A DNA stretch of 64,000 bases from a virus (IMGVR_UViG_3300037424_002120:31483-95482), one strand, 5' to 3'. Numbered from the stretch's first letter, positions 1-64,000 are shown. Program-made: numbers and translations. Notes: a model not told the origin generated them from the sequence alone.

Positions 1-39
1 ATCGATACACACGGACTGTATTCATGGTAGTATTCTCGC

Positions 40-453
40 ATGAATACAGATAGATTACAAGTGGGTAAAACCAGATGGTGCCATTACATGATCGGGTACC
101 ACTTGGTTTGGATACCCAAGTACAGGAGAAAAATCTTTGTGGGAGGAGTTGAAGCGGAAACAAAAAAGCTGATTGCAGCATGTTGTGAACAGCATGATGT
201 GACACTTCTTGCGCTCGAAACGGATGTGGATCATGTCCATGTGTTTGTGAGTGCTCCTCCTCGCTTGAGCCCTTCAACGATTGCGGGACTGCTCAAAGGG
301 TACACATCACGGTATCTGCGAGAGAAGTTCCCACATCTCAAGAAATTGTGTGGGAAAGAGCATTTGTGGTCAAGCAGCTATTATGTTGGCACGGCTGGGA
401 GCGTTTCGGCGGAGGTCATTCGCCGCTACATTTCTGAGTGCCAGGGAAAGTAG
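40..453 (+). CDS. tnpA: IS200/IS605 family Y1 (HUH) transposase
   Basis: YHLVWIPKYRR, HUH motif DHVHVFV, LKGYTSR, LWSSSYYVGT and catalytic Tyr helix IRRYI; 137 aa. Confidence 0.97.
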   Translation: MNTDRLQVGKTRWCHYMIGYHLVWIPKYRRKIFVGGVEAETKKLIAACCEQHDVTLLALETDVDHVHVFVSAPPRLSPSTIAGLLKGYTSRYLREKFPHLKKLCGKEHLWSSSYYVGTAGSVSAEVIRRYISECQGK

Positions 454-464
454 CAGAAAGGGAA

Positions 465-528
465 CAGGGCACGCTTTCATCCCAAATCCCCTAGAAGGGG
501 ATGGGACTTCCCGCGTGCCTTTCGTTAA
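465..528. mobile_element. Subterminal hairpin end of the IS200/IS605 element carrying tnpA; rest of element is upstream of the window
   Basis: Imperfect hairpin TCCCAAATCCCCT-AGA-AGGGGATGGGA flanked by GGCACGC/GCGTGCC just after the tnpA stop. Confidence 0.75.
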
Positions 529-730
529 TTTCAGAGCGTGGTATAAATACGGCGAAAAGATGCTTGAAGTGGTAAGTATCCATTTTGGCAGAGAGCAAGT
601 GTACGTGCGCATTTTAAAGCCTATCAATGACATCTACGATGGTGAACTGTATTGTATCTCTTCTGTTGAGTTGAGAGACAACAAGATAGTTGCCATGTAT
701 TATAAAGCACGCCGTTAGCAGAAATGGACG

Positions 731-925
731 ATGATGGAACTCCAAGACATACAGCAAGAGATGCAAAAGTGCAAAAAGTATGATCCAGCAAAAGCACACG
801 TAAAAGCTGACGCGCTTCTGAGCGAACTGGCAACGCTACTAGCATCTCGTATCGATGTTGAAACGCAGCAAAAGACGCAACAGATTATACAGACTTACGA
901 TAAAATCAAGAAGTGGTATGCTTAG
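731..925 (+). CDS. Hypothetical protein
   Basis: 64-aa ORF, HVKADALL...YDKIKKWYA pattern typical of small phage proteins. Confidence 0.55.
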   Translation: MMELQDIQQEMQKCKKYDPAKAHVKADALLSELATLLASRIDVETQQKTQQIIQTYDKIKKWYA

Positions 926-1293
926 CTGAAAGGATACACAGCCATGCACAGTTATGGAGGTCATCGGCAACATCTGGGAGCACCAAACCCTCCTAGACAG
1001 CACTGAGCAGCCCGACAATACCCAGTAGTCAATGTTTGCACCTAGTTTTGTATTGCTCAGCAAAGAGGCTTTAGATTGCCGCTAGGTGCCAAAATCTCGG
1101 CAAAGTGCTCAGAAAATGCGAGAAAACACGGCAAAACATTTCAGTTTTTGCCGACAAGCCAGAAATCTGCGCAGTACTGCGCAAAATGTCACCAAAAGTA
1201 CTATAATGCAGGCATGATTTGGCAAAAGGCACACAGAATCGCGGGAAAACAGAATCGATTGCCGCCTAAAGCCAAGAAAAGAAAGGACACAAC

Positions 1294-1587
1294 ATGCAAA
1301 GCAAAACAGTAATGACATTACAGTGCGCATTAACATTTCATCCACGAGTGATGTCATATGATGCAAATCATGAGACGCCTGCTTATGTTGTAATTGAGAG
1401 GTTTTACAGGCACTTTGGTGCTGATGTGCTGGACTCGTGCGTTTTTAGCCTGGCCGTCATTAGAGAAGGAAAACTAGAAGAGAGTATGATGTTCTTCAAT
1501 TACGAAGAATTAGAGCAGGGATTGATAAAAAACGTGCACGGCGGGCGTGAGATCTCTCTCGGAGAGCATTGGACAGCAACTCAGTGA
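1294..1587 (+). CDS. Hypothetical protein
   Basis: RBS AGAAAGGA upstream of ATG; TATAAT at ~1202. Confidence 0.6.
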   Translation: MQSKTVMTLQCALTFHPRVMSYDANHETPAYVVIERFYRHFGADVLDSCVFSLAVIREGKLEESMMFFNYEELEQGLIKNVHGGREISLGEHWTATQ

Positions 1588-1886
1588 GAAAGGACATTGT
1601 GACAGAGAAGCAACGAATAGCAGCAATTGACGCGCTTGCAGAAGAGTTGCTATTCCGATGGAAGAGAAGCACATTTTGTGGATATAGCACTGAGGCGAAA
1701 GAATGCCTCAGAACTCGTACAATTAAACAGTTGCGTACACTACATGAGGATGGCAATCTCAATGCAAAAGATGTGTATGAGTTCTTGATTACAGGATATT
1801 GGCATAATGCCACAGAAGAACAGAAGTTGAAGTGTGAGAATGCAGTACAAGCGATGAAAGAAATTCTAAAAGAGGAGACAAATTAG
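1569..1886 (+). CDS. Hypothetical protein (true start possibly GTG at 1584)
   Basis: Overlaps previous gene; ends before terminator. Confidence 0.5.
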   Translation: MDSNSVRKDIVTEKQRIAAIDALAEELLFRWKRSTFCGYSTEAKECLRTRTIKQLRTLHEDGNLNAKDVYEFLITGYWHNATEEQKLKCENAVQAMKEILKEETN

Positions 1887-1893
1887 CACAAAA

Positions 1894-1931
1894 GAGAGAC
1901 TGCACCTCAACTACGAGAATGCAGTCTCTTT
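1894..1931. terminator. Bidirectional intrinsic terminator
   Basis: AGAGACTGCA...TGCAGTCTCT between convergent genes, A/T tails on both sides. Confidence 0.75.
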
Positions 1932-1933
1932 AG

Positions 1934-2149
1934 CTAAATGCGGCTATCTAGGAACTCTTCAAGCTCTTTAAGAGAGCGAAAACCTTGTGACCTGCTCTCC
2001 AACACAGCATTATCGTCTGGAGAGACGAATGGCGCTATCCAGTATCGTGCTTCTTGCGGGTACTGGTGCCCAACATGGATATACTTCTGGGAACTATTTA
2101 GCCAGTTCCAGCCTGCATTCTTCAATTTCGCGTTAATTTTGTCCTTCAC
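1934..2149 (-). CDS. Hypothetical protein, last gene of ART/HTH operon
   Basis: Start overlaps the stop of the upstream gene; 71 aa. Confidence 0.6.
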   Translation of the reverse strand: MKDKINAKLKNAGWNWLNSSQKYIHVGHQYPQEARYWIAPFVSPDDNAVLESRSQGFRSLKELEEFLDSRI

Positions 2150-2661
2150 TATGCCTTTTCTCCTCTATAGAGCACCAGATAAGCAGCTCTTAGCTTTTGC
2201 TGCATGCCAAGTATTTTTGTCACTGCATGGTCATCGGCCTGGGAGCCTCCGATTTGCTGATAGAAGAGACTTACATACTCCTGAGCTATCCCTATCCTAC
2301 ATCCGGTCATTTCGCTCATCTCGCCAGCACTAGATGCTTGAGCAAAATCTAGATCATTGCTAGATGCTTCTAGAATACTAAAAAGAAGATTAAATGGCTC
2401 TTTAATGGCATAATCGCTAGGGACATCTCTACGATGAATACTAATGCGATGCTTAGCAGCAAATTGAGCCATCTCTTTGATCATGCCAATGTTGCCTTTG
2501 ACACGAGATTGCCCAAGATGTGCAGCATACCACGATTTGAATTGCTCAGATTGATCATCGAGCATTCCCGCTTCAGCAGAGAGTAAGCCAGCATTAATTG
2601 CTGAATAAATCGTTGAGGAGGTAATACCGTACTTACGGCTTACCTCATGCACTGAACGCAT
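2149..2661 (-). CDS. HTH domain fused to unknown cargo domain (possible internal start at 2484)
   Basis: N-term SVHEVSRKYGITSSTIYSAINAG is HTH-like and similar to N-term of 5461-6012; AAAGG precedes internal ATG. Confidence 0.7.
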   Translation of the reverse strand: MRSVHEVSRKYGITSSTIYSAINAGLLSAEAGMLDDQSEQFKSWYAAHLGQSRVKGNIGMIKEMAQFAAKHRISIHRRDVPSDYAIKEPFNLLFSILEASSNDLDFAQASSAGEMSEMTGCRIGIAQEYVSLFYQQIGGSQADDHAVTKILGMQQKLRAAYLVLYRGEKA

Positions 2662-2664
2662 TGC

Positions 2665-3219
2665 CTACCTCACTACCAATTCAAATGCAGACGCGCCTAA
2701 AATGCTAAAATTCATGATGATGACTTCATCCATCCCAACGAAATAACCATCATATCCTTGAGATTGAAGATAAAGGCCGATGATAGCCCATCCCCAATCT
2801 GCAAGAAGATCGTCTTGATTGCAGGTTTTCTGAAGCTTCTCAGAAGGCGCAAGACCTTCATCCGATAGCAACAGATATCCCTGTTCTAATCCCCATTGCC
2901 GAGCTGCTTGACTAGCTTCATCGGCCTGTTGATGCGTTGCCAGTTTTACCCCTGGCAACGATACTTTGACGACTGCAAGATGAAGCTCACTACCCCATCC
3001 ATAAATTTTTTGCCCCCAATCACGTGCATCCCTTTCGCTCCACGTGCAGCTAAAGCCTGAACCACCTTGACACCCGCCTTGGGTTCCAATCTGGTTTTGA
3101 TCAAAACCAGATTGAAGGAGAGACTGAATATTCTCTTTGAGAGAGACATGATAGAATATATCTCCATCACGATACTCATTGATGTATTCCATATATTCTG
3201 CATATGGTACTCTTCGCAT
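2665..3219 (-). CDS. Putative ADP-ribosyltransferase-fold protein
   Basis: FYHVS...SLLQSGF...GSGFSCT...A..W and late GYDG...DEVII, resembling H-Y/F-E clade ART motifs. Confidence 0.55.
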   Translation of the reverse strand: MRRVPYAEYMEYINEYRDGDIFYHVSLKENIQSLLQSGFDQNQIGTQGGCQGGSGFSCTWSERDARDWGQKIYGWGSELHLAVVKVSLPGVKLATHQQADEASQAARQWGLEQGYLLLSDEGLAPSEKLQKTCNQDDLLADWGWAIIGLYLQSQGYDGYFVGMDEVIIMNFSILGASAFELVVR

Positions 3220-3241
3220 AGCGCTGACTCCTCTTCGTTTA

Positions 3242-3296
3242 AATCGTGTACGATTACTATGATAGTAGTATAAATCAATCGTATACGATTTGTCAA
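3242..3296 (-). promoter_or_regulatory. Sigma70-type promoter with two palindromic operators
   Basis: TTGACA (3296-3291), 18 nt, TATACT (3272-3267); perfect palindrome AATCGTATACGATT 3277-3290 and one-mismatch copy AATCGTGTACGATT 3242-3255. Confidence 0.85.
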
Positions 3297-3368
3297 TACC
3301 TTTTCAAGCCTCTTTTCAGCATTCTCGTGTACTCGCTATTGCCTGTATTGCAGCATAGCAAAAGGCAA

Positions 3369-3405
3369 AAAGAAAGCCCGACTCTCGATTAAGAGACATC
3401 GGGCA
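3369..3405 (-). terminator. Intrinsic terminator
   Basis: GCCCGA...TCGGGC stem followed by T-rich tail on the minus strand. Confidence 0.65.
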
Positions 3406-3409
3406 ATTG

Positions 3410-3616
3410 CTACTTTGGTGGCTCCCAATGACGCGGAAAACTCAAATGCACGGTCATCCTTGGGCCAGAGCCAGGCATGATGAGCTTGACGACCATTCTA
3501 CCGCTTTCATCGCCACTATCTTCTGGCTCTTGTTCAAACTCTAATTTGCGTGTGATGCCATCCACCATAACACCACTAAAGAACGATTCAATGTACTCTT
3601 GTGTTTTTTCGTCCAC
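3410..3616 (-). CDS. Hypothetical protein
   Basis: 68-aa ORF, co-oriented, before terminator. Confidence 0.5.
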   Translation of the reverse strand: MDEKTQEYIESFFSGVMVDGITRKLEFEQEPEDSGDESGRMVVKLIMPGSGPRMTVHLSFPRHWEPPK

Positions 3617-3632
3617 AACGTTTTTTCTTATG

Positions 3633-4598
3633 CTAGTGAGCTTCTAACCACACAACAACATTATCAAACTCCTCAATTAGTCTTGCAACATTATACATGA
3701 AGTCGCTTCCTTGCGTATTTGCATCCATAATATCGCTTATTCTACTTCTGAATGCATTTACTAACTCCCGATGAAACCACAGTGTGTTGGTTTTTTGCTC
3801 ACTGACATCCCTGCCAGCCTTCTTGAAGATATTGTAGGCCTCATCGCCTTGCTCCTCTACAGAAGGCACAAGGTCATCCCGTGCACTTTGCAGCTTGTCG
3901 GCCACGGAGATCAGCAGAGCGCCGACAGAGACCTCACTGAGATGATTGAGATAGGCACGCTTCCGATCGAGCCAAGGTGCCTTCTCTTCGCCCCCTGGGC
4001 CTATCTCAGTGCATTCCTTCACGAGATCGAGGACTTCCTGGCCATAATCTCCGCATCCTTCTAAGATACGCCTCTCAGGGTCTCTTTGCGGCTGGTCCTC
4101 AAGAGCATCATGCAGCGCGGATGCTGTAATCATCGCCACAGATCCTCTTGCCATCTGGACCATGAGAGCAACCTTAGAGAGATGCTCTTCGAAGTAGGAC
4201 TTCCCTGTCCTCTTGCGTATCTGTCCCCTGTGCAGTTCTTCTGCAAGATCCATACCCATACTGGGAGGAAGATCCTTCCCAATCACCCAAATTCCTTTTT
4301 TATGATCAAAATCTATACCCTTATCTACATGCCTATCTGCCCACTTCCTTGCAATATCTTCTCGTATTCTTTCATCATCGGAAGAAATTCTAGAAGACCA
4401 ATTCTTATTCATATAAACGAGCACATCTTGCTCGTTTAGCACTTGAGGAAAGGCCGCATTCATTTCCCGACTTATCGCTTGATACCTAGCTTCAAATTCT
4501 TTGCGTCCCATCATCAAAAATCCTTTCTGAGTACCATTCTGGGTGGTAATACTTGCCGTCCATTTCACGTGTATAAGGCCACACGTGGACCTCTCCAC
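3633..4598 (-). CDS. HD-domain protein, RelA/SpoT hydrolase (Mesh1/small alarmone hydrolase)-like, with N-terminal extension; start uncertain
   Basis: HRGQIRK..GKSYFEEHL, ALHDALED, LVKECTE, RKRAYL, SVADKL. Confidence 0.85.
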   Translation of the reverse strand: MERSTCGLIHVKWTASITTQNGTQKGFLMMGRKEFEARYQAISREMNAAFPQVLNEQDVLVYMNKNWSSRISSDDERIREDIARKWADRHVDKGIDFDHKKGIWVIGKDLPPSMGMDLAEELHRGQIRKRTGKSYFEEHLSKVALMVQMARGSVAMITASALHDALEDQPQRDPERRILEGCGDYGQEVLDLVKECTEIGPGGEEKAPWLDRKRAYLNHLSEVSVGALLISVADKLQSARDDLVPSVEEQGDEAYNIFKKAGRDVSEQKTNTLWFHRELVNAFRSRISDIMDANTQGSDFMYNVARLIEEFDNVVVWLEAH

Positions 4599-4734
4599 AG
4601 GGGGATACTTCTACATGTACATTGTCCAGCTCGCAAACGCAATCCTCGCCAATGGATGGACTGCATTTGCAATCTGATATTATAACTCCGTCATGCAAAA
4701 CTTCTTTCAAAACTTCTTTAGTATGGTTGTTCAT
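4492..4734 (-). CDS. Hypothetical Cys-containing protein (may be 3' half of a gene split by the omega-RNA element)
   Basis: GAGGA RBS before MNNHTK; frame is continuous with 5173-5385 if the element is removed. Confidence 0.5.
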   Translation of the reverse strand: MNNHTKEVLKEVLHDGVIISDCKCSPSIGEDCVCELDNVHVEVSPCGEVHVWPYTREMDGKYYHPEWYSERIFDDGTQRI

Positions 4735-4778
4735 GTTTTCCTCGTTGGTGATGTTCCATTTTTCCGATGGAACATCAC

Positions 4779-5192
4779 CAAACGTCCTTTCTGGATACCC
4801 CTGCCCTTTAGGCATGGGGAGGAATGAAAGCATCCCACAGGCTGGAAAATCGGTTGTATATCCTACGAGTTGTAGGAAGTGGTGGCTGACATTGTGAGTG
4901 CCACAACGGGCGTTACCCGTGCCACCATCAGCCAGTTACGGCGCACTGCTTGCGCAGGTAATGGTTGCCTCGACAAGGTTCAAAGCGGTTTAACGCTGCA
5001 AGCACTGGCACTAACCCTCGTCAGCCTGTTTAACCTGCAGCCGTAGAGCATCGGGCTGGCACGCACCCTATGGTACCTATTTCGCCATGAACGTAGTTTC
5101 TGTTTCAAAACTGAGTCTGGTCAGGTGAAACCGTTAGCAACCCGCGAGCGGATTACTGCAAGCCCCTGCCCTTTAGGCATGGGGTCCCTGAC
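4779..5192 (-). mobile_element. Non-autonomous IS200/IS605-family (IscB-type) element, 414 bp, no nuclease ORF
   Basis: Identical terminal hairpin CCCCTGCCCTTTAGGCATGGGG at ~4798-4819 and ~5163-5184; ends TCAC|CAAAC...CCCTGAC on + strand. Confidence 0.88.
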
Positions 5193-5212
5193 ATTCTATT
5201 CGATTGCCTAGC
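4930..5212 (-). ncRNA. omega-RNA (HEARO-like) scaffold of IscB type with 5' flank-derived guide
   Basis: Minus strand: GTCAGGGACCCC...GGGGCTTG...GACCAGACTCAG...CTACGTT...GGGTGCGTGCCAGCCCGATGCTCTACGG...GTTAAACAG...TTGTCGAGGC..CATTACC, the motif order recognised from HEARO/omega-RNAs; 3' end approximate. Confidence 0.85.
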
Positions 5213-5382
5213 ACGCCATGGGCTAATTTCATGGCCTTGTTGAGGCCTCTCAGCCAATCAGATCTTAGCTTGTCTGAATTTCTTGGACCATCTCCTGTCC
5301 AATTTTTGTTCATAAAATCGAGTATCTCTTGCTCGAATTCATGAACTTCCTGAAATGCTTTCATTTTTGGGAAATTATTCAT
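5173..5382 (-). CDS. Hypothetical protein whose stop codon lies in the inserted element
   Basis: AGAAAGGACGTTTG-ATG start; last codons CQGPHA* are element-derived. Confidence 0.6.
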   Translation of the reverse strand: MNNFPKMKAFQEVHEFEQEILDFMNKNWTGDGPRNSDKLRSDWLRGLNKAMKLAHGVLGNRIECQGPHA

Positions 5383-5460
5383 CAAACGTCCTTTCTTCTA
5401 TCAAGCCTACAATTGGCTTGCGCCTGCCGATTACAGAGCAACCGGCAGAAACTAACCAAT

Positions 5461-6012
5461 CTACTGCACTCTCCACAGGCTAAACTTAATTGCTGCATTC
5501 TCTACCGTCTCGGCGCTGTGGACCTCACCCTCTGCAAGGCGAGGTAATTGCGCCTGAATGACAATCAGTTGATCACCGCTTTGGAGAGACACTTTCGGTG
5601 CTCTCTCTGGAATTGGAAGATCGATCCAGAATTTACGCTTGATGGCATCAATTGTTGATGCGTGTGATGGATTAAGAGCAGAAACTACATTAGACCCTTG
5701 CAGGGTTGTTCTTACTCTATCATGATTGATAGAGGTTTTTACCATCGACGCCTCATCGGGAAACATTGTGTCTGATATTGCTAATGAAATGAATGTTGTC
5801 ATTGGATTGACCTTTCTCTTTTGTCTATTTTGCTGGTACCGTGCGTACCAAGCAATGAAATCTGATTGATCAACTGCGTACATTCTGCCCCATGGGGACT
5901 TGTGAGCTTTCAGCCCCCATGGCTTGCCTCTAAAGCCATCGCGTATCGCGTTATTGAGTACGTTGTGTGATATACCGTACTCAATAACATAAGCGGCTAC
6001 AGGCCGCTCCAT
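5461..6012 (-). CDS. HTH domain fused to AcrIII-1/DUF1874 (STIV B116-like) ring nuclease-like domain (5461-5802)
   Basis: 113-aa C-terminal domain FISLAISDTM...VVSALNPSHASTID...ERAPKVSLQSGDQLIVIQ..PRLAEGEV...IKFSLW aligns by eye with AcrIII-1; internal RBS AGAAAGG + ATG at 5802. Confidence 0.78.
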   Translation of the reverse strand: MERPVAAYVIEYGISHNVLNNAIRDGFRGKPWGLKAHKSPWGRMYAVDQSDFIAWYARYQQNRQKRKVNPMTTFISLAISDTMFPDEASMVKTSINHDRVRTTLQGSNVVSALNPSHASTIDAIKRKFWIDLPIPERAPKVSLQSGDQLIVIQAQLPRLAEGEVHSAETVENAAIKFSLWRVQ

Positions 6013-6431
6013 TAAAATCCCTCTGTTCTGGCCTTCTCAGAGGCCCTTTCTTTTGCTTTTAGGACGTTGCTCACAAGGCGCACACGACCTTTAAGGTCTG
6101 TTTGCCTGAGACCCACATCAACGGTAGTCTCAAGGACCTCCTGGATGCTATCGACCTCGTAGACTTTGTGGAATTCAGATTTATCAGCTCCTCTAGGGCC
6201 TGTACGGCCCTTGCCGATAATCTCAAAGCGCGTACCATCAGGAAGCTCGAAGATGGTTTCGACCCATGTCTTACTTTTGTCGTTGCTATCATACCATCGG
6301 GTATTCACGACGTTTTTCTTTACTTCGAACATCCTCTTCCCGTCATGTTCACCCCCAACAAATTTGGATACGACACTGGCAGAGCTGGTTGTGTGGCTCT
6401 CTGAGCCGGTTTCAATTAAAATTTTTGTCAT
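6012..6431 (-). CDS. Hypothetical protein, first gene of the acrIII-1-like operon
   Basis: RBS AGAAAGGA + ATG at 6431; TAATG coupling to the next gene. Confidence 0.7.
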   Translation of the reverse strand: MTKILIETGSESHTTSSASVVSKFVGGEHDGKRMFEVKKNVVNTRWYDSNDKSKTWVETIFELPDGTRFEIIGKGRTGPRGADKSEFHKVYEVDSIQEVLETTVDVGLRQTDLKGRVRLVSNVLKAKERASEKARTEGF

Positions 6432-6479
6432 CAAACGTCCTTTCTGTGTTTGTAAGTCACTCAATCAACTTACAAACGA

Positions 6480-6509
6480 AGTATAGCTCCATTTGAGTGG
6501 AGTTGTCAA
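6480..6509 (-). promoter_or_regulatory. Sigma70-type promoter with inverted repeat in spacer
   Basis: TTGACA-18-TATACT; CTCCA-N6-TGGAG at 6487-6502. Confidence 0.8.
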
Positions 6510-6576
6510 TGATAAAACGTGTATTTCATGCAACTTTTCGGAGCCTGTCAGACCCGTTATACACGTACGTTGCGGA

Positions 6577-6618
6577 CAAAAAAAAAAAAGAGAGGTAGCC
6601 ATCAACTACCTCTCTTTT
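6577..6618. terminator. Intrinsic terminator
   Basis: AAAAGAGAGGTAG-CCATCAA-CTACCTCTCTTTT with long A run. Confidence 0.85.
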
Positions 6619-6628
6619 ACTTCAAATG

Positions 6629-7369
6629 TTATTTGAAGTACTCATCTGCATGAATAAAATCAACACCAGCCGCCTTTGCAGCTTGCTCATCCTCATCACG
6701 GTCACCAACCATCAGCGTGTCCTCTGGGAGGATATCCGCGTCATTCATAGCCTCCCACAGCATCCCAGGACCTGGTTTACGCCTGTCGCTGTCTTCTCTG
6801 TATTGATCAAGAGAGGCTTTGGGATGGCTATAGCAGACATAGAGCCTGTCAGGATAGACACGAGCCTCTATGCACATCCTGGTCAGCTCATCCTGGATAT
6901 CCTGAGATTTCATATATCCGAAAGCAACCCCACCTTGATTGGTGGCTATGGCGACGATTATTCCGCTATCGATCAAGGAATGGATCCTCTGAAGACGGCG
7001 TGGGAGCCACTTCCAGTCATTGGCAGATTTACGGAATGTTTCACCGCTTTTGGTTCTAACTAAAGTACCATCTGCCTCAGATATGACCAGTTTGTACGTC
7101 TTCAAGCGTGTTGTTAATCCCGTCGTTTCTGGAACTTTATACACATATTCACTCGGAGCCACGTACTTTGACCAGTTACTTTCCTGAAATTTTTGCATTC
7201 TCTGTTCCTTCGTTTTGTCTTGTTCTGCTCTTTTGGCAAATTCGATCAATTCTTTCGAGAAATTTGCCAAAAACCCCATTTGCTCTTGAGAAGACAATAA
7301 TCTTAAATGCCCTGCCATGACTTGAAGTATAGCATTAAGCTCCAAATCATCTGGGATGTCTTGTTGCAT
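6629..7369 (-). CDS. HAD-IIIA family phosphatase (polynucleotide 3'-phosphatase/GmhB-like)
   Basis: EADGTL, ATNQGG, RRKPGPGML, MVGDRDEDEQAA. Confidence 0.85.
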   Translation of the reverse strand: MQQDIPDDLELNAILQVMAGHLRLLSSQEQMGFLANFSKELIEFAKRAEQDKTKEQRMQKFQESNWSKYVAPSEYVYKVPETTGLTTRLKTYKLVISEADGTLVRTKSGETFRKSANDWKWLPRRLQRIHSLIDSGIIVAIATNQGGVAFGYMKSQDIQDELTRMCIEARVYPDRLYVCYSHPKASLDQYREDSDRRKPGPGMLWEAMNDADILPEDTLMVGDRDEDEQAAKAAGVDFIHADEYFK

Positions 7370-7382
7370 TGTGTTATCCTTT

Positions 7383-7598
7383 CTAATGATGCTCATCATG
7401 GATACATTCACCGTCCTTGAAAACACGATAGCTTCCTACACGCTCATCCACCGGAATACGTTCCAATTTATTTATGAACTGAAAACGAGACATGGTATTT
7501 GCTTTTGCTTCGTGATCAGGTTTAAACCCTTTTGCAGCTAAATCACTCAAAACGGATGAAACGTTCTTCTTATCGACAATGATTGAATGCTTGTACAC
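7383..7598 (-). CDS. Hypothetical protein
   Basis: RBS AGAAAGGA + GTG. Confidence 0.55.
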   Translation of the reverse strand: MYKHSIIVDKKNVSSVLSDLAAKGFKPDHEAKANTMSRFQFINKLERIPVDERVGSYRVFKDGECIHDEHH

Positions 7599-7688
7599 TG
7601 TGTTGTCCTTTCTTTCCTCCTTGCAAGGGGTGCTATACAGGGAAGAAATCGTCGGGCGCTTCTTGCTCAGGAGTCAATTCTAAGTCAT

Positions 7689-7737
7689 CAAACGTCCTTT
7701 CTGGATACCCCTGCCCTTTAGGCATGGGGTCCCTGAC
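7689..7737 (-). mobile_element. 49-bp single-hairpin miniature derivative (PATE-like) of the 4779-5192 element
   Basis: TCAT|CAAACGTCCTTTCTGGATACCCCTGCCCTTTAGGCATGGGGTCCCTGAC: both ends of the larger element joined through the shared hairpin. Confidence 0.88.
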
Positions 7738-7742
7738 GGTGT

Positions 7743-8030
7743 CTACCTTTCCTGGTCATCTAGATCAAGAGCGTCAATTGCCGCATCAACTCTTCTGACT
7801 TTGAGTGGGGCCTTTGATGGCTCTTTCTCAATCTTCTTTATTGACTGTGGCTCATAATGGTGGACAGGAAGCGCTTGGCTAGAGGACTCTAGCCAAGCGA
7901 TCACGATGTAACGGATAACTTCTCCCCGTGTCGTTCCCATCTTAGAGCAGATGGCATCCAGTTTGATGAGGGCGTCTGAACCCTCATCAAACCAAGTGCT
8001 TACTCGTACTCTCCCTCGTTTAAGCGGCAT
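7743..8030 (-). CDS. Ribbon-helix-helix protein, putative ParR-like adaptor
   Basis: RVRVSTWF..LIKLDAICSKMGTTRGEVIRYIV; coupled to ParM gene. Confidence 0.7.
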   Translation of the reverse strand: MPLKRGRVRVSTWFDEGSDALIKLDAICSKMGTTRGEVIRYIVIAWLESSSQALPVHHYEPQSIKKIEKEPSKAPLKVRRVDAAIDALDLDDQER

Positions 8031-9105
8031 AAGTCACCTCCCATATAGTAGCCTTTCTACGTTGGAGAGAGGCGGCTATATCCGCATATCCAAGGGCATT
8101 AGCAATCTCTGGTCTGCTTACAACCTCCACTTTGTTGGTGTCAATGATCTTTCGAACAATCTCCTCAAAGTAGTAAGCACCACCCCCTGCAAGGAAAACA
8201 CGGTCATACTGGGCGGCTACTACTTCCCCGTCACTCGCAAGGTTCTGGCTAATAAAATTCCGAAGCGATCTGCCAGCTCTACGGATAGAGTCGGCTATAG
8301 TGCTTTCAATCTCACTCCCGTCTATACCGTAGGTGGTCGGACACGTGCGACTTTTAACATAAGATCTAAGCAAGCTATGAGATTTACGCTCAAGCCCAAC
8401 CTTTCTCTTGACTCCAAATGCTACCAAGTCATCAACAATCTGCCCGACTCCTAACTCAATCCCTACGCATTTATTGATCAATATTTTTTGTCCGTCTGCA
8501 ACAATAAGATCAATAGTGCGCTCCCCGATATCAATAACAACCTGTTCATCATTGCTGTCACCACAGTGGATGAGTATTCCTTGTCCCTCAGTGGCCACAT
8601 GCCCAACCTTTATAACAGCCTCTCGTGGCATGCCATTAAAAGTGAACTGATAGCGGTTCTCTAGAGAAGACTTAACTCTTTTTCTGTTCTCATTTGAATA
8701 AAGAGTAACAGGAAGAGCCGTTACGAGCCTTAACTCGAAAGACTGGTCAGGGATTAGAGTTGCTGCAAGCGTCAGTAAAAGGACTACAGAGTGCTCAGAC
8801 CAATAACGATTTTGATCCCCTAAAGCAGCAGTTGCCCGACCTTTGATCCCCTCCCTCACAAGTTTACCTAAGTAGTAGTTTGTATCATTAAAGTTGAGAA
8901 CATATTCATCGTCTTCAATTACCTGTGAAAGATGAGGATCGTCCTCTTTACCGCGAGTAAGGAGCTTAACGATATCTCCTTCTGAAATGACAGAAGGGAT
9001 TGTTTTGATATCCACGTCACCATAAGATGTGGCAACTGCAAGCGTTGCATCTCCGCTTCCTGGGTCAAAACCTGCATAATAGACAGGTTTACGAGGACTG
9101 TACAT
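8020..9105 (-). CDS. parM: ParM/StbA family actin-like ATPase
   Basis: GFDPGSG, LVTALP, TEGQG, VIDIGERTIDL, FLAGGGA, ANALGY. Confidence 0.9.
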   Translation of the reverse strand: MYSPRKPVYYAGFDPGSGDATLAVATSYGDVDIKTIPSVISEGDIVKLLTRGKEDDPHLSQVIEDDEYVLNFNDTNYYLGKLVREGIKGRATAALGDQNRYWSEHSVVLLLTLAATLIPDQSFELRLVTALPVTLYSNENRKRVKSSLENRYQFTFNGMPREAVIKVGHVATEGQGILIHCGDSNDEQVVIDIGERTIDLIVADGQKILINKCVGIELGVGQIVDDLVAFGVKRKVGLERKSHSLLRSYVKSRTCPTTYGIDGSEIESTIADSIRRAGRSLRNFISQNLASDGEVVAAQYDRVFLAGGGAYYFEEIVRKIIDTNKVEVVSRPEIANALGYADIAASLQRRKATIWEVTYAA

Positions 9106-9125
9106 GTATTTTTCTCCTTTGTTTT

Positions 9126-9252
9126 TAAGTACGCTCTCTGGCGTACTTAGTTTACACTTTTCTTGATTTCTATGATCCAGTGAGTAGTTTCTACTCACTT
9201 TGTGCGCTCTATAGCGTACTTAGACTATACACTACAGGATTAGTGTTGTCAA
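9126..9252 (-). promoter_or_regulatory. par promoter with repeated/inverted sites (candidate parC/operator)
   Basis: TTGACA at 9252-9247; GCGTACTTAG at 9141 and 9216, inverted TAAGTACGC at 9126; IR TGAGTAG-TTT-CTACTCA 9181-9197. Confidence 0.55.
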
Positions 9253-9267
9253 TAGCGCACTTTCTAC

Positions 9268-9888
9268 CTACTTTCTACTCACCCTCTTCCTGGCAGCTTT
9301 CTTGCGTTTCAAGCCAGCGGCTCTCTCTCGCTTGTGGAGGTCAAGCTTGCGCTCCCTATGCTCAAGAGCTGCTCGCTTGCGGTATCCGGCCTGTACCCGC
9401 TTAACCGTCTTGTGAGCGCTCTTGACAGCCTTGACGGTGCCTTTTGCTGTACGGGCAATAGCTTTACTGGTGGACTTAAGAGCCTTAACGGCAAAGCGTC
9501 CAAAACGGTCCCTGGGGTGCTGACTTTCCTTGTAGGCACCACCTTGCAAGGGGGATGCTGCTTTCTTGGCAGTTGAGGGATGGGCTTGCTTTGCCCTTGG
9601 AACTGTCCGATTTTTGCGGACAGTTCGATTTGCCACCCACTCATCACGTGCAATCTCCGATGGACTCCGATGATCAGGAAGCTTGCGGCCTGGCTTCATG
9701 GGCAAATCGGACATGCGTCCCATGAAGCGTATACCTTCTTGCCTTTCATGCTCTTCTACGCGCATTCGACGATATTTTGCATCGATGCGTTCCTGTTCCT
9801 CTTCACGAGCAATTTCACGGAGAGTTTCCCTGGTTCGAAGGGAATCCCTTCTGATTTCTTCATGGGATCGTGGATCGTAGTATGCCAT
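9268..9888 (-). CDS. Highly basic protein with HPRDxxGRF motif
   Basis: K/R/A-rich C-terminal half; QHPRDRFGRF. Confidence 0.65.
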   Translation of the reverse strand: MAYYDPRSHEEIRRDSLRTRETLREIAREEEQERIDAKYRRMRVEEHERQEGIRFMGRMSDLPMKPGRKLPDHRSPSEIARDEWVANRTVRKNRTVPRAKQAHPSTAKKAASPLQGGAYKESQHPRDRFGRFAVKALKSTSKAIARTAKGTVKAVKSAHKTVKRVQAGYRKRAALEHRERKLDLHKRERAAGLKRKKAARKRVSRK

Positions 9889-9891
9889 TAT

Positions 9892-11460
9892 TTAAAATCC
9901 TTCCCTGTCACAAATGTGTTTTACGACTGGGTAAAACTTGTTATTGCGGGGTGGCTTCATTGCCATTGGGATCTTTGCGCGAGTTACTTTGCCGTCAAGG
10001 ATAAACTGAACCCGCGCAATCTCGATAATTTGCATTTCATCGTCTAGTGAAAACTGGGGAATGCTTTCACTGCTCTTCACAGCTTCATTCACCGTGCTTT
10101 CTGGCATTCTCAGAAAATCTTCATCGACCGCCGTATCTGCGGTGTCTGGTGAAAGCGGTGAATGCTCGTGAATGCCGCTGTAAGGCTCAGTGAAAGACTC
10201 TCTCATCATCCCCAATCTCGCCACTTCTTCGAGCGCCTTCTCGTCGGGATATGGCAGCTGCATGCGGTAGGTAGTAGCATTTGGCATGAGGATAATTTCC
10301 CCCCTTTGCAAGCTTGGGGCCTGTTTTGCGTCCTCAAGTTCCAGAATATTCTGTGCTCGCTCTTTTCTCAGATTGAAAGAAACAATAGCCATAGAGTCGC
10401 GCACTTCTGTATTTCCTGATCGTGTAGCTTTCGGTATCTGTCCAAAACAGATAACTCTACACCCCTTCTTACGGCCTCGTGTTGCGTACTCTTCTGACAT
10501 ATCCAATATCTCTTTGCCAACGTCAGCCCACATCTTGCCCTCTTTGCCAGCATGACGCGCAATCAAGGTGAATTCGTCAATAAGAACAAGCAGCTTGTTA
10601 TTACCGTATTGCTCTATAATTTGCCTCGCAATGGATACTGCCGTTTTTGCTTTGTCTGGCGTATCTGCAATCGGGCAAAGCATGAAAGCCTCTTGAGCCA
10701 GGGGACCTAATCGAGTCGTGAGGGACTGATCAGCTTCAGACTCTGGGTCAATCACAATGATCTTTCCGCCTTGCAAGATGGTTAAGGCTGCTAAGTAGGT
10801 GCCAAAGGTACTTTTGCCATATCCTTGATCCCCAAACACAAAGACCGAATTGAAGAGGTTCCCTTGCACATCAAAAATCTTTGCACGGAACGGCTCTCCA
10901 TCCATGTATCCAATGATGCTCGTATCTTCATTGGGGCTTGTTGAGCCAAAATTCAGCTGCTCTGAAAGAGTAAAAGCCTTTGGGGCTTCCAGAAGCCGAA
11001 CATCATCTTTCTCCTCCTCCTGATTAATGTTGTACTCATTGTTGTTAGTTGATCCTGTCTTAGGATCTGTTGAGCGCTGCACAAAGTCGCCATCAACATA
11101 CTCCGCATTAAATCCATATAATTCTGAGTTGCGCACTGCAATGCTAGTATGCTTGTTTAATGCCCCTATCTTGGCTAGCCTTTCAAGCTTCCAGATCTTA
11201 TGCTTGTCTTGCTTTACATGCCAATGCCATCCAAGGCAGCACAGGCCATAGATAGCAAGAGCACTGCATACAAAAATGACGGCGCCTCCGTGCTCTTTCC
11301 ACGCCCACTGCACAAATAGATATGCGAGAAAAAGCAAGATTGTGAGCAAGATACCAATGAGCAGCACAATCTGCTGTACAGCACTGGCAAAACCATGGTG
11401 AAAACCGCTTGACGGCCCGCTCTCTCGATATTCATCGCGGTGCCTATATTCGCTAGTCAT
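9892..11460 (-). CDS. Membrane-anchored FtsK/HerA-superfamily ATPase (putative DNA translocase)
   Basis: Two N-terminal TM helices; Walker A GDQGYGKST; IIVIDP; Walker B LVLIDEF; RGRK..CFGQ. Confidence 0.8.
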   Translation of the reverse strand: MTSEYRHRDEYRESGPSSGFHHGFASAVQQIVLLIGILLTILLFLAYLFVQWAWKEHGGAVIFVCSALAIYGLCCLGWHWHVKQDKHKIWKLERLAKIGALNKHTSIAVRNSELYGFNAEYVDGDFVQRSTDPKTGSTNNNEYNINQEEEKDDVRLLEAPKAFTLSEQLNFGSTSPNEDTSIIGYMDGEPFRAKIFDVQGNLFNSVFVFGDQGYGKSTFGTYLAALTILQGGKIIVIDPESEADQSLTTRLGPLAQEAFMLCPIADTPDKAKTAVSIARQIIEQYGNNKLLVLIDEFTLIARHAGKEGKMWADVGKEILDMSEEYATRGRKKGCRVICFGQIPKATRSGNTEVRDSMAIVSFNLRKERAQNILELEDAKQAPSLQRGEIILMPNATTYRMQLPYPDEKALEEVARLGMMRESFTEPYSGIHEHSPLSPDTADTAVDEDFLRMPESTVNEAVKSSESIPQFSLDDEMQIIEIARVQFILDGKVTRAKIPMAMKPPRNNKFYPVVKHICDREGF

Positions 11461-11714
11461 ATCCGATGTTCCTCCTCTCTTTTTTTTTGATATTGCACCA
11501 ATAAGAACTTAATCATCAATAAAAAACATTTTACAACCGTTGCTGCTCCTATTAACCAATTAATGATCTCTACTATAATGCCAAATATTGCAATAATAAT
11601 GCTTATAATAGCTTGAAATATCTGAAATATAGCGTTACTACATATAAATCCACCTGAAAATAATTCTGATATAATCGCTTCTTGCTCTTTATGAGCAGAT
11701 AAATGATTAATCAT
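11457..11714 (-). CDS. Small membrane protein
   Basis: Hydrophobic 85-aa ORF, AGGAGG RBS, ATGA overlap with the ATPase gene. Confidence 0.6.
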   Translation of the reverse strand: MINHLSAHKEQEAIISELFSGGFICSNAIFQIFQAIISIIIAIFGIIVEIINWLIGAATVVKCFLLMIKFLLVQYQKKREEEHRI

Positions 11715-11739
11715 GATTTTTGTCCTCCTGAGATATGGA

Positions 11740-11767
11740 ATGGGCGGGATAAGCTTATCCCGCCCAT
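11740..11767. repeat. Perfect 28-bp palindrome
   Basis: ATGGGCGGGATAAGCTTATCCCGCCCAT. Confidence 0.85.
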
Positions 11768-11967
11768 GAACTTCCTGCTATACGCATATTCTTATGCTTG
11801 ACATATCAAATTTATCACCTGGAACAAGATGTCGCGCACTCCGCTGTAGTAGAGTGCGTGCGTCTTCGGTTGTCGCGCACTCTACTACAGCATCTCCCAC
11901 CACCTCACCTTTCTCATTCACGATCAGAACTTTGAATTTCTTGTTGACTGTGCTCATTCTTATGCTC

Positions 11968-12219
11968 CTAACGCTGAATAAGATCAAGAGAAGCTTGCAG
12001 TAGAGCAAGAATTGGATGATGCTCATCTTCATTGCTTTCGGTCGACGATTTCAACAAAACGCTCTCTATATCTCTCTCTCGGAGATGCTTTGTTACACAA
12101 AAAGTATTTACTGCCGTTTCCTGGTCATCGGCAAGCCACTCGTACCGCTTTCCTTTGACTGTGAAGATAAATCTTTGCGAATATGACCCCCTCTGGGGTG
12201 AAGGAATGTATTTTGCCAT
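11968..12219 (-). CDS. Hypothetical protein
   Basis: RBS GAAAGGA + ATG. Confidence 0.55.
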   Translation of the reverse strand: MAKYIPSPQRGSYSQRFIFTVKGKRYEWLADDQETAVNTFCVTKHLRERDIESVLLKSSTESNEDEHHPILALLQASLDLIQR

Positions 12220-12509
12220 CTTGATGTCCTTTCGTGCTAAAATGCACAGTAGCTAGCCGCCAATGAGCGAGCGAGCATGCGGTGATGAGAGGCGCTTTTC
12301 TAGGGCATTCCCTCTCATCACTTCTTCTTCCAAGTTCTTTTACGCGTTAAATACCACATTACGGGAACGAACATAATAAGCGCGTACCACGCTAAACCGC
12401 TCATGCACTCTTCCCCTTGCAAGGGGTGAGGAAGTGCGACGCGGGCACTAATTGCTTGCAATCGGGGCACCGAACTGTGATAATCTTGCGCCCGATTGCA
12501 ATGATACGC

Positions 12510-12701
12510 TTACTGTCTTTCTTTTGCATATTTACCTTTATACCTCTTTTCGTCCCTAAAGCGTTCGACATACGATGGTACGCGGTCAAACTGGCGTTGA
12601 GAAGACTGGATAAGCAGCTCTTCAGCGTGCTCATCGCAGATCCCGTGTGAATTATCCTCGTCAGAGCACCATGCACACGGCTCTTGTTTCGTCTTGATCA
12701 T
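12510..12701 (-). CDS. Small Zn-finger-like protein
   Basis: CAWC...HGICDEH; RBS AGAAAGGA. Confidence 0.6.
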   Translation of the reverse strand: MIKTKQEPCAWCSDEDNSHGICDEHAEELLIQSSQRQFDRVPSYVERFRDEKRYKGKYAKERQ

Positions 12702-12713
12702 CAAGCGTCCTTT

Positions 12714-12911
12714 CTAATGCGGGAAATGAGAAATTGACATAAAACACCTGCATAAACCGCAATAATAACCAGAAGTCTCATCATGGTCATTAAACGATTT
12801 GATATGCTCTCTCGACTTAAACGAGAAAGCCTTATTGTTTAAGTCTTTATTCCACTCCTCAGTTGATATAGAGTCGTCTGAATCATATGGTGCTGGTCTT
12901 CGTCCTAGCAT
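12714..12911 (-). CDS. Hypothetical protein
   Basis: AGAGGT RBS; CGLC. Confidence 0.45.
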   Translation of the reverse strand: MLGRRPAPYDSDDSISTEEWNKDLNNKAFSFKSREHIKSFNDHDETSGYYCGLCRCFMSISHFPH

Positions 12912-14191
12912 GTTTTACCTCTTTCTGTGGTGTGATGAAATGTAGCCGTAAAGGGACGGCCCGCCCACTAAAATTTTATCTACGGGATTTCAAATGATCT
13001 CTCATCTTCGCGATACGCTCTTGATGCATCTGTACTCCGATAGCATCGCTGTGATGCTCTGCTTCCTTCTTGAAGAACTCTTGCTCTTTTACGCGTTTTG
13101 CAAGAGTTTCGTCTGTTAGGAGGTGATCCTTGACGGTTGGGTATTTTTTCATTTGGGTTTCCTTACTGTATCAAGAGCCGCGCTTAATCCTTCGTGTACC
13201 TCTCGTGACTCTAGTGAGCCCGTTTCTGACAAAGTCCTGTTCGCCCTTCGCTCCATACGATTGAGTGTGCTCTCACTGAGAGTACCATTCTGTACTTTCT
13301 CTACGGCAGTATCATGGATGTGGTCTTGTAAGTTTTTTGTCATGTTAACCTCTTTCTGCTCATTGAGCACTATTCGGGCATTTTTACCCGTTCCAGGTCG
13401 CTGCGATTGTAACGACCTGAGTCGATAAAAACACGCTACTTGCCGCACTTCATATGCTGCATTTGCAGGAATGCAAACTTGCTATTCTCTACGGAATAGA
13501 GATTAATCAAATCTACAATAACACTTTTTAATTCGGCAATATGGGCCATGGCCTCTGGGTTGGTCGAAGTCTCATTAAGACCTCTTTTTGTGAACTTCTC
13601 TGAAGATACATTATACATTGTATGTATCTCATCTAGCGTCTTACTCATGCAGCTTACTTATCCTAAAGTGCTGCGATACCTGCCTTCAGCTTGGCTATTT
13701 CTTTAGATATCTTTTCTCTGTCTTTTAGCCACGACTGCCTCTCATTAGGCCCCACGGAACTCTGCGCAAATCTGAATGTATCCGCGTGTTTTTGTTCCAA
13801 TATGAGGATCTGTTTCGTTAATTCTTTTTGTGTTGGTAACATGGTTTCTCCTTTTGTGCTGTTTATCAACATTGTGTCGATAATTGGTGGCTGTAGCATG
13901 AACTACGCGCTGTCTTTAGCAGTGCCACCTTTACAAGCCGCACGACTTCAAGTCTGCTATACTTGTTGCGAGAGCTTCAATTCCAGAAAAATAGGGAGTT
14001 GAACATTGTAGCGTGGCAGTGCGTTAGCTGCTTCTTATCTCCGCTTCTCACCTGGAATATCTTATATTGTTTATGATCATTACTCAGCAAAACGATGCTT
14101 GCTGGCTATTTAACGCACTACGAGAACTTTCCCATAATGAGCGACGAACATCTTGAGTGCTCCGAACGGCGGTCCGTTGTCGCTCTATGGA

Positions 14192-14440
14192 CTATGCTGT
14201 TGCCCAACCTCGTGGTGAGATGTGGATATCAGCCTCCGCTCTCAAGCTAGAAAGAGCGGCAAGGATCTCGTCCTCAGTGAGAATACAATTCTTCCTGATG
14301 TCCTCCGAAAACGCTTCGTTGCCTTTGTCCTGGAGATATATAATGACCTCCAGTACTGTCACCTCATCGTCTGTCATCTGTCTTGTCATGTCTTTTTGCC
14401 TCTTCTTTACTTTACTTGTGGTAGTCACCGGTGTCGCCAT
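14192..14440 (-). CDS. Small winged-helix-like protein
   Basis: VLEVIIYL...SEDIRKNCILTEDEILAALSSLRAEADI. Confidence 0.5.
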   Translation of the reverse strand: MATPVTTTSKVKKRQKDMTRQMTDDEVTVLEVIIYLQDKGNEAFSEDIRKNCILTEDEILAALSSLRAEADIHISPRGWATA

Positions 14441-14646
14441 CGTCCTCGTCCTCCATGATGCACTGAGGACACATTGCGCCTCCGGCCCTTAACTGCCATC
14501 CTTGTGTCTTAAAGATTGCCGTCGCTTTTTGAGGAGCAGCCTCCTGAGTAACCACTCTCCTTCCGCAACTTCTGCACTCTACTTGAGATGCTTGCACTGT
14601 CGATAATCGCCATTTATCCATTATCTTTCCTCCCTTTGTAACCAAC

Positions 14647-14695
14647 AAAAGAGCCAGAAACCGTTTTACTGGCTCTGGCTCTTGGCTCTGGCTCT
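14647..14695 (-). terminator. Terminator hairpin with four GGCTCT copies
   Basis: AGAGCCAG...CTGGCTCT then GGCTCTTGGCTCTGGCTCT. Confidence 0.55.
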
Positions 14696-15608
14696 ATTAA
14701 CTATTTTGTCGTCCTATGCGCTTTTTGGACACTTTGCTATTTGTTGCCGTGGTGCTGTGTCGTCCATCATGCGCAATATTTGCTCTCGTGTGAACTGATG
14801 AGAGATGCAGCATCTTTTGCACCACAAGAACAATTTGCCGTTCTCGACATATGCAAGGTCCTTTTGCGAGCTTGCACATCTTATCGCTTCTTTCATCGCT
14901 ATGCCACCTGGCCTACGATGTATCGTGAAACATCCTCGTCTTGCAGCACGGTCACAGCGCTTGCCTCGACCCACTGTCCGTTACGAAGCTCGTACCAATC
15001 GTAGTGCACATTGGCACAATCAAGACGATTGATAAGCGGCCATGCGGCCTCGAAGCTCTCAAACACCTTGTTGACCAGTGTACCTTCAGCGTTGCGGTAC
15101 ACGATCTCAGTTCTTACCATTGCTTTATATCTCCTTGCATGCATGCTGCCTAAATCCGTAGGCGCTAACCAACTTTTCGCACTTCGTACACTTGACTGCT
15201 ACAATAACATTCTGCTCTTCAAACTCAATGGCCTGTGCTAACACTTCGTACAAGCGCCTTGCTCGTGGCTTTACGTCAGACCATTGGATTGCATTTTTGT
15301 TTCCAACACGGTAGCTTTCATGCAAGTCCTGTGCAGTGATCATCGAAAAATTCCTTCCTACGCCAATCCACATGGATTGAACATTGCTACATAGGCAGCT
15401 CTGCGCTCTGCATCAGTCAACTCTGCTTCGCTTTGCAGAATGACAAACTCGTAACGCCCGTTAACGCGCCGGATGATGCGGATTGGCATTGGTCGCTCTG
15501 TGGTGTCGATGGTTGCTGTCTGTGTTATCATGGTTTCTATGGACCTTTCTTGGTTCTAACTGCCTCGCTCGCTAAACTGTTTGATCGACTCGACTAGCGA
15601 ACGAGGTT

Positions 15609-15800
15609 TTAACTTGCTACCGGCAATACACCAGTAAAACTATCTAAATCAGATTGCTTGTACAGTATTCGACGCCCAGATTTTGGCTTGTATGCCTTTA
15701 TCGTTGGTTTTACATTTCTGTAAAACATGATGCGTGTAATTTCAAGATGCCTAGTTGCGCTAGATGCGTTATGGTATATCTCTCCTGCGATAGTGACCAT
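15609..15800 (-). CDS. Excisionase-like HTH protein
   Basis: YHNASSATRHLEITRIMFYR...RRILYKQSDLDSF. Confidence 0.7.
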   Translation of the reverse strand: MVTIAGEIYHNASSATRHLEITRIMFYRNVKPTIKAYKPKSGRRILYKQSDLDSFTGVLPVAS

Positions 15801-15831
15801 TGCTTTCTCCTTCACTCGATACAATTTACTC

Positions 15832-15955
15832 TACTGACACAGTATACACAACTGACACAGCGTTGTCAAGGCTTTTTAAGACCAGTTTTCAAAGTCCTAC
15901 ACAATTGACACAACTTCGTGTATACTAGTTTCATCGAACTAAACACAATTGGCAC
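15832..15955. promoter_or_regulatory. Divergent promoter/operator region
   Basis: Minus-strand TTGACA...TGTATACT; repeats ACTGACACAG x2, ACAATTGACAC, ACAATTGGCAC. Confidence 0.6.
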
Positions 15956-15981
15956 GGTAGCCACAAAGAAAGGAATAATCT

Positions 15982-16866
15982 ATGCCAAGACAAAAAGGAC
16001 AGAAGAAAGATGAGAGCCTTCAAGCTTTAGAGCGTATTAAGAGAACGCACTATACAGCGCAAGAGGCTTATACACACCTCGGATTTACAAGAGATGCATT
16101 TAATAGCTACGTACGCCGCAATCCTGATGATTTCGGTTACACAGTCTTCTTCGGAGGCTATGGGTACTATCGAAAGGACAGAATTGATAGCATCAAAGAG
16201 CGATTTGAGGCGATCATCATGACAGCAGAGAGCAGTAGATTTGAGTTCAGGCCTGCCAGCATCGAAGACCTTGCATTGGAGGATCACATGGCCTATCTCA
16301 ACTTTGGAGATGGGTCAAGATCACCGGAAAGAAATGCAAGCAGGCGTAGATACCTAGAAGTAAACCCGCTTACTTCCTTCCATCTCTACAATCTAGGGAC
16401 TCTTGTTGCTCTTATTAATCTCGTTCCATTGAAGCATGAGGCTATCCTTGAGTTCAGGCAAGGAAAGAGAGGATGGATGTTTACCAATGAGATGATAGAG
16501 CAATATGAGCCAGGGCATCCATTAGAACTAATCGTGATTGATTTAGCCACTCTCACGAACACAGCCCCTGAGAAACGTACCAGATATGCAGGATACCTCC
16601 TGCACAAACTTGCTGGTCAACTTGCAAAATGGGGAAGCCAGGGAATTGATATTAAAAGTATTGATGCCTGTGGAGGAACACCTGACGGTAGAAGAATACT
16701 CGAACACGCGGGATTTGATCACATAGGCACCTATAAAATTCCCGCAATTGGAAAGCCTGAAGTAATGTCAGATCGACCAATGTACCGTTTAGATATAGAT
16801 GCATCTGATAGTGTGTTGTTACATCCCTACAAGAAAGCACTGCAAAAATGGAAGGAAGCAAACTAG
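15982..16866 (+). CDS. HTH + GNAT-like fold protein, putative regulator
   Basis: YTAQEAYTHLGFTRDAFNSYVR HTH; FRPASIEDL...TPDGRRILEHAGF GNAT-like. Confidence 0.7.
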   Translation: MPRQKGQKKDESLQALERIKRTHYTAQEAYTHLGFTRDAFNSYVRRNPDDFGYTVFFGGYGYYRKDRIDSIKERFEAIIMTAESSRFEFRPASIEDLALEDHMAYLNFGDGSRSPERNASRRRYLEVNPLTSFHLYNLGTLVALINLVPLKHEAILEFRQGKRGWMFTNEMIEQYEPGHPLELIVIDLATLTNTAPEKRTRYAGYLLHKLAGQLAKWGSQGIDIKSIDACGGTPDGRRILEHAGFDHIGTYKIPAIGKPEVMSDRPMYRLDIDASDSVLLHPYKKALQKWKEAN

Positions 16867-16869
16867 CCC

Positions 16870-16898
16870 AACCCGCCGATTATGGCGGGTTGTTTTTT
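16870..16898 (+). terminator. Intrinsic terminator
   Basis: AACCCGCC-GATTAT-GGCGGGTT + T run. Confidence 0.85.
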
Positions 16899-17068
16899 CT
16901 CTTGACTATGCCTGTACCATATGATACAATTGACACATAAATCACAACCAACACAAATGGCATCTAAGTTGTGACAACAAAAAACGCCCCCTCTGGTGAG
17001 ACAGAGAGAGCGGTATTCCGAAGCTCAACAAAGCTTCAAGTTTTCTTCTTAGGAGAATTATACCATAC

Positions 17069-19303
17069 ATGAAAAATGCGATACAAGATCTCCCACAACT
17101 TGTTAGCAAGGCTATAGCCCTTGGGTGGTCGATCATCCCCGTTGGATTGGACAAAAAGCCGCTCTTCAAATGGAAACAATATCAAACAGAGCGTCCTACT
17201 GCTGAGCAGATAATCCAGTGGCAGAAGCAATATAACCCACCAGCGTGGGCTGTCATCACAGGCTCTATCAGTAATCTCATTATCCTTGACGGCGACGGTA
17301 CGCCCGGGAAAGAGACATTTGAGCAGTTAGGTATTAATCCGCATAGGCAGACTGGCTCAGGAGGTTTTCACTGCGATTTTGAGCATCCTGGCTGGCATGT
17401 CCCCACGCTGAATAGCAAATCCAAGAAGGAACTGGGGGAGCGGTGGCCAGGTCTCGATATACGAGGCGACGGCGGCTATGCGATCTTTTGTGGTAAGAAT
17501 GCATCTGGAGAGTATATTTGGATGCGGAAGCTTGGGGAACTGGATAGCTTAGATGTGCTTACCAAAGATTTGCGTAATTTCCTAGGATTACTCTATCCTC
17601 CAGAAGAAAAGACAAGGCGTTCCATAGCCGATATGGCACTTGAGAAGTATCTAAACGATGCTTCTATGATAGGGCGCGATAATGCTTGCTTCAAACTTGC
17701 TAAGCAGTTGCATGACAATGACTATTCGCAATCTGATGCTGAGGGTTATTGTATGGAGTTTGCTAGACGCGTTCATACCACGAACCAGAAAGGCGACATA
17801 GAGCACTTCACTGAAGAGGATGCACGGGCTAAAGTTTCTTCTGCCTACTCCTATACCAAACGTGAGCCTTGGTCTAGTACGACCAAATACATTCCTCGCC
17901 AGCAAGAGCATTCCTCAAACGGGAATAGCAAAAACTCACAGACGACTCCAGAGGATTTATGCAGCTTCACTGAAGACGATGCTGGTAATGGGGACGCGCT
18001 ATATGCGCTCTACGGTCAAGACTTTCTCTTCTGCCCATCACGAGGTTGGTTCAAATACACAGGTACCCATTGGAAGCTAGATACAGATGGCTCTGAGATC
18101 AAGAAATATGCTGTCGATACTCTACGCAAACGCAGGCACGCTGCTGTTGACTTAGGGAAAGAAGCTATTATCAAATGCACCAAAGGAGACGAGGGGCGCG
18201 TAAACGGTTGTGTCAGTCGTTTTAGGACACTAGTGAATGTCAGCATTGAAGAGTTCGATAAAAATCCCGATGTTATCAATTGCAAAAATGGAGTAGTAAG
18301 CTTGCGGACAGGGGAGATCGAACCTCACAGCAAAGACCAACGCTTCACCTACTGCATACCAGTTGATTATGATGGGTACGCTATATGTTTTGAGTGGTTA
18401 AAGTTCCTAAATAGCGTAGTAGGTGGGGGAAGAGAAGTTATTGACTATCTTCAAGAGGCCGCTGGGTACTCTCTCACGGGTCATACCAGTGAGGAGATAC
18501 TTCACTACCTGTATGGACCCCCTAGAAGCGGGAAAGGCACCTTTGCAGAGGTTTTCATGGCTATCCTGCCTAGTCCTATCTCCACTATGGTGGATTTTAA
18601 CTCATTTACAGCAAAACGCGAGGGGGATATAAGTAACTTTGATCTAGCACCTCTTAAACCATCTCGAATGATCTTTGCTAGTGAAAGCAATCGTAGCCAG
18701 TCGCTTAACCCTGCCAAGATCAAACAGCTCACTGGAGGGGATCACATTCGCGCTTGCTTCAAGCACAAAGACTTTTTCGAGTACCGACCTCAATTCAAAG
18801 TGTGGATGATGAGTAACCACCCAGTGAATGGAGATCCTGAAGATGATGCACTATGGGGGCGCGTTCGTGTCATTGAATTCCCTAATAGCTTCTTGGGGAA
18901 TGAAGACAAAGCCAAGAAGACCAGAATGAAGGAAGAAGAGTCTCTAAAAGGTATTCTTGCTTGGGCTGTTGAAGGTGCAATGAATTGGTATATGAGAGGA
19001 ACTACCGGATTGTCTACTCCTACAGTTGTTGCAGAGACTACTAGAAAGCAACGTGAAGAGCTGGACTATATACAACAGTGGCTTGAGGAAGTTTGCGATC
19101 AAGATAAAGATGCATGGACATCCAATGAGGTGGTTATCACGAGCTACCTAGGCTGGTGTAAAAATAACAACGTTCAGTATCCTAAAGGGCCTAAAGCGCT
19201 TGCTCAAAGTCTAAAGGCAAAAGGGTATGAAGTAGGAGTGTCAAAATGGGGAGATGGTAAGACAAAACGAGGCGTGAGCGGCCTTCGCGTCTCTGGAGTT
19301 TAG
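17069..19303 (+). CDS. Bifunctional primase/polymerase fused to D5_N and SF3 helicase (P4-family phage/plasmid primase)
   Basis: IIPV..KKP, ILDGD, TGSGGFH, DIRGDGGY; D5_N DAGNG...NCKNGVV; GPPRSGKGT, IKQLTGGD, MSNH, ALWGR. Confidence 0.93.
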   Translation: MKNAIQDLPQLVSKAIALGWSIIPVGLDKKPLFKWKQYQTERPTAEQIIQWQKQYNPPAWAVITGSISNLIILDGDGTPGKETFEQLGINPHRQTGSGGFHCDFEHPGWHVPTLNSKSKKELGERWPGLDIRGDGGYAIFCGKNASGEYIWMRKLGELDSLDVLTKDLRNFLGLLYPPEEKTRRSIADMALEKYLNDASMIGRDNACFKLAKQLHDNDYSQSDAEGYCMEFARRVHTTNQKGDIEHFTEEDARAKVSSAYSYTKREPWSSTTKYIPRQQEHSSNGNSKNSQTTPEDLCSFTEDDAGNGDALYALYGQDFLFCPSRGWFKYTGTHWKLDTDGSEIKKYAVDTLRKRRHAAVDLGKEAIIKCTKGDEGRVNGCVSRFRTLVNVSIEEFDKNPDVINCKNGVVSLRTGEIEPHSKDQRFTYCIPVDYDGYAICFEWLKFLNSVVGGGREVIDYLQEAAGYSLTGHTSEEILHYLYGPPRSGKGTFAEVFMAILPSPISTMVDFNSFTAKREGDISNFDLAPLKPSRMIFASESNRSQSLNPAKIKQLTGGDHIRACFKHKDFFEYRPQFKVWMMSNHPVNGDPEDDALWGRVRVIEFPNSFLGNEDKAKKTRMKEEESLKGILAWAVEGAMNWYMRGTTGLSTPTVVAETTRKQREELDYIQQWLEEVCDQDKDAWTSNEVVITSYLGWCKNNNVQYPKGPKALAQSLKAKGYEVGVSKWGDGKTKRGVSGLRVSGV

Positions 19304-19304
19304 A

Positions 19305-19407
19305 CCTTACACATTACAGATCTTACACTTGGTTTCCGTGAAGATTTTTTCCTAAATTCTACGTAAGCAAAACCCATATTCATCTGTAAGATCTGTAATG
19401 TGTAAGG
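19305..19407. repeat. 23-bp perfect inverted repeat, putative replication origin
   Basis: CCTTACACATTACAGATCTTACA (19305-19327) / TGTAAGATCTGTAATGTGTAAGG (19385-19407), three TTACA units per arm. Confidence 0.85.
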
Positions 19408-19441
19408 AATTATTGTCAAGTTCAAAGAAGGAGAAACCAAC

Positions 19442-19768
19442 ATGAAAACGACTGAGGAGATTCAGCCAAACTACGCACCAATATATGCTTGTGCTCTCTA
19501 TCCTAAGCTTTGCAAGCTGTTTCAAAAGCACGGGTATGCTCTTGCCATTCACGGGAGTTTAGCAAGAGATTTTGATGTAATTGCAATACCATGGGGAGAG
19601 AAGCTATCAAGCCCAGATGATGTAATCAAAGAAATGACAGAGAAATTCGTTTTTAGGCAAATTGGAGAGCCAGACGAAAAACGCTATGGCAGGATTGCAT
19701 TCTCCATCTCGATAGGATTTGGAGAATGCGCTTTGGATTTATCATTTTTCCCTAGTACTATCCAATAG
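19442..19768 (+). CDS. Phage protein with minimal nucleotidyltransferase-like motif
   Basis: GYALAIHGSLARDFDVIAIPW ... LDLS. Confidence 0.6.
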   Translation: MKTTEEIQPNYAPIYACALYPKLCKLFQKHGYALAIHGSLARDFDVIAIPWGEKLSSPDDVIKEMTEKFVFRQIGEPDEKRYGRIAFSISIGFGECALDLSFFPSTIQ

Positions 19769-19858
19769 TGCTGAGAGCCACGAGAGAGCCGCTGTGGATG
19801 CAAAGCACTGCCAAGTACTGCTCAGCAGTCGATGCTAGCACAGCGGCTTTGTAGATAG

Positions 19859-20122
19859 CTAGAAGCCCAATAGCTGCATGATCTCCTTAGCTATCTTGGG
19901 TTTCACCAAGTCCGCACGCAGTTGATCGCCGCTTTGAGCGTGGAAGACAAGGCTGGCACCGCCTCCAAAGCCAAATACAGACGGAATGGTGAGATTATAA
20001 TCAATCGCTACAATGGCTGATCTGACCATTGTACGGCTCTCCAGACCAGCAAGATGGATGCGTACAACCTGATCGGTGACAATCAATTCGCCTTGCTTAG
20101 ATACTGTTTTGATCAGTTCCAT
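19859..20122 (-). CDS. Small beta-rich (PH-like) protein
   Basis: GELIVTDQVVRI...IVAIDY; GGAGG RBS. Confidence 0.5.
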   Translation of the reverse strand: MELIKTVSKQGELIVTDQVVRIHLAGLESRTMVRSAIVAIDYNLTIPSVFGFGGGASLVFHAQSGDQLRADLVKPKIAKEIMQLLGF

Positions 20123-20633
20123 CACGTCCCTCCAATTCTGTCTATAGATCAAACTTGTGGAGGCTTGCGAGATGCTGATGGCCCGCCGCGTCCTGTCTAT
20201 CTGGCGTCCACCACCCACACTCCTTGCACGTATAACCCTTTACATTCACGCATTGCATTAAACACAAAATAAAAACGGTGATAACTATTAGAGCAACAAT
20301 AGCCATAGGATCGCAGCCAGCAATTAATACAGGCTGTGGCGTGCTACCAGCAACGTCCAGAGCAGATTGAGAGACGCTTGCAGGGCCTCCTCCTGCGATA
20401 ACGAGTAACATCAACACGAGAAATACTTTCCGTTTCTGTAGAACTAAATATCAACATACGCCAATTCGGCAATGTGTTCGACGAGTAGCAGTGGCACTTG
20501 TAACTAGACGGGACAAAGTGGCTAGGGCGCATCAGGGGTGAAATTTTCATAGGTGAAAGATGCAGGGGATGTTTCGCGGCACAAAAAAGCCGCCATCACA
20601 TAACGATGGCGGCTTTTAATTGATCAGGACACT

Positions 20634-21191
20634 CTACTTGCTTTTTAGCAAATGAGACTCTAAAGCGTCAACAGCTTCGACTAGCGTCATCGGCTCTGAT
20701 GCTAGGAGCCTATTGGCGTGGATTGGATACCAGATCTTGGCATCCGCTGCGATATTTAGAACTTGCCGACGCCGTGGTCTCTGCTGCTCTTCTTCTTCCT
20801 CGTCGTACTCTTCAAGATCCTCGTGGGATGTTTTAATCTCAACAATGTCCCAGTTTGCATCGAACAGATCTTCAGTAAATCCGTGCTGTGTGTGCAGATT
20901 GTGCGTACACATCTGAATTTCAGCATAGCCGTTTCGTACTTCAAAATCAACATACTTGTACGCACTAAGTGAAGGACGTTTCTTTGCTCTGCATATTGCT
21001 CTAAGACTGTCGGTGAGCTGCTGTTCAGCATCAGCACTTTTGCATGCTGACTGTGCAATGACAGCCTGTGCAGCAGCTCTCGCTTGCTTGTTGTAAGAGT
21101 TCGCTGCTAACCAGCGAACATAGCTCTCGTCGCTCTCGAAAACGCTCTCGATTGTAGAACCTTTATACTTGCCGAATGTCAAGGTATACAT
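20634..21191 (-). CDS. Protein with DUF3820/ExoX-C-terminal-like N-domain
   Basis: LTFGKYKGSTIESV..DESYVRWL; terminator at ~20585-20617. Confidence 0.7.
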   Translation of the reverse strand: MYTLTFGKYKGSTIESVFESDESYVRWLAANSYNKQARAAAQAVIAQSACKSADAEQQLTDSLRAICRAKKRPSLSAYKYVDFEVRNGYAEIQMCTHNLHTQHGFTEDLFDANWDIVEIKTSHEDLEEYDEEEEEQQRPRRRQVLNIAADAKIWYPIHANRLLASEPMTLVEAVDALESHLLKSK

Positions 21192-21337
21192 TGTTTTGCC
21201 TTTCTATGCGTCTTGCAGGACATCCAGGTTCATTTTTGTTCTCCAGGCAACACGCCACGACAACCAGGAGGCACATAGGCAGTGTAGCATGCACCGGTGG
21301 TAGAATGCGAGAAATATAGAGCCAGAAAGGACTATCT

Positions 21338-21691
21338 ATGCCATTTCCAACGCCAATAGCAGAGCAGGAATGCATAACCATCGATGGCAAGCAAGAGCCG
21401 ATTATATCATTCATGCCTGATAGAGTACCACCAGCATCACGAGATGTTGACGAAGATCAGTACTCATTAATAAAGGAGCGGCTTAATGCGTACGGCTATG
21501 TCGTTGCTGATATTAGTGACAACATCATGCACATCAGCAGACCGCATAGCACCTATTTCACGTCTTCAGTCTATTGCAGGACCGATATGCTCGTTGGCAT
21601 GTCAAAATGCACAAAAGAGGATGCTGACTTTGCGGAGTGTGTAAGAGCTTGCTTTAGAGCAGCGTTCAATGCAAAAGTGGCAGTACGCTAG
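21338..21691 (+). CDS. Hypothetical protein
   Basis: RBS AGAAAGGA. Confidence 0.55.
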   Translation: MPFPTPIAEQECITIDGKQEPIISFMPDRVPPASRDVDEDQYSLIKERLNAYGYVVADISDNIMHISRPHSTYFTSSVYCRTDMLVGMSKCTKEDADFAECVRACFRAAFNAKVAVR

Positions 21692-21736
21692 GTGCGTTAT
21701 AGCTGCAACGGACCTATTGCATCTGAAAGGACAACA

Positions 21737-22093
21737 ATGAGCACCGATCCAGAAGCAAAGTTCTTCTATGGATATATCAAATCTGTAGATGAATTTGAAG
21801 CGTGCGATAATGACCGTGAGTATACACCATGGGACAAGTCGCATACAAAGAGCGCTCATGGATGCACTGTAGATCTCTACGGTTCCAGTGAAAATCTTGG
21901 GTATTTTTTGGCCGTTGAGGAGAGTCTTTATACGGCAGAGTGGGATACCGTTAAAACCATTGATATTATAGAACTCAGTGCAAAGCCTATAGATCTGCAC
22001 TGGGACGAGATGCTGCATAATGCCGCTAACGAGTTTGGCATTGATATTGCAGAATTAGCATTGGGGTGGCATCTTGTGTGTTTGTATTTTTAG
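21737..22093 (+). CDS. Hypothetical acidic protein
   Basis: RBS GAAAGGA before MSTDPE. Confidence 0.6.
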   Translation: MSTDPEAKFFYGYIKSVDEFEACDNDREYTPWDKSHTKSAHGCTVDLYGSSENLGYFLAVEESLYTAEWDTVKTIDIIELSAKPIDLHWDEMLHNAANEFGIDIAELALGWHLVCLYF

Positions 22094-22113
22094 CAGAAAG
22101 GGCAAACAAGTAG

Positions 22114-22389
22114 ATGGGTAACAGCAGAAACACTCAATTTTCAGGCTTTGCAAAGCTTCTGATGAACGAACTTCTCGGAGATGCTGGATATATCGATGTT
22201 TGCAGACATGGAGATGCTGAAGCAATTGAAGAAATGGAGGAAACTATAGCACGTAGAGCGTACGATTTTGTACTGCATGTTGTGTCAAATATTGTGCCTA
22301 ATGATATACAACAATCCACCAACCAGAAATCGATTGCTGAGATTGTTGAGACTATACCAGATATGACCAAGTGGCCTGATATAGATTAA
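22114..22389 (+). CDS. Hypothetical protein
   Basis: Followed by terminator ~22407-22448. Confidence 0.55.
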   Translation: MGNSRNTQFSGFAKLLMNELLGDAGYIDVCRHGDAEAIEEMEETIARRAYDFVLHVVSNIVPNDIQQSTNQKSIAEIVETIPDMTKWPDID

Positions 22390-22653
22390 TGCCGCAATTG
22401 TCTAAGCAAAAGCCACCAGGAGAGCGATGCTTTGTCTGGTGGCTTTTGTGCTGTAACATGTCTAAACGACAAAAGGACTACACATTACAACTGGAGCCAA
22501 GCCTAGCACAGGCTGGCTAGGCTTGCAACTAGGAGAGCATAGAGATGTGCTCTTTTTTGTGTCTAAAGAACACTTGTCTCATTGACACGCTTTGGCACAT
22601 TATTGTATTTTCAATGCAAGATAATGTGCAAAAACGAAAGCGGTATTTCAAGT

Positions 22654-22983
22654 ATGCCATGCGACAAAGAGTGCTATCCTGCCAATTGGGATGAAATAGC
22701 AAGAGAGCGCAAAGAGCAAGCGGGATGGACATGTGATCACTGTGGTGCAAAACACGGAACATCACACTGGAGCAAGACAAAACGACGTTTCTATACTGTA
22801 TGCCTTGCAGCTGCACACCTCGACCACGATACGGCTAATCCTGATGCGAGGCTTGCTGTGCTATGCCAGCCGTGTCACTTGAAGTACGACGGCAAGCAAC
22901 ACTGGCGTACACGGCGCAAAAATGCACACACTAAGGCGGTACAAGCGGGGCAATTGATGCTTTTCGGCAGTGGCACCGATTGA
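22654..22983 (+). CDS. HNH endonuclease-like Zn-binding protein
   Basis: YPANW...CDHCG...AAHLDHD..N...LCQPCHLKYD. Confidence 0.8.
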   Translation: MPCDKECYPANWDEIARERKEQAGWTCDHCGAKHGTSHWSKTKRRFYTVCLAAAHLDHDTANPDARLAVLCQPCHLKYDGKQHWRTRRKNAHTKAVQAGQLMLFGSGTD

Positions 22984-23239
22984 CAGCGTGCGCTACACTA
23001 AACACACACGTGGAGTTCGATCTCCCGAGCAGGTACCAAGTTTCAACTACATTGGGCACCTGCTCTTTTTTGTGCTCTCCAAAGATGCACAACGAGTTTT
23101 ACAAGTCTTCAAAATTGGTCACTAAATCTATTGACAACAGTGCGAAGATGTGGTATTATTCAATTGTAGTCAAACGCGACTACAAAACAAAAAAATAAAT
23201 GAAGCGTCACCTGAAACTTGACGCGAAGGAGATCGAACA

Positions 23240-23413
23240 ATGAACTACGAATTAGGAAGAGTTAAAGCAAATGGCGAGTGGGAAACACAAATGGTGAACG
23301 TAATACGAGTACAGGAGGATGGTAGAAAGATTGGGGACATCTACACAGAGGAAGGTAAGAAGATAGTGGTAAAAGATGCAGATGCCTACTATTGGAAGAT
23401 TGTAGAAATCTAA
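23240..23413 (+). CDS. 57-aa protein (below ORF-track cutoff)
   Basis: AAGGAG RBS; MNYELGRVKANGEWETQ...YYWKIVEI*; terminator 23420-23452. Confidence 0.7.
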   Translation: MNYELGRVKANGEWETQMVNVIRVQEDGRKIGDIYTEEGKKIVVKDADAYYWKIVEI

Positions 23414-23751
23414 ATCCTGGAGGTTGGGGAATTGATCCCCAACCTCTTTTTTATGCTCAAATGCCTCTGGTTAAGCACTACAGCCACGCAGTGCAGCGCT
23501 GTCGTCGAAGCGGTGGCTTTCCCCGCGTGCACACTGACAAGGGCCTTGCTGGCCTCCTCGTGCTTTCTTCACCAGCTGTGCACACCGCATAGACACATGG
23601 CTAACGGGCACAACGGTTTTTACGAGTTTCTAAAACTGATCAAAAACTGCTCTAAAATCTATTGACAACAGTGCGAAGATGTGGTATTATATTGATAGTG
23701 AAGCGAACGAGACTTCACAAAATAAAAGCAAAACGAAAGCGAGAAAACAAA

Positions 23752-24246
23752 ATGGCAAACATGATTTTAGACTTCGGCAAAAACAAAGGTTTGACGATCG
23801 GCGAATGTGATGAGAAGTATTTAAAGTGGTTAGTAAGTCACACCAAGGTTCTTGCAGAGCGAAACCGCTGGGCCAGCCGCGATGCACGGTTTGAGCTTGA
23901 TCGTCGTGAGTGGGCACTGGAAGAGGCAGCGGCTATCGCGAGAATTGCAGCATTAGAAGCCACGATGGCTCCTGTAGCCGTCGTAGAGCGCAAGAAGATA
24001 TTCGATGCGCAGTTGTGTTGTGAAGTGTGGTCGGATACCGGCGAGCGTTGTGTTGCGCAGGTGTGGCTGGAGGGCATTGGTTGGGTTACTCCTCCAGGCT
24101 CTGAAGAAGTCGTCGAGGTTGAGCAAGGACTGAGCTGGTCCTACGCAGTGAGACGCAACAACAGCAAAATGCGCTTGAAGGCTGAAATCAAGAACATCGG
24201 TCAGCGCGGGAACCTCAACCGCAAAGCCTTCTCAATCCTACGGTGA
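23752..24246 (+). CDS. Protein with DUF3820-like N-domain, paralogous to 20634-21191
   Basis: LDFGKNKGLTIGECDEKYLKWL. Confidence 0.7.
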   Translation: MANMILDFGKNKGLTIGECDEKYLKWLVSHTKVLAERNRWASRDARFELDRREWALEEAAAIARIAALEATMAPVAVVERKKIFDAQLCCEVWSDTGERCVAQVWLEGIGWVTPPGSEEVVEVEQGLSWSYAVRRNNSKMRLKAEIKNIGQRGNLNRKAFSILR

Positions 24247-24515
24247 GTGGCTACAGAGGCCTTCACCGCCGCTGGCACTGTTTATTCCATCGCTCGGGTG
24301 CAGGACCACTGTTGGCCTTCTCAATCGCTTTCGTGGGTTCAGGCGCTTGATTGCAACTCACTCCACGCACCTCATTTATTTTGCAAAACAAGTTTTACGA
24401 GTTTCTGAAAACTGCCGAAAATTGGTCTAAAATCCATTGACAAGTGTGCGAGGTTATGGTATTATATAAATGTCCCCAAGAGGACAAACAAAAAACGAAA
24501 GCGAGAACAAAACAA

Positions 24516-24845
24516 ATGCTAACAATCAATACCACCTTCTACAGCGAGCCAAGCACCTTCACGGCGGAGTCCTGGGAGCAGGAAGAAGTCGCATACATGA
24601 GGAACTCTGACGAGGCATACATTTTCTACGGTAGCGATGCACAAAAAGATGCAGTTGAGGCATTCTTGAGCGATCACTTCGATAGCATGTTCTTGGTGAA
24701 TGACGACAGGATCTTCACTTTCTTCACTAATACACCTCTCACAAACGAGCAGCTCCTCGAAATTGAAGATGCAGGAATTGCATTTGATCGATTTGAGAAA
24801 TCGAATTACGGGATTTACGAATTGATTGATACCGAGGCTGAATAA
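24516..24845 (+). CDS. Highly acidic small protein
   Basis: 109 aa, 24 D/E vs 5 K/R; directly behind cassette promoter 3. Confidence 0.75.
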   Translation: MLTINTTFYSEPSTFTAESWEQEEVAYMRNSDEAYIFYGSDAQKDAVEAFLSDHFDSMFLVNDDRIFTFFTNTPLTNEQLLEIEDAGIAFDRFEKSNYGIYELIDTEAE

Positions 24846-25166
24846 GCCTCCCCCTTTCGGGGTGCCCGTGCTTGGGTGGCCAGATTTGCGTTTCACAGCC
24901 AAATCTGGCGGCTCCGCTGACGAGATGGATAATTTCTTCGTGGGCGCATGCGTAGGCCGTCTGCTGCCCTCCTGGCACGCACGGGGCGCTTCTACGCACA
25001 TCGTTTCCTACGCAGTCCTCCGTATCATCGGTGTGCAAAACAAGTTTTACGAGTTTCTAGAAACTCACCAAATTGCCATCAAAAGTGCTTGACAAGTGTG
25101 CGAGGTTATGGTATTATATAAATGTCCCCAAGAGGACAAACAAAAAACGAAAGGAGAAAACGAGAG

Positions 25167-25358
25167 ATGATTAAAAAATGTCCAGACTGCACACGCGGGA
25201 AGCTCCTAGTAGATAGCCCCTGTACCCACTGTAAAGGCAGGGGCTACCTTCTAGAAAACAAGATGCCCGTCGAATGCACCAACGGACAATGCAGCTGGGG
25301 AGCGGTAAAAGTCCAAGAGAAATGCGCCCGCTGTAAAGGGAAAGGATGGATTTTCTAA
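25167..25358 (+). CDS. DnaJ-type CxxCxGxG zinc-finger protein
   Basis: CPDC, CTHCKGRG, CARCKGKG. Confidence 0.75.
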   Translation: MIKKCPDCTRGKLLVDSPCTHCKGRGYLLENKMPVECTNGQCSWGAVKVQEKCARCKGKGWIF

Positions 25359-25415
25359 GCCAAGCAGCTCCGGTAGAAATATCGGAGCCCAATTCCCTCA
25401 TCTCTCAAAAATTTT

Positions 25416-25871
25416 ATGATAGAAATTTCAAAAGATCAAGTTTGGGAGGCCACGTTCGACCGCGTGGCGCGTACTGCTGACGGGATGGGCCGTCGCATAG
25501 ATCTGGGAGTCATGGGCTTGGTGCTTGCGCTCAATGCCCACGGCGTGCGCACCACAGGCTCGTGTGAGGGCCACATGGATCATGGACACCCATTCCCTTG
25601 GGTTTGGGTACCAGAGGCCGATAGCGGGCTCCTAGTTGCGCTTCTGGGTGCATTCTACGCACGTGGGAGTGTGCCTCGTGACAGGATGCTCACGAGCGGC
25701 TACCTCCTAGAGGACACCTACATCCTCCAGCCCCGTGGTGCCGCTTTGCAGGAGCGTCGTGTTTCCCATGAACGAGCGGTGGTGCTCAAAGAGTATCAGC
25801 AAGAGGCGATCCGGTTCGCTGAGTGGCTTCGTGATCGGTTCTTCGAGGAGGAGGCGTGTCATGCTGCTTAA
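25416..25871 (+). CDS. Hypothetical phage protein (TxxSCEGH motif)
   Basis: IDLGV..LVLALNAHGVRTTGSCEGH..PWV. Confidence 0.7.
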   Translation: MIEISKDQVWEATFDRVARTADGMGRRIDLGVMGLVLALNAHGVRTTGSCEGHMDHGHPFPWVWVPEADSGLLVALLGAFYARGSVPRDRMLTSGYLLEDTYILQPRGAALQERRVSHERAVVLKEYQQEAIRFAEWLRDRFFEEEACHAA

Positions 25872-26136
25872 CGCGAAGGGCGCGGCTTTGAGGCTTGGGT
25901 GTAGCCCCACGTGGATACGCAAGCTTGTTGCAAGTGGGAAGCTCGTGGCCTACGTTTACAATGACGAGGGCGCTCTAGAGCAGCATCAGCTAGGGCAATC
26001 GCGCCAAGGCCAGGGATTGTACTTCGAGGAGAGCGACTTGCAGGCGTACCAACCAGGTGCGAACGGGCGTCCGATGGGATCACACGACAAGGTGGCAGAT
26101 AATCCAAATCGGCGCAAAGCACAGGCCAGATCTTGA
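25861..26136 (+). CDS. HTH_17/excisionase-like regulator
   Basis: LLNAKGAALRLGCSPTWIRKLVASGKL; terminator ~26148-26182. Confidence 0.8.
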   Translation: MLLNAKGAALRLGCSPTWIRKLVASGKLVAYVYNDEGALEQHQLGQSRQGQGLYFEESDLQAYQPGANGRPMGSHDKVADNPNRRKAQARS

Positions 26137-26194
26137 TCCTGAGCACAAAAACACCCGATATCAATCAAGGTATCGGGTGTTTCTATTGCGTCTA

Positions 26195-26587
26195 TTATCT
26201 CCTGTTATGTGCCTTTAACCGCTTTCTTTCTAGCCTTGTCTCACGTTGAGCACTATCATACTCTTCAAGCTTTTCCTCCATTCTTTTTAGCATTTGTTCA
26301 AGCATCGTTTTTGTTGCGTACCGTCCCCACTGTTCGTCTAGCAGAAACTTAGCTGCATAGATCTGTACGTACATGTTTTTTGTGATAAAGCGATCACCAC
26401 TATCTTTTATTCCTTCCTTGCTAAACAAAACAATAAAGATATGCATAACCTTCATTGAGTGGCAGTGCAGCATATCCATGTCAAAAACAGCTCTGTAGTT
26501 CTCTATTGCTTTCATGTCTCTTGAAATGTCCATAATATTGCTCGTATCCTCCCTGGGTCTAGGATGTTTGTTGCATCCTAGACCCAC
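26195..26587 (-). CDS. Hypothetical protein (start uncertain)
   Basis: 130-aa ORF ending at bidirectional terminator. Confidence 0.5.
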   Translation of the reverse strand: MGLGCNKHPRPREDTSNIMDISRDMKAIENYRAVFDMDMLHCHSMKVMHIFIVLFSKEGIKDSGDRFITKNMYVQIYAAKFLLDEQWGRYATKTMLEQMLKRMEEKLEEYDSAQRETRLERKRLKAHNRR

Positions 26588-26789
26588 TTTGTTTATATGG
26601 TGTGATCTACACCCCAGAACACTTTTTGTATAACCCTCTCTTTCCCAAGGATTGCAATGCCAAACTGAACTTTATCACCCACTTGCTTTTTATAGAACTT
26701 AATGTTCATTGGCTTGCGTTTGCCCCTGGTAAAAGAGTTCTCAGGATACTTCTCGTTTTCGATTCCCTTAAGCAAAGCTTTCTTTTGAC

Positions 26790-27375
26790 AAAAAAAGGGC
26801 TTGAGCCCGCCGCAAGCTGCTGGGTTTTAACCCAGGCGGATAGGCGTCGTGGCTTGAGCCCAAAGCTTGTTAGCGTATGATTCCTCGCTTAATTTTTCTC
26901 ATACTACCCCACTTTGTGGAATATTTCAATGTTACTCATTTGAATATGCTTCGTTCTAGATAGTAGAAGATATATGCAGTATTCAAACGGTTGAAGGTAC
27001 GATCCTCTTTTCAGACGGGTAAATGGCTTTAGGAAGTAACGGTTTGTATATTGCATGCGATAAGAAACACTTCAGGAAAAGCCTCCGCCCTTGTGGGTCC
27101 GTTCCCAAGGGAGTAGCATCGAAAGATGCGGGTGTTGCTGCTCTCCAAGAGCCAAATGCGCAAGCTGTGGGCCATTCATCCCTTTGCGTAGGGCACGAGA
27201 GCAACAACGGGCAAGGCACCGCCCAGGACAGTCCCTCAAGGATGGTTGAGCCTGTTCGCGATATCACCGATCCACTACGCCCCCAATCGAGCCGTGGCTA
27301 GGCCACAATTGCTCGGGGAAGCGACTACGTCGGGGTGTCAGAAGCTGCGGGGTTTTAACCCCAGCGGAGTGTCAC
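26790..27375 (+). mobile_element. Non-autonomous IS605/TnpB-type element (586 bp) with probable right-end omega-RNA, no nuclease ORF
   Basis: Preceded by TTGAC; related hairpins AAGCTGCTGGGTTTTAACCCAG (~26814) and AAGCTGCGGGGTTTTAACCCCAGC (~27342); ends GGAGTGTCAC. Confidence 0.8.
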
Positions 27376-27620
27376 CTAGCAACGAAGTCCAGGTAGTTTG
27401 GCAGCGAGATGCAAGTGGCGTTTTGCTTTCTGCCCATCGAGTCGATGACCTCGATTTGAACGACCCCATCCTTAAACAGCAACCGTTTTACGGCATCGCT
27501 AGGATTGCCAATTCCTAAACACTTGCAGGTGTCGGCAAAAATTGGCATTGGATCGTTGCCAACCCACACAACACGAACGGGTTGACTATTGAACTGGAAA
27601 AGTTGTAATTTGTTGTCCAT
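27372..27620 (-). CDS. Bro-N domain protein, 3' end hit by the element
   Basis: FQFNSQPVRVV..DTCKCLGIGNPSDAVKRL..DSMGRKQ. Confidence 0.8.
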   Translation of the reverse strand: MDNKLQLFQFNSQPVRVVWVGNDPMPIFADTCKCLGIGNPSDAVKRLLFKDGVVQIEVIDSMGRKQNATCISLPNYLDFVAR

Positions 27621-27767
27621 AGTAGGATAACTCCTTCTTGTTGCGTATCTCCAGAGCGACTAACTTTGTTGATACGCGGCTACTAGCACCTCTTGTAAAA
27701 GAAGTGCGAACAGTTTAGAGATTGCCAGTGTTTAAGCTTCCCAGGGCATTGAGCTGGCAGTCTCTAG

Positions 27768-28007
27768 CTATGCGACCTCTTCTATTGGATCTGTCATGGC
27801 ACGATAATTCTTATCAGATACAATCAAATCCCCTGGCTCTACCTCTAGCGCTCTCGCTATCTTTTCTAGTTGCTCTAACTCAACACTTTGAGTGAAGTTA
27901 TGCCAGTAACGATAAAGCAACTGTGGCGTAACACCAGCCTTTATATGAAGCTGAGTTTGCTTCATATTTCTAGCGGATGCTACTTGCTTGATAATAAGCT
28001 TTGACAA
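27768..28007 (-). CDS. Cro/C1-type HTH regulator
   Basis: QTQLHIKAGVTPQLLYRY..LEKIARALEVEPGDLI; back-to-back TTGACA promoters at ~28069 and ~28096. Confidence 0.85.
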   Translation of the reverse strand: MSKLIIKQVASARNMKQTQLHIKAGVTPQLLYRYWHNFTQSVELEQLEKIARALEVEPGDLIVSDKNYRAMTDPIEEVA

Positions 28008-28177
28008 TTTGGCCTCCTTTTTCTGAAGAACTTCTGTCTTTATAATAACACGAGAACACATATTTGTCAACTTGCAAAACTAATAGGTTTACCTCTTGAC
28101 AACTTAACATCGTCGTGCTATACTATTTTTGTGAGCTGAGAACTGCTTGGCCACCAAGTTGAAAGGACAACACAAAA

Positions 28178-28867
28178 ATGTATATATCCGAGAAAAACAT
28201 GCAAGGTGTCCCAAAAGAGGGATTATGTTCGAGTTGTGGGAAACCATGCAAGACATCAACTGCCTCAGTGCAGTTTATCCATCAGGAATGTTATGATGAT
28301 TCATTCCGTAAGGATATGCGGAATTCCATTCTGAGAGGCATAGCAATTTTCAATAAATATGCCCCGAATTGGAGAGAGAAAGTTCGTCCGTGTCTTCCAT
28401 GTCGTCCCCTATATTTCATTTCCTGTATATTCGGTGGATCAGATGAAGCAAGGAAATCGATCCCTGAGTTGGCCCGTGCATGCAGCGCGGGAAGAAGAAG
28501 TATGCGTGGAAGAGGAGAGACCCTCGCCCAGGAGTCTTTCTTTAGTGAGATGGGACTCATCCTCTATGAAGATGATCTCGATCAATCTGATCTCCTAAGA
28601 GAAATGTGGCAGGAGGCCATCGAAGATCCAAATCTTGAAAAAGTTCTTCCTCCGCCTCATCGCGGTCATTTTGTCAAAGGCCAAAGAGGAGATGCGGTTT
28701 GTTTTTGGTACGGAAATCTCATCGGTATTCCCGATAAACGGGGACCACAACCAAAAGACGGGGAATGCTGGGAGATACTCGACGAAAATTTGTCAGGAAG
28801 AGTGTTCTTCCTCAAGATTGGGAAGAAAATTGAGAAAGAACAGGATATCTGGCGTCATTGGATGTAG
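28178..28867 (+). CDS. Hypothetical protein with N-terminal Zn finger
   Basis: CSSCGKPC..HQEC; RBS GAAAGGA. Confidence 0.6.
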   Translation: MYISEKNMQGVPKEGLCSSCGKPCKTSTASVQFIHQECYDDSFRKDMRNSILRGIAIFNKYAPNWREKVRPCLPCRPLYFISCIFGGSDEARKSIPELARACSAGRRSMRGRGETLAQESFFSEMGLILYEDDLDQSDLLREMWQEAIEDPNLEKVLPPPHRGHFVKGQRGDAVCFWYGNLIGIPDKRGPQPKDGECWEILDENLSGRVFFLKIGKKIEKEQDIWRHWM

Positions 28868-28946
28868 TCTCTCGTTTGGTTTCATCTCGGGTGCGACGGG
28901 ATGATACGAGTCGAGTGGCTCGATTAGTTGAAGAAAGAAGGTACAA

Positions 28947-29219
28947 ATGTTCTATATTGTCTCAATTAGTTGGTGGGCAGCATCTAGGTCGGACGATAGA
29001 GTAAGTGTATATTTGGAGAGTGCATCCTCTCCAGAGGACGCACAAAGACAATCAAAGCAAAGATTGTCCTTCATCAAAAATCCTTTCGAGAAACCCCTCG
29101 CTTTAGCCATGGGGTATCTGACCGCAGATGCTGAGTTTTCAGTGGATGATCACATCTTCGATATTGCGTCCAAATCTGTCCAAGCATCCAATGTTGGTCT
29201 TGTCTACGGGATCGAGTAG
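28947..29219 (+). CDS. Hypothetical protein
   Basis: RBS AGAAGGT. Confidence 0.55.
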   Translation: MFYIVSISWWAASRSDDRVSVYLESASSPEDAQRQSKQRLSFIKNPFEKPLALAMGYLTADAEFSVDDHIFDIASKSVQASNVGLVYGIE

Positions 29220-29238
29220 ACAAGAAAGAGGTAAAACA

Positions 29239-29433
29239 ATGATCAGCTACAATGACAGGATTATCCTGGATAATCGGTTTGCTTACTATCTGGATGCAGA
29301 AGGCGTTATCTTCTGCTACGAATGTGGATATGATCAAGCTGAGCAGCTTGATCGAATCGAGAACAATGCTGGTCCACAACCGATAAAATGCTCTATATGT
29401 GGATATGATGTTCCACATGTAGATCGTCATTAA
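29239..29433 (+). CDS. Small Zn-ribbon protein
   Basis: CYECG, CSICG; terminator ~29446-29487. Confidence 0.6.
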   Translation: MISYNDRIILDNRFAYYLDAEGVIFCYECGYDQAEQLDRIENNAGPQPIKCSICGYDVPHVDRH

Positions 29434-29501
29434 GAAAATAGTGATACAAAGACAGGATAGCACCAAAAACGCTATCCTGTCTTTGTGTGTATCTCACACG
29501 C

Positions 29502-29951
29502 TTAATCCTCTTTTAGCATGCTTTTATGCTTGTGGTATGCTAAAACGACCTCGTCAGGTGTACCGCACATCGATAATCTCCACATATCGATTTCAAGCTC
29601 TTCTGTGAACTCATATGCAGTCTTATGCGTTTTTGTGCATATATTACGATAATCTTTGCTTTCGAATATCTCTCTAAGTAAATGCAGCCATATGTATGTT
29701 TGTGCATATGATGGCGGCTTTTCACCAATAATAACGCGTGAAATGCCAGACTGATCAATAGTTCCTGCTTCACTTTCAGAAAGCATATATCCATTAGACA
29801 CTAAATATCTACGATATGCCGCCGCTTTCCTTCCTAGCCTGTTTTGACTTATGTTCGCCTCTTCACAAAGTAAGCTCAGCAATAATCCAAACAATCTCTG
29901 AGCGTATATACGAAAAATCTCGGCTTTCTCGTGTGAAGGATCTCTTGACAT
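29502..29951 (-). CDS. XRE-like HTH protein with insertion
   Basis: FGLLL..CEEANISQNRLG...DQSGISRVIIGEKPPS. Confidence 0.6.
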   Translation of the reverse strand: MSRDPSHEKAEIFRIYAQRLFGLLLSLLCEEANISQNRLGRKAAAYRRYLVSNGYMLSESEAGTIDQSGISRVIIGEKPPSYAQTYIWLHLLREIFESKDYRNICTKTHKTAYEFTEELEIDMWRLSMCGTPDEVVLAYHKHKSMLKED

Positions 29952-30293
29952 CCTTTTCTCCCAACATACTATATCTGCACGAACAATATAAAAATGCTTG
30001 ACAAACTGATCAACAAAGAGTAGAGTTATGCTAGATCAGCATAAGTTTAGCGTCTGGTAATTCTAATTGAGACAGATTACACTCTAACCTGTACAGAATT
30101 GCCAAAGGTTGCCATGCTTATTGCAGTATAACATTTATTTTATTTGTCGAACACATGGCCAATGAGTGAAATATGGCTCAATATGCCATGCAAGTTGAAT
30201 ATATTCGTGTATTGGCATAAAAAATACCACCAATATGCGAAAGATTACCACTAAAGTGGTAGAGGTTTAACGTCAACTTAGTGCTTTGCATAG

Positions 30294-30521
30294 TTGAACG
30301 AGGTTCATTTAATGCAGCAACACAATCAAAGCGAGATAGCGCGATTGAAGCAGGAGATTGAAGAAGCATATTTTTCTGCTCAATCGGCTATGGGTGGTGT
30401 TTCCATTGTAGCTAGTCATGCTTTCATCACAAAGCGCATGGAGAGCATGTGTGACTCAGCAGCAAAACTCAGGATGATAGCGGGAGATGAGGTGATGAGA
30501 CAAGTTTTGATGGGCTTATAG
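30294..30521 (+). CDS. Hypothetical helical protein
   Basis: SEIARLKQEIE...ASHAFITKRME. Confidence 0.55.
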   Translation: MNEVHLMQQHNQSEIARLKQEIEEAYFSAQSAMGGVSIVASHAFITKRMESMCDSAAKLRMIAGDEVMRQVLMGL

Positions 30522-30692
30522 TTGAGCAGAGAATTGCGCAAATGTTATCTATTTTTCATTTGCGCAAGGTTGCAAAATCTAAACCAATAGATGCACACTG
30601 AAAAATGAATAACGGACGGGGCGGATGAAGTTCATCCTGGTATAAGCACTGCAATTTAGTTATGATTAGCTGAAATACACATAGGGCTTTTC

Positions 30693-30908
30693 ATGCTAAA
30701 GAGGCTCTTCGGCCTAAGACTCAAGCAGATCCGTGAGATGCGTGGTATGACACAGGATGAATTAGCAGAGTCTTTGGGAGTGTCAGATGCCAGAACAATC
30801 CGTTTTTGGGAGTCAGGCAAAAACTCTCCAAATATAGCAAAGCTTGAGCCGCTAGCAAAGGTCCTGGATGTAAAGGTAGCAGATTTCTTCAAAGATCTCG
30901 AGGTCTGA
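30693..30908 (+). CDS. XRE family HTH regulator
   Basis: LKQIREMRGMTQDELAESLGVS..TIRFWESGKNSP. Confidence 0.92.
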   Translation: MLKRLFGLRLKQIREMRGMTQDELAESLGVSDARTIRFWESGKNSPNIAKLEPLAKVLDVKVADFFKDLEV

Positions 30909-31574
30909 CCTGCCAGAGCAGTGGGATGAATAACTGGCAGATCAGTAAGACGCGTTTCAAGAAAAATGGAGTCGCGTCACTATTAGAAACGCATTAGCCG
31001 TCCGTTATTAACAACAGACGGCATTTTCGCGTGGTTTAAATTTCGAATCATTCCTCCTCAAATATCCACCAAATCACAACCTCACAGGATAGGCATAACG
31101 AGCAATATTCGGTACACAATTATATATATAATTGCCAGATTTAACGCAAGTCTCATCACCACGATTATATTTTCATAGCAGAAAATGAGGTGTCCCGAAA
31201 TTGAGAAACAGCGTCCTTCCAGCTAGTCGATTATTTCTTCAGTAATCGACTAAAACATTCTACATCAGATCCTCAGTATCTCATTGCCAAAAACAGGCAT
31301 GTGCAAAACGAATATACATGTATGTGCATTTCTTGCATACGCACATACGCACATGTGGTACTAGCGAGATTAGGTAATCTACACGCAACGTGTCTAGAAC
31401 ACCTATACTTGAACCTCACAAACCGGCTTCTGCGTACGTCTAACAGGTACCTACGGATATTTCTGTAGAGAAATTTCCTGAGAGACAACTCGCATTTTTT
31501 TAGGCACAATTGATTCTACCGACTCATTCTCAAATCCCCCGATGGGTCGGCATTACAGAGAGGCGATACCTGCA

Positions 31575-31811
31575 ATGGAAACAATTCAAACGGTAAATTT
31601 GCCAGAATTTACACAACGTGAATTAGATGTTGTATACCTCATTGCACATCTATATACTCGCCAGCAAACAGCAGACAAACTTGGCATATCCTACAGGACA
31701 GTAGACACTTATATGCACAGTATTTTTAAAAAGATAGGTATACACCGACAGGTCGATCTTATAGCGTTTGCACAAGTGAACGGCTTACAAAAGAATACAG
31801 AGGTACAGTGA
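31575..31811 (+). CDS. Solo LuxR/GerE-type HTH
   Basis: FTQRELDVV...ADKLGISYRTVDTYMHSIFKKIG. Confidence 0.88.
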   Translation: METIQTVNLPEFTQRELDVVYLIAHLYTRQQTADKLGISYRTVDTYMHSIFKKIGIHRQVDLIAFAQVNGLQKNTEVQ

Positions 31812-32149
31812 TGGATAGAAAGACAATACACAAGTTTTTGCCATACGTAACGAATACAGATGCACGGAGCATCTACAGAGCGCTTGAAAAGCATTTCAAG
31901 GCCGGTATCGCCTGCAAGCAGTGCTCAAGTTACGATCGGTACGGTCTCATGTTGATAGAAGGAGATCATACCAGCATCTACAATCACCTTGAGGATATCG
32001 TGAATGAAGGCAGAAAAAACATAATTGAGCATTTTGAGTGGTCACTTGGGCAGGTGACTGACTCGGGACTGATCAAAATTACTCCACGTGATGAACGACT
32101 CTATGAGGTCATTTTCACTCAATTAGCGCCGAAAGAGGTGCTAGCGTGA
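31808..32149 (+). CDS. Hypothetical protein
   Basis: Coupled by GTGA overlaps. Confidence 0.6.
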   Translation: MMDRKTIHKFLPYVTNTDARSIYRALEKHFKAGIACKQCSSYDRYGLMLIEGDHTSIYNHLEDIVNEGRKNIIEHFEWSLGQVTDSGLIKITPRDERLYEVIFTQLAPKEVLA

Positions 32150-32595
32150 ATGATTTGTATTACGAGCCTGCAATTGCCAAATTTAAATTGCCACTGCCTC
32201 CTACCTCCAATCATTCGTACACACCAGCGGTGGTAGGAGGAAACTCAACAATCATATCTAAGAAGGAGCACAAGCAGTACAAACAAGATGCTGCCATTTT
32301 GCTCAACAATCAGCATCAATTAATGAATAATACAGATAGAAATGCGTATGAACGCATTATACGACAGATAAAAAAAGACAACGTGTTCATCTTTATCGAC
32401 GTATTATTCTTCTTAGAGAATATATTGCAGCGTGATGAAGATGGAGGATTGAAAGCTATTCAAGATGTGGTATGTGATCACATAGGTATTAATGATAAAT
32501 ACGTCATTGATGCCCATCCAGGTAAACGTCAAGCTCATGGCAATCCACGTTGTGAAATTGCCGTCTATATCGCAAATCAGGAGAACGCATTATGA
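32146..32595 (+). CDS. rusA: RusA-like Holliday junction resolvase
   Basis: LPLPPTSNH...RDEDGGLKAIQD...GINDKYV. Confidence 0.75.
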   Translation: MNDLYYEPAIAKFKLPLPPTSNHSYTPAVVGGNSTIISKKEHKQYKQDAAILLNNQHQLMNNTDRNAYERIIRQIKKDNVFIFIDVLFFLENILQRDEDGGLKAIQDVVCDHIGINDKYVIDAHPGKRQAHGNPRCEIAVYIANQENAL

Positions 32596-32990
32596 GAAGA
32601 GTATTTAAGCGAGTCGCCAAGTTTGCGCCTGTAAAAAAGAATGCAGGATACCGCATATCATCATTAAGATCATTTAAGCAATTTAAGCTTGACAAACGAG
32701 TTTTTCAAGAAATTGACACCTGCTCGTTCATCAGACCTTATGTTGTTGGTGAAACTGACGGATTTGAGTTGCCAGAGGACATTGATCTGATTAAGATTAA
32801 ATGGACATATGTACTAAACCCTGGAGATTTAGACCATATCAATAAGCATATGGCACCATTAACCACACATCTTGGAGCTATCATATTTGATATGGTAGAA
32901 GGTGAAAGAGTACATGCTAGAGTGCTCTTGACTCAAGAGCAGATGGAAACTGTACGCGACTCGGCAAAAGAACAGGCCCACCGCCGATGA
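32592..32990 (+). CDS. Hypothetical protein
   Basis: ATGA-coupled ORF. Confidence 0.55.
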   Translation: MRRVFKRVAKFAPVKKNAGYRISSLRSFKQFKLDKRVFQEIDTCSFIRPYVVGETDGFELPEDIDLIKIKWTYVLNPGDLDHINKHMAPLTTHLGAIIFDMVEGERVHARVLLTQEQMETVRDSAKEQAHRR

Positions 32991-33355
32991 AATTTTCGAT
33001 CAAATGTCCCCATTGCAACGCCACGATCAGGCTAGAGCCGCCTTGGATGCGACCTGTCTACTCGTGTCATTGCAGGCCCAGTGACACGGTGCTGGCCTTC
33101 TCGTTGCGACTGGCGACTACCCAGACTCCGAAGTGTTTAGCACCCATGGAAGACGACGCACTAACACCAGAAATCATTGCACGGATGTACTACTACCTTC
33201 GAGAAGTGCGAATAAAACACGCAGGTACCTGCAACTTGTGCAGAATTGTTGCTGAACAAGGTTTAGTTTGTCCCGATTTAGAAGCATTGCGAGATGCATG
33301 CAATAAGTGGTTATCGCTAAAAATGGCATATCCAGAGGAGAGAAGGAAAAGATGA
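32987..33355 (+). CDS. Cys-rich hypothetical protein
   Basis: CPHC, H..TCNLC. Confidence 0.55.
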   Translation: MKFSIKCPHCNATIRLEPPWMRPVYSCHCRPSDTVLAFSLRLATTQTPKCLAPMEDDALTPEIIARMYYYLREVRIKHAGTCNLCRIVAEQGLVCPDLEALRDACNKWLSLKMAYPEERRKR

Positions 33356-33585
33356 GCGGATCAGTGCGAAACGATAATAAACAACTCACAGACAAATTGC
33401 GTGAATATCTACATTACATTGCAAAGGGCATGGATGAGAAGGAGATGGCTTACAGATTGAATGTGAGCCAATCAGCTATTTACAATCGTTTGACGAGAAT
33501 AATGGACATCACAGGACTATCAACGCGTGATGAAGTTATTCGATATGCAAAGGAGCAGCATTGTGAACAAAGAATTGACGGATAA
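33352..33585 (+). CDS. Solo LuxR-type HTH
   Basis: LTDKLREYLHYIAKGMDEKEMAYRLNVSQSAI. Confidence 0.8.
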   Translation: MSGSVRNDNKQLTDKLREYLHYIAKGMDEKEMAYRLNVSQSAIYNRLTRIMDITGLSTRDEVIRYAKEQHCEQRIDG

Positions 33586-33775
33586 GCAAAAACTGTATAT
33601 GCATTGCTTAGCATTAGGCTTTAGCAATAAGCAGATAGCAGGCGAAATGAGTATAACAGTTGACAGTGTAGTTAACAACTACCAAGAAAGAATGTTGTCA
33701 AAAACATACCTATCAACAAGAACAGAACTTGTAGAGTACGCCAAACAAAACGGTTATGGAGAGAGAAATGGATAA
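33563..33775 (+). CDS. Solo LuxR-type HTH
   Basis: LTDKQK..LALGFSNKQIAGEMSITVDSV..TRTELVEYA. Confidence 0.8.
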   Translation: MNKELTDKQKLYMHCLALGFSNKQIAGEMSITVDSVVNNYQERMLSKTYLSTRTELVEYAKQNGYGERNG

Positions 33776-34406
33776 CGAAGAAGTAACAGTTGAGTCCCTC
33801 ACATACGAACAATTCTTGCAGGAAATGAGCCATCCTGGTTCGGTGCAAGGTACCCCAGCTGGCACGGCGTTTGTCATTAAAAAGCGAGAGCCAATACCTG
33901 GGACCGAGCTGCTCAAAAAACGTGTGCGTGTGAGCTTCGACTTTGATGTCATCGTCAACGATGGTCCTATCATTAACTCAGGCAACGATGAGGACATCAA
34001 GACCCATGACCTCGCACTATTGCAGCAATTCCTGGTGGCAGACAAGGACAAGCTCCTAGAGATGCTGGCATATGAAGCCGGTCTTGAGTTAGGCCTCAAT
34101 AGCTGTGAAACATTTGTCGAGACGTTTCTACCACAAATTGAATATAGCAACGATGGAATGGATCAATATATCTTCGGATCAGCTATCGCACAACTGCAAG
34201 GACCATCAGGAGAGTACTGGACAGACATAGAAGCGGATACGTACGCAGCTCATCCTGATTTGCTCGGCCTCTGCACCGAAACGCTTTTCGAATGCTTCAA
34301 AGCTGAATTCGTGAGTAGCTTCTTCGAGCTTGTGCCTGGTAAGCGAGAACGTCTCAAAGCTTTGGCAGACATGCTTGAGCTAAGTCAGGAAACTGGAACA
34401 TATTAG
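33756..34406 (+). CDS. Hypothetical acidic protein
   Basis: 216-aa ORF in operon. Confidence 0.6.
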   Translation: MEREMDNEEVTVESLTYEQFLQEMSHPGSVQGTPAGTAFVIKKREPIPGTELLKKRVRVSFDFDVIVNDGPIINSGNDEDIKTHDLALLQQFLVADKDKLLEMLAYEAGLELGLNSCETFVETFLPQIEYSNDGMDQYIFGSAIAQLQGPSGEYWTDIEADTYAAHPDLLGLCTETLFECFKAEFVSSFFELVPGKRERLKALADMLELSQETGTY

Positions 34407-34415
34407 GAGAAGATA

Positions 34416-34811
34416 ATGCCATACGTTAGAGTCAAATGTGATGAACACAATTGCATGAGTGAATGGGAGTATCCGTGCTCTCTATGTGCAAACGAGGTAT
34501 GTGAGAAGCATTCACATGTTGCAGTATGTACAGACGAAAGATGTACATACGTATGCAATGCTTGCTACCAGCTATGCATGGAAGCATATAAACTAAAGCC
34601 ACATCAAGAGATAACGACAAAGGAGCAATATTTATCAGGTATTCAAGGCATGGTCAACATACTTAAAGACTTAGCAGCGTACTCGAAAGAGCATCCCGAG
34701 ACGAACAAAGGTTTGCTTGTTATCGCGCACGGCTTGCGGCACGAGGCCAATGTTATCATCGACACACTCACAAAACAAATAAGACAAACAACAGAAAACA
34801 CAGGAGAATAA
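34416..34811 (+). CDS. Zn-finger protein
   Basis: CDEHNC..CSLCANEVCEKH..CNAC. Confidence 0.65.
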   Translation: MPYVRVKCDEHNCMSEWEYPCSLCANEVCEKHSHVAVCTDERCTYVCNACYQLCMEAYKLKPHQEITTKEQYLSGIQGMVNILKDLAAYSKEHPETNKGLLVIAHGLRHEANVIIDTLTKQIRQTTENTGE

Positions 34812-34815
34812 CAGC

Positions 34816-35136
34816 ATGGACAATGTTACACAAGAGAACATTCAACAACTTGAAGTGAGGCTTGATATTGTTGAGGCACGTCAGGAGCGTATTGAAGCGA
34901 GGCTTGATGCTATTGAGGCGCGACTCGATAGGCTAGAGAAGCTCTATGGCGTTAATAGTGCCCCACATAACACCATGGTCATTTATTGGTCTGAAAAGGA
35001 TCAATGCTACTTTGTGCGCGTCCCAGACTTGAGGGATCACATTGCAAACTGGAATGCACTCGCATTCGGTTACAGCTATGAAGAAGCTGCACAAAACGGC
35101 TCTAAGTCCATTGAATTAGCAAAGCTGATAATATAG
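34816..35136 (+). CDS. Coiled coil + HicB-like domain
   Basis: Heptads RLDAIEARLDRLE; IYWSEKDQCYFVRVPDL..AFGYSYEEAAQN. Confidence 0.7.
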   Translation: MDNVTQENIQQLEVRLDIVEARQERIEARLDAIEARLDRLEKLYGVNSAPHNTMVIYWSEKDQCYFVRVPDLRDHIANWNALAFGYSYEEAAQNGSKSIELAKLII

Positions 35137-35421
35137 CAACACAAGTATTAGGAGAATAACAGCATGGCAGTCGATATTGAAACCAGCAAATTCAACGATG
35201 TCGTTTACATTTGGCCTAAGATGCAAACACAAGAGTTTGCTGAATTAGTAGCTGACATCAAAACGAGGAGTAATCAAAATGCGCAAGAGACTCAAGAACA
35301 AGAAACGTTCATGCAAGATGTGTAAACCATACAAAATGGGATGGGATATCCGATGGAAAGCAAAAGAGCATGACGCTTTGAAACGCTTTGAGAAAGAGCA
35401 ATACAGAGAAGAGGATACAGC

Positions 35422-35628
35422 ATGCTAGAGAAGCGAAAACGGTCACGGCTTGAAATATCCCAGAGCACCTATGCTGCACTGAAAAGCGTGGCAAACGACA
35501 GGCGTCAATCAATGGCTAATGCGCTTCATGACGCTGTAGAGCTGTTAGAGAGGCATCAAGAGGTGCAAACACAAGGCGGTAAAATCATTAGTATTGGCAA
35601 AGGAGCAGTGGAATGGACGCAAGGCTAG
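35422..35628 (+). CDS. Ribbon-helix-helix-like protein
   Basis: RSRLEISQSTYAALKSVA..SMANALHDAVELL. Confidence 0.65.
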   Translation: MLEKRKRSRLEISQSTYAALKSVANDRRQSMANALHDAVELLERHQEVQTQGGKIISIGKGAVEWTQG

Positions 35629-35812
35629 AGATAATCGATATCCTTAGAATAGGTATTCAACATGAGATGGAAGCAGTTCTCAGGATTAACGGGATATCGA
35701 TGGAAGAGTATCAAGCTGTAACACAAAATTACCTGCTACTTCAGATGCTTGACACTCTTGAGCGCATGGACAAGACGTTAAATCTAATAGCAGTGTACAC
35801 GAGTACAAAAAT

Positions 35813-36088
35813 ATGTATAGGATAAAACCGCTATCACAGCAAGAAACCAGAGTATTACAGTTTCTTGCGCAAGGACTCAATGATGTTGAAATAGCTGAAA
35901 TATTGCATATCAGAAGGCGCACAGTTTGCAACTATGTAGAACATGCTAAACACAAGACAGGCATTCACAGCCGCATACTACTTGCATTCTATGCATACAG
36001 CAAAGGCTATGTCACGAATTATGAGATAAAAGAGGCGATACAGCGAGAGAGGCAGAAAAGGCGAGATGAGATGCTACGGAATGCCTGA
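35813..36088 (+). CDS. Solo LuxR-type HTH
   Basis: LSQQETRVLQFLAQGLNDVEIAEILHIRRRTV. Confidence 0.9.
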   Translation: MYRIKPLSQQETRVLQFLAQGLNDVEIAEILHIRRRTVCNYVEHAKHKTGIHSRILLAFYAYSKGYVTNYEIKEAIQRERQKRRDEMLRNA

Positions 36089-36629
36089 AAGAGAGTCATG
36101 GCTATACTCTTCAAGATTTACCGGAGCAGGGTACCGTACACCTGCAAGACGTTGGTGGAAGCGTTACCTGCACAAGTGTGCACGACAACTGGCAAAGAGA
36201 AACATAGCACAGGAGCGATTGATATGATAGCCGAAACGTGGTGCAAAACATGTGGACAAGCAATAGCCACAATTGTCATGCAAACAGGTGATGCACTTTC
36301 TGACACGTCGATCACCATTGAGCTGAAACACACGCATTTAAAGTGTAAAAGGTGCATACGCAATGGAGTGACACTTTAAATAATAGAAGGCAGTTTAGGT
36401 AGAGGTAATGCAATATGAGCAAAGATAGCGTGTTTTCATCGTTTTGGCGAAAAGAATTAGATGAAGTTGAGATACATGTAAGCCTTGTGTGGGACAAGAC
36501 AAAGAGCGTTACAATACGTACGTGGTTCATGCAAGGCGAGCAAGCAACGGAAGATCAAGCAATTGGCGAATTGTGGAGACAATATTCACAAGAGATTATA
36601 GCGCATATTAGAGAGAAAGGAGCAGGAAA

Positions 36630-37067
36630 GTGATATACAGTAACGAGACACTAAAGACTGAAAACTACAAAGGATATGACATCAACATCAAATGGTCAGA
36701 GCATAATAACGCATATTGTGTTATTCTACCTGCTTGGAAGGACGATGTTATTATGCCATGCGCGTATGGTCATACCATTGAGGGAGCGATCGAAAACGGT
36801 AAACTGATAGTTGATATACTTATTGAGGCGATAGAGGATGACAAAGAGGAGCAGCAAATGGAATACTTTAGCACATTATGCGATGAGCCAGGATGCAAAG
36901 AAGAAGAGAAGCATATGTGTATACTATGCAATGACAGTATATGCAACAAGCATTCACACTTCGTAGGCAAGGAAGAGTACAATGACTCTCCTGACTACGT
37001 TTGCGACACTTGCTATCAAACGTGCATGTTAGCATGCAAAAACAAACAGGAGAGTACAAATGACTAA
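36630..37067 (+). CDS. HicB-like domain + Zn finger
   Basis: IKWSEHNNAYCVILP..AYGHTIEGAIEN; C-term CDEPGC..CILC..CNKH..CDTC. Confidence 0.7.
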   Translation: MIYSNETLKTENYKGYDINIKWSEHNNAYCVILPAWKDDVIMPCAYGHTIEGAIENGKLIVDILIEAIEDDKEEQQMEYFSTLCDEPGCKEEEKHMCILCNDSICNKHSHFVGKEEYNDSPDYVCDTCYQTCMLACKNKQESTND

Positions 37068-38211
37068 CGAGCACAAAAACACTCATCAGCAGCTAGAAGA
37101 CGACAAGCGAAAAAATCCAGATATTGCAGAGGCTTTGTATGCATTGCAAGAAGTACAAGCAATATATCGAGAAACAATAATCATTATGAGAGAAGCTGAA
37201 ATAGCGTTGCATCACAACAACAGCACAGGAGGCACACAATGAGCAGCACATGTACAATAACATGGCATGACGCTATCAAAGCATCTAATGAATATATAGA
37301 GTTGCTAACGATAAAGCTGCATAGCATGAACTCAGTGGATTGTAAGTTCAAAGAGATGTGGCATCAAAAGCTAGTAGTCGCATTATGCAGACATCAAGAG
37401 ATAGCAGTACTACAAGCACAGGAGAACACAAAATGAGCAATGAACCTACGCAATTTACCGTGGTCTCTGACCACAAGGCTCTGAGGGATTACCAGCGAGG
37501 CAACATCGGACAACCCGAGGGCAAAGATCAATGGTGGCTTCTCTATTGTCTTTCATGCGGTCCAAGCAGTCTTGATTTGGACATGATCGTCAAGCATGAT
37601 GATGGCACGGTCTCGTCCACAAAACCTCTATACTGCCATAGAAACAATTCTATACAGCAATACATGATCGTAAAAAATAAAGTAAGGTTGCTGTAAAAAC
37701 AAAACAGGAGGCACGCAATGACACCAACATGCAATAACGAGTACACGAGCAGTCAGCAAATTGGCATCGAAAGCCCTTGCCATATGGCAAAAACCATGCT
37801 AAGATATATCCATAACATTGAGGAAAGGAGAAAACATGATGGAAGATCAACTTCGAGTCTTTCTCAAAGAACAGGGATGGAACCTCTTTGTTCGCAAGAG
37901 AAAAAACAAAAAGTACTATTATGCTCAGAAGTGGAGACGCGGCGAAATTTACATATCGTCAGTCTCAAAACTAGAAGAGGTAACAGAAGGCCAAGTGCTA
38001 GAGAAGCTAGCCAAGGCCCTATAAAAAAGGCCTCCGTTTGGAGGCAATTGAAAAATGAACATTTAGTAGCATTCAGGTCACCCCCAAGACTTTTGGCGAG
38101 AGGAAGGGATGACCCGAGGGACTCTGTACCCACTTTTAGTATAGCTAAGACATCCAACAAAAGTCAATGGTTGTACAAAAGGTTACGGGTATGCGAGAGG
38201 AAGGTATATCC

Positions 38212-39510
38212 ATGAGCCGACGCCATAGTATTGTAAGACATCAAGCAAATTACTTCTATGTTCCATTAGAAGATGATTTTCTTGCTATGTATGATAAAAT
38301 TGCTAAAGAGTTAGATCCTGAAAAGATACAGCAAGGTAAATCAAAAAGCGCATCTAGCGATTGCAAGGCAATGATTGCCGCTATCCTTGAAGGATGGATG
38401 AATAGTAAGCGATCCTCCGCAAAAGGAGAAGAAGACCTCTACTCTTACTTCTCTATTGACCAGCTAGTACAACAGCTCAGAGGCCGATACAAACGAAGCG
38501 TGATTATCCAGTGCTTGGGAGAAATGGAAGTAGAAGGAACCTACACCGATCCCCAAACAGGTGACACGCACACGGGAACTATCAAGAAGCGCCCATATCT
38601 TCAAAACATGTACGGTTATGTTTTGAATCTACCTGTAGTGCAGACTCTTATAGACGCTTTACCAGAACAATCACCATATGACATAAAAGCGCGACCCATA
38701 CTTGGACGCCCAAAGAAAAGCAGTCCAAAAAAAGACGGTATTATTTCTGAAGAAAGCAGTCCAGAAATAAACGGTTTTAAAATGGATGGTATTCCTGAAG
38801 AGAAAAGCAGTCCAAAAAAAGACGGTATTTCGGTAAAGCAGTCTAAAAACGGACTGATTAACGAGAAAAGCAGTCCAAAAAAAGACACCCCGTTCTATAC
38901 ACAGAATAGTAATACACAGAATAGTAATAACACAGAAGGAACGAACGTAGGCAGTGAGCGCATTCAAGTCACAAAACCCGAACCGGATTCGCTCGCACTT
39001 TCGCTCACTTCTTCTTCTTTGTCTTCTCAAGTAATCCCCAATGTGGAGAAGTTATCCCCAATCGAGAACGTAACTCCAGTTGAAGCACCAGCCTCTACGC
39101 ATTTAGAGCCACCTGTTAGATCAATGGGTGATTACTCTGAAGCGCAGCTCAGGAAACTCTCTGAGATAGAACTGTATGCACTGCTCACTCCCAATCAAAA
39201 AGAGATTCTTGCACGCTGGCGATCGCTCTTCAATGCTCCGATCAAACTTGATGGCAAGTTAGCGCGTGCACTTCATGATTTAGAGCCATACAACCCATCA
39301 GCAGATACGCTAGAGCAAATACGTAAATATTGCTTTACGATCGACCGGGCCACAGACGCATTCCCAAAAGGGTATTACAAAACAAAAGGTGTTAAGTTGT
39401 GGGATGTCGTGGAACATTATGCAGATTGGGTACAGACACAAGAACTAGCAGCACCAGCACCTAAGAAACGAAAAATGACAGATGCAGAAAGAAATGCATT
39501 ACCTTACTAG
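38212..39510 (+). CDS. Phage replication initiator (lambda O-like position, internal iterons)
   Basis: Upstream of DnaB; internal SSPKKDG repeats. Confidence 0.7.
   Translation: MSRRHSIVRHQANYFYVPLEDDFLAMYDKIAKELDPEKIQQGKSKSASSDCKAMIAAILEGWMNSKRSSAKGEEDLYSYFSIDQLVQQLRGRYKRSVIIQCLGEMEVEGTYTDPQTGDTHTGTIKKRPYLQNMYGYVLNLPVVQTLIDALPEQSPYDIKARPILGRPKKSSPKKDGIISEESSPEINGFKMDGIPEEKSSPKKDGISVKQSKNGLINEKSSPKKDTPFYTQNSNTQNSNNTEGTNVGSERIQVTKPEPDSLALSLTSSSLSSQVIPNVEKLSPIENVTPVEAPASTHLEPPVRSMGDYSEAQLRKLSEIELYALLTPNQKEILARWRSLFNAPIKLDGKLARALHDLEPYNPSADTLEQIRKYCFTIDRATDAFPKGYYKTKGVKLWDVVEHYADWVQTQELAAPAPKKRKMTDAERNALPY
38717..38937 (+). repeat. Iteron-like direct repeats, putative origin
   Basis: Five AAAGCAGTC(C/T)A..A..AC units, then ACACAGAATAGTAAT x2. 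Confidence 0.8.
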
Positions 39511-39531
39511 TAGCGGTTACAGGAGAAAGCA

Positions 39532-40878
39532 ATGAAAGAGAAATTACTGGCAAATGTCGAGATAGAAGAGAATATCCTCTCGTGCTTGCTATACTGTCCA
39601 CGAGATGTAAAATATGTAGTAGACACGTTAAGGCCAGAGCACTTCTACCGAGAAAAGCATGCGGTGGTTTATGGGATTATAGTGCGTCTCTATCAGCAAG
39701 GTCGACGCGGTGACGTAGATAACGTGTGGGATGAAATAGAGCGGCAAGATGCCAGTGAAAAGTTAGATTTGGATCGGGGTCTATTAGATAAATGGGCCGA
39801 TTATAGCTGTAATCAGATGGGTGATGTGTGCGACTATGCAGCTATCGTAATTAGGGATGCTACTCATCGTCGATTAGCCCAAGCCGCTGGCGAGATCGCT
39901 GCAAGCGCTTATGCTCGTGATGAAGACGCCGTAGAAAAAGCTGAGAAACTGATCTATGAGATAGCCATTGGTGCCAACTCCGATCGTATTCCGACCTTTG
40001 CAGAGGCGCTTGACAGCTACATGGCCGATCTAGACAAAAGGATTGAAGAGAGGAAGCAAGGCGTGGCAAACGGTCTCCCTACAGGTTTTATGGAGTTAGA
40101 TAAGGTCATAGGCGGTTTGCAACCTGGGACTCTTAATACCCTTGCTGCACTAACAGGCTTTGGTAAAACAGCCTGGGCACTTAATGTAGCCGTCAATATA
40201 ATGCAGCGTGCAAAACGAGTACTATTCTTCAGTTTGGAGATGAGCAGAAACGAGTTAATACAGCGAGTGCTTTCTATGGAGGTGCCCCTCGATCAAACGT
40301 TCTTGCGAGATGCTGAGCTAGAGGGAGAAAATCTCCGCAAGTTGAAAGAAAGAGCACAAGGCTTGCGTGAATGTGACCTCAACATTGATGATCAGACCTT
40401 CCTGCTTTCTAGCATCAAAAGTAAGGCTCGACAAATGCATGCACGCAAGAGCCTTGATCTGATCGTAATCGACTATCTCCAAATGGTTCAAACAGTAGCA
40501 GATGGACGCGCCAAACATGAAACACGAGCAGAAGAAATAGCTAAGCTTAGTCGAGAGATGAAACGCATGGCTAGAGAACTCAACATCCCTATCCTTGTCC
40601 TGGCCCAACTCAATAGAGAAGTTGATAAACGTCAGGTAAAGGAGCCTCAATTGTCGGATATAAATGAAAGTGGCGGCATAGCACGCGATAGTGACACCGT
40701 GATGTTTATATATGCAAATGAGGAAGCGATGGAGAAACGAAAGCAGTGTTTAATTCATGAGGTAACGCTAAAGGTTGCTAAAAGTCGTAATAGTCGATTG
40801 GATGAAGTACAGCTTATATTCAGTCCCCGTATTACGAAATTCAGAAATGAATATAGTGAAGGACAAGAAAATGAGTGA
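39532..40878 (+). CDS. dnaB: Replicative DNA helicase
   Basis: PTGF..LD..GGLQPG, ALTGFGKT, FFSLEM, VIDYLQ, LAQLNR, PQLSD.ESG.I.RDSD. Confidence 0.96.
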   Translation: MKEKLLANVEIEENILSCLLYCPRDVKYVVDTLRPEHFYREKHAVVYGIIVRLYQQGRRGDVDNVWDEIERQDASEKLDLDRGLLDKWADYSCNQMGDVCDYAAIVIRDATHRRLAQAAGEIAASAYARDEDAVEKAEKLIYEIAIGANSDRIPTFAEALDSYMADLDKRIEERKQGVANGLPTGFMELDKVIGGLQPGTLNTLAALTGFGKTAWALNVAVNIMQRAKRVLFFSLEMSRNELIQRVLSMEVPLDQTFLRDAELEGENLRKLKERAQGLRECDLNIDDQTFLLSSIKSKARQMHARKSLDLIVIDYLQMVQTVADGRAKHETRAEEIAKLSREMKRMARELNIPILVLAQLNREVDKRQVKEPQLSDINESGGIARDSDTVMFIYANEEAMEKRKQCLIHEVTLKVAKSRNSRLDEVQLIFSPRITKFRNEYSEGQENE

Positions 40879-41236
40879 ATTAAGGCAAATACTTAAGGAT
40901 GTTGAGAGGCAATTTGGTCTTGACCAGTGCACTGCATGCATCAGGCCTACTCAAATGAAAGATGCACTTGGTTTTCCTTGGTGCGAGGAACACGAGCATC
41001 ATGGGACATTGATTAGTTGGGCATATCGACACAAATATCCCGAGATTAGGTTTCCTACATATCCACTAAAACCTAATGAAGCATACTGGTGTGTGATAGG
41101 ACCTGGAGAGATAGATTGGTGGAACAAGATTATTGGTAGTGCAGCTACTGGTAGTAACAAAGGAGATGAAGAATTGATGTGGACAGCGCTAATATATGTT
41201 GAATATCTGGATAGTACTGAGGAGAAAGCATCATGA
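40871..41236 (+). CDS. Hypothetical protein
   Basis: Coupled to dnaB; CTAC..WCEEH. Confidence 0.55.
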   Translation: MSELRQILKDVERQFGLDQCTACIRPTQMKDALGFPWCEEHEHHGTLISWAYRHKYPEIRFPTYPLKPNEAYWCVIGPGEIDWWNKIIGSAATGSNKGDEELMWTALIYVEYLDSTEEKAS

Positions 41237-41793
41237 TGACCGATGAACAGATCTTATGTTGGGCAGCGAGTATGAAATACATGTATGTCGTTATTGATTC
41301 ATCCTGTTGTATTCGTTACGGCAGGGATCAATGGGAAACAAGATTGCCAGAACTGACAGCTAAGCAGAAGATGACATTGCAGGGCAAGATTGATCGATGT
41401 GAAGCAAGGCTAGCGAAAGAGAGGGCACAATCATGCTAGAACAAACGCACTATAACGTTTACTGTCTATGCATTCATTGCTCGTATCAAACGTTCTTGCA
41501 GATGGCGAAGTCTGCACTCGATCCTGAAGAGTATGAGCGTCGGCAGAAGCAATTCGATGCAATTGAAGAACAAAGAAAATTGAGAGAGTGGAATAGATTA
41601 TCAGAAAGGCAGGGGGCGATATGATCCAAGAATGCAGGAGGTGCGTAAGATGCCGAGAAGAGCTTGATATCTTCGGTTTTTATAGAGAGGCCTTTTACTT
41701 TGAAGAAGAGCTTTTAGGTGAAGGCATCTTCTGTAAGGATGGTGATGATATATGTGATGAATGCGCGAATGAGATAATAATGGAGGAGACATT

Positions 41794-42819
41794 ATGAGCT
41801 ACGCCTACTACAATGAGATTGATGCTTTTTGCTGTAACGTATTGCGAAAGAATATAGATCGTGGATATCTGCCAGGAGGCAAAGTTGATGAAAGAGACAT
41901 CAGAGAAGTACACGCAAGAGACTTTGTGGGATACCAGCACATCCACCTCTTCGCAGGAGTGGGAGGCTTTCCGCTCGGAATGGCCTGTGCAAACTACCCA
42001 AGCAGTATTAGAACCATCACAGGAGGTTTTCCCTGTACGGATATCTCTAATGCAGGAAGACGAGCAGGAATTGAAGGAGAGCAAAGCGGACTCTGGAAAG
42101 AAATGTACCGAATCATCAAAGAAACAATTGATATGTATATGGGACCGGACATTATTTTGCTGGAGAACGTTGCAGCTCTTGTTAACAGGGGGCTTTCAAC
42201 GGTACTTGGGGACCTGGCCCAAATCGGGCTTGATGCACGCTGGCAATGCCTACGGGCTTCAGACTTTGGTGCCCCACACCAACGAGAAAGGATTTTCATC
42301 GTGGCCTACCCCAACGGCAATAGACTGCGGATCTGGCAGGATCAACAAGAGCAATTCAGCGAATGCCCAAGAGAGGCCTACATTGGCATTGATGGCAAGG
42401 AAAGGTCTTTGGCCGACGCCAGCAGCTCAGGACGGCAAAAATGCAACATGCCCGCCATCGCAAGCAACACGAGACACTCTACCAAGCTCAATGTGGAGAA
42501 CTCCGCAAGTAGCAGATGTGAAGAGCAGCAAAATCCAAGCGGGATATACAACCAACCTGTCACATCAAGTCCAAGGCAGTCTCAATCCCGAGTTTGTCGA
42601 GAGCCTGATGGGATATCCGCAGGGCTGGACAGACATCACCGATGGCCTGCAAGACCTGGAGAACCTCAGCACAATTGGGAGCCTCCAAGATGTGTCATCG
42701 GGAAACAACCCGATAGAGCAAAGCGCCTAAAAGCTTTGGGAAACGCAATAGTTCCTCAGTGTGTCGAATACGTAGTAAGATGTGTTCTTGCTACTCTAGA
42801 AAGTGAGAAGGCAATATGA
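41794..42819 (+). CDS. C5 cytosine DNA methyltransferase, large chain (no motif IX)
   Basis: LFAGVGGF, GGFPC, LENV, HQRERIFIV, ALGNAIVP. Confidence 0.9.
   Translation: MSYAYYNEIDAFCCNVLRKNIDRGYLPGGKVDERDIREVHARDFVGYQHIHLFAGVGGFPLGMACANYPSSIRTITGGFPCTDISNAGRRAGIEGEQSGLWKEMYRIIKETIDMYMGPDIILLENVAALVNRGLSTVLGDLAQIGLDARWQCLRASDFGAPHQRERIFIVAYPNGNRLRIWQDQQEQFSECPREAYIGIDGKERSLADASSSGRQKCNMPAIASNTRHSTKLNVENSASSRCEEQQNPSGIYNQPVTSSPRQSQSRVCREPDGISAGLDRHHRWPARPGEPQHNWEPPRCVIGKQPDRAKRLKALGNAIVPQCVEYVVRCVLATLESEKAI
41861..42730 (+). CDS. Nested alternative-frame ORF, putative second MTase chain; start uncertain
   Basis: WPTP/WRTP repeats and LNPEFVESLMGYPQGWTD (motif IX-like). Confidence 0.72.
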   Translation: MDICQEAKLMKETSEKYTQETLWDTSTSTSSQEWEAFRSEWPVQTTQAVLEPSQEVFPVRISLMQEDEQELKESKADSGKKCTESSKKQLICIWDRTLFCWRTLQLLLTGGFQRYLGTWPKSGLMHAGNAYGLQTLVPHTNEKGFSSWPTPTAIDCGSGRINKSNSANAQERPTLALMARKGLWPTPAAQDGKNATCPPSQATRDTLPSSMWRTPQVADVKSSKIQAGYTTNLSHQVQGSLNPEFVESLMGYPQGWTDITDGLQDLENLSTIGSLQDVSSGNNPIEQSA

Positions 42820-44045
42820 GCACAATGATTGCAACACGCCGTGTATATCCAATAGGCTATAGCGCACTTGGAGCACAGGAGCGCATCGATGCGTTGCTGC
42901 AAGAGCCAAAGACGCTCTTAATCGATACGAGGATTAAGCCATGGTCGTGGAATGAGATCTGGCGCAAGGAAGAGCTAGAGCAGAAATACGGCGAGAAGTA
43001 CCGCTGGGCAGGGCGATATCTGGGAAACCTGGGGAAGGATGACGGCTATATTGAGATAGCTGATCCGATTGTTGGCATCAAAGGTTTGATCAAGTATCTC
43101 AGTGATGGCTATGAACTCATCCTACTTTGCAAATGTCGTGAATATAAAAATTGTCATCGAAGCGAGATCGTTCGTCTGCTCACTAAGCAATGCCATGTAG
43201 ATGTCATTCACTGGAAACCAGCAGAGCAAGAAGTTGCCTCGGTAACAAAAAGCGGTCAACAGGCCGCTGAAATTGTCGAGGCCTCTGCTGACGTTCCTGG
43301 TGGCATTCAGGATACAATACCATGCTTGAGCATCAGACAGCCTTGGGCATGGCTCATCGCCAATGGTTTTAAAAATATCGAAAATAGGGACTGGACAACG
43401 GGCTATAGAGGTCCGTTGCTCATCCACGCTGGCAAGGCTGTTGATAACGATTGTTTCACAGGCAAAGAGATTAATTTCGATTTCTTCGAACAATTCGGAG
43501 ATGAAGTTGTTGATGCCTTGCCAAGATATAAGAAAGATTATGATCTTGGTTGCATCGTCGGTCAAGCAAATTTAGTTGATGTGGTAACAGACAGTGATAG
43601 TCAGTGGGTTTGCGGCAAGTACGGTTTTATCTTAGAGAATGCTCTGTCCATCAATCCTATCCCGTATCCAGGCAAACTTAAACTCTTTGATGTTCCCAAG
43701 GATATGATTTCTAATCAATCAGCAGAGCAAGAAACCGTCTTGGCAGCAGAAACTGATGAGTTGCTTATTGAGACAGCAGATCGCCCTGGCGATGATCCTA
43801 GTGCGACTACGGGGCATTGCATAGTTTGCAGCAAGACTGCTACACTGAAATCTCCTTCCGGTCGTCCAGAAGGCATATACTGCGAACAACATGGCTACTG
43901 CCCACGATGTAAATCAAGCATTGAGGAGTTTGTGAAATACCCATATGGTGGCTTTTACGTCTGTCCCTGTGCTGTCGGTACTGTCACGCGAATAGAGCAA
44001 AAACAAGAGTTGAAGCAAGCCAAGCCTGTAACGTTTGGCTTTTAA
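42816..44045 (+). CDS. DUF488-like + ASCH domain + Zn-finger fusion
   Basis: YPIGYS..LIDTR..LLCKC..CHRS; LSIRQPWAWLIANG.KNIENR.W..YRGPLLIHAG. Confidence 0.8.
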   Translation: MSTMIATRRVYPIGYSALGAQERIDALLQEPKTLLIDTRIKPWSWNEIWRKEELEQKYGEKYRWAGRYLGNLGKDDGYIEIADPIVGIKGLIKYLSDGYELILLCKCREYKNCHRSEIVRLLTKQCHVDVIHWKPAEQEVASVTKSGQQAAEIVEASADVPGGIQDTIPCLSIRQPWAWLIANGFKNIENRDWTTGYRGPLLIHAGKAVDNDCFTGKEINFDFFEQFGDEVVDALPRYKKDYDLGCIVGQANLVDVVTDSDSQWVCGKYGFILENALSINPIPYPGKLKLFDVPKDMISNQSAEQETVLAAETDELLIETADRPGDDPSATTGHCIVCSKTATLKSPSGRPEGIYCEQHGYCPRCKSSIEEFVKYPYGGFYVCPCAVGTVTRIEQKQELKQAKPVTFGF

Positions 44046-44103
44046 AACATCCACAAGTGTACGAATAACACAATACCTTTCGTACACTCGTACTGGAGGT
44101 ATT

Positions 44104-44688
44104 GTGTTATCAGACAAACGCATCCTCGAAGAGATGCAAAACGGCAATATCGTCATTGAGCCCTTTGATGAGCGTCAATTGGGCACTAATAGCTATGATT
44201 GTCGTCTTGGAGAGTGGTATTTCAGAGGCGACTATTCAGTGAAGTCTATGAGAATAGACGATCCTGAGCACATGAAAAATTATTGGGGTAAACCGATAGA
44301 CGCCATAAAAGAGGATGATGGCTTGATCTTTATCTTGCCAGGAACAACGATCCTTGCACATACTCAGGAGATCATTGGCGGACGCAATGGCTTCTTAGGT
44401 AAAATGTATTGCCGTAGCACTATTGCCCGCTCTGGGCTTTCCGTTTGTAAATGTGCTGGATTGGGTGATGTAGGCTATGTTGGACGCTGGACCATGGAAA
44501 TAAGCAACTTTACCCAATCGTGCATCTGGATACCCGTAAATTACCGTATTTGTCAAATTGCTTTTTTTGAAGTAGGGGAAACATTCAAAGACTATAATGG
44601 CAAATATGGACAAGGTCTGTGGACACCCGAGGATATGGTACCAAAGCTTGGCAAAGATTGGGACAGAAAAGAGGTGCAAGATGCCTAA
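44104..44688 (+). CDS. dcd: dCTP deaminase
   Basis: LSDKRI, NSYDCRLG, RSTIARSGL, GDVGYVGRWTMEI, RICQIAF, YNGKY. Confidence 0.92.
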   Translation: MLSDKRILEEMQNGNIVIEPFDERQLGTNSYDCRLGEWYFRGDYSVKSMRIDDPEHMKNYWGKPIDAIKEDDGLIFILPGTTILAHTQEIIGGRNGFLGKMYCRSTIARSGLSVCKCAGLGDVGYVGRWTMEISNFTQSCIWIPVNYRICQIAFFEVGETFKDYNGKYGQGLWTPEDMVPKLGKDWDRKEVQDA

Positions 44689-45046
44689 ACAGGAAATATG
44701 GAGAGTATTATCAGGTGGCGATTATGAGATTGATTATGCTTATATGTGGGATGACAATGCTCCATCAGATGAAATTGAAAAGCATGCTGTTTTGAGCTTG
44801 GAACAAATCGCTGATTTCTGTGATAGAAATGCTGAAGGACGCAACAATCACATTTTTTGCGGTTCTCATCGCATTCTCGCAGCATTTCTGCACAGAAAGC
44901 TTGGCAGGTCACAAGCAACAAGGCTCATGCGAGAGATCGCTGAGTATGGCGGTCTTGACGGTATGTCAGGAGCAGGCGGTGAAGCCGATGCTTTCGCAGA
45001 TTTTGGCATAAAAGACTGTTGGAAGGATTGGAAACTCGATGATTGA
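44681..45046 (+). CDS. Hypothetical protein
   Basis: AGAGGT RBS, coupled to dcd. Confidence 0.55.
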   Translation: MPKQEIWRVLSGGDYEIDYAYMWDDNAPSDEIEKHAVLSLEQIADFCDRNAEGRNNHIFCGSHRILAAFLHRKLGRSQATRLMREIAEYGGLDGMSGAGGEADAFADFGIKDCWKDWKLDD

Positions 45047-45272
45047 AGAAGAGCAGAAAAGACAGGTGGAAGTTCCTCCAAGTAGCGATCACTATAAAAA
45101 GCTTGCAATAGAGCCATTGGAAGTCATCCTAGCTAATAACTACGGCTTTCTCAAAGGCAATGCTCTCAAGTATCTGATGCGTGAAGAGCATAAAGGCGGC
45201 GTAGACGATTTGAAGAAAGCAATATGGTATATTGAGCGCATTATCGATGAGAGAGAACGCGGTGATAGCTGA
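45039..45272 (+). CDS. DUF3310 (T7 gp1.7-like) protein
   Basis: DHY..IEP..FLKGNALKYL.R..HKGGVDDLKKAIWY. Confidence 0.88.
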   Translation: MIEEEQKRQVEVPPSSDHYKKLAIEPLEVILANNYGFLKGNALKYLMREEHKGGVDDLKKAIWYIERIIDERERGDS

Positions 45273-45524
45273 GATTGCAAGAAGGGCAGAACAACAGTGG
45301 CACGTTCCGAATGCCGTGCATGCATGCACATCTTTAGCAGCATAGGCGCTTTTAATATGCATCGTGATATACGATGGAAACAAATACATTGAGCATGTAA
45401 AACATACAAGATGCTGTTTATCACAAGTGGAGATGAAAGACAAAGGGATGATCGAAAATGAGCGAGGCATCTGGACAACAGGCACATTTGACGCCTCAAT
45501 ATTCAAAAAGAAAGAAAGTGAACA

Positions 45525-46364
45525 ATGAGCAACCCAACTGTTTTTATTACATCACAAGGCACACGTTACCTCAAAGAGCCTGGCGTCGTGTTGCTATCAA
45601 AGCCGTTTGTGGATCTTTCAGGTATGGCGGCTTTTCTAGATGATCTCGACTTTGGCGACTATCTCAACGATCCGACCGAGCTTCCCAGTGGCACTCAACT
45701 CTGCAAAACTGCTGGTCAACTCTGCTATATGTCATTCGGAGAGAAGAGAACAAAGAATATTGATGCTGAGAAGTATTTCAATAATATCATCTCTTCAGGC
45801 CATCATTCAGTCCTAGAACATGCAAATTACACATTCATGCTCTATGGCGTTTCTAGAAGTCTTACACATGAGTTGGTAAGGCATCGGATGTTTTCATACT
45901 CACAAGTGTCACAGCGTTATATTTCAGGCAAAATGCTGCGATTTGTTGAAAGGCCAGAATATCAGAACGATGAAATGTTACACAAGATATTCGAGGATAG
46001 GATTGATCGCGTTTCCTCTGAATATGCATCTCTTGCATATGGTCTCTTATTGAGGCAAGAGGCAGGAGAGGATATTCTGAGTGCTGAACTTAAAACCGAT
46101 CGGAGAAAGAAGGTCAATCAAGCCGCTCGTTCTTGCCTCCCGAATGAAACAGAGGCACCTATCGTGATGACAGGCAACATACGAGCTTGGAGACACTTTC
46201 TAGAGATGAGAGCAAGTGAGCATGCAGAGACAGAAATACGAGCAGTAGCCATGAAAGTATTTCTGTCTCTGCATGCCACTGAACCAATCCTATTTGCTGA
46301 TTACGAGGTCGTGTACCTTGCAGATGCCACTGAAGCAGTTAGAACAAAGTACCGCAAAGTGTGA
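45525..46364 (+). CDS. thyX: Flavin-dependent thymidylate synthase
   Basis: GHHSVLEH, SRSLTHELVRHRMFSYSQVSQRY, ARSCLP, NIRAWRHF, AETEIR. Confidence 0.97.
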   Translation: MSNPTVFITSQGTRYLKEPGVVLLSKPFVDLSGMAAFLDDLDFGDYLNDPTELPSGTQLCKTAGQLCYMSFGEKRTKNIDAEKYFNNIISSGHHSVLEHANYTFMLYGVSRSLTHELVRHRMFSYSQVSQRYISGKMLRFVERPEYQNDEMLHKIFEDRIDRVSSEYASLAYGLLLRQEAGEDILSAELKTDRRKKVNQAARSCLPNETEAPIVMTGNIRAWRHFLEMRASEHAETEIRAVAMKVFLSLHATEPILFADYEVVYLADATEAVRTKYRKV

Positions 46365-46495
46365 TCGAACCGTTTGCGCAATGTCTGCACAACCAGTTGA
46401 CAACTAACACAACTGTATGTTACTCTTCTTGCATAGAGAGGCAATTGTGCCTCGCAATTCAATTCAATTCAATTCAGAAGAAAGCAGGGCTTGTT

Positions 46496-46699
46496 ATGAC
46501 ACAAACATCTATTGATCTCTTAACCGTTCACGAAGTAGCACAAAGCCTCAGAGTTGACGATACAACAGTACGGCGTTGGATCAAAAATGGTGTATTAGCG
46601 GCAATAGCGTTGCCTCACAGAAATACTCGACAGGCTTATCGAGTAAAAAGCGATACACTTAACGAGCTACTTACGGCCACCACAGTAACCACTGTCTAG
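46496..46699 (+). CDS. HTH_17/excisionase-like protein
   Basis: LLTVHEVAQSLRVDDTTVRRWIKNGVL. Confidence 0.88.
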   Translation: MTQTSIDLLTVHEVAQSLRVDDTTVRRWIKNGVLAAIALPHRNTRQAYRVKSDTLNELLTATTVTTV

Positions 46700-47906
46700 C
46701 CATTAGACCAGCTTTGTCTTTAACGAGCTGGTCTATTCTTTGCACACACTTAGTATGATGTCAGGACATACGTTCGTCTAGCGAGATTGTGTTAATATAT
46801 GCAGATACGCCATTTAGAGCAAGAGGTTGGTTATAAACCTGGGAAGATGGTAAGACAGTGGAACAGGCAGAATACAGGAGGGCTCAGAATGTCGGATACA
46901 GTAAAGGCGATTAGGGTAGAACGCAAAAACACTGAACGATTACCTCATATAGATGAGCAACCGACGTTACTTGAGATACCTGTTGTTCCCAAATCACCAC
47001 CAAGAACGACAGAAAAGATGATTGCTCAAATGTTCACGTCATCTCCAAAAGACATGCTATATTTTCAGTTGAAGGATGCACAAGCAACCACCATGGATTT
47101 AATAAAAGCTGTGGTGCAGATATGCCTCAAAGAATTAAAGAAATATCCATTTAAAATAGTACTATCGACATTAAGATATCTTGCAATGTATAAAGATATC
47201 GAGTGGATAAACAGTCAATCTAGCATCAAATTAGTTTGTGCCGATAGCACAGCAGATTATGATATTATGGCAGTGTGTGAGGTGTAATGGCATATACAGT
47301 GTTTGGCATTATGCTTGTGGTGGTAGCCGTATTTGCAATGCTTGGCATGGCTTTAACTGCATATATTATTATTTGTATTTTTCACGCTTTTGTGAAGAGC
47401 AAATGACTAAAGCGCCTCTTGTATACGGTAAAACCCGTCCTTGCATGTACTGCATTGTGTTCACCAGAACAGACTCTCAGTGTGCATGTGGTGCTGCAAT
47501 ATGTTTTGAGCACAAGGAAGCGTACGGACAGATATGCCCTCTCTGTATTAGATTAGGCATATCGTACTCTCCTGTATTTAATCCCAACGAAACAGTGCTG
47601 CATATAGAAAAGGCAAAATAATAGTATGTTGCAAATAAGACACTTCATTCAGCAGTTGTTCTCTCTTCTCTCCTTGGTTTGGCCTCCGAATGCTATTCGT
47701 ATTATCTATCTCGGTGCTGAGCGCATTGCTGAGTTTCGCGCTTACTATGGCCGCGAGCCAACTGATGCGGAATGGAGAGAGATAAGCATTCAAGTCGGCA
47801 AAGAAGTTACAGGGCGTGATTAAACAAGTATGATAAATCATCCTATTCATTACAAAACAAGCAATAACGAGTCTCCGTGCTATCTTGAAATTGACTTGAA
47901 AATGTC

Positions 47907-47935
47907 TTGACAAATTATTACGTACGCATTATACT
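47907..47935 (+). promoter_or_regulatory. Strong sigma70-type promoter
   Basis: TTGACA-17-TATACT; leader hairpin GAGAGC/GCTCTC and A-rich tract as in the 23-25 kb cassettes. Confidence 0.8.
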
Positions 47936-47995
47936 GATAATAGTGAAGAGAGCAACGGGCTCTCGAAGAAACAAACAAGAAAAGAGAGAAACAAA

Positions 47996-48202
47996 ATGAC
48001 AACTTACGAAATTGCAATCATCGGATTTGACGGTGATATCAGTGCAGTTAACGCTGCACTGACAAGAGCTAGTATTAACTCTTATCCTGATGAAGCAGCC
48101 TCCCAAGGCAAAGAGTCATCGGTGTTTGTTGGTCCTGATCAGATCGGAGAGGCCGTTCAAGTGATCAACGCTCTTGGATACGAGACAGATGAAGATGCTT
48201 AG
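47996..48202 (+). CDS. Small acidic protein
   Basis: 68 aa, 12 D/E vs 2 K/R. Confidence 0.65.
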   Translation: MTTYEIAIIGFDGDISAVNAALTRASINSYPDEAASQGKESSVFVGPDQIGEAVQVINALGYETDEDA

Positions 48203-48218
48203 TTCGAAAGGGTTTCTG

Positions 48219-48428
48219 ATGAAGAAAAATCGGGGGGCTCCTCGCAAAGGAGAGCAGGTGAGAATGAGGGTCACTCGTTCTTTCTCATCTGAACTTATCA
48301 TAGCCTTGGAGGCTATAACGACCAATCAGAGTGAGTTCGTTGAAAATTGGATGTGGGAGCATCCTCTCCTCAGAGAAAAGAAACCTAAAATGCATAGTGC
48401 TGAGCGGGCACACGCCACTAGAGCCTGA
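48219..48428 (+). CDS. Small RHH-like DNA-binding protein
   Basis: RGAPRKG..RMRVTRSFS..NQSEFVE. Confidence 0.6.
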   Translation: MKKNRGAPRKGEQVRMRVTRSFSSELIIALEAITTNQSEFVENWMWEHPLLREKKPKMHSAERAHATRA

Positions 48429-48804
48429 GAAAGGACAAGAAAAGTGAGCAACGTTACTATACGAAACAAAAAATACGACTCTCCAGAGTATCCCCAGTGG
48501 CTCTGTGAGGTTGGCAGAGCCCTCTACGATGCGGATCTTTCATTCCGCATGAACTGTGAACAGTACGGCCATGACAAAGCATGGCGCGTAATCCTCAACA
48601 AAGAAGCTGAACGTTTAGCCAATCCAAACGTTTAGCAACGGCAAAGCATGCCAGAAGATCGGTTCCACATCGGGCCGATCTTCTTTTTGACCTTTTCGCT
48701 CAGCACAAGCAATAGCGAGTACACGCGCAAGCACAAGAATGTTTTCAAAACTGTTGACACTGTGCTTTTGTTGTGGCATAATGTAAGCACAGAAAGGAGG
48801 CAAT

Positions 48805-49005
48805 ATGGCAAAGTTCCACACAACATACCGCATTAGCGAAGAGGCTCGTGGGCTAATCAAGCTACTCACACAAGATCTTGGAGTCAATCAGACCTCAGTC
48901 ATTGAGATTGCGGTGAGAGCGTTAGCGACTCAAAGAGAGTTGCGACCTAAACAATCTATTCAGGTCTCAAAGAACGATAAAATCAGCAGTGCGTCAAATG
49001 CTTAG
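48805..49005 (+). CDS. Ribbon-helix-helix protein
   Basis: TTYRISEEARGLI..LGVNQTSVIEIAVR; promoter TTGACA..CATAAT at ~48754. Confidence 0.75.
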   Translation: MAKFHTTYRISEEARGLIKLLTQDLGVNQTSVIEIAVRALATQRELRPKQSIQVSKNDKISSASNA

Positions 49006-49038
49006 TTAAGGCCCCGCGTAACTACAATTACCGGAGCC

Positions 49039-49749
49039 ATGATAGAAGAAAGGTTAGTTTCTACTATGGATACAAGTTTAACACACTTCGACAACATCAA
49101 GTTTGTCGACAAAGAAGGCAACGAACGCTGGAGCACCAGAAAGTTACAGACTGCTCTTGGATATTCAAAGTGGCAAGACTTCGAAAATGCCATAGAAAAA
49201 GCCAAGAGTGTCTGCGAAAACATCAAGCAGGATGTTAATTTTAACTTTATGGACGTCCATAAGCCAATAATCTCAGGAAAGGGACGCACCCAAGAAGTTA
49301 AAGACTACCATGTTACCCGTTTTGCGGCATTTTTAATTGCCATGAATGGCGACGAACGCAAACAGGAAATATCCAATGCGCAAGCGTACTTTGCGGTTAT
49401 GACGCTCTTTGCCGAAAACGTTCTCAACAAAAGCCCCAAAGAACAGCTCCAAGACCAACTTGGAATGCTTCAATTTGTGCACAAAGTTGTGAGAGGCGTC
49501 TTTAGAGCGCTCTCACATCGCGGTATTGTGGAAAACAAGCAGCTCGCACTTTACGGAAAAGTCGCCTTCGACTACTTCCGCTTGGAGGTAGGACGTGCTA
49601 ATAGGCAGTACACTGAAGTTATCAAGTACTTTCACGGTGATAATGTCCTTGATGAGATAAATGTCAAAGGGGATATTGTCAAGATGCAGGCTGAAATAAA
49701 GAATGGAGAGGTATCAGTTCAAATGCACATGCCGTTCGGTTGTGATTAG
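49039..49749 (+). CDS. DinD/Bro-like N-terminal domain protein
   Basis: ERWSTRKLQTALGYSKWQDF..DYHVTRFAAFLIAMNGD.RK..AQAYFA. Confidence 0.8.
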   Translation: MIEERLVSTMDTSLTHFDNIKFVDKEGNERWSTRKLQTALGYSKWQDFENAIEKAKSVCENIKQDVNFNFMDVHKPIISGKGRTQEVKDYHVTRFAAFLIAMNGDERKQEISNAQAYFAVMTLFAENVLNKSPKEQLQDQLGMLQFVHKVVRGVFRALSHRGIVENKQLALYGKVAFDYFRLEVGRANRQYTEVIKYFHGDNVLDEINVKGDIVKMQAEIKNGEVSVQMHMPFGCD

Positions 49750-50426
49750 ATAACAGCCGTTATTCGCAGAGAGAGAGCACCGTTTAAAGTGCTCTCTTTT
49801 TTTGTGCTCAATCGTGCCACAATCAAAATCAGCAACCGCCCACAGCAACTATCTCCTACCTCCAGACAAACCGCGTGGCGTCCACTACAAAGACATGTAT
49901 TCTACTTCAAACACATATTTATTCCGCTCATGTCGCCAAAGCAGTTACCGCTCTTCGTGAGATTGAAGAAGCGTTTTTCGTATCTCCATCTCGCATCATG
50001 GGATAGCCAGGAGCTGCACTAACAACACTTGAAGCACTAAAGAAAGATACTAAGAAAACAATGATAATGAGACTTCTAATATAGTTAAGCATCATGAGCC
50101 TTTCTATTTAAACAATACCTGTATAGCCAGCTTTACTAGCATTACAATGATGATAAACGATGTAAACACAGCACACGCTAGAACATACTGTCTGTTAGAC
50201 AGCATTGTTTCAGACATTTGATGCAACGATGGCAGCTTCTTTGATTTATGCCTATCCCAAGCTACAGGATAATCAGTGATGTCTCGTGGCACAACAGGAT
50301 GAGGAGCAGTGTTCTCTTTATGGAAGTCTTTGCGTATTTGGGACGCAACAAGATTGGGGCGGTAAAGGTCTTCATGAGGCTTGAATTGGTTCATAATCAC
50401 TACCGTCCTGTCTGAGCTGCTTTGTT

Positions 50427-50774
50427 TTAGATACCGTTATCCGACATGCGTGTTATTGTTGTCTTGCCATCTCTTGTATTCTCGACACTTATCATCTCAC
50501 CTTGAATAGATATAAGTATTCCGCGCGTCTTTAATGCTAAGCATATTGTTTCTATCGTATGCTCTAGCTTTGTATTCTCCTTTTCAATATCACTTATTCT
50601 TCTCCTGAGCGATTGAGATTCTAATTGCATGGCCTCAATCGCATTCTTTTGAGCTTTCTCCGTTGCATCATCAAAATTGCTCTTTGTCCTCTTTATTGTG
50701 TAATAAGCGCTTATGATGACTGCAACGATAGTAACCGCAATGCTTGGCCAGCCTGATAAACCTGGAACATCCAT
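50427..50774 (-). CDS. Membrane + coiled-coil protein (lysis-associated)
   Basis: One TM helix, coiled coil, next to holin. Confidence 0.6.
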   Translation of the reverse strand: MDVPGLSGWPSIAVTIVAVIISAYYTIKRTKSNFDDATEKAQKNAIEAMQLESQSLRRRISDIEKENTKLEHTIETICLALKTRGILISIQGEMISVENTRDGKTTITRMSDNGI

Positions 50775-50776
50775 AA

Positions 50777-51094
50777 TTATTTGCCTGACTTAGGAAGCAT
50801 TATCACAACTGCTTCAATTGCGGCGTTTACAATCTCTTCAGGAGGAAGAGGTCTTTTAAAAACTTTGAACAGCCTAATCACCAGGCTCATTGCAATTTGC
50901 TTCTTAGCTTCTCCTGTGAGATTTTTGTTCTGTTGTTCTACTTGTTTCACTGCCATTTCAGCAAAATCTTTTAATGCTGCAAACTGACCCGTAGGGAAAC
51001 GTTGGATAATATATTGAGCGACGGGAGCCATGAGATGCCACGCAAGAGGCCACGTTGCAAAAAAGATCATGCTAATCCACTGAGCTGTTGTCAT
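50777..51094 (-). CDS. LL-H-type holin
   Basis: AEMAVKQVEQ..GEAKKQIA..NAAIEAVV. Confidence 0.8.
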   Translation of the reverse strand: MTTAQWISMIFFATWPLAWHLMAPVAQYIIQRFPTGQFAALKDFAEMAVKQVEQQNKNLTGEAKKQIAMSLVIRLFKVFKRPLPPEEIVNAAIEAVVIMLPKSGK

Positions 51095-51105
51095 GCGCTT
51101 TTCTC

Positions 51106-52209
51106 CTACTGGACTTGAGTGGCGTCAATAATCAACTGTGCATCGGCTTGAATTCGCTTGCTAATGATGTTAATTTGCCCTAATTTGGATGATGCAAGCA
51201 ACGCTTTCAAAGCTGCATTTTCACCTTGCAGGGATGTCACGCGAGGGTCTTGCCCTGTTCCAGAGTCGATATGGAGGGGATAGACGCGGGCCTTCTCTAG
51301 TCCAGGTGGTGTATCTATGGCGTGCGGAACGGGATCAAAGCATAAAACACCTCTTTCAAATCGCTGATAGACAACACCTGAATGTCCTGTAATTGGTATC
51401 TCGTTCGATGATGGAAGGCCTAAGAAACTTAACCCGCAAAACGCGTTATTCCCGTATTTCTGGTAAGTTGCAAGTATTTCACCGTGTATTGTGAAATTGT
51501 TGTCTTTGCATTTCCATGCAGCCCCTTCTGCTTTAAAGTGACTAGCAACGGTTGGATTGTTCAAGTCGATCATAATTGGTTTCTCCTCTGGTTTCGGCTG
51601 TATTTTACCTAGGAAGACGTTGGCGTCAACAGTACCTGCAATACCAGGAATACCGGTTGCTTTATCCGTGTATTGAAGGAATTGATATGATGTCCATGGG
51701 GGCGGACACGAAGGCCTTGCATCTGGCGTGAATGTCCAGTTTGCAAGCCAGAGCGGGTAGCGGACCAGCCTTGCGTCCTGCAATCTCTGCTGAATGTAGG
51801 AAGAACTGGCATAGATACCTGGTAGCTTGCCCCCGTAGTTGGATTCCTGCTGAGCAAGCCAGGCGTACGCCCATGCGCCCGTAGCTTGTGGCGCATTCTC
51901 CTCAAAATCCAATATCAGCAAGTCTTGAGCACGTACTGCGCCAACAGCGTCATATTGCCAATTTGCCTCTTGTTGTGCGTTATTGCCAAGTCCAGGGCGT
52001 GCAAAGTGATAGTAGTAGATACAATCAATACCTGCTGCCAAAGCTCTTGATCGATTTGCGGCAAAAGAGGGGTCGGTAAACCCGACTCCCTCACTCGACT
52101 TCATAGCGATACGTGCAATCCCATCAATGCTAGCAGCCCAAGCTCGATAGGCAACAAAGTCTATCGAGCCTTGGTATGCCGATATGTCAACAAAACTCGG
52201 TGTGTTCAT
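51106..52209 (-). CDS. GH25 endolysin with LGFP-like wall-binding domain
   Basis: DISAYQ, KSSEG, YYHF, LDFEE, LWLA, QYTD, VDAN; LGLPSSNE..QRFERG. Confidence 0.93.
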   Translation of the reverse strand: MNTPSFVDISAYQGSIDFVAYRAWAASIDGIARIAMKSSEGVGFTDPSFAANRSRALAAGIDCIYYYHFARPGLGNNAQQEANWQYDAVGAVRAQDLLILDFEENAPQATGAWAYAWLAQQESNYGGKLPGIYASSSYIQQRLQDARLVRYPLWLANWTFTPDARPSCPPPWTSYQFLQYTDKATGIPGIAGTVDANVFLGKIQPKPEEKPIMIDLNNPTVASHFKAEGAAWKCKDNNFTIHGEILATYQKYGNNAFCGLSFLGLPSSNEIPITGHSGVVYQRFERGVLCFDPVPHAIDTPPGLEKARVYPLHIDSGTGQDPRVTSLQGENAALKALLASSKLGQINIISKRIQADAQLIIDATQVQ

Positions 52210-52389
52210 TTATTTACCATCATCTAAGTCGCTAAACAAAGAAAACTGCATAAGAGTATCATCCTGTATATCTGGGTTAACCTGTTTACGCTTAGCTTCC
52301 GCTCTGCGTAGAGCTGATTCGCGCATTTTTTGTTTTGTTTCTTCTGAATGGACACGTCCCCTGCCCGCTTCCGAAGCAACCTTAGACAC
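52210..52389 (-). pseudogene. NUMOD3-containing homing endonuclease remnant
   Basis: 59 codons containing GRVHSEETKQKMRES. Confidence 0.65.
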
Positions 52390-52598
52390 TATTTGTCACC
52401 TCCCAGAATTACATCAATGCCAGCATCTAAAGCCCCTGTCCTATATGCATCAAAATGCTGATCTTTATAGCCAACGCCATAGCTTGATCGAAGCGCTACA
52501 CGACTTACACCGTCGCCACTTGCACTCCATGCCTTGTATGCTCTCCAGTCTATATATTGTGGCTGGAACTGCGATAGGTCACAAAACTGAGGTGTCAT
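52389..52598 (-). pseudogene. Truncated GH25 lysin N-terminus
   Basis: TPQFCDLSQFQ..IDWRAYKAWSAS.DGVSRVALRSSYGVG..AGID, homologous to start of 51106-52209. Confidence 0.8.
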
Positions 52599-52619
52599 GA
52601 TATCCCCCTTGCAAGGTGG

Positions 52620-52979
52620 CTATACTCCCGTTGGTAACGGTAAAATCACTAAAATCTTAGGAACACCGGTGCCATCGTCTGGATGCACCGTCTTACCTCC
52701 TATAACTATCTTGACCCACATATACCAGTTGCCTATGGTGTCCACATCAGCAGCTTGATATGTATACGATGCCTTTCCGTTGTCTGATGCATCTATTGAC
52801 CAGCTGCCACTGCACGTCTTGATTGTTGCAGGACTATCAACATTTTGCATCTTCATGGTGATAGTAGCACCCAGTATGCTCAAAAACCCATTCTCATGCA
52901 AAATTTGGATAGAAAAAGGATTTGCAATATCCCCAACGAAGATAGGTGTAAAATCATCGATGGGCACTACTAACGACAT
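52620..52979 (-). CDS. BppU-like baseplate/tail accessory protein
   Basis: GD..GATIT..GKASYTYQAADVDTIG.W. Confidence 0.65.
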   Translation of the reverse strand: MSLVVPIDDFTPIFVGDIANPFSIQILHENGFLSILGATITMKMQNVDSPATIKTCSGSWSIDASDNGKASYTYQAADVDTIGNWYMWVKIVIGGKTVHPDDGTGVPKILVILPLPTGV

Positions 52980-52988
52980 GAGAGCCTC

Positions 52989-53327
52989 CTAGTCTGCTTG
53001 TAAATCGTTTGTGAGAAGAGTGGAACCATCCTCATGCACGAAGAGGTAGCAGGCGCTCTCTCCTTGCTCCCACCCTATACAGTGCGTTGTGCCTCTGCTC
53101 ACTGCACTGTCATCACCTGGGTTCAACTCCATGCGCCGACGCCTGAAAAAGACAGGCGTGGCACCATGGGGGATAGCTACTTTGTGGGCACTGGACAACT
53201 CAAGAGTTGCAACTTGAGAGGCATTCACCTCCGCAAAGCCACGACCATCAGGCCGTGACTCGTCGTACTCTGGGATCTGGGTGCCATCGCGATAAGTAGC
53301 ACACCATTTGTACACATCTGCTATCAT
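52989..53327 (-). CDS. Hypothetical protein in tail cluster
   Basis: AGGAG RBS; co-oriented. Confidence 0.6.
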   Translation of the reverse strand: MIADVYKWCATYRDGTQIPEYDESRPDGRGFAEVNASQVATLELSSAHKVAIPHGATPVFFRRRRMELNPGDDSAVSRGTTHCIGWEQGESACYLFVHEDGSTLLTNDLQAD

Positions 53328-53337
53328 ATTTTACTCC

Positions 53338-53859
53338 TTAGAATTCGTCGAATGTTAATACTACGTTAGGCAGTGCTATTGTACTTCCAGGCCCACCGGC
53401 ATACGAAAAATCCACTCCCAGCACGCAAACTGCCATATCACCATTTGGTCCACTGCCAGATGTTGCAACGCTTGTATTATCATACAGTGCTGCTGTAGTC
53501 GTCATGAGCGTGTAACCAGCTGGTGTGGCACCATTTGAACCACTCGAAGATGGCCGATTACCTGATGCAGACTGTGCATAGGATGCAACGGCAAGTTGCT
53601 TCCAGAAGAGTTGCAAGCCAGTTGCTGGTGAACTTCCCATTGATATTTTTCGATTATTAATAGTTGTCGTTCCGGTAGTTGTCACCGCTAAAACGAGATT
53701 CTTAATCCAACTGAACACGGTTCCTGTAGCAGTTGGCACTGCAATGGATGTTGTGCTCGTGGCGGAATCGGCTAAATTATATTTGCATCCCGCTTCGACG
53801 TTTGCCCAGGAAACTGATGCTCCTGTTCCTATCTGTCCCTGACATACCGCTGCTGCCAT
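53338..53859 (-). CDS. Putative virion structural protein
   Basis: G/S/T/A-rich beta protein; AAGGAG RBS before MAAAVC. Confidence 0.65.
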   Translation of the reverse strand: MAAAVCQGQIGTGASVSWANVEAGCKYNLADSATSTTSIAVPTATGTVFSWIKNLVLAVTTTGTTTINNRKISMGSSPATGLQLFWKQLAVASYAQSASGNRPSSSGSNGATPAGYTLMTTTAALYDNTSVATSGSGPNGDMAVCVLGVDFSYAGGPGSTIALPNVVLTFDEF

Positions 53860-53870
53860 TTTGATACTCC

Positions 53871-56800
53871 TTATCTTGTATAAAGCGTGATTTCGCCACT
53901 TCTTACGTAAAGCGTGATTTCGCCACTTCTTACGTAAAGCGTGCAATTTTGCGCTGGTGGTGGCGATGATTTCGAAAATGATACCGTACTAGTAATAGTA
54001 CGTGTATTTGTTGTCAATAATGCAGCATCACTGATAATGGTCCGTGACTTTATATTTACCAGAGAGGCAGTACTAGTGACAGTACGCGTATTCGTCTGCA
54101 ACAATGAGGATGTTGAGGCGACAGTACGCGTATTTATTGCTAATAGAGTGGTACTTGCCGAAATACTTCTATTTAAACTTGCTATTAATGCCGTTTCACT
54201 AATAATGACACGCGCATTAATAGCAAGTAAAGCAATAGTAGATATGATACTACGTGTATCTACCGTAAGCAGGGCTGCTGTATTAGTAATAGTACGTGTG
54301 TTTATTGCAACTAATGCAGCAGTGCTTGTGATAATCCTAACATTTACCAGGGAGGCTGTAGATGCAACAGTACGTGTATTTGCCTGCAATAGAGTAGCAG
54401 TACTGATAATAGCTCTGGTGTTTTCCAGCAACAAAGTTGCAGTACTAATGACAGTACGTGTATTCTCGATAATATTAGATAGCGCCACTGTTGATGTGAT
54501 AGTACGCTTGTTTATCACCAGTGACGTATCACTCGTGACAGTACGCGTATTTGTCTGCAATAATGAGGCAGTACTAGTGACAGTACGCGTATTTGTCTGC
54601 AATAATGAGGCAGTACTCGTGACAGTACGCGTATTTGTTGCTAATAGAGTGGTATCAGATACAATAGTACGTGTGTTAGTTATCGATAATGCAGCTGTAG
54701 ATGCAATAGTACGTGTGTTGATAGACAACAATGCTGTATCAGATGTGATAGTACGCGTGTTGCTGAATGATACTGTTGAGATTATAGTACGTGTGTTAGT
54801 AACGAGCAGTGCAGTTGTATTAATAATAGTGCGTATTGATGTTAACAAAAGAGATGACGTGCTTGCAATTGCCCTGGTATTAGCAACTAACAAGGCAACA
54901 GTAGACAGAACATCACGTGTATTTGTTGTCAATAATGGAACAGTTGATGCAATAGTGCGTGTGTTGGTACTAATACCTGATAGGGCAGCGGTAGATGTGA
55001 TAATACGCTTGTTTATCACCAGCGATACATCACTAGTGATAGTGCGTGTGTTAGTACCAATGTCTGATAGGGCAGCAGTAGATGTGATAATACGCTTGTT
55101 TATCACCAGCGATACATCACTGACTATAACTCGTGCATTAACAATTAACAATGCAGCATTAGTAGTGATAGTGCGTGTATTAGCGGACAACAATGTACCG
55201 CTCGCAATAACACTTCTACTTGAAGTTACGAGCAAAGCGGTATCAGATGCGGTAGTACGGGTATTTGTTATCAATAATGTAGCATCAGATGCAATAGTAC
55301 GGGCATTAGCTGTCAATAGTGATGTATCGGATGCAATAGTACGTGTGTTGCTGAATGATACTGTTGAGATTATAGTACGTGCGCCAGTAACAAGTAAGGC
55401 AACATCAGATGCAACTGTACGCGTATTTGTTATCAATAAGGCAGCTGTAGATGCAATAGTACGCGCATTGATAGACAACAATGCTGTATCAGACGCAATA
55501 GGCCTAACAATAACAACTAGTAATGCAGAAGTTGAAGCAATAGTGCGTGTATTTGTTGTTAATAACGGAACAGTTGATGCAATAGTACGTGTGTTAGTGC
55601 TAATGCCTGATAGGGCAGCAGTAGATGTGATAATACGCTTGTTTACAGCCAGTGACGTATCGCTAGTAATAGTGCGCGTGTTGGTACTGATATTCGATAA
55701 AGAAGCGGTAGATGTGACAGTACGCTTGTTTATCACCAGTGATACATCACTAGTAACAGCTCGTGTATTAACAATTAATAATGCAGCATTAGTAGTTATG
55801 ATGCGTGTATTAGCGGATAACAATGTAGCACTTGTTATAATACTTTTATTTGTAGTTACAAGTAATGCAGCATCAGATGCAATAGTACGCGTCTTTGTTA
55901 TCGATAAGGCAGTATCAGATGTGATAGTACGCGACTTTGTTATCGATAAGGATGCATCGGATGTGATAGTACGCGTATTGCTAAATGATACCGTTGAGAC
56001 TATAGTACGTGTATTTGTTGTCAACAGTGTAGCTGTAGATGCAATAGTACGTGTATTTATTATCAACAATGCAGCTGTAGATGCAATAATGCGTGTATTT
56101 GTTGTCAATAGTGATGCATCGGATGTGATAGTACGCGTCTTTGTATCTGCTAGTACAGCTGTGGATGCAATAGTACGTATATTCGTTTGCAACAATGATG
56201 CTGTTGATGTAACAATACGCGTACTTGTTATCAACAATGAGGATGTTGATGTGACTGTACGTGTATTAGTACTTGATGCCGATAGTGCAGCGGTAGATGT
56301 TATAGTACGCGTGCTTGATTGAGATTGAATTGAACCAACTACATAAAATGTCGATGGACTATTCTGATTATTGTATTCAGTTGCAATCCAATTAGCAGAA
56401 CGTGCAATATTCGATATCCTGACTTCATCGATAGAGCCATTCCAATAAGCGGCATCATCATTGCCTATATGTAATTTATGAAAAGAGCTTGACGCATTCC
56501 AATTTGATGTATCAGCATATGTGCCTGATTGCGATCCATCAACATATACACGCGTATTCGTACTATCACCAACTTCTACCACATAATGCCAATTTGTATC
56601 TGATGGCATCGTACCCGCAGCTATATCGACAACCCCAAATTTTGTCATTTTAAATTGATTAACAGTAGCAGGGGACTCCCCTACTCCAAGCATATATCCG
56701 CCGAAACCGCCTTGACCCTTTACGACGATAGAACCTACTGAATTAGCCGCTGTTCGCTTAATCCAAGCACTAATCGTTAATGTATTTTGCGTCGTCATTA

Positions 56801-57368
56801 CTAGTGACGCACTGCTAGCGGCCTCAATAGACGTTGAGGAACCATTAAATAATTGGGCACCACCAATTATACCGGTAGTTGAAATATTGCCTACTGTAAA
56901 AGGAAAAGATGAGTATGGAGTACCATTATTAGCATTTGAAGTTGAGTCTTTTATACTACCAGTTGTTCCTGCTGTTTCTTTCATGTGAAAAACAGCAGCA
57001 TAATTACTGTTCCATACGCTTGCAATATTCTCTTGAGAAGACGATATAGTAGTATTATCGAAATACATATAAATGACGGTATCGGTAGCCGTTGCAAGAG
57101 TGGGTATGCGCACCCACATCGCAATTTCACCGGTAGTTGAGACGTATTTTTCTATCTCGTGATCAAGCTTTGTTGCCTCTGCACTATTCGTGAAGATAAT
57201 ATCAAAGCCAGAGCTGTTCTGAATCTTCCCTCCATTACCAATTGTTTTGAGATCAGCATCAGTCAAGCTGATCAGCACTGGGAAGTTTGTCTGATCAGCA
57301 TTAACAACTTTTACATGATCGATCGTTATGGTTTTCTTATAGAGATAATTGGTATTAAACCAGGTCAT
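53871..57368 (-). CDS. DUF2341 + LamG/ConA lectin domain + long Thr-rich repeat stalk
   Basis: NFPVLI..DIIFT..LDHEIE..WVRIP..YMYFDN; TISAWIK..GSIDEVRIS..RSANWIATEYNNQ; ~14-aa TRTIxSTAAL repeats. Confidence 0.85.
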   Translation of the reverse strand: MTWFNTNYLYKKTITIDHVKVVNADQTNFPVLISLTDADLKTIGNGGKIQNSSGFDIIFTNSAEATKLDHEIEKYVSTTGEIAMWVRIPTLATATDTVIYMYFDNTTISSSQENIASVWNSNYAAVFHMKETAGTTGSIKDSTSNANNGTPYSSFPFTVGNISTTGIIGGAQLFNGSSTSIEAASSASLVMTTQNTLTISAWIKRTAANSVGSIVVKGQGGFGGYMLGVGESPATVNQFKMTKFGVVDIAAGTMPSDTNWHYVVEVGDSTNTRVYVDGSQSGTYADTSNWNASSSFHKLHIGNDDAAYWNGSIDEVRISNIARSANWIATEYNNQNSPSTFYVVGSIQSQSSTRTITSTAALSASSTNTRTVTSTSSLLITSTRIVTSTASLLQTNIRTIASTAVLADTKTRTITSDASLLTTNTRIIASTAALLIINTRTIASTATLLTTNTRTIVSTVSFSNTRTITSDASLSITKSRTITSDTALSITKTRTIASDAALLVTTNKSIITSATLLSANTRIITTNAALLIVNTRAVTSDVSLVINKRTVTSTASLSNISTNTRTITSDTSLAVNKRIITSTAALSGISTNTRTIASTVPLLTTNTRTIASTSALLVVIVRPIASDTALLSINARTIASTAALLITNTRTVASDVALLVTGARTIISTVSFSNTRTIASDTSLLTANARTIASDATLLITNTRTTASDTALLVTSSRSVIASGTLLSANTRTITTNAALLIVNARVIVSDVSLVINKRIITSTAALSDIGTNTRTITSDVSLVINKRIITSTAALSGISTNTRTIASTVPLLTTNTRDVLSTVALLVANTRAIASTSSLLLTSIRTIINTTALLVTNTRTIISTVSFSNTRTITSDTALLSINTRTIASTAALSITNTRTIVSDTTLLATNTRTVTSTASLLQTNTRTVTSTASLLQTNTRTVTSDTSLVINKRTITSTVALSNIIENTRTVISTATLLLENTRAIISTATLLQANTRTVASTASLVNVRIITSTAALVAINTRTITNTAALLTVDTRSIISTIALLAINARVIISETALIASLNRSISASTTLLAINTRTVASTSSLLQTNTRTVTSTASLVNIKSRTIISDAALLTTNTRTITSTVSFSKSSPPPAQNCTLYVRSGEITLYVRSGEITLYTR
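53882..53943. repeat. 27-bp tandem repeat (TLYVRSGEI)
   Basis: AAAGCGTGATTTCGCCACTTCTTACGT x2 plus partial copy. Confidence 0.85.
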
Positions 57369-59311
57369 AGCAGGTATCCATGTGCAACTACAGCATTATT
57401 TGTGTTTCCGGCTCCAAGAGCGGGGCATGTTACCACAATATCGGTATTTGTTGCACTTGAAGGTATCGGTGGATTGAATGCAACAACACAAGGTGTGTTT
57501 GCGATTAAAGCACCTGCAATGGCAGTATAAATGTAGGAAAGTGTTCCGGTTATTACTCCTGCAACCGTTGCAACCACAGGCAGTCCTACTGTCGACCCGC
57601 TTCCCGTGATTTCGAACCCAGTAATATATGTCGTTTTGCTGACAGCTCCTACCAGCGTCGCCACTCCGCTACTATTTGCGACGTTACCAGACGCCGCCGT
57701 GATAGGTGTGGAGGCGGATGGATAGGGAGTCGAAGGATTGGCCAGTAGGGGTGTCATGCTAGCTAATCCTTGCACAGAGAGAACATCACTAGAAGCTGTC
57801 CCAGCCGTGCCTAGAGCAGGCTGCTTGGCGGATGTCGACGCTCCCGTTGGCAAAGGCAATGAAGCCGCTGATACAGGCTGGGTCGTCGCACTTGCATCAG
57901 TCTTCAGAGCGGTCATGCTGGCAATCCCTTGCACAGAGAGAACATCACTAGAAGCTGTCCCAGCCGTGCCTAGAGCAGGCTGCTTGGCGGATGTCGACGC
58001 TCCCGTTGGCAAAGGCAATGAAGCCGCTGATACAGGCTGGGTCGTCGCACTTGCATCAGTCTTCAGAGCGGTCATGCTGGCAATCCCTTGCACAGAGAGA
58101 ACATCGCCAGAAGCTGTCCCAGCTGTTCCTAGAGCAGGCTGTTTGGCAGATGTGGAGGCACCTGTAGGTAGCGGCAAGGCATTTGCCGACACAGGCTGGG
58201 TTATCCCGCTCCCATCGACTTCTATTCGATGGTTCCCACTATCCCAGATATCGTTTAGGATTTTGACAATTCCCCTCAGCTTGCCCGAAATACTGCCATT
58301 TGCATCAGTTGTTATAGCCGCATCAGTTGTAGAGCCTGTAGCGGCTTCCGTACTTTGTAAAGGAGAGACAGATTTTGCATAGAGAAGGAGTGTTCCTGTT
58401 GTGGACCCAGATGTCCATGATGTTTGCTTTATTTGCAGATATCGGTATGTGCGAAAACCATAGAATATTCCAGTTGCCGCTGCTGTTGTTGCAGTAGTTC
58501 CAAGAGAACTATAAGAAATTACGGGCTGAAAATTGACGCCATCATTGGAACCTTGAAATGTAAGAACGCCTCCAGTGGCTATTGTGTCTACTTCAAGCGT
58601 CCACATCTCGTATGCGCTGATATCTATTGAAGGTACCAACAGTGCTTCATCAGCACTTGCAGCAAGTCCAGTGATATTTGTTCCAACGATCGTTGTTGGC
58701 TCAGGAACGTTTGAAACAACTTCTCCATTTGTTGCGCTAAAAAGACTAAATTTTACAAGATCGCCGCCGACAGGAGCACCATAAATGCCGAACAGACCAG
58801 AGGAAAGAGTACCATCTGAAGCAAGCACGCTCCATGGCGTTGGCTCTGTTGTTAGTGCATCCCACACTTTTACCTTTAAGGTAGAGCCAATGGCTTGAAA
58901 ACGCATGTAATACTCAGTATCAATTGATGTAGAAAATGCAGCAGACCCTAAAATGGTATCAGAGCCACTTATGCTTTTACCGATCTCTACTACATTTGAA
59001 TGAATATTTGCAAAATAATAATGGTTTGCATCTGAGCACCTCAATGCAGCGCCTGCAACGGCATTAGTATTCCCACCTTGCACAACCTTAACAAGCGCTT
59101 CTGTATCGCTTTCTGACATACTTGCATAGGTATACACAAAGCGAGCACTACTGTCCAAGTAGGTCATTACGATATGATTTGAAGCAAAAGAGGGAGTCTG
59201 GTTACCAACCACTTGAGTCCAATTGCCACCGTCAGAGCCGGGACTAATAGCATTTGGACTGCCTCTTCCACCTGTCAAACATGTGTCTACTGCAAAACTA
59301 GTAAGAGCCAT
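57365..59311 (-). CDS. Tail fibre-like structural protein with three 53-aa repeats
   Basis: Beta-sandwich N-term; QPVSAASLPLPTGASTSAKQPALGTAG repeats. Confidence 0.75.
   Translation of the reverse strand: MALTSFAVDTCLTGGRGSPNAISPGSDGGNWTQVVGNQTPSFASNHIVMTYLDSSARFVYTYASMSESDTEALVKVVQGGNTNAVAGAALRCSDANHYYFANIHSNVVEIGKSISGSDTILGSAAFSTSIDTEYYMRFQAIGSTLKVKVWDALTTEPTPWSVLASDGTLSSGLFGIYGAPVGGDLVKFSLFSATNGEVVSNVPEPTTIVGTNITGLAASADEALLVPSIDISAYEMWTLEVDTIATGGVLTFQGSNDGVNFQPVISYSSLGTTATTAAATGIFYGFRTYRYLQIKQTSWTSGSTTGTLLLYAKSVSPLQSTEAATGSTTDAAITTDANGSISGKLRGIVKILNDIWDSGNHRIEVDGSGITQPVSANALPLPTGASTSAKQPALGTAGTASGDVLSVQGIASMTALKTDASATTQPVSAASLPLPTGASTSAKQPALGTAGTASSDVLSVQGIASMTALKTDASATTQPVSAASLPLPTGASTSAKQPALGTAGTASSDVLSVQGLASMTPLLANPSTPYPSASTPITAASGNVANSSGVATLVGAVSKTTYITGFEITGSGSTVGLPVVATVAGVITGTLSYIYTAIAGALIANTPCVVAFNPPIPSSATNTDIVVTCPALGAGNTNNAVVAHGYLL
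57753..58200. repeat. 159-bp tandem repeat, about 3 copies
   Basis: CCTTGCACAGAGAGAACATC at 57768, 57927, 58086. Confidence 0.9.
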
Positions 59312-59328
59312 TACGGTTATCTCCTTTA

Positions 59329-59676
59329 TTATTTGCCGATAAGAGAAAGACTGAATGTAAATGAAGGACTCGTCCCGCCGATGATCCATCGAATTTGGAT
59401 ATTGTTCCCAAATGCTTCGGCCAAGGCAAGTCCAGCTCCGATTGATTTGGAATCAGAGCCGATTGCGCTTCGTACCGCACTTAACCATACGTTGTACCAA
59501 ATACCGTCTACCCCCAGCCGATCAATGGCAAACTGAAGAGTAGGGCTTGTACCAGCGATCACTGTTGTGTTTGCATCAAATGCAAGCTCAAAAAAATACG
59601 TAACGTTGAGAGAACCGCTATTGCCGCTAGCAGTGCGAGCTAAGGATGATGCTGTGTAAATTGTTTGTGCGCTCAT
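59329..59676 (-). CDS. Small jelly-roll-like structural protein
   Basis: GTSPTLQF...IRWIIGGTSPSFTFS. Confidence 0.7.
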   Translation of the reverse strand: MSAQTIYTASSLARTASGNSGSLNVTYFFELAFDANTTVIAGTSPTLQFAIDRLGVDGIWYNVWLSAVRSAIGSDSKSIGAGLALAEAFGNNIQIRWIIGGTSPSFTFSLSLIGK

Positions 59677-59685
59677 CAGAAATCC

Positions 59686-62600
59686 TTATCCTAAAGTAGA
59701 ACTAAGCAAACGCCAAGCTGAGCCGATATTTGCATTTTCAGAGCAAGTAACGGTAGAAAAATATATCTGCGTCGGTGTTCCATTTTCATATCCTATATCC
59801 TGAGTTGTTGATATCCCTGTGATAAGCATAGATGCATCATTTATTTTGTGCTCTGGTAGAAACACAGGAAGATACTGGCCAACGGCAAGAGACGGGTTCC
59901 TTCGCCATGTTTTGAAAGTGATCGTCCGGCCTTGTGTGCCATACCTCTGGAGTTGGCTGTTTGCATAAAGTATTGCTGCTTGCAGGTTCAAACCCATGCT
60001 TGAGACATCCTCCCGGACCGCAACTATGCCCAGTCCTGCGCTTTGCACATCAAAAACGCCAATGACAGATATCGAAAACGTAAAACTTGGGCTTGTGCCT
60101 GTGATTGTCCATCGAAGACGAACTATTGCTCCTAATGCCTGTTTATTTGTAGCAAATGCGCCTATGGTGGATGAAATTGAGCTTGTTGCAGTTATCGCGC
60201 TACTGCTCCATAGATTAGTGTAAATGCTGTTTGCATCTTTCCTATCAACAAAGAATTGGATAGAAGGCGTGGTTCCTGAAACAGACGTGATGTTAATATC
60301 CAGTGCTACACGCCTGTACTTGCTTACATCAAGATCTCCGGTATCTGACGATGCGGTATGGACAGAACTAGGAGAATTTAGCACAGTTTGCACGCCTACT
60401 GAGCGTCCCCTGATAGCGGCAAACTGCTTCTGTGTGACTGTATTGGCCAGATTAGTATTATCTACTGTAATGCTTGTTAAATATTGGTATGTGTAATCTT
60501 GAAATGAGAGCGTGTCTGTTTGCACTAGGACCGTCCCTGATGCATCCTGATCTATAGCATTGCTCCCTGGCGTCCAGTAGAAGTCTTTCCCTGTATCGAT
60601 ACCTTTAATGCCAATGGTCTTGAGTTGGTTGTTGAGGTATACCAGCGGCGGCGGACTAATCAGCTCACCACCAAGAGCCCAGGAGGTTGTTGTGCCATCC
60701 CCTGTTTTGATCTCGCTCTTGGTGGCCGTTGCAATCACATTGTCCAAGATCATCTCATTACGATAAAGATCTGCTGAGTAGTCCACAGTGAGAGGACCAT
60801 CGATGAGTAGTTGCTGATCTGAACTTTGCAATATCCAAGGTGCTGGTTGCGCTACACGTGGGCCAAATATAAAGTTCAGATTTTGATCGATGAACCATGT
60901 ATAATCTGATTTTGTTGCTAAATCACTGAAATTGTCTGAGAGATATGTATTCGTATAATCTGCCGTTGGTATGAGACTGCCTATGCCGATATTTGGATGA
61001 AGTGCAGCTATGACGAGATCTGTAAGCTGTGGTGTGGCAGTTGGGTCTGTGGAGGTCAGGGTAACTTTGCTGTAGACCACTTTGCCAGCCAAATTGTCCC
61101 CCTGTGGCTGTATGCGAAGATTATAAAACTGAGACGTACCTGTATCACTAATGAGGCCACACTGACCGGCTGCAAGTGGCGATCCATCGGTGTAGGTAAA
61201 AATCTGAACACCGTCGAAATACGCTGTGATCAAGCTACCAACCATTGTTACATGGACACGGCGTTTGTCTCCTCTTGTAAATGAGATATTTCCTTGCGTG
61301 GGAAATGTACGCGTACCTCCTGCCATGCGTGCAAGTACAAGTTTATTTGGAGTATTTGAGCTTGAAGCATCGTTGGCAACTACTTGATAATAATTGCTAG
61401 TATTCGAACATCGAAAAACAACGCCTCCTACGTCTGCTCTATCTAGATCTACAACAAGATCAACATTAGATACACTTACGCCGTTGTAGAGGAGAAGAGC
61501 CATATTGCCCCCAGTGACCGTCACTCTGCTGTTCAGTGTGTCCCACACCCATGGAGCTACTGATCCTCCATTGCCAAATGTAGAGGTGTAATTTGGGCTT
61601 GAATTGCTATCAAATGTATCCAGAGTCGGGTTTGGTTGCGAGGTGATGCCTGCAATCGAACCACCATTTGATACGTTGGTGTAAGAAGAACCGTCAAAAC
61701 TTGTGGCTAATGCCACGCTTGTATTTGTCGGTGTGGTTGCTGTCCAAGCTGCGAGTGTCGAGCCCGCTATTCCTGCATTGGAGAGAGAAAGAAACGGCGC
61801 AATACGCGTCCCACTCGCACTATACTGTCCTTGTACCCAAGCCGTGACTCCACTTACAATAGGAATTGCGGTGGCATCGCCAGCTGTCAATTGCAACTGG
61901 ACAAGCAAATTTTTCCCAGAAAGCGATTGTCCAGCCGTCAATCCAGAAATCGTGCCCCCGTTCGTGACTGCTTGATAGGATGACCCACCGTCGATTGATG
62001 TTACGGCCGCAACTTGACATGAAACAGGGATCTGATTTGTATCCCACTCGATCATGCTCGTTCCATAATTCCCAAGTGAGGCTAGTGAGATATTTTGGCT
62101 TGTCCACTGTCCAGTAAGCGAAGAAACAACGCCAAAGTTGTTAAAATATCCAGTAACAAGTGGAGTGCCACTTGTGTAAATTCGCGATCCAATATATCCT
62201 GCTGCTGTATATGTGCTATCAGTTACGTTTATGTAGCGAGCACCATCTAAAAACACCTGATGGTTTGATCCATTTGCAATAATTTTGAGACGATGCCAAC
62301 TATCCGCGCCCAAGCTAATAGACGTAATATTTGTTATTGGATTATAACTGCCCGCTCCTGTACTATTAGTTCCTCGTGCAAGCAAGAGTGATGTAAGTCC
62401 TACTGTGACACTGTATGCATATGAGTCGTTATTATTACCCCAATTTGTCGTACGGTAAACTAATCCTAATGCATAACTTGAAGAAACTTGTACGTCGATT
62501 TCTGCTATAAAATTCGCCCATTGCCCTGCTTGATCAAAACGAGATCGTGCATCAGTTGCTTGGTCTGCTTTCATTCCCAATGTCTTATAATAGGAAAAGT

Positions 62601-64000
62601 GCCCAGGACTAGATGTTCCATAAAGTGTTTGCGAGAAGCCATTGTCATAATTCTGGGTGTATCCCAAAAGCGAGACTCCTCCTCCAGACAAACCTTGCGT
62701 ATTGCTGTAGGTGCCTAAATTGAAATTTGCTTGTGTTGTCGCAGTGGTGATGCTATCCGACTTTGTTGCTTGATAAGACGGATTTGCGCGAATTTTGAGA
62801 TAAATGAAAAATGGGCCAATTGTTGGATCAATACCAAGGAGTATCGTGGTGCGGTATTGAATATTGAATGATGCGACACTCATTCCCGCCTGCAAATTTG
62901 GTATGGCTGAATTATTATTTACTGATTGCCAACTTGCTCCGTTATCAATTGATGTTTGTATAGTTGCTGCACTATCTGGAAATATTGTTGTATTGACTGA
63001 TTGCCAACTTATTAATGATGATTGGGCTATTTTTACAGTATCGATAGAAACTGTGTCTACAATACTGTTTATTACATTATCATACGCCTGAACTACCGAT
63101 ACAGAAACATTAGAATATCCTCTATTCTGCAATTGAGCATTTGCCTGTAAGGTGTTTTGCGTACTATCAAATATATGAGTTTTTAAAACATATGATCCAC
63201 CAGATACGGTATACATCTGTATATTTCTAAAATAGGCTATGTATGTGCCTTGCGTATCACCTTCAAATGCTATTGAAATATATTGTAGAGTCTTTCCTGA
63301 TAATGAGCTACCTAAACCAATTATTCGCGAATACCAAGCATTCGTATTGGCGTATCCAGAAAGATCTGTATTTGGATGTGGAGGAATACCCTGACCATCT
63401 GTATTTCCACTTGCATTATCTCTCCAAGTTGTTCCATCAGTACAAACAACATCAACCCCAGCTTTTATCTCTGGTGAATCCGATTGTATCCAAATATCAT
63501 AAAAAAGTGTATCGGTTGAACTTATTGAATTGCTACCATCGCTGTAAATCATTCTATAGGTGTAATTATTGTTGTAACCCTGTGAACTTATTCCGACAAA
63601 TTTAATAGCAGGTACAGGGCCAGTGGGGAGGATATAACCATGTGCGTAAATCGCAGGGGAACCTGCGAGCGCCAGCTCCAAGTCGCCACCAAGATTTGAG
63701 GTTGCTATCGTATTGGAGAGCGTTCCCTGAGCAAAATCTGTTTGTGTATTATCATCACGTACAGCGTAATTTGCTATCACCCCATCTTGCGAGAGATGGT
63801 CGTCTACCATGCTAACAGCGGCAATACCTGCATATTGGCTTGTAATAATTCTATTGCTTGTTTTCTTGCCTGCCAAGAACTGATTATCGACACAATCCAA
63901 TGACCATGCTAGCGCCGCATTTGCAGCATACTTGACAGCTACTGCTTTCGCAATAAAACCGGTAAATTTGACGCCTTCCACTGTGTCGGTTATAGTAACA
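59686..64000 (-). CDS. Large tail/host-recognition protein, 5' end outside window
   Basis: >1430 aa, frame open to window edge; two lectin-like domains, TSxDGG repeats, hub-like C-terminus. Confidence 0.8.
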   Translation of the reverse strand, partial: VTITDTVEGVKFTGFIAKAVAVKYAANAALAWSLDCVDNQFLAGKKTSNRIITSQYAGIAAVSMVDDHLSQDGVIANYAVRDDNTQTDFAQGTLSNTIATSNLGGDLELALAGSPAIYAHGYILPTGPVPAIKFVGISSQGYNNNYTYRMIYSDGSNSISSTDTLFYDIWIQSDSPEIKAGVDVVCTDGTTWRDNASGNTDGQGIPPHPNTDLSGYANTNAWYSRIIGLGSSLSGKTLQYISIAFEGDTQGTYIAYFRNIQMYTVSGGSYVLKTHIFDSTQNTLQANAQLQNRGYSNVSVSVVQAYDNVINSIVDTVSIDTVKIAQSSLISWQSVNTTIFPDSAATIQTSIDNGASWQSVNNNSAIPNLQAGMSVASFNIQYRTTILLGIDPTIGPFFIYLKIRANPSYQATKSDSITTATTQANFNLGTYSNTQGLSGGGVSLLGYTQNYDNGFSQTLYGTSSPGHFSYYKTLGMKADQATDARSRFDQAGQWANFIAEIDVQVSSSYALGLVYRTTNWGNNNDSYAYSVTVGLTSLLLARGTNSTGAGSYNPITNITSISLGADSWHRLKIIANGSNHQVFLDGARYINVTDSTYTAAGYIGSRIYTSGTPLVTGYFNNFGVVSSLTGQWTSQNISLASLGNYGTSMIEWDTNQIPVSCQVAAVTSIDGGSSYQAVTNGGTISGLTAGQSLSGKNLLVQLQLTAGDATAIPIVSGVTAWVQGQYSASGTRIAPFLSLSNAGIAGSTLAAWTATTPTNTSVALATSFDGSSYTNVSNGGSIAGITSQPNPTLDTFDSNSSPNYTSTFGNGGSVAPWVWDTLNSRVTVTGGNMALLLYNGVSVSNVDLVVDLDRADVGGVVFRCSNTSNYYQVVANDASSSNTPNKLVLARMAGGTRTFPTQGNISFTRGDKRRVHVTMVGSLITAYFDGVQIFTYTDGSPLAAGQCGLISDTGTSQFYNLRIQPQGDNLAGKVVYSKVTLTSTDPTATPQLTDLVIAALHPNIGIGSLIPTADYTNTYLSDNFSDLATKSDYTWFIDQNLNFIFGPRVAQPAPWILQSSDQQLLIDGPLTVDYSADLYRNEMILDNVIATATKSEIKTGDGTTTSWALGGELISPPPLVYLNNQLKTIGIKGIDTGKDFYWTPGSNAIDQDASGTVLVQTDTLSFQDYTYQYLTSITVDNTNLANTVTQKQFAAIRGRSVGVQTVLNSPSSVHTASSDTGDLDVSKYRRVALDINITSVSGTTPSIQFFVDRKDANSIYTNLWSSSAITATSSISSTIGAFATNKQALGAIVRLRWTITGTSPSFTFSISVIGVFDVQSAGLGIVAVREDVSSMGLNLQAAILYANSQLQRYGTQGRTITFKTWRRNPSLAVGQYLPVFLPEHKINDASMLITGISTTQDIGYENGTPTQIYFSTVTCSENANIGSAWRLLSSTLG

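Follow-up and report, generated by a model that had tools for sequence, protein, structure and literature searches.

A winged-HTH gene with an exchangeable cargo slot in a probable anti-defence island of an uncultured phage

Two genes of an uncultured phage of ~95 kb raise the question of whether a small helix-turn-helix (HTH) domain can act as an in-frame header for interchangeable effector domains. In the window (the whole 64,000-nt stretch analysed, IMGVR_UViG_3300037424_002120:31483-95482), the initial annotation described ORFs 2149-2661(-) and 5461-6012(-) as paralogous HTH headers, each fused to a cargo with its own internal start. Both ORFs are present, encoding 170 and 183 aa, and both come second in an operon led by an exact TTGACA-18-TATACT promoter (3296..3267(-) for operon A and 6509..6480(-) for operon B), which occurs with zero mismatches at only these two sites in the 64 kb. 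As described, the promoter spacers hold different palindromes (AATCGTATACGATT in A and CTCCACTCAAATGGAG in B), and each ORF contains an in-frame ATG preceded by AAAGG (2484 in A and 5802 in B). We regard 1895-6509 (-) as probably an anti-defence island of two likely self-repressed operons, in which operon B combines an HTH protein with an exchangeable cargo slot. Such a design, a small DNA-binding domain leading directly into an exchangeable cargo gene, is already known; what is new is the family and not the principle.

Operon B has the following features:

6480..6509 (-): promoter B, TTGACA-18-TATACT, matching the consensus at 11/12 positions; architecture kept in 12 related loci (11 distinct)
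6487..6502 (no strand): candidate operator B, palindrome CTCCACTCAAATGGAG, which occupies the promoter spacer
6449..6476 (-): 5′ UTR hairpin (TTTGTAAGT..ACTTACAAA) right after the −10 box, kept in 11 loci
6012..6431 (-): lead gene B, 139 aa, the conserved partner of header B (57-89% identity, 6 loci)
5803..6012 (-): header B, 70-aa MerR/Xis-type winged HTH (candidate Aca), from predicted fold and fold matches
5800..5823 (-): conserved cassette junction, CAAAAGAGAAAGG (codes for QKRK and doubles as Shine-Dalgarno), 8-nt spacer and ATG 5802
5461..5802 (-): cargo, putative ring nuclease of DUF1874/AcrIII-1 type by family membership, 113 aa from the internal ATG
5398..5460 (-): conserved 3′ border of the cargo slot, forming a long hairpin common to the window, L004 (after Crn4b) and L006

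One cargo had been called AcrIII-1-like, and the C-terminal 113 aa of ORF B do fall in DUF1874/AcrIII-1. The domain in the window scores just under the gathering threshold of Pfam PF08960 (E 2.8e-5; 24.6 against 26 bits), and more than 60 homologues with 52-83% identity carry PF08960. A profile of the cargo family matched AFV3-109 (E 8e-4), Csx1-Crn2, STIV B116 and SIRV1 gp29 in the PDB. Within the 113-aa domain, His47 does not vary among 32 sequences and aligns with the GH of AFV3-109; the active-site histidine of DUF1874/AcrIII-1 is critical for cA4 cleavage (PMC8284326). Judged by sequence, the cargo at 5461..5802 belongs to DUF1874/AcrIII-1 (Crn2) and is a putative ring nuclease.

In a sister phage with an operon ~89% identical to that in the window, the DUF1874/AcrIII-1 cargo is exactly replaced by Crn4b. 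The nucleotide identity between the window and loci L001 and L004 (~89%) stops at ATGACAA and restarts in the 3′ hairpin (−27.9 kcal/mol, z −4.05). The L004 cargo matched PADLOC Unk_01 (E 2.3e-21) and Crn4b in PDB entry 9r7b (E 7e-5, residues 1-106), with NLTPH and IIGxR aligned. T-x-H and a C-terminal Arg are the residues named for Crn4 (PMC12830947), and these matches assign the L004 cargo to the Crn4b ring nuclease family. The header was found on at least seven unrelated cargos, including cargo E at the protein level only and cargo B, a Cys-rich protein, at 5 loci (4 distinct). Both cargo family B and Crn4b occur fused as well as free. L006 carries the HTH on a different protein, and its DUF1874 gene has a separate operator-bearing promoter. 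The idea of a header with interchangeable cargos is therefore strongly supported for ORF 5461-6012, and nothing was found in its favour for ORF 2149-2661.

Across the sister phages, the header-cargo junction takes the form CAAAAGAGAAAGG-N8/9-ATG. The K-R-K codons are identical (AAGAGAAAG) in 10/10 loci in which a cargo follows (the full 13-mer in 9/10) and are different (AAACGAGAT) where no cargo follows the header. The junction RNA is predicted to be unstructured. GAAAGG with an ATG is a usual start signal of this phage, and GAAAGG-N4-10-ATG opens a frame of at least 50 aa at 18/26 sites. ATG 5802 is the cargo's own start because free DUF1874 homologues (112-114 aa) begin at the equivalent Met, homology to the sister phage stops there and the RBS-ATG is out of frame elsewhere. 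In L005, L008, L012 and L013 (3 distinct junctions), the cargo RBS-ATG is in frame +1 relative to the header, i.e. one added base in 3/9 distinct junctions results in separate genes. In-frame junctions, with seven different linker sequences, make up 6/9 of those distinct at the DNA level compared with 1/3 expected (one-sided binomial p ∼0.04), although the loci are related and not independent. Fusion of header and cargo is thus not obligatory. The proposal that an internal ATG opens an unrelated domain held for 5802, with no evidence for 2484, and the view that the system exists for the sake of a repressor-effector fusion loses support. The one-base difference, together with cargos that are both fused and free, argues against a required allosteric link between ligand binding by the cargo and repression, and since fusion is not obligatory, ligand-tuned repression stays speculative.

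Header B was modelled by AF2 (pLDDT 86) with a beta-alpha-alpha-beta-beta-alpha topology. Its fold matches (VIA) spanned Z 7.7-5.8, with BrlR (7.7), BmrR (7.0), MtaN (6.8), CarH (6.7) and RacA (6.7) aligned over 60-67/73 residues, as well as Pukovnik Xis; for a 70-aa domain, Z < 8 is moderate and may reflect a common arrangement. The matches to MerR-family regulators and excisionases (Z 5-7.7) extend over the entire domain. No sequence match was obtained in Pfam (including MerR and HTH_17), PHROGs, NCBIfam, PADLOC or PDB sequences, and only 7 representatives of the header were present among 1.84 billion proteins. It occurs alone (P0083, P0084, L005, L008 and L012/13) and also at the C-terminus of 323-334 aa proteins. 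In the model, helix 3 has ∼20 residues and there is no long MerR-type coiled-coil dimerisation helix; the stand-alone form ends in a C-terminal helix of only 20 residues, so that dimerisation of the header is an assumption.

The palindrome CTCCACTCAAATGGAG has one copy in the window compared with 0.04 expected. Variants of CTCCA(N5-6)TGGAG are present at every related locus, with CTACACATATGTGTAG at the locus where the recognition helix is altered. The arrangement TTGAC[AT]-palindrome-TATA[AC]T is kept in 12 loci (11 distinct), with the palindrome lying exactly in the 17-18 bp gap from −35 to −10 of the operon that encodes the header. L006 and L016 each have the operator in two promoters, one of them directly ahead of DUF1874. 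Recognition helices with H-N-V go with TCCACT..AGTGGA, those with H-T-V with TCCAAC..GTTGGA and R-Y-V..T with CTACACATATGTGTAG. By these sequences, candidate operator B covaries with the recognition helix in three specificity classes, a covariation that is not phylogenetically independent because the classes track overall header divergence. Downstream, the 5′ UTR hairpin folds with −12.4 kcal/mol (z −3.1), and the stop codon of lead gene B overlaps the header start (TAATG). Family searches with lead gene B gave no detectable family. Put forward initially as an anti-defence candidate, it is a conserved core partner of the header and not a variable cargo.

The header had also been put forward as a new Aca-type marker. 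In 6/10 distinct loci it shares an operon with DUF1874 or Crn4b or is fused to one of them, and a known ring nuclease family lies within ∼500 bp (0-2 genes) downstream, again in 6/10; its association with anti-defence genes is strong. Like an Aca, header B is a small winged-HTH protein in an operon with an anti-CRISPR family and has an inverted repeat overlapping the promoter. The Aca-type proposal is plausible given a spacer palindrome that is conserved and shifts with the recognition helix. We consider header B to be a new Aca-like family tied to putative anti-type III ring nucleases, and a candidate autorepressor.

We propose that a near-consensus sigma-70 promoter, with the palindrome as its 18-bp spacer, drives the 139-aa lead gene and then the 70-aa winged HTH. 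The HTH would bind the spacer palindrome, probably as a dimer, and shut the promoter once product suffices, which is the behaviour of Aca proteins at acr operons. The HTH gene lacks its own stop codon, and its last codons, for QKRK, would act as the Shine-Dalgarno of the following cargo. The slot between the junction and the 3′ hairpin is presumably swapped among related phages by recombination. It contains AcrIII-1/DUF1874 in the window and Crn4b in the sister, two families whose members break down the cyclic oligoadenylate signal that type III CRISPR uses. With the ATG in frame, as here, a start at 6012 would yield an HTH-ring nuclease fusion and a start at 5802 probably the free 113-aa enzyme too. 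With the ATG in frame +1, two separate proteins would result; fusion would therefore be tolerated and might help, but would not be required.

Operon A has the following features:

3267..3296 (-): promoter A, TTGACA-18-TATACT, exact match
3277..3290 (no strand): candidate operator A1, perfect palindrome AATCGTATACGATT in the spacer
3242..3255 (no strand): candidate operator A2, AATCGTACACGATT, 35 bp downstream of A1 and past the −10 box
2665..3219 (-): lead gene A, 184 aa, perhaps an ADP-ribosyltransferase (no more than a lead)
2149..2661 (-): ORF A, 170 aa, N-terminal HTH (∼residues 3-31, weak HTH matches) and a helical C-terminal part
1934..2149 (-): third small gene, 71 aa
1895..1929 (no strand): hairpin with a minus-strand T-run, likely the operon A terminator from hairpin and sequence reading

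The 95 kb phage has no copy of the palindrome besides candidate operators A1 and A2. For lead gene A, the nearest ESM Atlas clusters were ART-PolyVal and AcrIF11-type ART (scores 0.92-0.94, language-model neighbours only). The diphtheria toxin catalytic domain gave E 0.9, and there was no match in Pfam (E up to 0.1), PHROG or PADLOC. No family was found for the third gene. Almost entirely by analogy, operon A may follow the logic of operon B, with a promoter that carries two candidate operators, then a lead gene that may be ART-like, and an orphan HTH protein.

As for kinship of the two headers, we lean slightly towards the two ORFs being unrelated, ordinary phage regulators. ORF A would then be a plain two-domain repressor, Met60 a mere internal Met and the likeness a generic HTH_17 pattern. 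The claimed paralogy, based on a shared N-terminal pattern, found no statistical support: header A against header B gave E 0.011 by BLASTP (70 columns, 13 gaps) and 2.9% probability (E 0.015) by hhalign, and tblastn of header B on the whole phage found only itself. A HTH_17/MerR-type look is given for header B by its fold and for header A by weak matches (HTH_17 E 0.033, mad1 E 6e-4, rep_pAB02_ORF2 E 2e-4). Nor was modularity of ORF A supported, as its single homologue (P0082) is collinear across ATG 2484, neither free cargo A nor free header A was found in any collection searched, and the spacing of AAAGG to ATG 2484 is long (10 nt). In a poor AF2 model (pLDDT 44), one predicted helix (residues 32-70, low confidence) would span the proposed junction and pass through Met60. 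On the other side, the promoter design and gene order of operon A match those of operon B, and the YGI..AI..G...DQS..F..WYA motif aligns along the whole header (30% identity); it is plausible that both headers belong to the same superfamily. Scarcity of homologues does not refute modularity, yet ORF A may simply be a two-domain repressor.

For operon B, the MerR-like layout (N-terminal winged HTH, helix, C-terminal ligand domain and operator inside the spacer) and the fold matches to BrlR, BmrR, MtaN and CarH might suggest that the in-frame fusion is the functional unit, with cA4 or another ligand on the cargo altering operator occupancy so that the phage senses the type III alarm. Both ring nuclease families are homodimeric cOA binders in published structures, which would dimerise the HTH on its palindrome, and in-frame junctions are somewhat over-represented, albeit in a count from related loci. 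We consider this unlikely, because some of the unrelated cargos have 67-100 aa and no sign of ligand binding, headers stand alone in L005, L008 and L012/13, cargo B and Crn4b occur fused as well as free, one base in an A-rich spacer separates fused from unfused forms, L006 divides HTH and DUF1874 between different proteins and MerR-activated promoters have spacers of 19-20 bp, not 17-18 bp. More doubtful still is that the fusions are viral alarm sensors and MerR-like switches, in which cA4 (cA3/cA6 for Crn4b), once bound by the dimeric cargo, remodels or releases the HTH at the spacer operator, while the one-base frame toggle lets lineages change between a sensing mode (fused) and a constitutive autoregulated one (unfused); if true, the anti-defence operon would be raised only after host type III CRISPR fires. 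The header might also be no transcription factor of this operon but an excisionase/recombination directionality factor or a small-terminase-type DNA-binding domain, as Pukovnik, lambda, GIsul2 and RdfS Xis and gpNu1-like domains match it (Z 4.4-5.9). This is very improbable, since MerR-family regulators outscore these matches, the palindrome between −35 and −10 changes with the recognition helix, and the phage has no integrase near the operon and carries ParM-type partition and primase-helicase genes.

The closest precedents are the Acr-Aca fusions AcrIIA13-15, AcrIIA1 and AcrIF24. Staphylococcus AcrIIA13, AcrIIA14 and AcrIIA15 have an N-terminal HTH in common and diverge in their C-termini (PMC7104187, Watters et al. 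2020), and HTH-Acr fusions bind inverted repeats in their own promoters (PMC7104187, PMC9001735). In AcrIIA13-15 and AcrIIA1, as here, a conserved N-terminal HTH is joined to unrelated C-terminal domains, and AcrIIA13b is a natural homologue without the N-terminus. In contrast, the present HTH is of the MerR/Xis winged type and shows no sequence relation to theirs that could be detected, the cargos are putative enzymes against type III signalling and not Cas9 binders, the junction has a conserved RBS and ATG so that one base makes the cassette fused or free, and a conserved lead gene precedes the HTH. AcrIF24 (PMC9001735) likewise combines Acr function and an HTH repressing the acr promoter in one polypeptide, but is a fixed multi-domain protein without exchangeable cargos, with an unrelated fold and a type I-F target. 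Classical acr-aca operons (Aca1, Aca2, Aca10 to Aca14; PMC8633003, PMC9410881, PMC13551039) also have a strong promoter with overlapping inverted repeats and place anti-defence genes with a small DNA-binding autorepressor (here a candidate) that serves as a guilt-by-association marker. However, their variable acr genes lie upstream and aca is last, whereas here the variable genes are downstream of the HTH, the conserved gene is upstream and the candidate operator fills the spacer in the manner of MerR. MerR regulators (BmrR, MtaN, BrlR, CarH) share the DNA-binding fold, a palindromic spacer operator (again a candidate here) and, in fused forms, a C-terminal effector domain; header B differs in its lack of a long coiled-coil dimerisation helix, its shorter spacers and the absence of sequence-level membership. 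The cargos keep the catalytic His of AcrIII-1/Crn2 (DUF1874) or the T-x-H and C-terminal Arg of Crn4b (PMC8284326, PMC12830947), for which fusion to or control by the present HTH is not described. N-terminal extensions of 60-80 aa ‘of unknown function’ are reported on some phage and plasmid Crn4 orthologues (PMC12830947); in two such orthologues, gp26 of Paenibacillus phage Scottie and a protein from a Clostridium sporogenes plasmid, the extensions are different, match no Pfam family and do not visibly resemble header B.

Header B is a candidate Aca-type marker for viral ring nucleases in phages of bacteria, where guilt-by-association markers are scarce. The slot behind it offers a short list of proteins that may counter type III CRISPR or other defences based on cyclic nucleotides: the Cys-rich cargo B protein, cargo D, a 67-aa zinc-like protein, cargo E and the product of the conserved lead gene. 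The in situ change from AcrIII-1 to Crn4b between conserved flanks gives independent genomic support for the anti-CRISPR role of Crn4b proposed by its discoverers. An RBS encoded in the basic tail of an HTH protein shows how Acr-Aca fusions can arise or revert by one base change. The only lead to the host came from IS-end matches to Ktedonobacteria and Chloroflexia MAGs.

Two minus-strand operons, A and B, lie within a leftward-transcribed block (1895-6509), each with a lead gene first and an HTH-bearing ORF second. Both ORFs were present as initially annotated:

6012-6431 (-), lead gene B, 139 aa
5461-6012 (-), ORF B, 183 aa; 70-aa N-terminal winged HTH (header B), then a 113-aa domain from an internal ATG at 5802 (the cargo)
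2665-3219 (-), lead gene A
2149-2661 (-), ORF A, 170 aa

The proposed TTGACA-18-TATACT promoters were found at 6509..6480(-) and 3296..3267(-); the window has no other exact copy. Since looser copies occur elsewhere in the phage, promoters of this type are general, and what is specific is the palindromes in the spacers. These inverted repeats do differ as described: operon A has a perfect palindrome, AATCGTATACGATT, which recurs 35 bp downstream, and operon B has CTCCACTCAAATGGAG. In 12 related loci (11 distinct), a palindrome of 15-16 bp is kept between TTGAC[AT] and TATA[AC]T, with spacers of 17-18 bp. Headers with H-N-V-L-N-N in helix 2 pair with operators of the form TCCACT..AGTGGA, those with H-T-V pair with TCCAAC..GTTGGA, and the most divergent header (R-Y-V-L-T-N, locus L016) pairs with CTACACATATGTGTAG, which is carried by two promoters of that locus. 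At L006, a second operator-bearing promoter stands immediately upstream of the DUF1874 gene. This is good comparative evidence that header B recognises the spacer palindrome, with the three operator classes tracking overall header divergence and not representing independent events. Since the promoter is near consensus, its spacing is near-optimal and the site fills the spacer, we infer that header B represses its own promoter. Directly after the -10 box is a 5′ UTR hairpin, GTAAG(T)-TGATTGAG-(A)CTTAC (6449-6476(-)), conserved in the window and 11 related loci; L016 has GTAGG instead, with pairing kept as G-U in the RNA.

The AAAGG followed by an in-frame ATG was present in both ORFs, and at the header B junction the codons are conserved. 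The header ends in ...QKRK, with identical K-R-K codons (AAGAGAAAG) in all 10 loci where a cargo follows, and nine of these share the full 13-mer CAAAAGAGAAAGG before a short spacer and ATG. The loci without a following cargo (L006, L015 and L016) code the same residues otherwise, as CAAAAACGAGAT. That the codon choice is fixed where a cargo follows suggests an additional constraint, that of a Shine-Dalgarno sequence. Across this phage, GAAAGG-N4-10-ATG opens a frame of at least 50 aa at 18 of 26 sites, the lead gene also uses a GAAAGG-type start motif, and the junction RNA is unstructured. The junctions fall into two frames:

Header-cargo junctions by locus
Window: frame 0, fused ORF; cargo DUF1874
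L004: frame 0, fused ORF; cargo Crn4b
L007 and L009: frame 0, fused ORF; cargo B
L010: frame 0, fused ORF; cargo D
L011: frame 0, fused ORF; 67-aa Cys-rich protein
L005, L008, L012 and L013: frame +1; A-rich spacer longer by one base

At the frame +1 loci the header stops 2 to 16 codons beyond the cargo ATG, so the cargo must be translated separately. Free DUF1874 homologues (112-114 aa) begin at exactly the cargo Met. Assembly error was rejected as the source of the fusions, since in-frame junctions occur in six independent assemblies with five different linker sequences.

Comparison with the closest relative (L001 = L004) defined the cargo slot. The two are ∼89% identical across promoter, lead gene and header; homology ends at ATGACAA and returns in a conserved 3′ hairpin (-27.9 kcal/mol, z -4.05) right after the cargo stop codon. 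Both borders are thus defined, making the slot a cassette. In the window it holds a member of the DUF1874/AcrIII-1 family, as had been suggested, with an invariant catalytic histidine, a residue critical in this family (PMC8284326). The L004 cargo matches the PADLOC family 'Unk_01, sometimes fused to CARF' (E 2e-21) and, over its full length, solved Crn4b (E 7e-5), retaining the T-x-H and C-terminal Arg motifs. Work from 2025 showed that Unk01 is the ring nuclease Crn4 and proposed that its phage copies are anti-CRISPRs (PMC12830947). One slot therefore accommodates two unrelated (predicted) enzymes of one pathway. Six of 10 distinct loci (window, L004, L005, L006/L015, L007 and L012/L013) encode a ring nuclease no more than ∼500 bp (0-2 genes) downstream from the header; among the four others, two contigs end within ∼400 bp of the header. 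No family was found for cargo B (CxxC..CxCxC motif; five loci, four distinct), cargo D, the 67-aa protein, cargo E and others. Some DUF1874 proteins (P0065, P0072 and P0074, also P0073 and P0078) have a ∼125-aa C-terminal domain, not assigned to a family, with the motif ...EIQELEAA..D..EVADLVYYA..., MazG-like by eye. A gene resembling it by eye stands separately, a few genes beyond the header, in L005 (4676-5086), L006 (5177-5614) and L007 (5997-6374), with no Pfam match. Cultured Crn4b orthologues, in Paenibacillus phage Scottie (gp26, L028) and a Clostridium sporogenes plasmid (L030), were considered as header B carriers and ruled out: their N-terminal extensions of roughly 65-105 aa, which match no Pfam family, are unlike header B and correspond to the Crn4 'extension of unknown function' (PMC12830947).

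Header B is rare, with only seven clusters among 1.84 billion representative proteins. Its contexts were compiled from this search, a word-index search and DNA-level scans. It is N-terminal to unrelated cargos (P0047, P0050, P0058, P0063, P0076, P0077 and P0080), stands alone (P0083 and P0084), or is C-terminal on proteins of 323-334 aa (P0086, L006 2769-3740 and L016 2769-3740). In the latter proteins, a ∼250-aa domain without a family precedes the header. The header gene of L016 is followed by a 270-aa protein (3828-4640) with an endonuclease VII domain (Pfam E 3e-24). No occurrence was confirmed in GTDB genome contigs, ORF B had no match in cultured phages, and header B gave nothing significant against PDB sequences. 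The header was modelled alone, since full ORF B did not align properly with homologues comprising just the header or just the cargo. The AlphaFold model (pLDDT 86, 16-sequence alignment) has strand-helix-helix-strand-strand-helix topology. Foldseek gave no match at E up to 0.001. On VIA re-alignment, the matches were BrlR (Z 7.7), BmrR (7.0), MtaN (6.8), CarH and RacA (6.7) and Pukovnik Xis (5.8), all MerR-family regulators and excisionases and covering the whole domain, with Z scores that are moderate for 70 residues.

Of the nine distinct DNA-level junctions, six are in frame 0 and three in frame +1, with frame +2 unoccupied, an excess of frame 0 over one third by our own calculation (one-sided binomial P about 0.04) that, with related loci, is not an independent sample. 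The initial annotation raised the possibility that ligand binding by a fused cargo tunes repression. This is compatible with the MerR layout, and we consider it improbable. Cargo B and Crn4b each occur in fused and in free form, and the header is present in three architectures. The lead gene, too, is found fused or free: in L011 (2911-3498), L006 (2169-2720) and L016 (1908-2504), an N-terminal extension of ∼60 aa is joined in frame, via ..KKM, to the Met that starts the 139-aa lead protein elsewhere. Our reading is therefore that the fusions arise incidentally, from cassette junctions that are very tight and contain no stop codon. Phages may tolerate them or gain a slight benefit, for instance where a dimeric enzyme dimerises the HTH.

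Operon A mirrors operon B in promoter, twin operators and gene order. The claim that the two headers are paralogous fared poorly, as their similarity is weak (BLASTP E 0.011, hhalign probability 2.9%). ORF A has weak HTH matches (residues 3-31) and one homologue, of similar length and collinear. We found no relatives in IMG/VR, no shorter homologues, no match in cultured phages and plasmids, nothing significant among PDB sequences, and no free header A or free cargo A in any collection searched; the AF2 model (pLDDT 44) was too poor to use. Nothing supports ATG 2484 as an internal start or domain border. A header with interchangeable cargo is strongly supported for ORF B, whose header precedes several unrelated cargos; nothing supports it for ORF A, which has a single collinear homologue. 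The nearest language-model neighbours of lead gene A were ART-PolyVal and AcrIF11-type ADP-ribosyltransferase clusters (scores 0.92-0.94). Its match to a diphtheria-toxin domain had E 0.9 and no profile match supported it, so ADP-ribosyltransferase is a lead only. Lead gene B gave nothing significant against PDB sequences and no usable match in the ESM Atlas.

AcrIIA13-15 and AcrIIA1 are already described as anti-CRISPRs whose C-termini diverge but which have in common an N-terminal HTH that binds inverted repeats in its own promoter (PMC7104187), and AcrIF24 is an Acr whose HTH acts as an Aca (PMC9001735). Compared with these, the new elements are the HTH family with its predicted fold type, the header's link to predicted anti-type III ring nucleases, a putative embedded RBS-ATG junction that would toggle fused and free forms, and a conserved partner gene upstream of the header.

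The window covers bases 31,483 to 95,482 of its IMG/VR virus record (95,482 bp; CheckV-estimated completeness 87%), which encodes Prim-Pol/D5 helicase, DnaB, a ParM-like actin and large lectin-domain proteins, and the related contigs (67-95 kb) are classed as viral. Between operons A and B is an HD_4/RelA-SpoT-type HD hydrolase (3633-4529(-); Pfam E 1e-10; phrog_990), which may be another nucleotide-signal hydrolase. An IS200/IS605-type Y1 transposase ORF, recognised by eye, is at the window's left edge (40-453(+)). Within the anti-defence block, copies of the hairpin CCCTGCCCTTTAGGCATGGGG flank a full-length HEARO/IscB-type omega RNA (4958-5192(-); Rfam RF02033, 132 bits, E 3e-27) that has no adjoining IscB ORF. 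The 21-nt IS-end hairpin (4800-4820, 5167-5187) has exact copies in loci L018-L027; six of these 10 matches are in Ktedonobacteraceae, Ktedonobacterales and Chloroflexia MAGs, with a few in Bacillota too, and the matches toward Ktedonobacteria and Chloroflexia offer a lead to the host phylum.
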